The notes beneath the pieces were generated by a model, which saw nothing but the letters and a program-made list of their open reading frames with translations, was not told the DNA's origin and searched no databases. A stretch of 63,534 nt of DNA, counting the filler, from Reticulomyxa filosa (Eukaryota > Protista > Foraminifera): assembly GCA_000512085.1 (NCBI GenBank). It is 21 parts of 21 records of this genome, joined end to end, with 100 filler letters (N's around TTAATTAATTAA, not from the genome) between each part and the next. Parts side by side here need not be neighbours in the genome. Positions count along the whole stretch, not along the records: positions 53,898 to 55,573 come from ASPP01018299.1; 20 more parts are not named here. One strand, written 5' to 3'. Numbering within the stretch: the stretch's first letter is position 1; each line of letters begins with the position of its first letter. A program made the position numbers and the translations under genes. Shown in pieces: positions 1-63,534 of this stretch.

Positions 1-450
1 TTATCATTATCATTATCATTGCCATTGTCATTGCCATCGGTATTATTCTTGTTTTCCTCTTCACTTTCTGCACGATTATGACTTGTCACTTTGGATGAAT
101 CTAATACTTGTTCGGTTAAAATTGCTGTTTCTTGCGGCTCTTCCTTCAGCTTCCTTAACTCGTCATCCTCAGCGTTTTCATATATTTGCTTCTTTTTTGA
201 TTGCTCGGACACGCCCTTTTGTTCAACCGTATTATTTTTTTCTTCTTCACTGCTCTTTATTGATACCAGCTGTTGGCTTTCTATTACACCCCCCCATAGC
301 CCAAAGTTTTTTTATTTCCTTCGTAAATGCGCACGCTGCACAGAAAAACGCATTGCAAAGACCGGCTTCGTTGCTTTGCAACATCGCAACTAGCTCAGGA
401 TTCTGAGCTTGTATGCCAAAATTTTCATATTCTTCGTTTTGTTCAGTCAT
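1..450 (-). CDS. 5' part of a hypothetical acidic/Asn-rich protein, truncated by the window edge, with one apparent frameshift
   Basis: ATG at 450 (MTEQNEEYENFG...). After the G-run near 290-296 the open frame switches and runs to position 1 (SEEEKNNTVEQKG...DGNDNGNDNDN). Confidence 0.45.
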
Positions 451-3400
451 ATTGATTCAAATATCAAACAAACATGAAACTTTAAAATTGATCATACAAT
501 GAAAGGGGAAAGCTAATTTTTGCTTTCAAAATTACGTAGAAACAAAATACATACTGCTTTTTCCTTCACAAATACTAAATCACTAAAGGATCCAACAAAT
601 ATCACCATTTGAAATAGTACTGATCAACTATATTTAAAACCATTACGAAAATAATCAATCAAAAACTTTCAAAAGATTTTTTTTCCCAAGTAAACATTAT
701 TTTGACTGTTATGATCATTTTAGAAAATAAAAGAGAACACGAACAAAAACTTTAATAAAGCTGCAAATGCAAAAAACTTAAAATTTAAACAATTCTTTAT
801 AAAACCGAAAATTCTATCGAAAAATTTAAATTTTTCAAACAATTAGTAAAGATTTAATAAAAAACCAAAATAATATTCAAAAACTACAAAATTCATAGAT
901 ATTTCAAAAAATTGTAAATGCTGTTTTTTTAAAGAGAAAGTCAATTATCTCTAAGGGGCCGTTTTATGTGTCAACTTTCTTTTGCATTCTACTGATTTTA
1001 CTATTAAAGATGCAATAGTAATTTTATTTAAAAAATTATCTTTATTACTGTTTATTACATAAATATCTTGCAGAAAAAGCCGAAAAATAAAAAATCCTTG
1101 TTACATATTCTCAAGCAAAGCTTCAAAAGCTAGTTGCTTGAGAGTTGGACATTATATCGACGAACATTTAATCATACATGTTAGGTTTTTTGGATTTTAC
1201 TAACAAATCAAACAGCCTACCAGTTGGAAAGAAGTCACGACATTACAGAAATTTCACATAATCATCTGAGACAATAACGGGGTCATAAAACAATCCTTTT
1301 AAAAAAAAACCGAAAATTAATATTCAACTTTTCATATTTTTTTTAATGAACTTTTGATTTTGAAAATATTTTAATACTTATTTTTTTTTAAGTTTAATTT
1401 TTTGTAGTTTTATATTTTTTCTTTCAGCATTATCTAAGTAATATATCACAATGTTCATTATATCGTCATTGAATATTTCTTCATAAATTTCAAAGTTAAT
1501 TTTATAATTTAAGTTTGAAATAACTTCACTTAGCTTGACTCACACTAAACCTACCAAATGTTCGAATGCTATATCAATTTATCATATTACTAACAACGGC
1601 ACATTTCTTAAAAAAATATAGTTGAAAATTTTAAAATGGCAAATAAAAAATAGCAAAAATGAAAAAAACTAATTTCATATTTAAAATTACAATATCTGCA
1701 TATATTTTTGAAAAAATGTTTATTTTTCGTGTAGAGATATATTGCCTTTATAATGTAATGTTTTTCTTTTTTTCATACTCGTCAAAAATATTGCGATTGT
1801 GTGCTTTTACTCTTTTCACAGGCGTATTTTATTTTTCATATTTTACTCTCTTCAACATAAATTGCTCACTTCATTTTCACTTGAACGCAAAATAAAATGA
1901 ACTTAATTCAACTTTAATAGAAAGTCTTAGATATGCCAAAAAATTGCCAATGAAAATGAGATAGTTAATTAAATGAATAGAGGTCAAAAATTTTCAATTT
2001 ATTGTCAATTAATATTTTTATAATTTTCAATATTATTTTTGTAGTTTGATCTTAAGCATCTAATAAATTAGTGTAATCGGTTTCGAACTCTTCAATTCTT
2101 CAAGTGATAATATTTTCGTTATGTTAGGAATGATTAGATACTTTTTTTGTTGCAATCACAGTATATTTATTGCTTCAATAACAAATAATACAATCGTGGA
2201 TATTCTGAAAAGGAATTGAGTTGCGAGCGCCATTTTTCTTTTTTTAAAGGCAAACATTACACAAACAATTGATATAAAGCAGATTAAAGATATGTATATC
2301 TTATCATATGGACGCATTTCACTCCGTTTGTACGTGAAAAATTTTTGAGTGTATGACCAATATATCAAAAAGTATGTCAATAATTGAAGTAAATCAAAGA
2401 AAAAAATATCTATATTTTTTAACATTGAAATACTTATTATTCGGATACCTCTTGCGTTTGATTCGACTTCTGTGATCTCCAAGCAATTAAATATTTGGCG
2501 TGATTGTTTTGTTTGTAAAAAATATATCAAAAATCTTCATGTTTGACATGATGTTGCTTATGGACGTAGTACTAAAAAATGAAAACGTTTTCAAAAACAA
2601 AAATCAAACTGCTTTATTTGTAATACGATGAACTCAATCCCGCTAATTTCTGTCAACAGCAATCGCTACATTTTACTGTTTTAATTTATTAAAACGCTCT
2701 TGTCAGGTTTTCTCCGTTATAATTTTAAGCTTTAAAACAATGTGATATTTAAATATTTGATATAAAAGCTGTACATATGTCAGTGAATGTTATTTATATA
2801 ATAATGACAGTCTACCGTGCTTATAAATTCATGTGTGGAGTGTATTCAATAGTTTTCTAGAAAATATTTGAAATAAATTCAATGTATTCACAACTGGTCT
2901 GGGAAAAGGGAATATCATAGTCTTTTCTTGTTGCTGTTTGTCCTTTGTTTACTTAGTAGTAAGTAACAAGGAGAAATGTACTTACTTAGAAAAGAACCTT
3001 TGGTAGTGACCATAAAAAAAATTTAAAAACTTGTTATTTATATTTGGAAAAAATGTTTGAAATAAGCAACGGTCTTATTCTTCCATCGTTTGATAGTGGG
3101 GACGGTAATGTCATGGACCCAAAAATAGAGGAAGTTTTAAAGGTAGAGTATACAAACAGTTAAGTTTCGTTGCTTTTGGTGCATTCTTTTTCACTTTTTG
3201 AATGGAGAAAACGCGGACGTACAACATTTAATTTTGCTTTTTTTTTTTGTCGTTTTTTGGCACTTTCCGCAAAAAAAAAGCAAAACAAATTAAAAGAAAG
3301 GAATTCCTGTATTTGCTTTATTGCCGTTTTTTTTTTGACGTAAGAGAAATAGAAGAACACAACTTTGTTGCACTTTATGAAGTGTACGTACTTGCCCAAC

Positions 3401-3543
3401 TCTTTTTTCTTTTTTCGTTCGGCCTTCTTTTCGTTTGGCCTTTTTGAAAAAGATCAGCATACAGACAATACAAGTTGTAAAAAAAGGTTTTTTGATTTAA
3501 ATAGAAAGAGGCGGTATCGCGTCAATGCAATGTCCTTTCTGTC

Positions 3544-6500
3544 ATGAAAAGATACACCGTGTTGCTAAGTTTTGTGAAATTTTTGAATTTGTTTACAAAA
3601 TTGAAACTTTTAATTTTTGGCAAAAGCCAGGAACAAAAAAACGAAAACAACAACAAAAAACACCAAATCTTGAACAATAAAAATACCGCGCGATATCGAA
3701 GCCTGCGGGACCACTTGTTACAAAAGCACAAAAACGTAGAATTGAAGCAATTTTTCCAGTATGCATGTCCACAATGTGAGAAATTGTTTCTTCACAGAGC
3801 TGGGCTTTTGAGACATTTAAAAGCAGCCAAGTTTAGCAGCTATTTGTTTGGTTCTTTTTTTTTGTTGTTATTGTTGCTCATTGTTTTTATTGAACAAAAC
3901 AAAACAAAACAAAAAAGTTAAATAACAAGCAAACTGAATAAAAATAGATGTTCACAAAAACCTATGCATAGTCAATACATCACTATTTTTTGATTTTTTA
4001 TTGTGTCATGTTTTGGGTAGTTTGTTTGTGGGCGTGGTTAATTTTGTGTGTATTGTCGTTTAATGTAGCGTACTGTACTTGTTAATTGTCCTCTTAAGCA
4101 ACTCAGAACACAGCCAACAAAAAAACAACATACGCATACTTAAATGTATGTGTGTGCATTGCAGTCATGGCAGTACCTTTGATGCGAACGCAACAGTTGA
4201 CCCGCTTAATGACAGCGAAAAATCAACCCCCTCAATAACGGTCTCAGCGGGTGAAAACAACGAATCTTTGAGAGTTCGATTTAAAAAGCAAGACATAGCT
4301 TATAATGTGACAAATCCTAAAAAAAAGACCGTTTGGCCATATCAATCAAGATGTGCTACCACTTTCGCGAAAGCGGGCGAAAATCCTTGCTGACGACAAT
4401 GGTGTCTCGATGCTGTCTTTTTGCAGCCCCTTTGATGGATTCGACAGTCATAGCGAAAGTCAGCTGGCACTGGATTGCAACAATATGATATCGGCGACAT
4501 TACCGAAGAAAGCAATCAAACCGGACCAAAATGAAGCGGAACAAAGCAATGACGAAGAGACACGAAAAAGATTTGCCAAGTACGGAGAGGGTTGCTGCAA
4601 ATGTGGAAAGCCGTGGAGCGAATTTCGAGATGAAGTGGCAATTATAAGCCACATTAAAGCAAAACATACGTATTATTGTAATTTTGAACAATGCTCGCGT
4701 CGCTTCACTCGATTCCAGCTGTTAGTTGAACACCGACAAATAACTGGACATTATGGATCGAGGTGCAAAAATCCTATTTTCACTGCTGGTTTGTTTCCAT
4801 TGATTCCAATTTTTTTGTTTATTTGATCGTCGTGATAACACTACATAAAAAAAATTTAGGATTGATTTTTCAAACAAACAAAAAAAAAAAAAAAAAACAC
4901 ACAACAAAACATACAAAAATCAAATAATTGACGGGAAAAGATGGCGATAATAAACATAACGCAGTTCCATCGACGTGCAAAAAATGCAATGAAAAAAAAA
5001 TTCGAGAAAATCGGGGGAATGGAAAGATCATTTAAAAATGCCACACCCGCTGTCTTGTCCCCATTTGTGTGGTGCAATGTTTGAATCAAATATATCACGT
5101 GCAAAACATGTACGTTTTGTGCACGAAAACGTGGAAAGAAATAGCACACCCGCGACGCAAGAGAGCTTGCATTTGGGCAAAGGACCTGTCGTTGCAATGC
5201 ACGAGAGAGGGGATAATGTGATGACAACAGGAAAGTTGAAAAGTTTTGAGGATATAATGTATCGAGGACAGCTGTTATGTCCCATTTGCTTGAAGCGCTT
5301 AAAAATTGAAGACCCAAAATTGCAAGAAAAGTATGACAATTTTCTGCGCTCCAAACAGCGCGAATGTGATACGAGTCATTCGTGGCTGGATTATCACCTG
5401 ACCGATGAGCCCATTGTATTTGAAATCCAGCAGTCGGTATTGAAATTCACGTAGCTGCATGTCATCCTGAGTTTGTTCCTACGCAATGGAAACACTATCC
5501 CACCAAATTGCTTAGTGCTGGGCCTGTTTGCAATTTTGCATCTGAGTTGAGACAGTTGCAGCAACAACAACAACAACAACAGCAACAGCAACAGCAGCAG
5601 CCAGGTCGACAGTGGTGGAATGGCAAAGAAATGACTCATGCGGACAATCGTGACGAAGAAAATGAAAGTGAAATCGACGAGGAGGCGATGAATAGATATC
5701 GTTCTCTTGCCGCAAATAACTCTAGTGCGGGATCGAATACTTTCCCATTAGATCCAATGAAACTTCGAGAAGTCAATCGGCTCAATGCAGAAAACCATTC
5801 CCATTCACAGTTTTTTCAGTTTTCGAAAAACACTTTGCCCAATTACACACGAACGCATAAACAATATTTGTTTGTTTTGACTTGTTCATTTCATTTCTGC
5901 CCTTGTTGATTATTACCTACACATGACGATCGTCCGGTTCATTCTTTGCTTTTGGAATATGTTATGTTGTGTTGCGTTACATTACGACTAGTTCAAATAA
6001 TGCACAAAGTACTCACAACACCAATCGATCAAAACCCGAGTTCTTGTACAACAAACCAGACCGATCGCATTTAGTTGATTTTGTCACCAAAAATGTGGAG
6101 AAATTTTACAACCAGGTAACATAAAAAAACAAAAATCAAAAATAAAAACAAATACGCACACAACAAATTCATAAGTAATACGTACACATACTATGTTACA
6201 AATGTGCACCCCCCCCCCTTTTTTTTTAATTATAACTTTTCAAAACAAAAGGAGAAAAATGAAGATATAACGAATGATTTGCCAAAAGATCCCGAAAGTT
6301 TGTTGGAATTAATAAAGGTATCATTCATGGTTTTGACATGAACAAAAAATATTGTGAAAGCGTTGATCGAATTGTGGCCGAAAAAATGATTGATATTATG
6401 GTATGGTATGTTAGTTGTGTTTTTTTTGGGTAAGGTGGAGCAAAAAAAAAAAAAAAAAAACAACAACACATACACTCTCGCATTTTTAATTGGAATATAT

Positions 6501-7125
6501 ATTGTAGGCATTGGATGAAGAAAATAAACTGTTGAAGCAAGTGATGGAAGAGCATTTTTCAGAAATGAAGCCACAACTAGAAGAAAAATTGCGCAAATCA
6601 CAATCGTATCAATTGTATAGACAACGGTATCAAAGTGATTATTTGCAGAAATTTAAAAAAAGTATGTCTGAAGAAGAGTATCAATTACTGAGTAGCATTG
6701 CCACACACTTTCAAGATTTGTACAAAAAAGAACTACATTCGGCGTGCAAGCCAAGTCCGTTGAAAAACTGTGACAAACCATCCCATCCAAATGGTACTTG
6801 GAAACTAGCCAATAAAAGCAATACCATATGGAGCAATAATAATAATATTAATAATAACGGTGGTAGTAATACCACTACTACTGCCACTCCGCGTACCATT
6901 ACGATCCACAACATTAGCAACGGGTTATCCGGAATCGTACCTTCTTTTCGAAATCTTCAAACAGCCACACATTACGACAACAAAAAAGCCTCGCAACCCA
7001 CCCACGCGAATTTCCACATGATACCACCTTCCGCATCCACACATGACGGTATGCCCACCACGACAGGCCATAAAGTGATGCCTTTGGCATCCTCGACCGT
7101 TGTTCCACACGCCATAGCGCCAGTT
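3544..7125 (+). CDS. Multi-exon C2H2 zinc-finger protein with poly-Q tract
   Basis: C2H2-type fingers YACPQCEKLFLHRAGLLRHL, CCKCG...ISHIKAKH, YYCNFEQCSRRFTRFQLLVEHRQITGH and LSCPHLCGAMFESNISRAKHVRFVH. Poly-Q near 5555-5600. Several homopolymer frameshifts; exon boundaries are approximate. Confidence 0.7.
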
Positions 7126-7167
7126 TTGACTTTAATTTTTTTTTTTTTTTTTTTTTTTTTTCCTTTT

Positions 7168-7205
<38 letters not shown>

Positions 7206-7305
7206 NNNNNNNNNNNNNNNNNNNNNNNNNNNNNNNNNNNNNNNNNNNNTTAATTAATTAANNNNNNNNNNNNNNNNNNNNNNNNNNNNNNNNNNNNNNN
7301 NNNNN
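7206..7305. other. Artificial contig spacer N44-TTAATTAATTAA-N44 (first of 20 in the window)
   Basis: The same N-padded 12-mer with stops in all frames recurs at about 9685, 12988, 16506, 19146, 20414, 22283, 23681, 26113, 27775, 31861, 34874, 41555, 48690, 50163, 51263, 53798, 55574, 57089 and 62090. Confidence 0.97.
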
Positions 7306-7802
7306 TGAATACATCAAAAGTGTTGTGTTTGTCCAATTGGATATGCATACTGTACATATTATACATATATACATATATGTACATGTATATGTATGTATAT
7401 ATATATATGTACATATACAAACTTGATCAAAATACTCGACTCGACGTTTTTTAAACCAACAAAGCGTCATTGATTCCATACACATTGGACCGATCCTTTG
7501 CCCAACGAGTGAGCAAGTTCAACAGATCGGATTTGAAATCCAGACCGACAATGCATTGCGTCATGAGCATGTCCAATTGGTCGTCGACGTTCAATTGCTT
7601 CAATATCGGCACCACTTTCACCATGATGCTTCTGGTGTCGTCGCTTTGCTTGGACAGTTCCATGAACACTGGAGGCGAGCATGACAATGAGGGATTGGAA
7701 AAGGGAGAGAGAAGCGGAGATGTCACTCGTAAGTTCAACAAAGTATTTTTTTTGCTGTGACCCTTATTGCTATTATCATTGTTATCATTATCATTATTAT
7801 TA

Positions 7803-7861
<59 letters not shown>

Positions 7862-9621
7862 GTCATTATGATGGTCAATATGAATCATATCATTACCATC
7901 TTCATGTTCATCTTCACGTTCATTTTCATGATCGCTGTTGTCGCGACTATGATCATCATTTTCAACATTGTTGTCGTGTTGCAATATGTACTCATGGACG
8001 CGTATTTTGACATAGTGGTACTGGTTGACATCGCAATCCGGGGATTGACATCCCGAAAGGGCCTCGTCCAGACGAGACAAAGGTCTACTGGGTCTCGATG
8101 CGTAATGATGTGATTTGTTGGCGTGATGTGTTTTTCTGTGCGAATGTTCCTTACCTTGTGTATGTTGTTGTTCTTGTTCTTGCTTTTCTTTATCTTTATC
8201 CTTATCTTTGTCTTTTGTCTTTTCTTCTTTTTCATTGCCATTGGCAGGATGCTCTTTTTGACTCGTCTCTGCAGAGTCAATGGCACCTATAGCACGAAGC
8301 GTCATCGCGTGATTAATGGAGCCCGTGCAAAAGAGACTTTGAAAGGGGTCGTTCACAACGGCGGTTTGAATGAAGTTGTAGTACTCCTTTTCCATGACAT
8401 GCAAAGCGTGATGGGAATACTGCTTGTAATCGCTCCACAGGATCTTTTTGAGAAACTGCAGATCGCTCAGCGACAAGTAGATCAGGTCATCGCGCGGGGA
8501 AATTTCTCGAATTTTTCGGTCCATGACAAAGTGATGTTCCAAAGGTGGGACATCGCACAGTTGCTTAAAAAAGAGTTGCACTTGCACAATCTGATCTTTG
8601 ATCACGTCATTTAAGCCGGCCATGAAAGCCTCTTTGCCACCTCCCAAAATTTGGTTGCTGATGTTCTGAATGATCTTGGTGATCAGTGTGAATCTACGTC
8701 GAATGGTTTTGGCATTACTTTTATCTCTCAGCGCAGAGATATGTTTGTGAGCAAACAATTGAATTCTCGGATTAAAAATGCGAAGGAATATAAATCCTCC
8801 AATCAACGAGTCCACCGTTCTTTCTTTCCCTTGCTCATAGCTTTTGGAATACGCCAACTCCCGCAGCTGTCTGCAAATGATTCGCAATCCAATCGGATAG
8901 TTGTGCGGCTGCATGATTTGCTTCATCACAAATAGAGTCAACTTTGTCAATTGCTCGCGTCTCTGCGCACATAGTATCTCCACTTTCGACCTTGTCACAC
9001 CCTTGATCTCCGGGTCCGACATCATCTGCTCCCATACTGCCTCGTCGTCAATCTCCAAGTCCTCCTCCGGCGATCTCAGGCAATATTCCCCACTTTCCGT
9101 CACTATCTTTTCGATAAACTCGTTGATGTGCTGGCGTCGCAAATACGCTTGCAACAACTTCGTCGCACTCGTGTTTTCTCGCAAATATGTTGTTATGTCT
9201 TCGCATTCTTCAAACTCATATTTCATTACATCCTTTTATATTTATATAAATGTATATATATATATATATACATATATGTACATATATATATGTATATACG
9301 TATACATATACATATACATATGTATGCATGTACCAAAAATAGAGTTGCATTCTTTACATACTCACTAACAAAAAAAAAAAAAAAATGCCCTTCTTTTTTT
9401 AATCGGAGAAAGAGAGGAAAGAAAAAAAAAAAAACTTCAATGATTCGAATCATAATATGCTCTTGCATTCTGTCGTAATGATTTGGTAATATTCCATTGG
9501 TCAATAAGTCAATTAGCCTTTCAGTGTGTGCGTAATAAGGATCAAAGTACAAACGAGACAACAGAGATGGATTCGAGTACGTTATCCCAAATATCTTTCC
9601 ATACGTCTTTATAAAATTCAT
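7306..9621 (-). CDS. RasGAP-domain protein (IQGAP/Gap1-like GRD), partial
   Basis: Arginine-finger-like [12 protein letters not shown], then [12 protein letters not shown], the [11 protein letters not shown] signature, [15 protein letters not shown] and KEAFMAGLN. Upstream exon at about 9437-9621, separated by a TA-rich intron. Confidence 0.85.
7770..7862. repeat. (ATT)n microsatellite encoding poly-Asn in the RasGAP gene
   Basis: Directly visible trinucleotide array. Confidence 0.9.
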
Positions 9622-12600
9622 TTATTTATTAATTTATTATTGTCGGTCAAATACACACATATACAATACAATATATATATATATNNNNNNNNNNNNNNNN
9701 NNNNNNNNNNNNNNNNNNNNNNNNNNNNTTAATTAATTAANNNNNNNNNNNNNNNNNNNNNNNNNNNNNNNNNNNNNNNNNNNNTATACATATATGTATG
9801 TACAAAATATGTAAGTATATTTGAAAAAATACCTTTTCTATTGTTATTAATTCAACTCGATTACCAACGACATAATCACGAGCTGAGTAGTATGTGTAAT
9901 CATAGTGAGTTTTTGTACAATTTTGCACTTGCCAGATCATCGACTGCTGGTTCACGATTTTGTTTTTTTTTTTGGATAGTCAAAGTATTGAAGTAGTAGA
10001 CTCTAAATGTTTTGAAATGAGTTTCTAGCTTTTTTTATTTAGTCACAAAACAGCGACAAAAAACTCATAAAAACATGATCGAGTATCTAATTAATTTATT
10101 TATGAATAATTTCACGTATTATCTACTTTCGAAACAAACAAAAAATTAATATCCTCACTTTGATTGTGAAGATAGATTTACAACGTCAACCTGAATATTT
10201 CCAATCAGGAGAGATCACAGTAGACAAATGTATTTGTTAGATCACGATGGCAGAACCTTTTTTTGAATGGTGTCATTTTGGGTGTATTGGGTTTACACTG
10301 ACTCTTTTTTTTCTTTTTCGGCAACTGTTGCATTTTTGCAGATGAGTACAGGAGAAGAAATCTTTGAGAAGTGAGCTCCATGTTGTATACTTTGGCTTGT
10401 TAGATTGTTTGAAGAGAGAAGAGCCAAACCACATTCACGATGTTCAAGAACTTTTTCTAAAAAGGGAAATTTTTTTCTTTTCCAGGAAAAGTCAGTACTC
10501 AAAAAGTAAGGATTGATCCAAAAAAAAATAATTAATTTTCAATATCCATGGCTAATCTGTTTTTGGAATCACAAGTAAAAAATTAAATAATACACAAAAA
10601 TTTTAACAATTATTTTTTTCAAGTTGTTTTGTTAAAAATGTCAAAACATTACAAAAATTGCAAATTTGCATCTTTTTTATAAACATTTATGAGTTTTGCA
10701 TTTATGTCTTACTTAAGAAAAAAAGGTCTTTTTTTGTTGTTGTCTCTGTCTTACCATTCGTAATTAGGGTGATATCAGCCCTCTTCGCAAAACACTAGTA
10801 CGTTTCTTTTCTATTTTTTAAAAATAATTTTGCAACTTAAGAGATTGTGTGTTTTTTTTAAACAGATCTCGCACTTTGATAAAAAAAAATGATTTTTTTA
10901 GGTAGATGCAATGCATCTTTCAGCAAAAGAATATATATTTATATTGGGGTAAGGCCCCCCCGTCTCCGCAAGGAGTACTAAAGGTTTGTTATATTTATTT
11001 ATTATTATTTTTTTTGACATAATTGATTGTATTTGGTTTTTTCATTAACAGCCGAAACCCGTCTGTCAAAAAAAAAATGTGTGTACGTCGCAATCCAAAC
11101 TGCCAACAAAGAACAATTTCGGGGTTGAAGCTACCCTGTGTCGCAAAAAAAATGAAATGGTTTGTATCTTTTATTTTTTTTATTTTTTTTTTTAGCAAAT
11201 GTTTATGTTTGTCAATAGGCACGCCCCCACCAACAAAATTTTTTTTTTGCACCACCATCGTCACAAAAGAAAAAAAATATATAGTTAGATTGGAAATAGA
11301 GCTTTTAGCTCAATATCAAATATTTTTTTTTAAGTTATTCCAATGTCCAAAAAAAATGTGAAAGTTTATTTTTGTTTGAGAATATATTGATAGGGAAAAT
11401 GAGTGGGGAAAAAAATAAAATGCAAAAAATGAGGGAAAAAATTGTAAAGAAATTGGAAAAAATTAAATGGAAAAAAAGGGAAAACAAATGTAAAAAAATG
11501 GGGAAAATAATTGGAAAAATGGTTGAAAATAAATTAGAAAGAGGGGGAGCAAAAAATGAAAAAGGGGGCAAAAAATTGAAAAAGGGAAAAGAAATTAGAA
11601 AAAAATATTTAAGAAAAATTGAAAAAAGAAAAAAATGAAAAATGCAAAAGAAAAAAGAAATTAAAAAGATGTTGAAAATGAAAAAGAAAAAAAATAAAAA
11701 AGAACAATGTGAAAAAAAAAAAATAGAACAATGTGAAAAAGAGAAAAAAGATTTTTAATAAAAAAAACTTGAACGCTGAGCATCGATTTGGGAGATGATC
11801 GATCATATCGAATTGATTATACGTGCGCGTATTCGCAACTGTAATTTTTATTGAAGTGTGCCTATAGGAGAAAGCAAGATCGACATTTGGCAAGTGGAAA
11901 AAGGCAATCAAGAAAGAGTCTTCCAATAATGAAAACACATTGATCGCATCAAATATGTGGATGGCGTATGGGGATATGCGAACCTAGCAAAGATCATTAT
12001 TTAAGCACATGTGTCCTCATCACAAGGGCGGCGATATTGGATGAAGTTCGTAGTCGAAAGCAGCGATTATATGATGGCACTGAAACAGTCGTGCAAGATC
12101 TCATAGATCAATATCAGAAAACCTGGACATTGGGCTGCCCGATACAAAAGCGAGTTCGTCAAGAAGAAAATAAGGTTTGATATTGGCTTCACTTTGCCCA
12201 ATATCACCATTGCGGTGTCTCAACGGTGGCAGCTGGACTTCGAAGAAGTGGAAGTCGAGAAAGCAATTCATGTGGAAATCAAGCAAATGACTACATCGGA
12301 GAATAGTTCCACGTGAAAGTGGTCAATTTGGTGGAGGGGTTGTACGAAACTAGTGCCAAGACACGAGGAGCAAGAAGATGAGGATGATGAAGATAATTTC
12401 GAGCCTATCACTTTGAATTTGTTTTTAAAAAAATAACTAGTCAGTTGGTTTTGTTGAGTCTTGCTATAGAATTGTTTTTTATACCTGAAAACACCATTCG
12501 CGAGCGTGGATCAACTTCCCATATCACCCCAATGGAAAACTCTACACGATTGCGGCGATTTCAAGCAGTGACAGTTTGAAGCGTTGCAAAGAGCGTTTGC

Positions 12601-13087
12601 CATCAACACATGCGTACAAAAGTTTCTACAGATAATGGTTAGCGCGGCACAGTATCAAAGAAGATATCAAACTGCGATCTATAGGTACCAATGAACAGGG
12701 AACACTTGGTCGTTATGAAAATAGCTCTAATTTTGTTAATGCATAGATTGACTAATCATGCAAAACTTGTCGTGTGTGCACATTCGCTACTTTGTGTTTT
12801 TGGTTGTGCGTCTATTGATCGGAAATACATCGAGCTCGCGAAATATTGGACACTGTCAATCGGTGAAGAAAGAAATAGAGCCAGCTGAATTTTCCGAGTC
12901 CGTCGCTGCAAGAGTTATGTGCCTTGCGTCTATCGAACAAACGCCTGTTATCTTTACCGAACTGCATCCGGGACCAACTATGAGCTANNNNNNNNNNNNN
13001 NNNNNNNNNNNNNNNNNNNNNNNNNNNNNNNTTAATTAATTAANNNNNNNNNNNNNNNNNNNNNNNNNNNNNNNNNNNNNNNNNNNN

Positions 13088-16000
13088 AATTATGATGATT
13101 ATGAAGACATTAACAAAGATGATGATGATGACGATGATGATGATGATGATGATGACGATGCAGATGCAAAAGAATGGAAAGAAAAATGGTTCCCAATGGC
13201 CAATGGCATTGGTCTCGTATTGCTGTGTCACCACGAAAGCCACGTTCGATATTTTGCATATCTGTTTTTGATGAAACTGGCGCAGGTGCAGTCGATCTTC
13301 GCAGGAGGCAAGGTCGTGCCGACCACACGTCTACCGCATCACAGCAAGGAGCTTTCAGTCACAGTCTCGCAGCTGCAACAGTCCCATCCTTTGTATGCGT
13401 CACTGGGCAAGAGGCCCTCCTCCTTCGACGCCTTTAGCAATGGTAAGAAGATGTCGACAAAGACGATGCTGGATCCGTGCGTGCTGGACAAGACTGTGGG
13501 TGGACTCATCCAACTCCACGGTAAGGCAATCTGTCGCAAGGCATTGACCAGAGCCAATCGTGAAGCCAATGGACTCAGCGACATAGATGGATTTGGAAGC
13601 GTAAGTAATAGCAACACTACCAGTAATAACAGTAACCACAGTAATCACGGTAGTCATGGACACGTGGGCAGTCGCAGCGTCGCCGACATGATGGAATTTA
13701 GCTTCAGTAATTTGATAATGACAGATCGCAAGCATCACGAGACACTCTTGCCGCGACGCAAAACAGCCATATCATACGCGGCGCGCCATCTCGTGCGCGT
13801 GCCGACTTTGGGCAGTAAGGCCAAGGATCTTGGCTTCCACACTATCATTCGCATGGACGGCCTGGTGCTGTGCGTGGTATCGCAGCTGGCCAAGAGGGTG
13901 GTGGACGCTCATCTACATGACGTGGTCTACGCCGCATGCTCGTTTGTGTTGCAGCTGCTGAAGGACATGCCGCCCACCAATACAAAGACGTCTCGCAGCA
14001 GCGGTTGGAGCACGACAGACGAATGGAAGGATCACTCGTCGGCGGTGATACAATGGACCAATTTGCATACTCTTTTGTTTAGTATCGTCGGCGAAGGAAT
14101 TCCGGACCCTTTTTCTTTGAACGTGTCATCATCATCACCAGTGGTGGCATTGTCATCATTTTGCTTGGATCATCGAGACACTGGTCCATCCCTGAATCAA
14201 CAACCGGGACATCGAGGCACAGGCGGCATCCACTTTCAAAACACTTGCAAAGACGTGGAAAGATACTTGAATGAACACTTTTGGAATGTGTTGCAGGAAG
14301 ATGCTCCCTGGGTGCGTCCCGCCTTGTCGCACATCTTACAAGCAACGCATTGGGAACTGCTGCCCATTGTGCTCCATAGCATCGTCAGTCTGTTCCGGAA
14401 GTTACAGTCCAAACGTCAGGGTCGCACCATCGAGGACATTGTATTTGCGCTGCATCAAACTACTAAGATAGGCCAGTACTCCTCCGCCATCTATCACGGA
14501 GGGGAGGAGCTACTTAAACGCGTGTTCGATCTGGTCGACGCATTGCAAAAGGAGGTATTTCGTGCTAATCACATGGAAAAGCCCAAGTGGTTCAAAACGC
14601 AGTGCGAGTTCACCGAGTGCTTTGCCTTGCTGCTGCGAGCCTTATCTTGCATCGGCGCCCATCCACCGCTGCGACACCACTTTTGGACATTTCCCAAGGA
14701 CTGCTTGCGCAAGCAGGATATCGAGTCCAAGGTCGTGCAATTCCGCAGACTATGGCTATTGAACCAGGAGAAGCAGAGAGGGGTCGTCGGCTCTCGGCGA
14801 GTACGACTTGCTGCCACATGTCAATCACATGTCGGAAGAGGCGCGCTTCAAAATGCTGTTGTGGCTGTTAAAGTATTTGGACACCATTTTCAAAAGCTGC
14901 AATTTCAGTCACATTGCCAATGGCAATGGCAATCACGGTTATAGTGGCAGTAATATATCTAGTACTAATAGTGGTGGTAGCAATAGTGGTGGTGGTGGTG
15001 GTGGTATTATTGGTCATGGCAATACTGGTGGCAGTAACAGCAGTAGTAATAGCAGTGGTAATAGCAGTAGTAGTAGTAGTAGTAGTAGTAGCAGTAGTAG
15101 TAGTAGTATGGCAGTAGTGGTAGTAGTGGTAGTGGTGGTGGAAATGGCAATAGTGGTAGTATCAACAATAATGGTATCAACAACAGCAGTAATAATGCTT
15201 TGATGGATATCAACCCCTCTGGCTCTAATCTGGGTCTGCATGCGGGTGCATGTGCGATTACGATGATGAGTCCCATGGCCATAAGTCTAGGGGTGGACGA
15301 GAGCTACCAGCCGAGTATCGTTGCTGTGTTTACGGCATTGCAGTATCTGTTGAATATGGGACGAGTGTTCCCGTCCAAGCTGCTCTTCAACAATGTCGGC
15401 AATGGTAATGGCGTGAAGGAAGAAGATAGCAAATCGAAACAAGACCAGACAACGACGACAAAGACAATGTTTGCAAAGACATCTCTGCTGCGAAGTCAGG
15501 AAAATTACGTGGTGAATTTTTTACGAGGCGGCAATTTTGCGCCCGATGAGCTCGTGCAAGAGGTAGGAGACGGATCTTCGAAGCATAACACGATGCGCGT
15601 GTTGGAGGTATTGATCGACGCCGAGAGACTCCACTTTGAGGTCCTAACGCCGCTGCTCATGTTCCAATTCGAGCATTTGATCGGATTTTTCATCGACAAG
15701 GCCATTGGATCACGTACGCAGCCCATCGATCAGGAGGCCTTTGGAGCTGGTCTTGGACATGGAGTCGGAATCGGAGTGGGAGTCGGAGGCATTGGTGGCA
15801 GTGGTGGAAGCAATGGAGGTAGCAACAGCAATGGCAATGGCAATGGCAATAGCAATGGTAATAGTAGTAGTAGTAGTAGTAGTAGCAGCAGTGGTGGTGG
15901 TCCGCATTCGTTTTATTTGCACGCAATTGTAAATGTAATGTATATGAACACAACCGGACATGCGATCGACTGGATCGAATCGAGACAACACAACAACGAC

Positions 16001-16505
16001 TGGAAGATCCAACGGCCAATAGGCACTGGATTTCTGTCGAATGTGTTTTTGTACACACCACGCCTTTTGTTCCTGGGACTGGTCATGATCATCGAGCCCG
16101 ATGCACGCACGCGATGGAACGGTTTTTTGTGCTGCGCATCCTCGCCGACATCGTGCATGGCAAAGACCTCGTCGACCAAATCGACCAGTTCAAATTCGCC
16201 TTTGAGTCGTCCATGAGCTCGTGGGCACGTGCCAATGGCAAGCAGATTTCGAATCTGTTCGCGACATATTATCCTGCCATTGGAGGCGCTCTGTTCCGCG
16301 AGGCTATTAAACAAGCCGATGCGTGCGATTGTCGCGAGTGGATTACCACGTTCTTGAAGCCTTGGGCCAGAGCCATCCATTTGCATTGCAGCAACAAGGC
16401 CAATATCGACAACAAGTATATGCACTTCCATTCGCATTCCAACAACTTGCAATTGAATACGAATGCAAATACAAATCACTTGCAATCGAATACAAATACA
16501 AATAN
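13088..16505 (+). CDS. Furry/Tao3/Mor2-like alpha-solenoid scaffold protein, internal fragment with three frameshifts
   Basis: GLVLLCHHESHVRYFA, LLFLGLVMIIEPDARTRWNGF and SNLFATYYPAIGGALFREAI...WITTFLKPWARAIHL resemble conserved Furry segments (LAxxYPELTxxIFSE...LLPWMxNIEL) as I recall them. ORFs 13196, 14808, 15200 and 16114 join through single-base shifts. Confidence 0.6.
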
Positions 16506-16699
16506 NNNNNNNNNNNNNNNNNNNNNNNNNNNNNNNNNNNNNNNNNNNTTAATTAATTAANNNNNNNNNNNNNNNNNNNNNNNNNNNNNNNNNNNNNNNN
16601 NNNNATATATATATATATATATATATATATGCATATACATATATATACATATATAAAAAGTGATATTTATTGCATGTTTTGTTACAAAGAAAACAAAAA

Positions 16700-17806
16700 A
16701 TAATTGACAACTAACGAAATGACGGGTACATCATGATCACTGTAAAGTGGAAAGGCTGCATCGACTTGATTTAGTTTTTGTCGCAGATGGCTTTCTCGTA
16801 ACGACAACTGTGCACTTGTTGAAAAGGTCAAGACGTGGCTCATCAAATGCATCACCACATTGGGAATTCCAGTGAAGCACCAAAAATGGCCATTGGCAAT
16901 ATTGAGCAGCGTTTCATTTCTTCGCAACACGTGCAAAAAAATGGCTTCGCCAAATGCTGCATAGTCAAGTCGTCGGCCTGAAATCCGTAATCTTTCTTGT
17001 CGAGTGAGGATCTTTGTTAACAGTACAAATAGTTCACCGTGACGGCTGGCCTATGCATAAATATATGCAAATAATTAATAATAAATAAATAAAAACAAAC
17101 AAATATATATATATATTTATTATTGTTATTATTGTTATCAACAACAATCAACATTGCGTCCTCTTCTTCCTCTTTGTGATGTTTTTTGATAATTTGTTCT
17201 CAAATGAACCTCATTTAGATCAACGGAATAGGGCTGGAATGCGAACAGATGTCGTATAGTTGAGAAAATTGGATATTGATGGACGACCCATTGAAAATGT
17301 GATCGAATCAATTCCATCAGCTCATAGTTTTGTTTGGTATTCCGCTGCGAGGGAATGGAATTTGGAGTGGAGCTACGACTCATGGATACAGATCGCTCCA
17401 CGTCGTTGGCAAAACCTACTCGTTTGCGTCCATGCGTTCCGTTGGCATTGTCGTCCTCATATCACCGCTATTCGCTGCCAAATCCACAAGTTCGTTGTCA
17501 TACTCAATGTCATGAGCATGCACGTTGGCATCTGCGGTGGGAGCCAGGTGGGCGTCATGATCCCATTGATATTCGAGTAATGAGGTCAAGGGATGCGAGT
17601 GAGCAACCTCATTCACAATTTCATTCGCATCCGGAGCAATGAGTGGATCCGGGGCACTTGGTATGACTTCCTGGTTGTTTTGTTCCAAAAGGATTTGTTC
17701 GACATCCCAATCAAGTGCCAAAAAACTTGTGGGATCAGTGTTCGTAGGACCAGTTTCAAGTGTTGTTTGTTCCAATGGCATCAAGGCATTGATATTATTA
17801 TTATTA

Positions 17807-17837
<31 letters not shown>

Positions 17838-19060
17838 CATCATTAACATTATTAATATTATTATCATAATTGTTATCGTACTTGTTATCATCGTTATTAT
17901 TACTGTCATTGTTATTATTACTCGTATTAGTATTGATACGGACAGTTGAAGTTGTAGTTGGATTGATTAATGCAGGGCTTTTTTTGGATCTTTGATCGAG
18001 AAGATCATTGCTGATGGCCTCTGAATAACTGCGCTTTTTTCCACTTATTTTGTGATTATTGCTTCGTGAAGTATCATTGCTCTGATTCGCTATTTGAGAC
18101 GGCTGCTTTGATTTTAATTTTGATTTTGATTGTTCATCTGACAATCAAACACAACATCAATTACACACTATATATATATAATATACATATATACATATAT
18201 TGTACTTCCTTATTTTGTGTCTCTCTCTCTCTCCCACTATTACTCTCAAAGAAAAAGAATAGAGTGAATAACATTCATGAATGACAGAGTCAATATCAAG
18301 TATTGCCAACGCATTGTCGCTGCACTCACTATCAAAAGACGCATGACAAAAATTGAAATCGTTTTTTTGGTTTTCAAGCGTTGTATTTCCGATTGTGTTC
18401 GTCGTTATCGTTACTGCAGGGCCCGCTTTTGTTCTTCCCTCCCATTCATTGGTCTCCTTTTCCTTCCTCGCTATCGCAACGGCAGTCTTTGTATGCGTGT
18501 CATGTCCAACTCCAATGTCATCACGAGTGCTACCAACAGTCACTGTTGTCTTTGGTTTTGGGTTTCGGCTCTGTTTTGTTGAGACCGTGGCATTATCCGT
18601 ATCTGGGGATGACAGGTCTCTCAGCGAGGAGGTCTTCTCTGTTTGTGATAATGGCTTTTCAATTGCAACGGAGTGATCTCCAGCTATTGATTGGCCGTGT
18701 GTATTACAAGATATCGAGGAGGTACTTATCGACGACGAGGACAATGGTAAAGGTAAGGGACGATTGTGATTATCATTGTGATCAGCATTGTGATTGTGAT
18801 TATAATTGACGCTGTGAGTTGGACGAGGCTCTATATTTGTGCTTGACTCTGTCTCGGAGTTGTGATTGGTCGGAGCATCGCACGTTTGTGCCGAGTGCTG
18901 AGACGTAGCGGGTAGCGGCAATGTAACAGGATTGCTTGCGTTCGTATCGTCGTTGGTTTCATTGTCCAAATAGTCTTCCAATTCCAATTCTTCGTTCACA
19001 TCCCACATTGTCTTTTCCACTTCGCTGATTATCGAATCCGAACAATCTGAAGTGTGCGCT
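16700..19060 (-). CDS. Hypothetical protein with a long S/T/N-rich disordered region
   Basis: Co-oriented ORFs 18157-19020, 17416-18144, 17138-17401 and 16682-16936 are separated by AT-rich introns and one frameshift. No recognisable domain. Confidence 0.55.
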
Positions 19061-19106
19061 GTTCATATGTCGAATTTACAAAAGGATGAGTTTAAAATAA
19101 CTTCAT

Positions 19107-19145
<39 letters not shown>

Positions 19146-19245
19146 NNNNNNNNNNNNNNNNNNNNNNNNNNNNNNNNNNNNNNNNNNNNTTAATTAATTA
19201 ANNNNNNNNNNNNNNNNNNNNNNNNNNNNNNNNNNNNNNNNNNNN

Positions 19246-19283
<38 letters not shown>

Positions 19284-19284
19284 G

Positions 19285-19905
19285 GGTGGTGGTCAAATGA
19301 TGGTCGCAACAGATGCTCGAAATAACACTCGATGCATGATTGACAGTCCAGAACTTGCGGACTTCATTTTTAAGCGTGTAAAGAAATGGCTCCCCGAGTT
19401 TTGGGAAAAGCATAAATTGATCTCGTGCAATGAGAGATTGCGTTTTCTTAGATACCATCCAGGCAACTGGCCCCAACATTAAATCTTTTTTTTTTTTTTT
19501 TTTTTAAGTACATGTCAGAGTGTGAGCACACTCAAACACGTGTACGTATATCAATATCAATATATAGTAACTATACATATATGCATACATGTATGTCTAT
19601 GCTCATGTTTTCGGGGGGGGGGGAAAAAAAGGAGAGTTTTTTGCAGTGCATCGAGATGGAACGTATATGCGAGAGAACGGTGAACGAAGCTACATTACGC
19701 TGCTGTTTATTTGAATGAAGGGTTCGAAGGTGGACACACGACTTTGATTCACATGACTGACAGCAAACAAAATTTACCGATCACGCCAACCCAAGGGTCT
19801 GTCTTGTTGTTTGAGCATCTTATATGGCATGAGGGCTCTTTGTTGAAAGAAGGGGTTAAATATTTGATTCGCACCGACATTATGTACAGCAAAGAAAAGT
19901 GTTGA
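19285..19905 (+). CDS. 2OG-Fe(II) dioxygenase (prolyl-4-hydroxylase-like), 3' part
   Basis: RNNTRCMIDS...NERLRFLRYHPG|EFFAVHRDG (HxD), then YLNEGFEGG.T, GSVLLFEH..WHEG and KYLIRTDIMY. Intron 19463-19631; one 1-nt frameshift near 19707. Confidence 0.85.
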
Positions 19906-20513
19906 GTTTGTTGTTCGCGGTCCTTTTATAAGATTAAACAACCTTTTGTTCTCTGGCGGTGTTAAATCGTGACTAATCAAGCAAGGAAAGAAAAAACATT
20001 GAATCTTTTCTTTTTTTTTTTTTTTTTTTTTTGCTCATTCAACAAAGTGTCAAATTTCAATCGGTTACTCTTTCGCAATACTTCCATTAAACTTACTTTT
20101 AAAGAGATTTTTTTTTTTTTACACAACTGAACCAATCACAAACCCTTAGATTACAACAAGGGAAAAAAAAAATAGGAATACATCAGCATGCAACAAAGAT
20201 ACTTTTTTAAAAAAGCCGGCTGAACATAGAGGAGTGGAAGGACATGTATGTATATGTCTAAAAAAAAAAAGGGGTATGCCTCTCACTAAATTAAAAAAAA
20301 AAGCTTGAAAAATAGCGAGATAGAAAAGATTACAAGATTCCCAACAAAAAAAATAAAAAAATTAGCATCAATAGCAAGGACAATAGTGACATATTAATAA
20401 ATAGTAAGACAGTNNNNNNNNNNNNNNNNNNNNNNNNNNNNNNNNNNNNNNNNNNNNTTAATTAATTAANNNNNNNNNNNNNNNNNNNNNNNNNNNNNNN
20501 NNNNNNNNNNNNN

Positions 20514-20750
20514 CACTTATCCACTCAATAGTATAGACATTTTTGGGTTTGTCTTCTTCTACTGGTTTTTTTTTGTATATCTGTGGTGGTAAATTTTCGC
20601 TTTCTTCATCAATATCCATCGCCACATGTTCAGTTTTGCACTCCATTTGGGGTTCTCGCGAATCAAGTTGCATGAATTGTTTTGTTCCTTTGTGAGACTG
20701 TCAATATTTGCCGTCCAATCTAAGCAACCACAAACCAAATTCATTCTTCA
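20514..20750 (-). CDS. Hypothetical protein fragment
   Basis: Coding-like ORF (MQLDSREPQMECK...) running into the spacer. No domain recognised. Confidence 0.3.
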
Positions 20751-21865
20751 AAACAAGACAACGCTTTTTTTTATATTTAACGTTAGTATCTGGAGAAGTC
20801 GGTTCTCTAAGGTTTTGTCGAACAGTTCAAGAAAGGAACACAAACGAGAACGAGAAAAAAGTAAGTTTAAGAAAGGTGTTCTTCCGTAAAACAATTTCAC
20901 GTTGCAAATTTGAAAAAAGAAGAAAAAGCGATGTGTGATGTTATAAAAAAGATCAAATAACATAAATTTCCTTAAAAAAGCACCTATTCTATCTTTTACT
21001 TTGCAATTTTAAATAATATAGTTTAATTGTTTCAAAAAATTTCAGTTTTTTTTACGACAGCTTTTTCTTTTTTCAAAGAACTTGAAGTTTTTTGAAATTT
21101 TTGCTTTTTTTTGTGATTTTGTCGTCATTTGTTTTTTACTCTGTTGATAGTTTTTGTTTTTAATATATTTATTCAACTAATTTTGTATTATTCATTTTGC
21201 CTGTAAAATTTTTTGAAAATTCTTAAAAAAGTCAGCAAATTCATGGCCACTGCACAGACATGACTGCCAACCTTTTCCCAAATTTTAAAAAAGTAACCAA
21301 ATGTTCAAATTAACGATTTGTAAAGATGTAACAAAAAACTAAAATCAAAACGAATTAAAAAACTACACGATTCGTAGCTATTTTTTTAAGATGAAAAAAA
21401 AATTGGTTTAGATATTGTTTCTTCAGAAAAAACCAATCATCTCTATGTGCTGAGGTGTCAACCTTCTTTTGCATTCTACTTTATCATAAAACATCTCCAA
21501 AAATTTTTAACTTTTGGTTTTATTTTCAAGCTGAATAGTAACATAATATTTGACAACAAGTTTGTTAAAATTAGTATCTTAATTGATTCGAGATTCAAAC
21601 ACAATGTTTTAAAATTAATTTCGCAACTTGTTGTTATTATGAGAGCGTAAACTAGTATTAGATATTTCCGCTGAACTACATGTCTTTGTTTCTCCTTTTT
21701 GAGAATTATTATTTAGTAATTTTTCTGTATATTCAATTTTAACTTTTGGCTTCGTAATTTATTTTTTGAAAAGATAGTCAGACTAAAGTGTTTTTCTTTT
21801 TTCATTAAAAAAATTAAAAGACAAATTTATAAACTAATCCAATTGAAGAACAGTTTGACGATAGT

Positions 21866-22282
21866 TTAGGGTGAACCATGTGCATCAATTTTCTGATAAA
21901 GTAAAACAGTGGCATTAGCAAAGTTGTTATATGACGGAGAAATATCTTCGAGGGAAATGTAACTGTCATTCATTTTGTACCATTTCTTATCGTAAAATCG
22001 ACGAACATGAGCAATATAATGCCCAAAATCCGAGCTACTGCCACTATGATTACATACTCCACACAACTGATAAGTTTGTGAGTTCAAAATGAATTCTTCT
22101 TTAAAGGAAACATTGTGATTGTATTTTGAAGAGCTATACGAATAGGAATTAGTACGCGACCAAAAAGGGCCAGAAGAAGGAGAAGTAAAATTATACTGAT
22201 CAGTTTTGGCTCTTTTCAAATGAATAATCAGGTATTGTGGACCAACCAATAGTTTTTTTTGCAAAGTAATAGTACTTCTACA
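21866..22282 (-). CDS. Ubiquitin-specific protease (peptidase C19), C-terminal part
   Basis: PQYLIIHLKR, His box YQLCGVCNHSGSSSDFGHYIAHVR, KWYKMNDS and ATVLLYQK. Confidence 0.88.
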   Translation of the reverse strand, partial: CRSTITLQKKLLVGPQYLIIHLKRAKTDQYNFTSPSSGPFWSRTNSYSYSSSKYNHNVSFKEEFILNSQTYQLCGVCNHSGSSSDFGHYIAHVRRFYDKKWYKMNDSYISLEDISPSYNNFANATVLLYQKIDAHGSP

Positions 22283-22419
22283 NNNNNNNNNNNNNNNNNN
22301 NNNNNNNNNNNNNNNNNNNNNNNNNNTTAATTAATTAANNNNNNNNNNNNNNNNNNNNNNNNNNNNNNNNNNNNNNNNNNNNTATCGTTTTAGGCGTTCA
22401 GTTTTCTTTGCAACCTACT

Positions 22420-23090
22420 GTAAATTATTCAAATTTTGATGCGAAAATATAATTATGGATTACAGATGAATTAAATTTATTATTTATGCAATGTGAAATT
22501 CTTCAAATGAATTGTGCTGCACAAATTATTGCTTCTGATTATTTTATATTTTTGCCTCTAGAAATGATTATTGCCTTTATTTCACAAGATAATATTGATA
22601 TCAAAGAAGAACTTATCTTTCAATAATGTGTTAAATGGTCACAATATCAAACATTAAAAAAACAACAATCCAATCAAACAACATCTTTATCACTTGCTTA
22701 TTCTCCATCTTTTATTGATACAAACAAACAAGTTGAAAAGAATTAATGGTTGGAGTTATGACATTGCTTACAAAATATAATAATAGTTTTTATTACAAAA
22801 ATATTGATCAACTTTTTAACAAACTTAATGGCGTTTATTTTACCAATGAATTTGTTGAATATAGCTATTATCGTGATTTCACTCAATGTGTCATTTGTTG
22901 TGGAAAACAATGCTTACATTAATTTGCTAATACCAAATATAATCAAATGCCAAGTCGAAATACAGACAATCAGCTTAATAATGTTCTCGATTTACTTGCA
23001 CGTTACAAGGGTGATATCATCAAAACTCTTTGAATTGCAAAGAGTGGAAAATATATTTTTATCACAATTGACGTTGTCAAGGAATTGATG
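22420..23090 (+). pseudogene. Degenerate BTB-BACK domain gene fragment
   Basis: CAAQIIASDYFIFLPLEMIIAFISQDNIDIKEELIFQ*CVKW matches a BACK-domain pattern but has an in-frame TAA and further breaks downstream. Confidence 0.5.
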
Positions 23091-24289
23091 TTGTTTCTAA
23101 TACTTATTTCCCGGCCATTAATAAATTACATTAATTATTTGTTAATCAGTTTTATACTTACCAATTTTAAAGTTTTTTTATTCTTCCATTTACTTATTTT
23201 TATTTTCATATGAATTGGTTTAATTGACATACTTTCTCCAATAATATGTATAATCTTCAAGTTTTAAAATTTCATAACAAGTAGGTAATTGATAATATTG
23301 AAAAATATTATCTTCATTATATTTAATTGATAATACTGTTCTCCAACAAAATAATATAATTTCATTTTTTGATTTTGATTCAAAACAATGATAACGAATT
23401 ATCATTTCCATAGCTTTAAAAAAATTCACAATGCATCTGATCCTATCGAATTGAAAAAAGTTATTTTTCGTCAAGATTAATACAAATAAACATAGTACAT
23501 ATCAACACAGAGAGCAATCCTGGAAAGTATTTTAAAAAAAAGAAATTGTTGCTCATCGATGTTCACGAGTAACTTGCTGAAACAACAAAACATATCTATC
23601 TTTTGGAATAATGTAAATACAAAAACTGATAATACAGTGGTAAAATGTAACCAATAAAAAAAGAAATTGTTTTTCTATTGNNNNNNNNNNNNNNNNNNNN
23701 NNNNNNNNNNNNNNNNNNNNNNNNTTAATTAATTAANNNNNNNNNNNNNNNNNNNNNNNNNNNNNNNNNNNNNNNNNNNNTTTTTGTATTCAAGTGATTT
23801 TAAAATTGAAAATAAAAAAATAAAACATACCAATTGTTGTTTTAACATTAGATTGTAATTATTTATTCATTTTTGAAATTTCCTCACATATGATATTCAA
23901 TTCATTAATTTGTTTTTTCCGATTATTTTGCTTTGTAATACTTCCTCTCACAGACAATCACAATCTGAATAATCCATACATATAAAACATGGTTAAACTC
24001 TTTTTCTCAAATTGAATGAAGGACACTTTCAAAAATACTTTGAATTACATCTTGGTATGTTATTTTTTTATTTTTTTTGTAAAAATACATACAACGACAA
24101 GTTGTTATATTACTGAATAATCAAATGTGAGATTACATAATATTCTTGACATGATTTATGTAAAATTGATATTTATTTTCACACAATCTAAGATTGGATG
24201 TTGTATTATCTAATCCAAATTATCATTCATTTATTTTTTATCAATGTATCCATTCATTTGTTCTTCTGAAAAAGACTACAAATATATCA

Positions 24290-24875
24290 TTGATATTTTT
24301 TTAACTCTTAATTGTAACGATCTTGGACATCTAAAAATCAAAATAAGTCATTTGTGGACTAAATATTCTTCATCCAAAATTGATTGCTCACAATTGGGAT
24401 ATCCAATGAATCAAGGTCCTGGAAAGGGTGAGCATAGCGGTGGTGGATATGGAGCGAAAGGAAAAGGAAATGATTGAACAGGTGGAGAAATGTATGGAGA
24501 AAAGACTTTGTTGAAACAAATTCATTTTGAAAGTGCATTTAATTACATTGGAGGAAGTGGTGGTGGAATAATTGAACTAATAATTAAACAACAATTGATC
24601 AATCATAGATGATTCAATTCAATGGAAGGGATGGATGGAATGGTGATGATGGTGGAAGTGGAGGATCAATATTGATTGAATTGCAATATCAATATCAATT
24701 TCAGTCTCATTTAAATAAATTGAAACAAATTTTTGGACTATCACAGTATTGAAGGCAATCGAAATAATGGAATATATAAAGGTGGAAAAGGAAGAATTAC
24801 AATTTATGGTATTGAATTATCATCAGATGATATTTTAAAAATTGATCCAAAACCATTTAATAGACTTCACAAATA
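24290..24875 (+). pseudogene. Degenerate glycine-rich family protein
   Basis: SKIDCSQLGYPMNQGPGKG..GGGYG..*..GEMYGEKTLLKQIHF..GGSGGGIIEL..GGSGGSILIEL..GGKGRITIYG, with several stops and frameshifts. Confidence 0.55.
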
Positions 24876-25419
24876 ATTTCATTTTTTGTTTTCAGATGAT
24901 TTTTATTTTACTAGTTTCAAATTATTTTTTAATTTGGAAATGTAAATGTTTTAAAATGCAATCAATCTACTTTCAATGCTGACTTTAATCATCGCAAAAA
25001 AAAAAATCATATTTGTTGATAAATGTGAAAAAAGACTTTATGTGCTAACTATACAAAATATTATTATCTTTTAAGAATATTTTAGAATAAAGAAGAAACA
25101 AATGAATTATATTATATTAATTAATTAAATATTTCATAGCATATTACATTTTGAGATTTTTTAGTTCTAAATTTAGCAGGTAAACATGCGTCTATAACTT
25201 TGTCAAGGTTTTGATACTTTCGTGAGCTGTCTGCTCCGCAGTGTTTATGCATTTGTTGAGCCGAGGAATAGCGGAAAATTTTAAAATCACAAGAATTTTG
25301 TATTTCTTCTCATATGATTTCAACCTTTAGAATACATTTTCTTTTTTTACCTTTAAAAGTGAAAACAATTTTGTGACCGAAATTTTCTCACAATTTATTT
25401 ATGTTTGCTATACATATTC

Positions 25420-25887
25420 AAAGAAAAATATGTTCGTTGAAAACATCAGATTTAGTTTATTGTAAACCATTTTGTAAAATAATTAAATACTGACATATTC
25501 ATCACAAAGGAAACAAATTAATATGATATTTGTTCAAATTATCGAAATTATTCGATACAATATTATCTGGGTCACATGATGAAAGTGTTCGTTTGTGGTA
25601 AACAAATTCGAGTGTTCAACTGACATACAAATTGGGTATATGTTGTTGAATATTCACCATTGTAATAAAAAATAGTATTGGCAAATTCAAATGTGATATA
25701 TTCTGGATCATGTGATAATGTAATTCGTTTTTGGGATATTCGATAAAATGAGATAAGAATGAAGATTATGGAATAACTTGTCTTACATTTATTGGCTTGA
25801 AAAAGAAAGAAAAGACAAAGGATGTCATGTATGATTTGAATTTGTGTTATGGTTTACGCAAAGGTTCCACTCGTATTTGGGGATAAT
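25420..25887 (+). pseudogene. Degenerate WD40-repeat gene
   Basis: ILSGSHDESVRLW, HTNWVYVVEYSP, SGSCDNVIRFWDIR and the family-type 3' end NLCYG..KG..RIWG*, with stops and frameshifts. Confidence 0.6.
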
Positions 25888-26212
25888 TTACTTTTTGTTG
25901 AAAGTTTTTTTTTGAAACGTTTGATTAAAAGATGATATTACATTTGTTTAATTTTAATTGAATGCAAGCATTGAAAGATATGTTTTATTTTACTTTGTTG
26001 TTTAAAAAATTGAAAAAGCTGCGTTCAATGTTTTTTGAAGAATTGAAAATTACAATAAATAAAAATTGTATCCAATATCAAAATAAATTGCAAGATATTT
26101 CAAGTATTGTATNNNNNNNNNNNNNNNNNNNNNNNNNNNNNNNNNNNNNNNNNNNNTTAATTAATTAANNNNNNNNNNNNNNNNNNNNNNNNNNNNNNNN
26201 NNNNNNNNNNNN

Positions 26213-27774
26213 CCCAGCAAATTGATCCCTGGCTTAATTTCTCCAATTGCTTCTTTTTCTTCGTTTCCAATGATATTTTTTTTGTAGTATTCATACAACA
26301 CCACATAAATTGCTTGTTCTTTCTCTTTCACTTTCTCGTTCTTTAAAATAAAAGTATCAAGTTGTTTGTATACAAATTGAGCCATTTTCAGCTCTACATT
26401 GCTATTTATTTCTGTTTCACTTTTGTTGAACAATTGTGATGACTTCAAGATACCGATATCTAAATAAGATTGGAATCGCTTTGCAATTTTCTTTATTTCT
26501 TTGTCGCTAATCCATTCACAGGTGATGTCATTAATTTTTGCTAACGTTTCGTCACTTGCTTGTTTCATGGCCTCTTCTTCTGAGTTATTTGGTTTCCATG
26601 CTCTAATATGCTCATAAAATAAGTGACTTAATTTTGGATTGCTAAATAAAGTATGTCCTTCCAATGTTGTATAATGCTTCAGTGTTGCTTGCATTTCCAC
26701 GTATACATCATATTTTGGCACATATAATTTAGTATTGTGGAATCTATAATGAGTCGTTGAATGATTATTAAAAGAGTCTTTGTCTTCTGATACAATTAAA
26801 TTAAATTTGTTTGCTTTCTTTATTACATTCAAAGCTGTTTGTAATTTGACACAATTATCACACAAAATAGTAAATCTTCCAACATCAAAAACTCTATTAT
26901 AATCTCCACCATAATCAAAATCAATCTTTTCTAATAATCTCTTCATATCTTTCACTTTAGGTGGTTTCGCCACTGTAATCATATATTTTTGTAATTCTGC
27001 CACCAAATTTAAAACCTCTTCGCTGTTCATTGCAGCTTCACTTCGAATAATTAAATCTCCTATACTTGTTGCACGTTGTCTGATTCTTTCTGCTTTTAAT
27101 GAATATGTCAATCCTGGTTTAATTGGATAAGTACCTTCATAGTCTTTTTTGTTAATATAAACTGGATCGTTATTTATGAAAATGGAGTACTCTGAATTGA
27201 AAAACTTTACCCTTGCAATTGATGTGACACTCAATTGTAAACATTCTGGACAATGATAAAGTGTATTATCTGATGTCAATGAAATATCGCCAAATCCAAT
27301 GTTCACCCATACATAGAATTTTTCTTTTGCTGACAAACACGTTTCATGTGTACAGTAACCCAGCAAATTGATCCCTGGCTTAATTTCTCCAATTGCTTCT
27401 TTTTCTTCGTTTCCAATGATATTTTTTTTGTAGTATTCATACAACACCACATAAATTGCTTGTTCTTTCTCTTTCACTTTCTCGTTCTTTAAAGTAAAAG
27501 TATCAAGTTGTTCGTATACAAATTGAGCCATTTTCAGCTCTACATTGCTATTTATTTCTGTTTCACTTTTGTTGAACAATTGTGATGACTTCAAGATACC
27601 GATATCTAAATAAGATTGGAATCGCTTTGCAATTTTCTTTATTTCTTTGTCGCTAATCCATTCACAGGTGATGTCATTAATTTTTGCTAACGTTTCGTCA
27701 CTTGCTTGTTTCATGGCCTCTTCTTCTGAGTTATTTGGTTTCCATGCTCTAATATGCTCATAAAATAAGTGACT
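26213..27774 (-). CDS. Protein made of tandem [Cys4 zinc-ribbon + RelA/SpoT-like nucleotidyltransferase + helical] modules, truncated at both ends
   Basis: PGINLLGYCTHETC...CPEC, PPKVKDMKRLLEK, RVFDVGRFTILCD, EDKDSFNN..THYRFHN and VYVEMQATL. The order of these motifs parallels the RelA/SpoT synthetase motifs. Confidence 0.78.
26213..27774. repeat. In-frame tandem duplication with period 1146 bp (382 aa)
   Basis: 26213-26628 is nearly identical to 27359-27774; I see two substitutions (YKQ/YEQ and FIL/FTL). The MKQASDET codons start at 27714 and 26568. Confidence 0.92.
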
Positions 27775-27874
27775 NNNNNNNNNNNNNNNNNNNNNNNNNN
27801 NNNNNNNNNNNNNNNNNNTTAATTAATTAANNNNNNNNNNNNNNNNNNNNNNNNNNNNNNNNNNNNNNNNNNNN

Positions 27875-28275
27875 CAAGATCATCCAGGACAATTGAAAGC
27901 CGCAACTAATGACGGAAAAGGCAACTATAAAGGAGGATTCACCCCATCGATTCACATCAGAACTGCTAAAGCTCCTTGCCAAATGTTGGAAATCAAATGG
28001 AAAATGGGAAAAGCAACAAACAATGCAAAAGTTGAGGGCGCAACTTTCATTGAGGCCGGTGACCAAGCTGAAGTCGTATTTGCTCCAAAAATGCCATTAG
28101 TCGTGACATCCTTTGATGAGTGCAAACCATTGGGTATGTTCATAAATAATGTTTATATTTGATTATATAAATAATATTGTCTTGTCTTGTTATCATTATT
28201 ATAGGACGAATGGCTGCCATGGACTCGAACTCGTTGATTATGTTGGGAAAAGTTGTGTCAGTTGAATACAAGTGA
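27875..28275 (+). CDS. EFL: Elongation factor-like GTPase (EFL), C-terminal domain III
   Basis: QDHPGQLK...GGFTPSIHIRTAKAPCQMLEIKWKMGK...FIEAGDQAEVVFAP...CKPLG|RMAAMDSNSLIMLGKV is EFL-type rather than canonical eEF1A. Intron 28134-28204; TGA at 28273. Confidence 0.85.
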
Positions 28276-28958
28276 ATACGAGTCATTGTATTGACACAAG
28301 AGCTTTTAATGAATGATTATTTTGTTTTAATCTCATATTTTAGTAAACATTTTTTGTTTTTGATGTTATCGTCTCTTTATCGTGCAATCGCCACGGTTAA
28401 GCATGAGTTCAATTTGAGTTCAATTTTAATATTTTCCCAAATGAACATCAAATATTCTTAAAAAATTCTTTAATATTTCCAGGTATATTTTGGTGACGAA
28501 AATATTGTTGAGAAGTATAATGTTGCATGCTCTCTTTCGGCATAAATGCTATGTCGCGCAGCAAAGAATGAATAAGAAGATAAAAGGAACGACAATTGTA
28601 AATCGCTTTGCAAAAAAGTAAAATTTTTTTCTAAGCAAAAAGACTTATGTGTCTCAAATTAAACAAGTGTGGTGCCGAAAACTTAGAAGCCAGAGAGTTG
28701 GATGAAACCTAGGTTTGTAACTTTCTGGTCATGGTCTGTCGCATGGCTAACTCATTTTAGGGACCAAAACATAACCGTATGGCTTGTTAGGTTCCACACG
28801 AAGGCCTTACTCCAGAGCCTAGCCTTATTCGTGTAGATTTTTTCATTATAACGAAAAATGAAATTTTTTTGTATGATTATTATTAGAGAGTTCGAATTTA
28901 CTGCAATTTGAAATTATTTATAATCAAAAAAACAAATAAACACGATCACAAAAAAGTA

Positions 28959-30727
28959 TTAAGGTCTTCGTAAACTTATTCGTTTTTGAGGTAAGTTTTT
29001 GCGGAAAATCAAATCAGGGAACAAAAAAGACTTATGATATTCTTCTCCATACAAAGAAGCAACAAATCCATTATCATTGTTCACATTTACATCACTTTTA
29101 TAACTCAATGGGGTACCTGTACAATCAGTAAAGCAACCGCCTTTAATTGAGTTGAATATTGCATTTATTGCACATGTGTCCCATTTTTTGGTGCCAAATT
29201 GTGGAAATAAAAATACATCACATTCTTTTTCAATTACAAGCAATCCTTTATTTCCAGCTCCTCCAGCATTTATTTGTTCATCTAAACGACAAGCACGCAA
29301 ATATGGTTTAACTTCATCATATACATGAACACCACTACTTACTGCCCTACGAGGCCATTGATTTGTATCCATATTTTTTCGTAATGGAATTGATTTCACA
29401 ATATCCTGATGAGTTAGCATGTGTACATAAGGTTTAATATCTTGCGTATTTTGTTCGTTATAACCATATGTAAAAACTCCTGTGTTGCAAATTCCAACTA
29501 CAGTAATATCCATAAAAGGTCTGTGAACAATACCAGCAATGCATTCGCCTGTAGTATTATTGGCGATTCCAATTAACACTGTCACCGACTTTGTATCTCC
29601 TTTAATAAACGCCTTTGTCCCATCCAATGGATCCACCCATACAACTATGTCTTTTTCTGATATCGACGACAATCCTGGGTTCACATCTACGACTTTATCA
29701 TTGGCATCTCTTAACTCACTATAAGGATTATCTAATATATGCTCTGTGTCTTCCTCAGAAAATTCCTCTCTCGCTTTAAATTTGCCATCGCCTTCTTCTG
29801 ACTTTATTGTCAACTGGTTATATATATATTTTTTATGTGTACATCACCATTTGTAAATATTTGTACACACGCATATGCAAGCAAGTAATATGAAGCAAGA
29901 AGGAAGAGAGAGTAATTAATCCGTTCATGTGCAATGATGGATACTATGCATTATATACATATAAGTATATATGTGTTGTATACTCTTCTCTCCTACTTGT
30001 TCTTATAACCTGCCATCTTTAATTTGAAGAAAAAGAAAACAATGAGAGAAAAAGAAAAAAAAAAAAAGAGGCGTAAAACTGCAGGGAAATGATAAGCCAA
30101 GTTTTCGACAATCCATGCATTCGCAGTGACATCGGCAATTGTGCGGGGATCCAATGATCTTAATGAAGTTTGCTGCACTAGTTTGGGCGACATTCTCACA
30201 TCTTTGATTGAAGGTTTTCGACGATGTCGTGGTGTCGACTGTGCCGAGCTTGTCCTGCTTTCACTTTTGTCCTCGCTGTCGCTTACTGTTTCAAGTTGTG
30301 GTGGTTGTTGTGACTGCTGTTGCTGTTGTTCTTGTTGTTCTTGCTGTTGTTGTTGCCTTTCTTTTTCTTCGTCCTTTCGTCGCTCTTCTTCAATTTTTCG
30401 TTGGATATATTCCTTTTTTTTTTTTTTGTTAAAAAAAAGGGTGCATATGTTCACTAAATCATTTCGCACTACTCCCCCCTCCTTTTTTTCTAAAAAAAAA
30501 AAATGTATAATTACCTCAATTTCCTCTGGTGTTCTCTTGTCCTCATATTCCACATTCCCATCGTATTCTGTAAATATTTCTCGAATTGCTTTGCCAGCTT
30601 CAATCGCCAATTCCTTGCAGGTCGCGATTAAGCTTACCATATCGAAGCCTGTTTTTGTTATTTTCACATTTGCCTATGATCGGCCAATATGCGCTTTTTT
30701 GACACACTAACTTGTAGCTTGAGCCAT
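28959..30727 (-). CDS. 3'(2'),5'-bisphosphate nucleotidase / inositol polyphosphate 1-phosphatase (IMPase family)
   Basis: DPRTIAD, KSEEG, VWVDPLDGTKAF, GGAGNK and KKWDTCA motifs across at least three exons. The start is uncertain. Confidence 0.85.
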
Positions 30728-31145
30728 TGTTCGGTCTTAGATCGATTGGGGTTTTTTTGAGTTTTGTTTCCCTTCAAATTGTGTTTGGCAAAAAAAAAAA
30801 GGTCTAATGCAAGTCATTGGCTACAAAAAAGGATCGCAAACATTTGAAATTGAAAAGAATACAGGATTGCATATACCATTGGTACAAAAGAGTTTTCAAT
30901 TTAGTAAAAAAAAAACTATATGTTAGCTTTCAACATAGACTTTTTTTGAAGGAAAAGCCTAACCAACGAGAGAAGGAGCCGAGGAAAAATATTTGTTTGT
31001 AAAATGTTCCAATTTTTGTACAACATTGAATAGTGACACAAATACGCAAACCAAGAAAAAGGAGAACTCGATCTTTTTGTTGTGAATGGTATAGCGTCGC
31101 AGACCGTTGATATTCAAGGGAGGAACACTCGGAGCAAAAACGTGT

Positions 31146-31860
31146 TTACAAAGGTTTTCCTTGTAACGCTTGAAGTTTTGTGTGATCCACATGGTCCAGC
31201 CACAGAGTGTATTCCTGCGGAGAGATATTTTCGTCATTGTTTGTATCCAACTCAGCAAAAACGCGTTGCGCAGCCTCGTCAGAAATGCCTTTCGAGATGA
31301 AATGGTGAATGAATTCGTTTTTACCGATCAAATTGTCTTTGTTTTCGTCGAGTGCAACAATGTCAATGGTTTTGAGTTTTTCCATTAACAAAAGCTCGTC
31401 ATTTTGCACTTGCACATCGTTTTCGACAGCGACCGTCGTCATTTCCAAAATGTTTTCCGCTTCAGCACTTTTCTGCGGTTCAACCAAAGTGATTGAAGAC
31501 GTATGATCTTCTTTGTCTTTTTTTTCTTCATCCATTTCTCCTATTACTTTGAATGATGTCAACATAAACACAAACATACACACATATATAAATATATATA
31601 CATATACATATATATATATATATATATATATGCATATATATGTACATAAAATATAAAACTCGAACATTCCGTATTGTTATGAACAGTAGTAGTTTGAGTT
31701 GGTGGATGATCAGTGGCAATGGCATTGCGATTGTCATTGACGTGGTCGTCTTGCACTGCAGCTTTGGCATGGTCTGAAAGGGGTGTTTCTCCGCCAGGAG
31801 TGGTACCATCTTGGGTGACTTTGAAAGACAAGGTCATTTTGGCCTTTTTGATTTCCACGG
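31146..31860 (-). CDS. EF-hand calcium-binding protein, 3' part
   Basis: Paired EF-hand loops DENKDNLIGKNE and DTNNDENISPQE. TA-rich intron at about 31545-31662. Confidence 0.78.
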
Positions 31861-32010
31861 NNNNNNNNNNNNNNNNNNNNNNNNNNNNNNNNNNNNNNNN
31901 NNNNTTAATTAATTAANNNNNNNNNNNNNNNNNNNNNNNNNNNNNNNNNNNNNNNNNNNNTTACTTTGTTCAAAAAAAAAAAAATAAAAAAAAAAAAAAA
32001 AAAAGATTAG

Positions 32011-33447
32011 AAAAGTTTGGCGTGGTCCGAAATGAATTGACGCATGCAGCACCGGAACTCGGGCCGATGAAGTTTGATGGGAATGATGGCCATTGGATAG
32101 TGGAATGGTACAGCAATGTTTGGAAAGGGGGTGCAAAGATTTTGAACTTTGAATTGGAATACAAACAAACAATGGACAGCACGTGGACCCGTCAAAGTTG
32201 CGAGTATTTGCACAACGTCGGGATGCATAAAAACAAGCAACACGCGCGCATCGACGCAAAGTCGCTGATCGATCCAAAGGGCGAGTATGTGTTCCGAGTT
32301 CGGTCCAATTTTGTCGATGGAAAGCAATCGCTTTTTTCGCCGGTGCAAGTGTTTAAGCCAACCCCTTTTGCGTCGACTGACGAACATAAGAATGACAAGG
32401 CACGTATTGATGTCGGCGATAATAAGGATGGTGATGATGATAATAGTAATAATAGTAATAATAATAATAAAAGTGATGATGATGACACTGACAAGAGCAA
32501 TGAAAATGATAACAAAATTGAACTTGAAAAGGACAATGCACACGAATACCTGAACGATCCCAAGATCGAAATGAAAACAATTCGAATCAGTTCGAACCTC
32601 ATCATCTTGTTTTATGATATCAATTTGACATTGGACCCGTCCATCGTAAGTGGTGAAAACCATGTCGAAATCCGCATTTTATCACTTGACAAGAACGACA
32701 GCAAGGCGCAGGCGTCGTCGGATCAATCCAAACAAATGCACGTGCAATCGATCAACGACAATATCCAAAAGGCCATTCAAACAAGGCTCAAAAAAGTCGA
32801 ACTGGAATATCAAATCGGAGATCTGTGTCCCAGCACACCTTATCAATTGGTTATGACCTTCAATGCTGGGCCTTCCAATACCTATTTTTTTCGAACTTTG
32901 AGCAAGCCTAATTTTACTGGGTATATTTAACAATATATACATATATACATATATATATACATATATGTATATATATTATCTTCAAATTACAAATTTAAAT
33001 AGTCATTGGAGTTTACACTCCAACGTCAACCTGGACCCGTTCCTCAAGTCCGAAGGATGGCTTTGGGTTGCACGCAAAATGGCAGCCACGGCCAACATTG
33101 ACCAAAGTATTTATCACGATGTCAAAGAAAAAACTTTTTCCAATGTTGTCGCTGAAGTTCGCGGGTGTTACCAGTACCAAGTCACTATTGACAAAGACTT
33201 TCAGGAATATTGCACTCTTTCCAATGAAAAGGCCAAAATCAAAGCGTGTTGGAAAGATTCCACTCAATGCGTCTTGGATGAAGTTCGTGCCTATCCGGAC
33301 GGGCATCAAATCATAAGCGAACGCTGGCTGTTCAAAGACCACAATGCCCCACACGCACTCCGAATGACCTTACACTATGTTAATCAACACGGCGTCACTT
33401 TAACGAGGATTTTTCAAAAGGAGCCCGATGATACTTTGGGACAATGA
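32011..33447 (+). CDS. Fibronectin type III repeat protein with a C-terminal FABP/lipocalin-like domain
   Basis: FN3-like VEW...FELEYK...LIDPKGEYVFRVRS and IGDLCPSTPYQL. Splicing intron 32921-33002 gives NFTGHWSLHSNVNLDPFLKSEG..WVARKMA...GVTLTRIFQK, a FABP-type pattern. Confidence 0.7.
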
Positions 33448-33672
33448 TTCTTTTTTCTTCCATAAAATTGTCCAAAAGAAAAATGTATGCGTTGGCAATT
33501 TTATTTTTTTAGATGAATGTTACACGGTGAAGGTTTATACCATCATAAATGCTACAAAAAATTTTTAATTACATGAAATTAGTCGAGTTTTTTTTCAAAG
33601 TTAAAAAAAAAAGACTGACATTCACTTTTCTCTTAAGCAAAGCAGAAGCACATTAATAATATTCCAAGCAAA

Positions 33673-34277
33673 ATGAATTTATTTCGAAGCAAATTTCAAT
33701 CCAAGATAACTGTCATCCCAAAGCAAATGGCGATGAATGTGGTGCAATTAGGGAAGACGTCGTTGGAAAAACAAAACGGTTACTTGAGAAAGGCAGAGTT
33801 TGCATCGTTTTGGGTGGCAATGGAAGACGGTACAGATAACGTGGTGGATTATTTGATTTTTTTGTTGCAAGCATTGTTGCAACATCTGTCGAATGAAAAG
33901 AAGCATTGTATGTTTTTTTTTGTTTTTGCACAGACATATTTTTTGAACATATTAAGTGGACATTACTTTTTTTTTTTTTTTCTTCCCTCCCCCCCCCCCC
34001 CTTCCACGATGCAATTTTGAAATGATAAGTGGTAAATATAACTTGTTGAAAAAAAAAAAAAAAAAGCTATATCCGGACAGGCGCTACTGAACACAATAAA
34101 TTTCCTAATCTTTTGCATCGGAATCCCACAAGACAAGCAGCAGTTGACAGACGTGATGGACAAGTGGAACAAATCGAAGCAAAAGTATGAGTCCAAGACG
34201 TTGCCGGCAGCCAAAGACGTAAGTAAGAGTATACCCTTATGAGCTTCCAATCCTCTTCTTCCGTATATTATATACAT

Positions 34278-34309
<32 letters not shown>

Positions 34310-34830
34310 GTATATGTATATGTATATATAATATGCATAGTTATACACTACTACATGCATCGATTTACGAAAAATATACATATATACATAAATACATATA
34401 TGCTTTGTGTATTTGTAATATATGTTTTCAAACGTTGGAAAAAAAAAAACAACACAAACAAGAAAACATGGAATAGATGCTGGGGGTGTTATACAAACTG
34501 ACGGTGGAGAAGTCCGACATCGTGGACACAGTGATGACGTGGACGTACCAATTTTACAACCACGACGAGCTGGGCAAACTTGCTGTGTACTTTGAAAACC
34601 CGACGATTATGCACATCTTTGCAACTCGCAAGAGCATTGGCTCGCAACAGGCCGATAAGGCCTTCTTTTGGGAGTTTTTGAAGCGACACAGCGAGAACAA
34701 TCAACACTTCAAAGAGCTGCTCAATTTGGCCGTGGTCAAGCTGCGAGCGCTGACTGGAACTGTGCAAATGTTGCCCAAATTGGCTGAGCAATCTTTGTTG
34801 GGATTGGTCTTTATGCTTTCCCAATGGGTT
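33673..34830 (+). CDS. Hypothetical alpha-helical protein, 5' part (three or more exons)
   Basis: Exons at about 33673-33908, 34068-34218 and 34477-34830 have coding-like composition. No domain recognised. Confidence 0.55.
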
Positions 34831-34973
34831 GGATACGTTTCGTAGTTTTTTTTTTTTTTTTTTTTTTTTTTTTNNNNNNNNNNNNNNNNNNNNNNNNNNN
34901 NNNNNNNNNNNNNNNNNTTAATTAATTAANNNNNNNNNNNNNNNNNNNNNNNNNNNNNNNNNNNNNNNNNNNN

Positions 34974-35009
<36 letters not shown>

Positions 35010-35010
<1 letters not shown>

Positions 35011-37766
35011 GTGTAAATGCAACGCGTTGGGATCGAAAAAGCCTAAGTTTCGATGCGATAAACCGTGGCGAGACGCCAAAAGTGATAAGCGGGGCAGGAG
35101 ACGGGTCAGTGAAGATCTGGGAGTATGTGAACCAGGAAGAGGCAAAGCCAGTGGATCTGGAGGACAAGAAGTGGGAGGAGTATTACAAAATTCGCAATCC
35201 GTTTTTCTCACGACAATTGAACTGTGTGAAGACGATCGATATATTGAAAGGAGACCCCGGCAAGGTAAGACTGATAAGTATAAGTGACAATGGTGAGTGG
35301 ATTGCCGTGTTGAGCGAGAAGAATAGAATGGACACAGAAATGAAAACATTCATTTCGCTATTCAAGCGCGACACAATGGAAATCGTGGACGAAGTGAATC
35401 TATTAGAAGGATGTCCGAATTTGCGTTTCATTTTTTGCATGACATTTTATCGTGACGAGTACCTACTGTTTGGCACGATGAATCATAATGTATTGTGTTA
35501 TTCCATGACCCACAAGGAGTTTTGCACAGCACCTATCATACCCATGGAGGATCATGACTACAATCCAGCAGTTGCTATTCAATGGATCGAAGGTATTGTG
35601 TTCAGCTCTTCCAAGACCAAAGTGATTGTGACTGCATTGAGTTCGACGCGCAGCTTTATCTTTGTGCGCGACTGCAAAGAGGTGGATGACATTTATCGCC
35701 GTTGGTGGGCGCAAAAGGACGAGCAAAAAAGCAATGCCGACGCAAAAGCCGATGCGACTTTGCAGGAAATCACCAGCGACAAAGAGCTCTTTGCACGAAG
35801 TTCCAACATTGTCGTCGGCGTACGTTACCGCTTGCAGCACTCCCAGTTTGTCCACGACGACAAGTGGATCGTCGCCGGAGATGGCAATGGAGAGCTTCTT
35901 TGGTTCGCCAAGACCTCGGCCGTCGACCCGGACGTCTTACAGGAAAGGCTTGACGATATGAAACGCACCAGGGCTTTGATGCTGGAGCAAAATCGGGGTC
36001 TTTTTGAGTTTGAAAGCAATGAGCAACAAGGTCTTTTGTTGGGAAGAAAGACACAAATTAAAAACCTGAACAATTATTCCCAGTTTGCTCATATTCGGAA
36101 ACACTTTGCTGCAGTGGTTTGTTGATGTTATATACGTGCGTTTCTTCAAAAAAAAAAAAAAAAAATGTACATTAACGTATACGATTGATTTGAAAACATT
36201 ACATTCCGATGTACTGGAGAGAGATCAAATGGGTTGATGGGGGGGGGGGAATTGGGTATAGCATGAGATTCGATGGATAGAATCAAGCGATATTGTGGTG
36301 TCGTGTGGGAACGACGGAAATGTGAACATTTGGTCGTGCTCGACGGAACCGGATTGGAAAGTATACTGCGTGGCGGCGGTGGAGAAACCAGGGGGGAACC
36401 GTGCGTTTGAGATTGGAACGCTGGACATTGTGTCGAATCGCTTCTTCACGTCACCGCTGGTGTTTGGTGTGCGCAATGCAATGGTGGGCGTGTTCAATGT
36501 GTATGACCAGTTGGTGAGCACGTTGCGCAAAATTAAGCAAAGAGAAGAGGCGTCGCAAGCTGTGCAAAGTCATGACCATGTGAAAAGCAAAGATGCACAG
36601 GACGAAAAGGAAAGTGCGACAACTGGCCAAATCCACATTTTGTCCAAGTCTTTGAATCTGACCTCGGAAGACTTGAAAGCGGCAGAGAAATTCCAATGGG
36701 ACGTGTTGCGCGCGTGGCTCGAAATGTGGAGCTCACGTGGACCCATGATGTCCGCCTTGGAGACCATGGCGAAACCCATTATTGAAAACATGATGGTGGA
36801 CAAACGCAAGTACACGCAGGCGTATAAACACTTATTGGAAACCGAAGCAGACAAGCTGAACAAATTAAATGACCAAGTCAAAGGCATGGAAGAACGCCTA
36901 CCCAAAGGGGAACTCATTCAAAACACTAGTGATCTTTTAAACTTGTATGCACGCGCCGTCAAAGTGCAACGCGTGCTGGTGAAACTGGCCACTGATATGG
37001 CTGATTACTCTTTGATTGATGGCATTTTCGAAGGCGACCCCGGGGTCAAAGGCTTGGGACGCTGCTGCGAAAAAATGGTTTTGCGAGCTTTTCAACTACT
37101 CGGATGCAAACTGCCCCCTGATTTTGATCCCAAAAACATCACCCTTGACTATTCTTCTTCCAAAGATTTGGCCAGAGCCGGATTCATGGTCAGAGATCTC
37201 AATAATATCTACTGGGGTTTGTCTTTGTTTTTGTTTAGCAAAATGTCATGTTTTCATAATATCTTTCCTCTCCACCTGCTATGTGATCTGTTTGTTTTTG
37301 TGCTGCTGCATCTTTTGCATCTTTATAGCTCTGACCAAATTAGCGGATGCTGAAAAATGGTTCAAAATCAAAGTCAAAATCCTTCGCGTGAAAAATCGAT
37401 TTGCTTCCAAAGACTCGGAAAGTGGCTACCGGGATGTAATGGTCAACCTTTCTTTTCCTGATGTTGATCCTGATTTTGTTGCAGAATTGCAAATTCATCA
37501 CAGCAAATTTCATGAGATCCGTGCTGAGGGATCTGGTCATCAAAACTATGATGGTATATCTATTCTACGCATTTTTTTTTTAAGGAGAATATATACGTAC
37601 CAAATGGTTTTTAAATTATTCAAACAAAAAAATAAATAAATAAAAAGCGGCACGATTTTTGATCGACTTCGTTATGTTAATGGCAAAAGAGGGAAATCCA
37701 AGCACCAAACAAGATGAAAAACCACTGTTGCTGCAACAGTTAGTCCAAAAACTTACTCATTCATAG
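35010..37766 (+). CDS. WD40-repeat protein with a C-terminal RelA/SpoT-like nucleotidyltransferase domain, 5' truncated
   Basis: WD40 motifs ISGAGDGSVKIWE, VAGDGNGELLW and VSCGNDGNVNIWS. C-terminal motifs PGVKGLGRCCEK, SKDLARAG, RVKNRF...SGYRDVMVN, VAELQIHH and GHQNYD. Introns 36117-36261, 37217-37328 and 37554-37647 keep the frame; TAG at 37764. Confidence 0.8.
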
Positions 37767-40700
37767 TTGCATGTGCATGGTCATTTACTTTTTAGAAAAA
37801 TATCCAAAAGTTTTGTACACAACATTTTTTTGAAACTTTTTTGAAACACTATGAAATTTTGACAAATAACATTTCAACATTTTGCAATTTTTTGTAAACA
37901 TTTTTAAAAAGAATTTTACAAGTTTAGATATAATGGGAATATATTTTGTTAATTGTTGTCAATTATCGCATTATCACGTATGCTACGAATACAATCATTT
38001 ACGATAAGATAACAAATATTTTTTTAACAATGATGTTGCTCAAACTCAAGCACATTGTCCATATGCATTGTTATAAACAACTTTCTCTTGATTGTAACTA
38101 TTATTGATCTCATTGCTTTCCTTAACTTGACATTTTTTGAAATATGCTAGTTAATTATGTTTTTATAGAAAAAGCTAATAATGAATGCTAATTATAATAA
38201 AAAAATTCGCTATTTCAATTTCTGCAATAATAAAAACACAACAAAACTCCGAAAGAAAATGAAATAAGAAAAAATATTAACATATTTTTTAAAAATACAG
38301 TAAATTGCAAAAGAAAGCTTATACATAAAACTGCACATTATACAGATTATTGATTTTCTAAATGAAAAAACAACATTTACACATAATATTTTTTTGAAAA
38401 ATATATACGAATATTGTAGTTTTTAACATAGTTTTAATTTTTATTAAGTAGTTTATAATTGTTTTAAATTATTTTTAGCAGAATTTCAGTTTTATAAAGA
38501 ATTGCTTATACTTTAAATTTTTTCCTATTTTTGTTATTTAATTTTTTAATGATTAGTTTATCACTATAACTTTGCTCTTTCTCAAAATGTATTTACTTTG
38601 ATTTTGAAGCAGTAGAACTTGTGTAAAATTGGAAATTGCATTTTTCGTGACATTGGATTTCACAAAAATGAAATTGTTGTATTTGCTGATTCCTTTATTT
38701 TGTGCTCTTTAACTCTTTTTTGCATTTCACTGCATTTTGAAAAAGGCTAGTGGTCGAACTACATTCATGACTCATAAACATTGTCCAGCCCATAAGCACA
38801 TGAACAAGTCTTAATTCAGAATTTCAAGCCTTTCCAAAAAAAAATTTAAAATATACTTATATAATAAAAACATTTTAGTTTCCACACGCTAAAAAAACAA
38901 ACATGAAATCAAAAATAGCGTTAAAAACAGCAAAAATTTTCGATTATCATATCTTTGAATTTCTTGGTGTGCAAACAGCTAACTTAAAGTCAGTGTGAAT
39001 GTATTGCACCAATTCGCCACCCAAGTCTTCGCTAATGACAGCAAATGTCGTGTAAATACGCTGTTAGTAGCAACTGTTTTGCAACAACAAAAGTTTTTTT
39101 GTCTGACTGAAGTCTGTTGATCAAGAAACTGGCTGTTGAATCGAAATTCGACTGACAGATCCTTGCAATCACTTGTTTGCAACTACTAATCTAATTTAGC
39201 GCTTCTGCATTGTGCTGCTTCTATGGAATCACATGTAATGGTCAGTAGTTACAATTACTAACAAATCTTTTTTTCAGATTTTTCAATATCAATAACAAAT
39301 TTTGCTTTGCGACATCAAGCTTACTTTTTTAATTTGCTTCACCGTATTTAGCATGATAAGTCCGGTACCGCGATATATATACTTGTGCTGTCATATATGA
39401 TAAATCGCATTTACTTTGCAAACGTATTTATAAATATTCTTGAATTTCATTTGCTACATAGTTGCGACTGGTGGTGTAGTTTGTACGCATTCCTAAAAAC
39501 TTTTGTTCTGATTCATTATTAAATTTCTGACTTTAGTCATGATCATTTTTTTATTCAATGCTATGATCAATTTGTTCGACTTTTGTCATATCTTGTTATG
39601 TGTTGAACAAATAACTTCTAAATATTCCTTCATGTTCAAAATCATCAACTAATAACTCATTGATATCTTTTACTTCAAGCAAAGGGACATCAAAATTTTC
39701 TCTACAAGTCAATCCACCATTACACAAAAGGAGCCACTCATATATCAAAAATATTAAGGTGAACGAATACTTTAATTTTTGATATAATAAAATGAAAAAA
39801 TGTTAATTCATTGAATTACAAAAAGGTTGAAGAAATGTCTTATTTGAGTTCAAATTGTATTTATTACTACTTTTGATTATTTTTTCTATTTTTTAACAGT
39901 GTTTCCTAAGGGATTTTTCAAAAAAAATTAACTCTTCAAGTAACTTACTGCCGTTGAGAAAAATAAAATCTTGTGGTCTACTAATTAATTTAACAACAAA
40001 TAAAAAATAAACAGTTGAAAAATTGACGTTTCTATAAGTTTGTCAACGCTCCCAAAAACGTCAAATCCAGCGATATCCCTTGAGCGAGATGACATGAAGA
40101 TGAACAACTTGGGAGGATAAGATCTCAATTTTTTCAAAAAAAAGCCTTGAATTAAATTTTTTTAAATTCACTATCAATCTTAAAACATTTATTTAAAACT
40201 GAAAAGATTCTTAAAAGGGGGTCATTTCCATTTTTTTTATTTTTTTACCTGACATCAACGTGTCTCGTTTACTGTTCCTAAAGCTAGTCACTTATTTTTT
40301 TAAATCATTGAATGTCAATGAAGTTACATATGCCAAAATAGTTGAAAGGGTTAAAGATTGTCTTTTCGTTTACGACGTTGACTTAACAACATTACTTCTT
40401 TTTACAGCTTGATTTATGTTAATTTTTGTTTGTCTCAATGACATTTGCACTTTCAGTTCATTTCAAATGATTGTGTTACAGTGTGACTGATTTATTTCTT
40501 TTTAATTTTTTAAAGTTTGTTTATTAGTCAATAATACTACATTATTATTGATAGAAAGTATTAATAATTTCATTTTTCTTCTTTTCCAGTCTGCGGACCA
40601 GCAACAACAAAATGAAGATATCTTGAATAAACTTCTCGGTACCAGTGATAACAAAATCAAGTTTTATTTCGATGAAAACAAAAATTTTTTCGATTTCGGC

Positions 40701-41061
40701 ACCAACTTTTAGAGATCAAGCAAAAGAGGTAGTAAAACAGAGTTTTTTAAGGCCGTAATTGTGATTATGTACCGCCGCTCCTCTTTATCAAGCGCAGTAA
40801 ATCAATTTAATCGGCTTTCTATTGCCAGATTTTCTTTGCAGGCAAGAAAATATGGATAATGATAACAATAATTTCCGTTGACAACAAAAAAAGAATAGTC
40901 AGAGCAGGCAAAAGAGGGAAAAAGAAAGTGACACTACAAAAGCATAGAAAAAGCCGAGGCCCACGCTCAGCCGTGTATCAGGAGCCGGATCAAATATCGG
41001 AAATGACAAAAAATCAGATGAAAGAAAAGTAAAGCAGGCCAAACAGGTAAAAGACAAGCAA

Positions 41062-41500
41062 ATGGAAAAAACGAGTAAAAGTGTCGAGCTAATGAAGACA
41101 AAGGAAAGTTCAGTTTGGGAGAGATTATTGCAAAGACACGGACGCGATGGAATTGAAGCACCACAAGTGTTCAATCGATGGAAGGCAGTGCCAGCGTTGG
41201 TATTGACACATGTGTGTTTGGGAGGGGTATATTCGTGGAGCCTGTTCAATGGTCCTTTGACACGTGAGCTCGGATCGATCGGATCCGTCGCAAGTGACTG
41301 GACCCTGTCGCAAGTCGTTCCAATTTTCAGCATGGTTATTTTTATGAACGGCATGACCGGCGCGTTTTTCGGGAAATGGATCGATCGCGCGGGGCCAAGA
41401 ATCGCCTTAGCCCTTGGAGGGTTATGTTACGGTGGTGGCATGATTCTTGGGTCTCTTGGTGTTGCCTACCATTCTTTGCCATTGGTTTATTTGGGTTACG
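41062..41500 (+). CDS. MFS transporter, oxalate/formate antiporter (OFA)-like, N-terminal part
   Basis: HVCLGGVYSWSLFNGPLTRELG, DWTLSQVVPIFS, MFS motif A GKWIDRAGPR and LVYLGY. Confidence 0.85.
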
Positions 41501-41664
41501 TTAAGTGCAATTTTTTTTTCACTGTATTTTTTTTTTTCCCCCCTCTTTTTTTTTNNNNNNNNNNNNNNNNNNNNNNNNNNNNNNNNNNNNNNNNNNNNTT
41601 AATTAATTAANNNNNNNNNNNNNNNNNNNNNNNNNNNNNNNNNNNNNNNNNNNNATATACATAT

Positions 41665-41696
<32 letters not shown>

Positions 41697-41726
41697 GTGT
41701 ACATATAATTGATTTTTAAAAAAATA

Positions 41727-44165
41727 AGTGGCACTTGAGCCCTCGAAATTTCGTGTTATTGCAATGGAAGATAGAAATGTACTGATGGTTTGGGAGTTGG
41801 ATGACATTGTAAAAAAAATGGATTGAAGAGGAGTGGGTTGTTTCATCGAAAATAAAACAATGGTATTTCAACGCGAGCATTTGTCCGACACACAAAGAAT
41901 TGGAACATGATACCGATAAACAACACAATGAAGAAGAAAAAAAAAAAGAAAAAACAGACAAATCATCTAAAGAGGAGAGTAGAGCCCTCACGAGATACTG
42001 CACAATTTCAAACGATCAAAAGTTTTGCATTTGGGATAATTTGGAACCAAATACTTTGTATACTCTTTCTTTGCAAACTGTCATTGGCTCTCCTCCACAA
42101 TCACTTGACAATGTGGATAATTTTATCGCTGCTTCTTCCTGGATTTCCATTAATACCAAAACATATAAGACATTTGAAGGTATTTTTTTTGAGCATAATA
42201 AGTGAATAAATGTATATATACATATACATATATATATATTCACGTATTGATCATATGTGTCGTAAAAAAAAAAAAAACAGAGTCATTAGGGATAAACTCG
42301 TTTCCACGACCTCCACTCCATTTGCAATTGACAAAAGTGACAAAACACACGGCAGAGATGCACTGGCTCCCTGCGGTGTTTAACGAGACAGCCGATGCGG
42401 CACACTCGCCCGTGGTCTACAAAATTTATGAGTACAATCAGTGGAAAGGGTCGGCACTTGCGGAGTTGTCAGAAGACACGACAACGTGGAAAACGAGTCG
42501 TTACAACACAACACAGAGTACTTGTTCACGGTCGAGGCCGTCAAAAATAATGTTCAGCTTCAAAGCCATCCTCTTCGATTCCGAACCCCTTCAAAAGGTA
42601 AAGTACCTTATCACAACACATATACATATATATGTATATAAATGTATACATGTATATGGATACAAAATAAAATAAACCATTAAAACATACTATATATAAT
42701 ATATATATACATGTGTATATCTTGTTTTCAATTATCGGATAACTCTGACACACAGATATTTCTATGTTTCTATTATTATCATTTTTATTGCGAATTATAT
42801 ATATACATATACATATATATATATTTTTTTTTTTTTTTAAAAAAAAAAAAGAGGAAGAAACGTTTACAAAAGCAGACGGCACATCGAAAGCATTTACACC
42901 CAGCACTCCTCAAGGATTGCACATTTATATATCCACAAATGGCAAAAGAGAACAGCGTTACGTGTGTTGGAACTCTGCGGAGAAATGTTTGGGCGACATC
43001 AGCTATGAGCTGGTGGTCGACGGGAACGCCCCAAACAAAAGCGACAACTCTCGACCGGTGAGAGCAGTATTCGAGCCTCTGCAAGAGCAAACCGGCACTT
43101 ACAATCTTTGCGTCCGAACGGTGTGCGAATTTAATGGAGTCCAATACTTTTCGCAACCGAGCGCGCCCATTGTTGTTCAAAGTGAAGCCTTTGTCGTAAT
43201 CGATGATCCGAATGTCCTGCATGTTATTCTGCTTGCAAACGAAGGTTCCACTCATGGTCAATTTTTGTTGCGTCCAATCCCGAACAGTTTATATAAAAAA
43301 AAAAAATATATATATACATATATATGTATTTATTTATTATGACTCCTTTTACAATAAACAACGACAAATAAAAGGGGAGATAAACATGGACACCACTCAA
43401 TTGTGTGAACTACCATTTGAGCCGATCAGTGTACTGGGGTCGAAGCTTGCACATAGCTGCTTGTGGGACGTGCAGCCCTTCCGACGTGCCAACTATGCCA
43501 ACGTGAGTTTTGGAGTGGAGTGGAAGGAGATGAAATCAGACGGAACGTCGAAAATGATGAGCAAAAGTGTGACCCCTTCTCTGAACACCATCGCCATTGG
43601 CTGCCGAGCGTTCACCATTGACATCACGGAACGGCCGATTTTGAATTTCGGAAGCAAGACATACCAGCAGTTCTTGACAGGGGTGTTGGAGTACTTGTAC
43701 GTGAACATGAATAATCGTTTTAGTACCAGCATGGCACTGAACATCTTCTTCGACTTTGCCCGACACTGCAAGCAGCGTCACGTGGCCAAAAAGGCTCTCC
43801 GAAAAGAAACTGTGCACTACATCAATCAAAGACTGGCCACGGAGGAGACCATTTCCTCGTGGCATCAAGTTGAGTGGATGTTTCTGTATGCAATGAGAAG
43901 AGAGTCTTCTTCTTCCACAATACAATAACAATTTTACATTATTAACAAATGCAAAGATGTGTCGAATCATTTTTGGAATCTATGTGTTACTGGGTTTCGG
44001 CAAGCCAGATGACTTGGTTAGCTCACAAAAGCTACTACATTTTTATCGAGTATGTGTTTGGACAATGTCATGGGCAATGCCAATGTTAACATTTTTTATG
44101 TCTTGTATTTGTAAAACATATATACATATATATAAATATATAAATATATACATGAATGTATACAC

Positions 44166-44230
<65 letters not shown>

Positions 44231-45685
44231 TTATATGTTTATGTATAATCATAAATCAATAGAAAGTAATGGAAAACATTGTGTCCGTCCTTGGAGCCTA
44301 CTTAATCCAAGCCCAAAGGGCTTTCTTTAATCAAATCGTAAAGCAACACTCGAACACAACGAATCAATGGGTGAACTTGCTTTGGTTCAATCTCTTAGGC
44401 GCGATCACGAAGAATATTGACATTTTACAACAAGTAAAAGCGATAGAAGCGCAGTTGATCTCACCTTCAGGGTTTGATTCACTCATCGACTTGACAACAT
44501 TGGAATGGCACTTTGGCCATGCCTCGCGGCCATTGCCAACCGAGCAGGCATTTGTCATCAGTTTATTGCGACATCCCTGCATGAGTCCGGAGGACAAGTT
44601 CAAGCAGCTGATCCATCTGTTGGACCTGATCGTTCGCAACCATCCTCAGCCGCTGATTGCCATCAAAGAGCTTTTGGAACAGCGAAAGCACGATTTCGGG
44701 GTGTTTGGCAAAGAGGCCAAGTTCAAATGGGCGGGTGAGTTGGCACAATATGTGTTGCGTCAATGGCCGCCAGAGACACCACCGGCCACACAAGTGCTGC
44801 AAATCATTGCCGATTTCATCCTCGCCCCGGCCATTGTCTGCATCCACAACACCGCGGAGGGGGACTTATTGTTTGCGCTATTGCGAGGGTTTGGTGCACT
44901 CACCACTGCCAAAGTGGCTTCGCAAATTTTCGAAAATCGCTTTTTGCACTCCGATGTCAAGTTCATTCCTTTTTATGTGGAAAGCCTTAAAGTTGAGTGT
45001 GGAGAAAACAATGTAATAATTTTTTTTTTTTTTTTTAATATTATATTTATTACGAATTTCCAACCTAATATTAATACATTCAAAATCATCCCACAACATT
45101 AAAAAAAAAAAAAATTGTTGGATAGTCCACCCCGGAGCTATTGAAAAACGTATACAAATCATGGCTGCAACACGAACGTGGATTGATTGAAACGATTCAA
45201 CGAATCACCGCGTTCGGTTTGGATTGGAAGAGCTTTGAAAAGTTGTTTGACCGTGGATCTACCCTTTCCTTGCAAGTGTTAATGCCGCAATTATTTTCGG
45301 AGCGCTTTGAAATATTGATGACAGAAGAAATGCCTTTCACTTGTTAACACTTTTATTTTATGTGTGTGTGTGAGATCTATCAAATAATATGCACCAACAC
45401 ACACAGTGAAAAAAAAATTGATCGGGTCAATGAACGAGCGGCTGTCCAGCAAGTTCAATCGCTCCAAAACGCTGGCCTTGAGCGACACGGAAAAGCAAAT
45501 GTGCATTACTGGAATACGCAAATTGATGGAGCGAAAAAACATGGAATTGGTCGTCGAAATTATGTATCAGCTGTTTGAAGGCTTTAGCCCTTTTGTCCAT
45601 TACAACAAATTGGAGATCATTAATTTCGTTGCCAGCCCAGAGGGAATTGAACTTTTTGAGTTGGGTTATTTCACATATATACGTA

Positions 45686-45720
<35 letters not shown>

Positions 45721-46731
45721 ATGTATATATATATAACAAAATAAAACCAAAAAAATAGGTTATTGATCGAAGTGACTAGGGTCCAAAAAAAAGAACCGCC
45801 GTTTGCCGTGATTTTAGATGATTTCTGCTTGTGGTTTGTGCAGCTGACACAAGACATATGGGAACAGACCGTAAGTGTGGCGATAATGGAGGTGATCGTG
45901 AAACAACACAATTACGATCAATTGCTTCATCTGTTTGATTCCGCCAGCTCCATTCGCTCCAATTTTGCCAAGCGACCCAAGACAGTCGATCTGAGCGCCT
46001 TTGAAAACGTGAAGAAAAAACGTGATCTGCTGCAACACTTCTTCGCACACTGCGGGATTGCCGAGCACTACTTGGCCAGCGACTTGAAAGGCCTGTACCA
46101 ATTGCACAGCGAAGTGAGCGTGTCCACGGCTTGGAACGAAGTCAATCTGCGCACCGCCCTAAGCAAAAACTGGACCATTGTCGATCCCGCCATGCAGCTA
46201 ATGGACACATTCCACAAAACGTCGTCTTCCGATGTTTGGTTGTCGTTGTGGCGATCTTTGGTGTTGGAACAGCAGCGAGAATGGAATATTGTAATAACAA
46301 ATATAATAAATATATTATTGATATTATATACATATACACATTATCAATAATATTATTCTCTCATCACTTAAACACATATACACAAAAATTATAGAAAGGC
46401 TTTGTTCTATTAAACACATTTGCATTGTGTCAATGGATTCGTGAAAACGGGACGAAATTGCTGGAAAGTAAATCTTCATATGACTTGGAGGGATACATAC
46501 AAAAATTCTTTGAACACGAAATCGACGGAACACGCGTGGAAAGTCTGAACCTTAAGGATGAAGAGAACCTGTTGGGGATCCTTTTCCCCAATGCCACCTC
46601 CATTTCACCGGAAGATCGCACTGTCACCAATCGTTTGTGCCATTTGATAGTGGAGCGAGTTAAGAACATAGGTCTTTCTGTTCAAATGGAATTCAATGAT
46701 CATCTTAGTACTCTGTAAATCATAATAAACA

Positions 46732-46771
<40 letters not shown>

Positions 46772-48689
46772 TGGAGAAAGCAAACGAAATGAAGAAGCGT
46801 CCTCCGAATCAAAAGAAATTCAGTGCGAAGACACTGATTGATTTGTATAAAACAGTGATCAAGGAGTGGGACGACATAAAGAAACAGCTGTACGAGCAAA
46901 CGATAACGGGCGAGAAGCTGGTGATGAAGATAGGTTTGCTGCGACATAAGAGCGAAGCAGAAATAAGATCGCAAATCGTGTTGATGTACGAGCCTTACAC
47001 GCGAGATGGAGAGAGGCCAATCCTGGAGATACGGGAGAAGATGCAGTTCGATAGATTCGACTATGCAGTGCAGAATGGAACGGACGTGAGTGAAGAGGAG
47101 TTGCGTGCGTTCAAGGGAATAATCACAGACCTGAAATTGCGTGTTCCGACGGTGATGAACAGCAATGAACCACTGGAGCCGCACACGTTCATTCAGAGCG
47201 TTAAGCAAGAGCTTCAACGTCGTACCCATGAAATGAAAGTGGATAAGATCAAGGCCAACGAGGCCGATTGGACCAATGTAGTTCGTGATTGCCATTTGCA
47301 TGCTCGCTATCTGGACTGGGTCAAGTTCGTGGGATTCAAGGTGGTCCTTATCAACCCCATGTGTCTGCAAGAACTCGAGTTTCTACGCGAAAGTGCGACG
47401 GTAATCAAAGACGTATTCGAATGCTTGGAAAGCACCGAAGCGTTGAAGTTGCTTCGAAGTGTCGTCGGAGTCTTCCTTCCCCTCTACAAACAGAAACATA
47501 AAGCCGTACTTGCTAATCCAGTCTGGGAAGATAAGGATTGGGTCACCAGCAGCAATTTGTTGATTTCGTTCAATCTCAAAATCCAAAGCATTGTCGCCAT
47601 TTGGAAAAGAGACAAGTTTTTTCTCTCCCCCTCTCCTTTATTTTTTTTAAAAATTGAAACTCATAACATTTAAAATAAAAAAAAAATAACAGAGAAAAGT
47701 ATCCGAAAATTAAACCCTTGGGCGTCGAATGGCTTCGGTTAATCGTGAGCAACAGCAGGGTGTTCAAAGAGTGCTTTGAACGGTTTTCCAATGATCAAAT
47801 ATTCGAAGACCACTTGCAGTCCTTTGCCGCCAATGACCCCGTCCAATCTGTGCGCAGCAGCAGTCTGATGCTGGTTCGCAACTTTGTCATGCAGATGCTC
47901 AGCACCGACTTTGAAAACGTCTCGAAAATGAAAGAGCGCATACTCTATATGGCCCAACACGAAACCGATGAAGAAAGTCTCAAGTCGTACAATGTCGTGT
48001 GTCTATCGTGGGAGTCCATTGTCCGAGACGTCATTGATCCGCAAGGATGGATCCACCAAAAGGATAAGGAGTTCTTGGAGAGAATTCGAACAGTTTCGGA
48101 TTTTATTCAATTGAAGTAGAAACATATAAATATATATATATATGTTTCTACTTCAATTGATTTGTATTGCTAACACATAAGCACACAAACAAACCAAACA
48201 TATTTAAAAGGTTCACTTTGGAGATGAAAAGTTGGCCCAACGCAATAATTACATAACCATTGGCTATGTGAAAAATTACGGAGACGAAAAAAGTGAAGGC
48301 AAAGATCAAATAGAGGTGTTGGCGCACAACGAGTTCGAGCAATTGATGGATCGTTTGCTATTGTTTATGACAGGAGAGTCGGAAAGCATCAACTCGGAAG
48401 CGCTGACCACAAACAAAGGCATTTCCTTGATGACTGCTCAAGACGTATACAACCTATTCCTTTCTTTTGAAAAGCAACTGATCACTGCTGGCTTGAAAGA
48501 TGTCGGTGAGGGATTGCGGCAATTGCGGGAACGTAATATCACCGGCAAAAAGCTCATCAGCCTTGCCAGTGATTCCAAGGGCAATGATATTCTGAAAGAG
48601 ATGTTCAACAGCGACATTAGTGAAGATAATCCCCTCAAACAAGAGATTGTCAAGATCATTCAATTTGAAATGCTCAAAGAAAAAGTTAC
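41727..48689 (+). CDS. Very large multi-exon protein with FN3 repeats, helical regions and two SAM-like segments, truncated at both ends
   Basis: FN3 motifs DNLEPNTLYTLSL, LQHNTEYLFTVEA and GTYNLCVRTV. SAM-like segments YIQKFFEHEIDGTRVESLNLKD and LRERNITGKKLISL. About ten co-oriented exons. Confidence 0.7.
44176..44222. repeat. (TA)n intronic microsatellite, representative of many TA/TATACA arrays in this window
   Basis: Directly visible dinucleotide array inside an intron. Confidence 0.9.
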
Positions 48690-48789
48690 NNNNNNNNNNN
48701 NNNNNNNNNNNNNNNNNNNNNNNNNNNNNNNNNTTAATTAATTAANNNNNNNNNNNNNNNNNNNNNNNNNNNNNNNNNNNNNNNNNNNN

Positions 48790-50120
48790 ATTGACATTGA
48801 CATTGACATTGGCATTGGCATTGTTGCAATTCGAACTCAAAGTCAAATGGGTATGTCCAGAGGCGAGCGAACTTTGGCTGAGACATTGTTCCTTTTGTAC
48901 ATGTGTGTGGTCTGTTTGAACAGAAGCAGAGACGGGATAAGAAGACGAGGCATTGGGGATGGATGTGGCAAGAGGAAGTGAAAGAGGGACCTGCAGTGTA
49001 AGCGGGATTTGTTGGAGTGGAAATGAGAGTGGAAGAGACAATGTATTTGCAGAGGAAGAGGAAGAAGAAGAAGAAGAAGAAGAATTGGACGTGTTTGGCA
49101 ATGTCTGAAGATGAGGAGAAGAGAGGGAGGATGTCGACTTTGAGGATACACGGTCAGCCGTCGCAGAGAGTACGTCCACACCAACGGCGGAGTTGTCTCC
49201 AGCAGAGCATGCAGGAATTTGGGATGGGACTTGGTTCGACAAGTATGAGTTGGCGTTGCTGGTACCTTAATTATTTTGTTTTGGTTAGTTTTTAGCAATA
49301 AAAATAAAAAAAAAAAAAAAAAGCAAACAAATTTTAAAAAAACAAACAATCATTGGTCGATTGTTCCAATTCCCGTCGCTGAAGTAGAGCTTTCCACCAC
49401 CAGTTGTCACTGGAGGAAATAATGGAAGAAGAAGAAGAAGAAGAAGAAGAAGTAGAGCAAGCTGAAGAAGAAGAAGAAGTTTCTTGCATCAAAACTTCTA
49501 AACACTGTTGAAACAATCGCTTCAATTTAATCTTTTTTTGCAAATGAAACAACTCCTCATGCAAAGCATCCAAGTCATGCTTCATTTGCATCAAAGTGTT
49601 GGCCAATATAACATTGGCAGCGCTGCAATTGCAATCGATCATTTCAATTTCCTTCTTTTCAATTTGGGTGTTGATTTGCACAACCTCCAACTCCAACTTG
49701 CCCATTTCTTGGACTTGCTTTTCCTTCCATTGCAAAATGACATCTCTCCACGTAAAGTTCCATTTCAACTTCATTGGCACGGATATCGTCGTCGATGCAT
49801 TGACCAGCACATTTTTTTATTTCGCAAATAGATTTTCAGCAAATACGACACAAACTCGCGGCGAAACTCTTTTGCAGCTAACACATTCCGATGCGACTGG
49901 ATTTCTTCCAGGATCTGTTCCAACTTTTGCTTTGCACCGGAAGATTGCACGTGCACTCCAAGTGAGGCAAATCTCTTCAATGAACATTGCAAATTCTCAA
50001 TCTTCCCATTCAATTCGTTTATCTGTTCTTTTATCTCTTGCAGCAATTCATTCTCACATTCCAGTTCAATATTCTCCCAATTCGTTGTCGTAACTGGCAA
50101 TGTCGAAGTCACATCATTTG
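48790..50120 (-). CDS. Coiled-coil, Ser-rich hypothetical protein fragment
   Basis: Heptad-rich ORFs 49771-50112 and 49334-49810 are joined by a frameshift, followed by an intron at about 49266-49347 and a Ser/Pro-rich exon. Confidence 0.5.
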
Positions 50121-50124
50121 CCCC

Positions 50125-50162
<38 letters not shown>

Positions 50163-50262
50163 NNNNNNNNNNNNNNNNNNNNNNNNNNNNNNNNNNNNNN
50201 NNNNNNTTAATTAATTAANNNNNNNNNNNNNNNNNNNNNNNNNNNNNNNNNNNNNNNNNNNN

Positions 50263-50765
50263 AATAAATTTAAGGCAATGTATTCCACCATCTTCTTCTT
50301 CATCTCTTTTGATCATATACAATTGATTCTTATTTGATCTAATATTCCAGAAACAAATTGTATTATCACCTGACCCAAAACATATCACATTTGAATTACT
50401 AATACTATTCTTTATTCAAATTGTGAATATTCCAGTGAATGCATTGATTAATTTGGATGATGAACTAAATGTGTCAAACATGAAGACAGTAGATGCCTAT
50501 GTGAAATAAACATTTGCATATTTGATTGATATTTGAAAAAAAAGAAAAACTAACATAATTGACAACAAGTTTGTCAAATTCATCAATCCATTCTAATTTG
50601 ATTTTCAATATTCGAATCTAATGTTGTATAATCAATTGAATCTTTTCTTTTTCAGACTGTTTGAATCACAAATTACAAACAATAAAAAAGCAACAAACTT
50701 TCTGAAAGCTTGTAATAAAGCTTACTAACGCTATTTACGCTGAATTTTGCTTCTCATTGCTAAGA
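50263..50765 (-). pseudogene. Degenerate WD40-family gene (N-terminal part)
   Basis: KEKIQLIIQH*IRILKIKLEWIDEFDKLVVNY, then STVFMFDTFSSSSKLINAFTG and GSGDNTICFWNIRSNK, with stops and deletions. Confidence 0.55.
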
Positions 50766-51362
50766 GTTTTCATTTGTTTTTTGCTTAAGATTGTTTTTGA
50801 CGATGTAAAATGTAAGATATTTGACTTTTTTTCAAAAGGGGTTTTCAAAAATATTTTTGGCAACGTGAAATAAGATTTTGGCAATACATGTAATTGTTTT
50901 TTCGATAAAGACAAGAAATTTTTAAAAAATTTGTACAAAACTAAGTATACAAATTTTTAAAAAGATTTTCAATAAAAACTTTGAAAATAATGTTTTGAGT
51001 TTTTGAAGAATATTTGAAAACAAAGATGAAACTTTGATGTTAAAACGAAAAATGTAATTTAACACAACTTTTATAAACGTTACATGTGTTTGTTTTTGTT
51101 TTTAAATTGATTATTGCTTTGCTAAGCTTGAAGAGTAAAAATTTGAATATTCGACTTGGAACATTAAAATTGCTTAACATAAATTTCATAAATGTCTAAA
51201 AGAAATTTAGTGAATTAATATTTTTTTAGAAGATAACACAATTCTTGGGATGCAATAATTCGNNNNNNNNNNNNNNNNNNNNNNNNNNNNNNNNNNNNNN
51301 NNNNNNTTAATTAATTAANNNNNNNNNNNNNNNNNNNNNNNNNNNNNNNNNNNNNNNNNNNN

Positions 51363-51545
51363 AGTGAGTTAGAAAAGAAATGGAGTAAATGGAATTCACA
51401 AGAAATGGCAATTTTCATTGGACATACTTCGGAATGTAAAAAATCAAAAATAAATGAATACAATGAAATCATTAAAGAAGAAAAAATTGATGGAATATCT
51501 TTATCAAAAATGTCAAAAAACGATTTGATGGATATAGAAAAAAAC
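51363..51545 (+). CDS. SAM-like domain fragment, possibly a pseudogene
   Basis: WSKWNSQEMAIFIG...EYNEIIKEEKIDGISLSKMSKNDL fits a SAM pattern (W.......L.....F....IDG..L..L...DL). Confidence 0.5.
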
Positions 51546-52315
51546 TGGTAAACACAATTATTATGACAATCCTTTAAAATGTCTAGTAATACTTTTCAAG
51601 GTGTTATCAATCATTAACAATTAAAAAATCTCATTTTTTAATGTTTTATTCATAATTTTGTTTCTGTGATTATACAGTTATTTATTTAAAAAAATTAATT
51701 GATAAAATCAGGAAGAATTGCAAAATATAAAAACAAAAACTGTTTGTCTGGAGTAAAAATTGATTTAATGATAATTTAAAAATTATTTTAAAAATTATGT
51801 TGTTCAACTGGATATTTTCCATTATTATCTATTTCAAATATGTGTGCAAACGCATTCTTGATCAATTTATTGTGGATAAATATTTAATTCTAAGTATATT
51901 GTTACTTTTGGTGAAATTATTCTAAAGTGAATAATAAATGATTTTAAAGTAATCACAGACTACTGTGTATTCTGCATTTCCAAAAGACTTGGATTTTGTT
52001 CATTAACAATCAGCAAAAACTAAACACATTATTTTCTGTCTTTGCAATCAAATTGCAAATAATGCGTTTATATTTCGAATATTTGCAACAGCTGCGTTGA
52101 ATAGTTTGTGGAATAGTCTCGATACAATAATTGAATATTTGTTGTTGTTCGTGTTTTAAAGAGATGTGATCGATTGATTAGTTGTTTTATTCAATTGTGC
52201 AAAGTTTTTTAAGTTTAACTTTTTTAAAAGGGGTTCTGACCTTTTAAAAAAAAAGTATTTTACATGAACATTTCTTATTTGGTTAATGAAACAAACTGCA
52301 GAAATATTAACAGCA

Positions 52316-52800
52316 TGGGTAATCAAAATACAATCTCTTTTCAAATACTGAAAGATTTGCCCACTTCACTTTCTGAATCTCAATGTGTACTACACAAACA
52401 CGAACTCCTCCTTTGTAGAAGTGCAAACAAAAGAACCTGTTATTCTTGTCATACACTGTGTAATGAAACTAGTAGATAACGACAACAAAGACAGCAATCA
52501 AATCATTTTGTTGTCTTTTGGTATATCCTAAACATACATTGACGATGAAATATGTAAGCGTTTGGGATAATATGTCAAACAAATCAAATGACTCAAACAA
52601 TTTCAATGGATGGATTCATCAATTTATCATTGAAAGAGATAAATATCATTATTATGAAGGATTACGTGCAGTGATTGGTGGAAGAAACAATAATTTGTTA
52701 TTTATCACTTATCCAAATTATATTTGCGTTTGATTTAAATACATTTCAATTTGTTAAACATGATACCAACTAGTAATTATATTTAATTTCATTGCTTTGC
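52316..52800 (+). pseudogene. Degenerate Kelch-like beta-propeller gene
   Basis: MGNQNTISFQILKDLPTSLSESQCVLHKHELLLC...CYSCHT, LTMKYVSVW and GLRAVIGGRNNNLLFITY, with frameshifts. Confidence 0.5.
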
Positions 52801-53959
52801 ATCAACTTCAGACATCATTCAAGAATGGAACAGAAAGTACGTTGACAGGCGCACGAACTTAAGGAAATGGCTATTGCAATTTACGTGAGACATTGCTCTT
52901 TGGCTACATGCTGTGCGGGAATTTTTAAGTGAAATGTGACTGATGTGTAAGAGCAATCAAATTGAGATGTGCTTCCAACTTTAAGTTGTAAAAGAAAAAC
53001 TCTTGTTCGGCTCGACTATGCATCTTCCGAGCTAAGTTAGTTGACTATCGTGTTAAAGTGTTATTAATGAACTTTTCAACAATTTTATTAATTTCTTAAT
53101 TTTTGATATTTTTTCAAATTTTCTACAATTTCAATTTCTCTTCAAATTTTAATTACACCAATCAATAGATAATTCTCTTCAGAAATTGTTGTCAACATTA
53201 GGATCCACCTTGAAATACTATTTAATTTATAACAGAGAAAGAAAATGCTAAGTGTTTCAAGTTTTTTTTCAAAGTATCAATTAAAATAAATTACACAATC
53301 TCATTTTGTAAAAAGTTCGGTAGTATCCACATCAAAAAAAACTATGATGATCAACAAAAAAAAATGTGTACATTCATTCAATCTTTTTTTAATTATCGCT
53401 TTTTTAAGAATTGCTTGCACCAATTTGTTTGAAGTTGCGAGAGCATAGGCGATAGTGCGCCAGTGCATAGCCTCACATGCTTGGCAAAAGGGATGCGCTA
53501 CTCTTGCTCTACGGTTAAAACCATAAATAGCAACTCCATCATTAGATGTATCGATGGATAATGTTCCAAAAATGTGCAATTGGCAATATCAACAACCACA
53601 CTGGAATTTCCAAATAATTTAGTACAATTCTTTGCCTTTTTTCATCGTCAAAGCTCACCGTCAAATAAAATATAAACAAAAGTGATGTTATCTTCTTCTT
53701 CTCATTTGATAATCACAAATCATTGTACCTGTGGACTTTGTTGTTCGGTTTTCTTTTTTTTTGTTTCATTTTGAAATCTGTCCTTTTCTGTATTATTNNN
53801 NNNNNNNNNNNNNNNNNNNNNNNNNNNNNNNNNNNNNNNNNTTAATTAATTAANNNNNNNNNNNNNNNNNNNNNNNNNNNNNNNNNNNNNNNNNNNNAAA
53901 AAAAAAAAAACAATATCCAGTACAATTGTATTTACAAAAAAAAAAAAACAAAAACATAG

Positions 53960-55573
53960 ATTGAAGTGCAAGATTCAAGCGCAAATACCATGAATGAACA
54001 GGCAGAAATCAAAAATGACCAAATTTCTCATGAAGCAGATCAAGCTTATGTATGATTTATTCCTTTTCATTTAGACATATGATTGAGCATTACTCTTCAT
54101 TTTTGCAAAAAAAAAAAAAAAAAAGGTAAAAAGCGGGAAAGAATTGGAAGAAGACAGATCAAAGCACTATAAATTAAAAAAAGAAACTGAAAATGCAGAG
54201 ACCGGATACATAAAACCTGGAATTAATTTGAAAGGCTATTGCACAAATACTGGCTGTTTAGCTTCAAAAGAAAAGTTACTAGTGTGGGTGAATCTTGGAT
54301 TTCGTGATATTTCATTCAACTCAGAAAATAAATCCTATCCTTGTCCAGACTGTGGAAAATCCACTGTTACATCCATTGAAAATACAACGATTTTCAATTC
54401 AGAACACATAATTAGTGCAAGCGATAATACGTCTGAGGAAACTAATCACTACAAATGTTCTTATTTAATTAAGTTAGGATTATCTTATGAAGTGAACGCA
54501 AATGAAATAAGACAACACGCAACGAGTTTGGAAGATTTGATCGCCCGAAGTGAAAAGGCAATGGAAAGTGATGAGATAAAAAAATTGAGTTCTGAATTAC
54601 AGCAATACGGCACAATAGTTGTAAAACCACCTAAAGTAAAAGACAAAGCACGATTATTAGAAAAAATCCAAAATGATTATAATGGGGATTATAAGCAAGT
54701 ATTCGATGTTGGAAGATTTACTATTTTATGTGATAATGCAATCAAATTGCAAACAGCAGTAGTAGTAATGAAGGAAGCAAAAAAATTTAATTTGATTGTA
54801 TCCGAAGATAAAGATTTTTTTGAACAAAAATCGAAGACACATCACAGATTCCACAATATTAAATTGTTTGTTCCAGAGCATGATGTATATGTGGAGATGC
54901 AAGCAACATTAAAAAAGTTTACAACATTGGAAGAATACGCAGTAATTGAAAATCCAAAATTAAGCCATCTGTTTTATGAACGTGTCCGAGCGTGGAAACC
55001 AAATAGTCCAGAAGAGGAAAATTTAAAACAAGCCAGTGACGAAACTTTAACAAAAATTAATGATGTTATTTGTGAATGGATTGATGACAAGGAGATACAA
55101 AAATTAGCAAATCGTTATGAATCACATTTGGGTATTGGAATATTGAAACCACCACAATTGTCGTTGAAAATGGCACAATTTGTATATGAACAATTATGTG
55201 AATTCACTCCAGAGACAATAAAAGGAAAGGCAATTTATGTGATATTATATGAATACTATAAAAGATATATCATTGGAGATAAATATCCAGCAAGTTGTGT
55301 TGATGTTGCGTTACTGCTACAAGAATCAAGAGAACAAGAAATGGAAGAAGACACTGAAATATCACAAGCATTAGAAACTTATATTCCATTGCAAGCAAAT
55401 AAGTATGCACATGTGGACAGTGAAGAGAATAAAGAAAATGACACATTTGATTGTCTCCAACATATCATTGAATTTTTAGAGGAAAAAGAAGAAAAAAAAA
55501 GTGAACAACAGCAAGAACAGCAAAGAAGCGTTATGATAATACAAGGAAAATCAGGATCAGGAAAAAGTGTATT
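53960..55573 (+). CDS. Zinc-ribbon + RelA/SpoT-like nucleotidyltransferase + start of a STAND/NACHT-type P-loop NTPase (NLR-like), partial
   Basis: PGINLKGYCTNTGC...CPDC, PPKVKDKARLLEK, VFDVGRFTILCD, THHRFHN and VEMQ, followed by ALETYIPL and Walker A VMIIQGKSGSGKS (55545-55568). Upstream exon 53960-54049 joins in frame via intron 54050-54125. Confidence 0.8.
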
Positions 55574-57188
55574 NNNNNNNNNNNNNNNNNNNNNNNNNNN
55601 NNNNNNNNNNNNNNNNNTTAATTAATTAANNNNNNNNNNNNNNNNNNNNNNNNNNNNNNNNNNNNNNNNNNNNTACAGTTTTTCTTTGATTTTAAAATGC
55701 AGTCTTAATGTTTGCAAATGTTATCGTTATTATATATACTTTAGAATGGTGAGCACAAATACATTTATAGCTGGTTCTAATGTCATTGTAAGTTTTTTTA
55801 AATTCAAAATGTGAAAAAATATGTTTCAAATAAAAACATTTTGGTATTTTAAAAATCTTACTAATTTGCCTTGAAATAACACCAAAAAGTGTGCATTTAA
55901 TATTTTTAAACAAAACATAGCCAATCACTTTAAACCTAATAAACATTTTCAAAAATCATTTAAAAAATTATAAGTAATTTTGTTGATCAAACTTTTTTTT
56001 CAAGGAAAACTTGTTCAACTTTTTTTATATCTATCATAAAATGTGTGCTGAACTCAGCGGTTTCTCAATGCAGATCTTCTTCTATTCACAGTGCATGCAA
56101 TCCGTTATCATGCTGTCCTCCATCGCGACTTGCATTCAAAACCATCAGACCAACTAGCAAAGAGTTGTCGGATGGAATCACCGCGGTGAATTGCAAGAAA
56201 TGCAGGAAATTGGACTTGTGTTGCAATTGTATCAACGAACAACAACAACACAAATGCTATCAACTAAAAATGACGCATATAGGGGATTGAGACTCTAGTC
56301 ATCATTGTTTTGTTTCACTAGGTCTAATGAAATTGAGTTTTTTTTTAGAGACGGGCGTGTAAAATTAAAAAAAGATTGTAGTGATGAAGTTTTAAAAAAC
56401 ATTTTTTTTTATTGCTTACAAAATGTCAGATGACAATGTTTTTATCTAGTTGTGGACAAGTTACACTATTCCATGTCCGAATTAGAACTTGTCACATTTT
56501 TCTGATGATAAAAAAAATTTTTTTTTAGAGGGGACATCGAACATTTTTCAGTTACAGAGCGGAATGGATCAAATGAGTCTTTTTATTTTGGAACACCAAA
56601 ACATGATATCTATATTGTGATGTTATTTCGCTTTATTTTATGATTATTTGAAGTATAGTATTGACCATAATATTATTTTTTAATTCATTAATTTTGACTT
56701 TTTGTTATTATTATTATTTTTTGCATTTGTTAAAAAACACTTTCTTTTCTTACTCCGGTTTCACAAAATCTTTAATTACTTATTCAATATTTCCATTATG
56801 AAGTTCCATTTTTTGTCACAAATACTCTTTGTTAATGGTACTGCCAAACAATCAAAGTAATGTGCAAGCGTGACACACTATTCGACTTTGACTGCATTAT
56901 CAATTTCAAGACATTCAAAAACAACATTTTTTTTTAAAATTCGTGCATAATCCGAGTGCGCGATGCCGTGCTACTCCACACGCTTTTTTTTGCAATAAAT
57001 AAACAAGTACAAAACACACTCTGCTAACACTTTGTTGTGCAAACGAAAAGGTAAAGCTCTAATGAATTCATAAGCCGAAGCTCGGTTGNNNNNNNNNNNN
57101 NNNNNNNNNNNNNNNNNNNNNNNNNNNNNNNNTTAATTAATTAANNNNNNNNNNNNNNNNNNNNNNNNNNNNNNNNNNNNNNNNNNNN

Positions 57189-58125
57189 AACAACAACAAC
57201 AACAACGGTCACACCATCATCATCATCATCATCATCTTCTTGTATAGAACAAAAAAAAGAAGAAGACACAGATCGTAGGATTCAAATATGCGGGGTCATT
57301 GTCGAAAACACATTTACATCGATAGTGGATATGCTGTTCTGCATCATGGATGAAAATTTTGGATTGTTCAGGTCTCGTTCATCAGACAAGACCGTCGAAT
57401 CCGACACCAAAACCCAAGGGGCCGAAATACAGCACACTAACAACATTACAACTCAGGTCGTTGATAATGATAGAAATGAGGATGATGAAGAAGTGGATGT
57501 GGAGGAACGAGTAAATTGGCATGTCATTCGTGAGCCTCCCAACCTACACCATCCAAGTGGACACTTGGACCCACCCAATCGCACCGACAATGCCGGCTAT
57601 CAATCTCGACTTCACACACGCTCCACTTCCTCGCTCTCCTTCTTTCATAACCAACGCCAACTCTTCACCTTTCGAAATGCCGTTCGCTTATTCTTTCACT
57701 TCTTCATCTCCAATCGCTGGCTGTCCATCTACAAAATACATCAAGTCACATGTCCCATCTTGTTTTTGTCCGGGCTTAAGGATGAATTGATCCCTCCTAA
57801 ACAAATGAGAGTTTTGTTGTATGTTGTCTGTTGTCTGTTTTTTTGTCAAATACATTTTTAAACATAAATAAATATATATGTATATACATATACATATATA
57901 TATATATAATGTACATTTATTTATTTGTTTGTGTATATGTGTGTGTCAAAAAAGAAATTGTATCATCGGTGCAAAAAATCTGGAAACAGTCCGCTTTGTG
58001 TAATGCAAACTTATGTCAATGGAGATCACAACTCCACTTGGCAAAGGGGTGGAAATAAATATTATGAGGATATCTTTACTTTCATGCATGCTGCTATCAA
58101 TGCTAGCTCAGTCTCACCTTCCTGA
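57189..58125 (+). CDS. Alpha/beta hydrolase, ABHD13/Bem46-like, C-terminal part
   Basis: GVIVENTFTSIVDM, NRWLS..KI, PILFLSGLKDELIPPKQM (catalytic Asp) and NGDHNSTW (catalytic His). Confidence 0.82.
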
Positions 58126-58597
58126 CCCTTTTTGCATTATCATCATTTTTTAATCATATAATTACCTCTTTATATAAATTACTTATCCAACACCTTTCAA
58201 ATGCTCGTTCCACATTGCTCGTGCCAATTTGTTTTTTTTTTTGAAAAAAAGACAAGTGTTTGCATTTTTTTTTATGACTTTTTTTCTTTCGCAAAAATTC
58301 AAACATTTTTTTTATTTGTTGAACATATCTAGCTAAACGTACCAACTGAACACAGTGCCATTTTGGCGCTATTGTATACTCTCACCTTCATTTGACCAGC
58401 GAGATCATATATGCAGTAAACATAGACCCAACGCTTCGACACACAACAACAAAGTTTTCTGGACTTTTTTTTAAGTAAGATGAAAATTTCTTTCATGCAA
58501 CAATAAAAAAATAAATTATTTAATCACTTGAATTGAGCAAACTTTTCCAAGTCAGGCAGTTTTAACACCTTTGTTAAAAAAAAACTTTCCAAAAAAA

Positions 58598-59733
58598 ATG
58601 TTAACACCAAGTAACGCTTCAACAGTGGGGATATATTTACTGTGGGTTGTGGCCAGTTGTGTCCTCTCGACATGGAGCAACACTGAGTTTTTATTAGTGT
58701 TTGTAGGAGCGGCAACCTCGCTGACGTTGATACGGTTTGTTGGAAGTTCGATGATTGGGTTTATAAGTTATATAGTGTTGACAAGGTCTATAAAAGTTCA
58801 AGCTATCCCTCAGCACATGTACAAGTTATTTATCCCATCAGTTATGTTGTTACTGGCAAACACGTTTAACAGGTTTGCGTTTTAATTTTATTTTATTTTT
58901 GAATCAAAGCAAAACAAAACAAAACAAAAAAAAATAAAATAGTGTTGCACTTTCATTAACTGGCATAACAATAACGTACATATTCAAAGCAGGGATTCCA
59001 ATTTTTACAGTATTGATAACCCGTATATTTTATGACAAGCAATATCATTTTTGGGTGTACATATCACTAATTCCGACAGTGATTGGTGTAGTATTAACAT
59101 GTTGGGGCGACATTGAGTTTCATTGGCTGGGCTTGCTCTCTGCTATTGCGAGTACTTTAGCCCAAGCGTACATGAACATTTCCTCTGGCATTGTCATCAG
59201 AGAATATCAATCTGTTCTGACCAATGCTCAATGCCAATTTATTATGGCCACTTTGTGTTCTTTGCTTTCATGTTAATATTAACAAACTACTTTTGAACAT
59301 GCATACGTCCAGTTTTTTTTTTTTTTTTAACATACAAACAAACAAAAAAAAAATGGATGATATTGATAATAATAAAATAGCACCAATTTTCATTTGGAGC
59401 AATGAAGCTAACGTAATACACAATGCATTATTTAAAAACCTCACTGAAGAAAATGCAGTGCAAATTTATCCTCTGGTCTTGATGGTAATCACGGCTATTG
59501 GATATCATATCGATTATACCTTAACTTGCATACTTGTCGCCAGAGTGACTCCAGTCACCTTTAGCATGTGTGACACATTGAGGCGACTGGGAATCATCAT
59601 TGCTGGCGCTTACATGTTTCACAAACAACTGTCTCCTCTCAATGTTTTTGGCATTTTTCTAGCTTTATCTGGAGTTTCTTTTTACACTTTTGTCATTCAC
59701 TCCATCCCTCTTGTTTCCTCTAAATCCGATTGA
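58598..59733 (+). CDS. Triose-phosphate translocator / SLC35E-family transporter
   Basis: Hydrophobic protein with TYIFKAGIPIFTV, YISLIPTVIGVVL..GDIEFHWLG, VTPVTFSMCDTLRR and NVFGIFLALSGV. Introns 58873-58942 and 59272-59380 keep the frame. Confidence 0.82.
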
Positions 59734-59962
59734 CAAACTCTAACTTCTTCTTTGCATAAACATAACATCAAAAAAGTGTTTTTGTTAATATTTGCTTTTA
59801 TTTTAATTTTTGTCTGTTTCCATGTCAATCTTTTCTGTTGGATTATTTTTTTTGTGGACAATTATTTTCATCTGGCGTATCCCAGACTGCAAATGGACAA
59901 CTAACTCAATGATTGCATCATTTTTAGTGACGTTCAAAAATATAAGTTGAGCTATCGGATCA

Positions 59963-60909
59963 ATGAACAGAATTTTTTCTAAAAAGTGCAGGTTCCGAAG
60001 CTTGTTTATGAATACACTCTACTTTAATTACGAGCCTTTAATTACGAGCAAACACGAAAAAAGGAATAGAATAGTTCAATACATAATATATATATATAGC
60101 AAGCATCGCGAGCGATTACAAACAATTGATATGACACAAAATGAAATAGCAGCTTCGATTGTTCCTCCACAAGCGATAAATATTGTGGGTATGATGTATC
60201 GTGTGAAGAATTATTTTCAAAAAAAACAGCGTTGTGTTGCTTTTTTTTTGAGGTGAAAAATATCAAACGAAAGACTTGAGTTAAATGTAATGGTGAGATG
60301 GATAATGTAAAACAAATATTGATGACCAGTTTATAGACTCACTCCAATCGCACACGAGAATGTTTACTTTTGCATGAGTCATGGTCCACAAATACTATTT
60401 ACAGCTCCTGTAACGACTCTTGTGTTACCTTTGCATGTCACTTGGTACCACGTGTTATATACACATATGCATATATGTATATATACATATATGCACATAT
60501 GTATATTATGTATATGTCAATGTCTAATAAAAAAACGGATTCAAAGACTCAAACAAGGCAAAAGCTAATTTTTTTAATTTTTTTTTTTTTTTAAAAAACC
60601 AAGTCTGATAGACGATGAGACCGAAAGAACGGCATTGACAATTGAGTTGGAGCGCGAAGAAAAGGAAGAAGCAAAAAGAACGAAGCTATATACAATAAAA
60701 CTAAATGATATGTATAGTAGCAAGAACAATGCATTTGAGTCATCGTGGATAGAGACAAGAGTGTTGAAAGCAGCGAGTAAAGAAACACGTAATGAAATTC
60801 CACCGACAGTGACAGTGAGTATGAGTAACAGTATACCTTTTCCACATATCTCACTTTCGCCAATGCGCAATAAGAATGATAAGGACAAAAGCTCATCCTC
60901 ACCATTTCC

Positions 60910-60945
<36 letters not shown>

Positions 60946-61900
60946 TTCTTCTTCTTCTTCTTCCCCTTTTTCTGTAGATCATGCACAATGGAATAATAAT
61001 CCAACAAAAAATTTTTTTTTTGGCTCATATTTCGGTCCGCATTTGAAATTAGATCTTTCGCTTGAAAAGCATAATCAAATATACTCATTGACGAAGCAAT
61101 TGTTGTTGCAACGCAATCCAAGTCAGAGAGAGAAAATACTCGAAGAAAAGGAACCACCACCACAATCACAGTCACAATCGCAATTGCAGTTGACATTGGT
61201 CACTCATCCGTGGATTCGTCAATGGCTGCAAGACACAAAAACAAGGGAAATCTTGCTGCTATCCATTTTCCATTGTCTTTTGCGAATTCGGCGTGACCAA
61301 CCCGGTCATCCCCATTTAATTCATCGCTTCGTCTTGCACGACAATACCTTTCATTCGTTGCTTCAATTTCTGCAATTGGCCTTATCTTATGGTGTTTTTT
61401 TTTTTTTTTTTTTGGAAAAAAAAGGAGCATTTGTTTACAATCAATTTTTCACATTTTTTTTTTTTTTAAAAAAAAGATAAGAAACAGCTTGAAACACATA
61501 AAATGGACAACAAAGTCGGAGATAAAGCTAAAGCACCATTTGATGTAATGACTCCTTATTTGATTTCATGCATCGCGATGATTTGTTTTCATCAACGAGC
61601 CAATTCAAAGTTGTATGCACTTGTCAATATCTATGTCAGTTACATGTTTTTTTTTCTTTTCATTGCCATTTCTATTTTATACATATCTATGTATATGTAC
61701 ATATATATATATATATATTATATGTTGAATATAGAATGAGTTGAAAATCAACGAAAATGCAATATGGACATCTCCAATGGTGATGCGACGGTTACTGGTG
61801 GAGTTGTTACGTAGCTTTCATCGCCACCATTTGGCATCGCCTGTTGCATCCATTGCATTGTCACGCAATCTTTGCAATCTTTCGCTGTTCGTCCCTTTCT
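59963..61900 (+). CDS. Hypothetical multi-exon protein with a poly-Ser tract
   Basis: Long ORF 60635-61480 plus flanking coding-like exons. The gene model is uncertain. Confidence 0.45.
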
Positions 61901-62189
61901 TTCGCACTTTTTGTTGAGTCATTCATGTAATTTTTTTTACGCGTGCATCTTTTTTTTTTTTGAGTTGGACCCTTTTCATTGCGCTGGTTCACACACACTC
62001 TATTTTCGTATAATGCAAAGCAGATTGTCGAAATACAATGTTGTTTGCAATTGTATTGTATGTTGTGAAATGGAAATGGGGGGGGGGGGNNNNNNNNNNN
62101 NNNNNNNNNNNNNNNNNNNNNNNNNNNNNNNNNTTAATTAATTAANNNNNNNNNNNNNNNNNNNNNNNNNNNNNNNNNNNNNNNNNNNN

Positions 62190-62283
62190 AGCTTTGAAAT
62201 ATTTTGAAGAAGCATATAAAATTTACAGTAAGGTATTGGGAGAGTCACACGCAAAAACAAAGGCCAGGGAGATGGGAGGATGA
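62190..62283 (+). CDS. C-terminal TPR repeat fragment
   Basis: ALKYFEEAYKIYSKVLGESHAKT resembles a kinesin-light-chain-type TPR. Confidence 0.5.
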
Positions 62284-62429
62284 TTTAAAATTTAATAAAA
62301 TAAATGAACTATGTTTATGTTGATTTTTCTTAAAGTAAGATTATTTGCATCATTTTGTGTAGTCCCTTACTTAAAAAAATGAATTAATAATCACTCAAAG
62401 TTTTACTTTTTCTTTTGAGTTTAATATCT

Positions 62430-62542
62430 CTTCATCATCCAAATTGCCTTTTAAAAAAAATAACAAATGAAAATTAAAAATGGCGATTATAATTTCAACT
62501 TGTGTTATGGCTCACAAAGGCAAAACTCGTACTTGGGGATAA
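62430..62542 (+). pseudogene. 3' remnant of the WD40 family seen at 25420-25887
   Basis: ttgtgttatggctcacaaaggcaaaactcgtacttggggataa resembles 25842-25887. Confidence 0.4.
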
Positions 62543-63534
62543 GCTATATTTTCCGACAATATGTAATTAAAAGGATACGGTCTTCAAAAAAATAAAAACA
62601 GAACTTTACATTATCTATCAATAGAGTTTTGACAGGAAAAAATTTGAGAAAACCTGTTCGACACAAAAATAAATGAAGTGGAATTAAATTCCATATATTT
62701 TTTAAAAATGAATTTGAAAAAAAAAGCACCATATTGCACTTATGCAACCAAATAAATTCTACGTCTCATAACTGTATTGACAAATTAAAAATTTTTTGCT
62801 TTTTTTCAAAAACTAGCAAAAAAATAGATTTACTTGTAAAAATACACTTTGATGTGAGCAACAATAAATTAATATCACCAATAAATAAAATGAAAAAAAA
62901 ATTAATTTACAAAACAATAAACAATATAATTCACATGCAAATAATAATTGCAAAACAACTTATAACAGTCGAAATAACAGCAACAATAACTAAACAATAA
63001 TTGGAGGTACTTAAAATTATTTTTTTTAAAAAAGAAAGCCAGTGTCGAGCATCTGTTGCAATCATGAATGTTGTAAAAATTTGGAAAAGTGGTTGTTGCA
63101 TCAATGTAAATGTAAATAATACTTAAAAATGAATATATGTCCCCATAAATGAGTTATTATTTTTTTATTTTGTAAAAAAAAGTTAATAAATGAAACTTTG
63201 AATAGATTCAAAGAAAATACACAAAATGAAAGCAATGAAGGAAAAATGAATAAATTGCGTGATTATTGATTGAAAAAAAAAAAATAAAATAACAGACAGA
63301 ATATGTGATAATGGACAAAATTAAAAAAATTGACAATGTCAAAAAACAATTCAAATAAAAGAAAATAAAATAATTTTCTTAATAAGGAAAATTGAATAAT
63401 AATCCATCAAATAAATAAAACTGAATATAAAGTTGAACAACATAAAAAAAAAAAAATTTGCGTGTGTCAATGAAATGTCAAATAAAAAAGCCTTCCAACA
63501 AAAGCAAATAAAGTGCATCAAAACAAATTTTAAA

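Follow-up and report, generated by a model that had tools for sequence, protein, structure and literature searches.

Predicted NACHT-type NLR proteins with a Tas1-like RelA/SpoT-homologue domain form a very large gene family in the foraminiferan Reticulomyxa filosa

The window analysed here is a stretch of 63,534 nucleotides joined from 21 parts of the Reticulomyxa filosa genome assembly, and the part contributed by contig ASPP01018299.1 (53,898-55,573) is the front half of the gene RFI_20940. A 20-codon first exon and a short intron lead into a long open frame that runs to the contig edge (Table 1). An in-frame TAG lies upstream at 53957-53959 and the first ATG is at 53990, and an additional exon 5' of the contig start, ahead of exon 1, may exist. 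The intron is placed by the reading frame and by agreement with the deposited model only; its removal brings QAY and VKSGKE together just as in the deposited RFI_20940 protein, which is encoded on a contig of 1676 nt, equal in length to this part, and the second exon is 95% identical to that protein, the sole differences being two in-frame segments removed in the deposited model. All antisense ORFs are shorter than 60 aa. Residue 1 in the numbering used here is the codon at 54144. Neither PADLOC nor NCBIfam assigned the window protein to a family. An earlier note, made from the DNA alone, had described a single ORF carrying a Cys4 module, RelA/SpoT motifs, a helical region, a Y-I-P-L motif and a Walker A loop, and each of these was found where it had placed them.

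Table 1. Features of the RFI_20940 part of the window, with positions counted along the whole window
Feature	Positions	Strand	Details
Exon 1	53990..54049	+	ATG and 19 codons; same residues and same junction in deposited model RFI_20940
Intron 1	54050..54125	+	76 nt, GT..AG, phase 0, A-rich tract at end
Exon 2	54126..55571	+	482 codons uninterrupted; ended by contig edge (55573), not by a stop
Cys4 beta-sandwich domain	54192..54518	+	residues 17-125; AF2 model, no Pfam match above threshold
RelA/SpoT-homologue (RSH) synthetase-fold domain, Tas1-like	54522..55085	+	residues 127-314; profile and structure matches
Basic ATP-binding motif K166-x3-R170-x3-K174	54639..54665	+	matches the R-x-K-x3-S-x3-K region of the Pfam RelA_SpoT profile
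D188-V-G-R191	54705..54716	+	Asp predicted to bind Mg2+, where a beta-strand begins; alignment
H233-H-R235-F-H-N	54840..54857	+	counterpart of the G-Y-R-S-x-H motif; G-Y-R-D in bacterial relatives
E251-M-Q253	54894..54902	+	E-x-Q motif, its Glu predicted to be catalytic; alignment
Helical region	55086..55379	+	residues 315-412, packing behind the RSH core; AF2 helices, pLDDT 83-97 (10-residue block means)
L-E-T-Y-I-P-L-Q-A motif and acidic low-confidence linker	55371..55529	+	residues 410-462
NACHT first strand and Walker A	55530..55571	+	V-M-I-I-Q-G-K-S-G-S-G-K-S (55530-55568); remainder of NACHT beyond contig edge

The first domain is marked by four cysteines, C33 (54240), C38 (54255), C67 (54342) and C70 (54351), in the pattern C-x4-C ... 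C-P-D-C. Across 27 family members each of them is retained in no fewer than 90%, and together they form a putative set of zinc ligands. While the four conserved cysteines of the zinc ribbon proposed earlier stand, the ribbon fold does not, as a module of about 30-40 residues with two hairpins and two C-x-x-C knuckles had to be rejected once the cysteines were seen to sit in a beta-sandwich of about 100 residues. Modelled alone, the domain reaches an AF2 pLDDT of 90.6 and is all-beta with one short helix, at whose N-terminus the first cysteine pair ends. Nothing in Pfam matched it better than E=0.1, zinc-finger families included (E>=0.1), a Foldseek search of the PDB gave no match at E<=0.001, and the best Z of a wide VIA search was 5.6, to generic jelly-roll or cupin-like sandwiches and below the meaningful level. 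Structural matches with TM 0.72-0.75 were obtained in the ESM Atlas, and, by predicted structure only, the domain recurs in ADP-ribosyltransferase-domain proteins of rotifers and in ubiquitin/RING proteins of sponges and Mucoromycota. A word-seeded profile search returned two fragments from R. filosa, a single environmental protein and nothing else, so that relatives beyond the lineage are known by predicted structure and embeddings only. A bacterial host for the domain, on the contig of paralog P0097, was rejected, this contig being chimeric, with about 27% GC up to about 4.6 kb and about 59% thereafter. The N-terminal extensions of some paralogs look UBA/CUE-like by eye, and the Pfam CUE match (E=0.064) is below threshold, as is the UBA match (E=0.0048) of an environmental relative; neither domain is claimed. 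Overall, the Cys4 beta-sandwich is a previously undescribed addition to the modules associated with NLRs.

Central to the protein is the domain that follows, for which a RelA/SpoT, Pol-beta-like fold had been predicted and was recovered by sequence profile and by structure. The Pfam model PF04607 matches the window protein at 19 bits (E=0.0018), the gathering threshold being 27 bits; among the paralogs, P0011 (27.9 bits) and P0037 (27.0 bits) are at this threshold and the others score 17-26 bits. A profile of the family itself, run against the PDB, matched the bacterial toxin Tas1 across the whole domain (E=3.7e-16, 62.7 bits), followed by RelP (E=3.2e-7, 33.6 bits) and by RelQ, Rel and RelA (5e-4 to 7e-3), and did not find CapRel at E<=0.1. 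Tas1 is also the best match of a single-sequence phmmer search of the PDB. Further, the AF2 model of the window protein (pLDDT 85.5) retrieved only RSH enzymes among its top 50 Foldseek matches, with Tas1 first at 1.7e-8, and by VIA residues 127-314 of the model align with Tas1 at Z 12.8 over 171 residues, in a series of 15 RSH entries from Z 12.8 to 9.4 that has RelQ, RelP and CapRel at about 10.6-12.1. By sequence, Tas1 therefore lies nearer to the domain than (p)ppGpp synthetases and tRNA pyrophosphokinases do, while the structural margins are small, the Z-scores of Tas1, RelQ, RelP and CapRel lying within about 2 units of one another. Its distant relatives are bacterial proteins of toxin type, namely eCIS_core fusions, a MuF/SPP1-gp7 fusion and a Kofleriaceae RelA/SpoT protein. 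Scores of 0.81-0.83, which are at chance level, were obtained for language-model look-alikes of the RSH part, and these were discarded as evidence.

The motifs of the window protein follow one another as in RSH enzymes and show little or no variation among paralogs. In an alignment of 39 sequences, the basic motif keeps K166 in 36, R170 in 32 and K174 in 36, and aligns with the K-S-R-E-R-A-M-Q-K stretch of Tas1. D188 (36/39), invariant in the family-profile alignment, and R191 (35/39) belong to a segment that aligns with D-L-A-R of Tas1 and D-I-A-G of RelP. R235 is present in 37 of the 39, next to a His or Tyr at position 234, and E251 is likewise found in 37, the remainder having gaps; with Q253 (36/39), it aligns with the E-I-Q of both Tas1 and RelP. 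Taken across foraminiferan paralogs and bacterial relatives, the conserved residues are K166, R170, K174, D188, R191, R235, E251, Q253, H275 and Y278. Two deviations from the canonical motifs are seen, the Arg of E-x-Q-x-R-T being absent (E-M-Q-A-T-L) and G-Y-R-S-x-H being altered to T-H-H-R-F-H, and the same deviations occur in the bacterial relatives of toxin type. The retention of active-site residues in paralogs that are only 45-80% identical overall points to purifying selection on the active site.

The helical region (315-412), which has no Pfam match, ends at the Y-I-P-L motif (55380-55391), whose Y413 and L416 are each kept in at least 90% of the family, and the linker behind it has an AF2 pLDDT below 50 at 413-434 and 455-476. 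The Walker A loop GKSGSGKS (55545-55568) fits G-x4-G-K-[ST] after a hydrophobic strand. In paralogs 60-75% identical to the window protein, the same P-loop opens a PF05729 NACHT domain (E 1e-9 to 1e-11), with a Walker B motif of the form F-V-F-I-x-D-G-F-D-E, and in the long models that were scanned the polypeptide continues into WD40 repeats, which supports the prediction that the loop is part of a STAND/NACHT module of the same protein. The full architecture of RFI_20940 is read from full-length paralogs, since its own NACHT domain and repeats fall off the contig.

RFI_20940 is best explained as a member of a very large R. filosa family of NLR-like STAND proteins, in which an enzyme domain takes the place of a death domain. 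The RSH module occurs in about 105 R. filosa gene models, a count that may include alleles, split genes and pseudogenes, because many models are fragments and the assembly is highly fragmented. The family matches comprise 55 proteins of 262-833 aa, nearly all from R. filosa, and a further 53 with the RSH domain of 954-3034 aa, all from R. filosa. In full-length paralogs the order is Cys4 beta-sandwich, Tas1-like RSH domain, helical region, acidic linker, NACHT, a short pentapeptide-repeat stretch and WD40. C-terminal repeats, for which the earlier note had named WD40 or TPR, are present in the long paralogs as WD40: in the precomputed Pfam annotation nearly all of the 53 list NACHT together with WD40 families, WD40 being listed for about 40 of the long models, and a direct scan confirmed the repeats in the four examined (P0056, P0057, P0058 and P0060). 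The arrays hold 10-14 tandem repeats of 42 residues, and the 14 repeats of P0058 have a mean mutual identity of 59%, with variation concentrated at a few positions. That an RSH-fold domain is fused to a NACHT-type NLR can be held with high confidence.

How such proteins might work can be sketched from this layout. The WD40 propellers would bind a non-self or altered-self ligand, upon which the NACHT module would exchange nucleotide and oligomerise, and oligomerisation would release or cluster the N-terminal RSH domains. These could then move pyrophosphate from ATP onto the 3'-OH of an acceptor. Tas1 makes pApp, ppApp and pppApp and kills by draining ATP and ADP (PMC10083569), and adenosine 3'-pyrophosphorylation would be the most likely output because Tas1 is the closest characterised relative, with a possible energy collapse of the affected cytoplasm analogous to the depletion of NAD+ by TIR domains. 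The identity of the domain to Tas1 is about 20%, at which the acceptor substrate is not readable from homology. What we infer here is catalysis, the acceptor, what sets the receptors off, and that the family serves in immunity or allorecognition. The earlier proposal of an immune sensor that synthesises nucleotides upon oligomerisation is supported in its architecture and stays conjectural in its function. The reading as a whole, an NLR-like family with a Tas1-like pyrophosphokinase effector and the proposed activation and output, seems to us somewhat better than an even bet, while the specific chemistry of (p)ppApp formation and ATP depletion is put forward tentatively, as a guess that may well be wrong. 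The fullest version, in which some 100 NLR-type receptors of R. filosa would use a Tas1-like adenosine 3'-pyrophosphokinase as executioner, converting local ATP/ADP to (p)ppApp, with the Cys4 beta-sandwich as a new regulatory or targeting domain, is speculative and rather doubtful. If true, it would constitute the first (p)ppApp-based mechanism of cell suicide or compartment sacrifice in a eukaryote, an ATP-directed counterpart of TIR/SARM1 NAD+ depletion, by which a giant syncytium could seal away regions that are infected or have fused with non-self.

Three other explanations compete with this reading, and they bear on different parts of it. The same NLR-like architecture could carry a tRNA 3'-CCA pyrophosphokinase of the CapRel, FaRel2 or PhRel2 type, so that translation would be shut down rather than ATP depleted. 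CapRel structures are indeed among the good matches (Z 10.6-10.7 with 165-195 residues aligned; Foldseek E=5e-5), and RSH subclasses are not separable by structure alone; the sequence evidence, however, argues the other way, given that the family profile misses CapRel at E<=0.1 and gives Tas1 62.7 bits, that identity to CapRel is 8-10% as against 20% to Tas1, and that K-x-x-D-Y-x-G-D and K-D-R-F motifs are common to Tas1 and the closest bacterial relatives, and we regard this alternative as unlikely. It is also conceivable, and distinctly unlikely in our view, that the domain makes a diffusible signal, either (p)ppGpp or another pyrophosphorylated nucleotide, which would activate separate effectors or act on intracellular or ingested bacteria. 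R. filosa eats bacteria, which counts in favour of such a signal, as does the rank of the (p)ppGpp synthetases RelP and RelQ as second-best matches in sequence and structure; moreover, manipulation of prokaryotic signalling has been suggested for the fungal RelA_SpoT NLRs (PMC4986451). Against it, Tas1 and the bacterial proteins of toxin type clearly stand nearer to the domain in sequence than RelP/RelQ, and no candidate receptor for a diffusible signal was identified.

The remaining explanation would deny the enzyme altogether, with the RSH-like domain being catalytically dead and serving only in nucleotide binding or as a scaffold, or with most of the family being decaying repeats and pseudogenes of a repeat-rich genome. 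The missing Arg after E-x-Q, the altered G-Y-R-S-x-H, the score of the window protein under the Pfam threshold, the fragmented assembly and the many 'partial' models could all be read in this way. The deviations, however, recur in the bacterial relatives of toxin type, the frame of RFI_20940 is open for 482 codons, and nearly all paralogs, in spite of an overall identity of 45-80%, retain the Mg-binding Asp, the catalytic Glu and Gln and the basic ATP-binding triad; we hold this to be the least likely of the alternatives. A family of NLR-like receptors with an active, Tas1-like effector is the reading that we prefer.

It is worth considering what such a family would mean. The logic of RelA_SpoT NLRs is here seen beyond the fungi, in what is one of the largest gene families of a foraminiferan, and, the nearest enzyme being a toxin of known chemistry, a vague annotation of "ppGpp synthesis" gives way to a concrete hypothesis open to bench work. 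Nucleotide pyrophosphorylation may be how a protist kills its own cells or raises an alarm, and the family bears on whether pyrophosphorylated adenosine nucleotides play any part in eukaryotes. It further bears on how NLR effector repertoires are assembled from bacterial toxin domains, and on whether syncytial, fusing organisms in general expand such receptors.

Among known systems, the fungal RelA_SpoT NLRs are the closest in architecture. The order RelA_SpoT-NACHT-WD40 has been catalogued among fungal NLRs since 2014 (Dyrka et al. 2014, PMC4986451), so that the domain order as such has a precedent in eukaryotes. Within fungi, RelA_SpoT accounts for less than 1% of annotated N-terminal domains, and 17 such NLRs were found in a survey of Sordariales (PMC4986451; PMC12258605). 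The fungal and foraminiferan proteins share the RelA_SpoT-type enzymatic domain, NACHT and WD40 in the same order, multiple copies, a syncytial and fusing body plan, internally similar WD repeats and a function known by prediction only; they differ in that the fungal ones are rare, whereas about 105 gene models occur in one rhizarian, and in that the foraminiferan proteins have the Cys4 beta-sandwich in front and the pentapeptide-repeat stretch before WD40. We know of no experiment on any RelA_SpoT NLR, fungal ones included, and of no activity or product reported for one. Literature searches for Reticulomyxa together with NACHT or NLR gave nothing relevant. No fungal protein is found among the family sequence matches, and the two sets of RSH-NACHT fusions were possibly assembled independently, with the same domain order alone in evidence.

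As regards the enzyme, Tas1/Apk1 and the MuF-fused Apk2 (PDB 6OX6; PMC10083569) provide the best match in both sequence (62.7 bits) and structure (Z 12.8). They have in common with the foraminiferan domain the motifs K-x3-R-x3-K...D-Y-x-G-D, D-x-x-R, E-x-Q and H-x-x-Y-E, and differ in that the latter, at about 20% identity, sits on a eukaryotic NLR-type switch and is not delivered into rival bacteria. No PAAR or MuF domain was found in the window protein or its paralogs, nor a Tis1-type immunity partner, and the domain is best called Apk-like rather than an Apk toxin, because it resides in an NLR that lacks PAAR and MuF. The small alarmone synthetases RelQ and RelP and the fused toxSAS CapRel have the RSH fold in common with it (Z 10.6-12.1) and are more weakly related by sequence (RelP E=3e-7; CapRel undetected by the family profile). 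In CapRel, too, one polypeptide holds an RSH toxin domain together with its sensor, a pseudo-ZFD antitoxin domain, and a pathogen protein acts as the trigger, whereas the foraminiferan proteins have a STAND NTPase and WD40. In TIR-domain NLRs and SARM1, an N-terminal NAD+ glycohydrolase consumes an essential nucleotide pool upon oligomerisation; the likeness to the logic proposed here is one of functional analogy only, since fold and chemistry both differ, with NAD+ glycohydrolase in the one standing against ATP-dependent 3'-pyrophosphotransfer in the other. Set beside all of these, the order RelA_SpoT-NACHT-WD40 is known, and what is new is the Tas1-like RSH effector, its huge expansion and the new N-terminal domain, in Rhizaria.

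Encoded in the window is the beginning of a protein with the predicted anatomy of an NLR carrying an enzymatic N-terminal effector. The exon junction at 54126 is exactly the one used in the deposited Reticulomyxa filosa protein RFI_20940 (P0001, 1676-nt contig), and all antisense ORFs at 53898-55573 are shorter than 60 residues. The deposited model drops two short in-frame segments, one of 13 residues (54473-54511, spanning L-G-L-S-Y-E-V-N-A-N-E-I-R) and one of 10 residues (~55293-55322, within S-C-V-D-V-A-L-L-L-Q-E). Since both are kept in all paralogs and modelled with high confidence, these 'introns' look like annotation artefacts. Long poly-A runs at 53898-53950 (contig start) and 54106-54124 (3' end of intron 1) are a usual sight in the R. 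filosa assembly, which is of low complexity and A+T-rich, and probably add to its fragmentation. Residue 1 is the codon at 54144, and searches used the exon 2 protein as query.

Gene features of the stretch 53898-55573
Feature	Position	Strand	Remarks
Usable stretch	53898-55573		1676 nt, A+T-rich
Exon 1 (upstream frame)	opens after TAG 53957-53959; first ATG 53990	+	20 codons
Intron 1	GT at 54050, AG at 54124-54125	+	76 nt; exon 1 joined in phase to 54126
Exon 2 (long open frame)	54126-55571 (last full codon)	+	without stop; frame cut by contig edge

With the window protein alone, PF04607 reaches 19 bits, below the 27-bit threshold; paralogs score 17-28 bits, two of them at threshold. A single-sequence phmmer search of PDB sequences places the bacterial (p)ppApp-synthetase toxin Tas1 on top (E=0.007). 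The full-library phmmer search returned 100 cluster representatives, whose distant matches outside the foram family are bacterial RelA_SpoT proteins, including polymorphic-toxin-like ones (an N-terminal eCIS_core, a MuF/SPP1-gp7 fusion and a Kofleriaceae 'RelA/SpoT domain-containing protein'). For the RSH (RelA/SpoT homologue) region, a profile built from 35 of the sequences found by phmmer matches Tas1 with the whole domain covered (E=3.7e-16, 62.7 bits); RelP comes next with 3.2e-7, and RelQ, Rel and RelA lie between 5e-4 and 7e-3. The AlphaFold2 model from 39 sequences has a mean pLDDT of 85.5; the best 50 Foldseek PDB matches are all RSH enzymes, Tas1 first (E=1.7e-8, 20% identity), and VIA-align gives Tas1 a Z of 12.8 (171 residues, rmsd 3.9, model 127-314), RelQ and RelP 11-12 and CapRel 10.7. 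Profile, model and structural alignments all recover the RelA/SpoT fold proposed in the earlier note, and the central domain is of the RSH synthetase type, with Tas1 as its nearest match. Further, a giant bacterial protein (P0106, 3127 aa, on a 235-kb contig) has eCIS_core near its N-terminus and a foram-related RSH domain at 2606-2765, then a calpain-type peptidase domain, and looks like a polymorphic, multi-toxin effector.

The motifs read in the earlier note are all in place: the Cys4 module as C33-x4-C38 and C67-P-D-C70, the RelA/SpoT motifs as K166-x3-R170-x3-K174, D188-V-G-R191, H233-H-R-F-H-N and E251-M-Q253, while Y-I-P-L occupies residues 413-416 and the Walker A loop residues 468-475. 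These motifs are no chance matches: in a 23-member family alignment D188, G190, H233 and E251 are invariant, and conservation is at least 90% for the four Cys, K166, K174, R191, R235, Q253, H275 and Y278. Aligned to Tas1 and RelP, K166/R170/K174 fall on the basic stretch that binds ATP, D188 on the Asp that binds Mg and E251/Q253 on the E-x-Q motif, positions retained in 32-37 of the 39 sequences. The canonical RSH pattern is departed from in that the Arg after E-x-Q is missing; moreover, canonical G-Y-R-S-x-H reads T-H-H-R-F-H here and G-Y-R-D in the bacterial relatives.

Of the zinc ribbon proposed for the N-terminus, the four conserved Cys stand; the fold is modelled instead as an all-beta sandwich plus a single short helix (residues 17-125, pLDDT 90.6), with C33 at a strand end, C38 before the helix and C67-P-D-C70 in a loop preceding a long strand; that the four Cys cluster is an assumption. 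A classical ribbon was rejected: Pfam zinc fingers matched only at E of at least 0.1, Foldseek gave no PDB match, and a wide VIA search reached at best Z 5.6, with generic sandwiches. Predicted structures in the ESM Atlas match at TM 0.68-0.75 over ~100 residues and comprise rotifer hypothetical proteins, Porifera and Mucoromycota ubiquitin-domain (and RING) proteins, and further rotifer proteins with an ART ADP-ribosyltransferase domain; the rotifer clusters also score 0.91-0.94 in embedding similarity. These model-based likenesses are leads only, and by sequence profile no member turned up beyond the foram lineage.

Walker A ends 5 nt before the contig end. In paralogs 60-75% identical over all 476 residues, NACHT PF05729 (E 1e-9 to 1e-11) begins at the same P-loop, which bears out the NACHT/STAND assignment; the window P-loop is predicted, from paralogs, to open a NACHT module lying beyond the contig. 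The Walker B and C-terminal repeats looked for are likewise present in paralogs, the window gene's own part being off the contig: Walker B reads F-V-F-I-x-D-G-F-D-E, and in longer models, of 1368-1734 aa, there are in addition a short run of pentapeptide repeats and 10-14 WD40 repeats. In many full-length members the pentapeptide repeats (PF00805) follow the NACHT region and precede the first WD40 repeat (984-1009 in paralog P0057, 965-1006 in P0058). P0058 has 14 tandem 42-residue WD repeats with a mean identity of 59% (range 40-79%); variation is concentrated at few positions, e.g. 16 and 34, and the repeats, seen in this paralog and not in the window gene itself, resemble the internally conserved, surface-variable repeats of fungal NLRs (PMC4986451).

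When the search was confined to the RSH region and long proteins were admitted, another 53 R. filosa proteins (954-1990 aa) came up, nearly all with NACHT and WD40 families in precomputed Pfam annotation; with 55 shorter matches, minus two environmental ones, the genome-wide paralog count called for earlier comes to ~105 R. filosa gene models, many partial, the true gene number being uncertain. Paralogs P0004, P0009, P0012, P0015, P0017 and P0022 have an extra conserved N-terminal segment of ~60 residues before the Cys4 domain, which has no significant Pfam match and by eye resembles a small helical domain of UBA/CUE type; the window gene lacks it, barring an upstream exon outside the contig. 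In P0061 (1017 aa, R. filosa 'vcbs repeat-containing protein') ~590 residues without a Pfam match precede a Cys4 + RSH module at 593-971 and the model ends without NACHT; either its architecture differs or the gene model is fused or truncated. A metagenome contig (L001:1-12389; ENA ERZ25039517 contig_125688) is chimeric, eukaryote-like at ~27% GC to ~4.6 kb and beyond that at ~59% GC and carrying bacterial genes (MacB/FtsX, GFO_IDH_MocA). Its AT-rich part carries a Cys4 + RSH relative, split over ORFs 3790-4389 and 4394-4624 and ~39% identical to the window across the Cys4 domain and RSH domain start, so a related protist is present in that sample.

In STAND proteins, a ligand bound by the repeats allows nucleotide exchange and oligomerisation to proceed, and this switches on the N-terminal domain. 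Tas1 spends ATP to pyrophosphorylate AMP, ADP and ATP and kills through ATP and ADP exhaustion (PMC10083569). From this logic and chemistry we infer, as we do every function of the window protein, that the effector output would preferably be that of an ATP-consuming adenosine 3'-pyrophosphokinase. The rivals are CapRel-like pyrophosphorylation of tRNA, and (p)ppGpp or another signal nucleotide as product; structure alone does not separate RSH subclasses, because Tas1, RelQ, RelP and CapRel all lie at Z 10.7-12.8, whereas the sequence profile does. A third rival, that the RSH domain is non-catalytic, is argued against by an active site conserved across paralogs otherwise 45-80% identical. The adenosine 3'-pyrophosphokinase reading is a hypothesis at the level of chemistry and directly testable. 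The R. filosa cell is large and multinucleate and forms a network; non-self recognition on fusion, as by fungal heterokaryon incompatibility NLRs, would be as plausible a role as anti-pathogen defence.

RelA_SpoT-NACHT-WD40 is explicitly among the fungal NLR architectures, as a rare class whose 'ppGpp synthesis' function is only predicted (PMC4986451; PMC12258605), and bacterial conflict systems at times use RelA-type domains as effectors (PMC7159879). The comparison with fungal RelA_SpoT NLRs is one of domain order only, which does not distinguish a shared from an independent origin of the fusion. No paper that connects Reticulomyxa to NACHT or NLRs came up in full-text searches. Overall, what is new here is the Rhizaria lineage, the scale of the expansion, the affinity to toxins of the Tas1/Apk type and the additional Cys4 domain.
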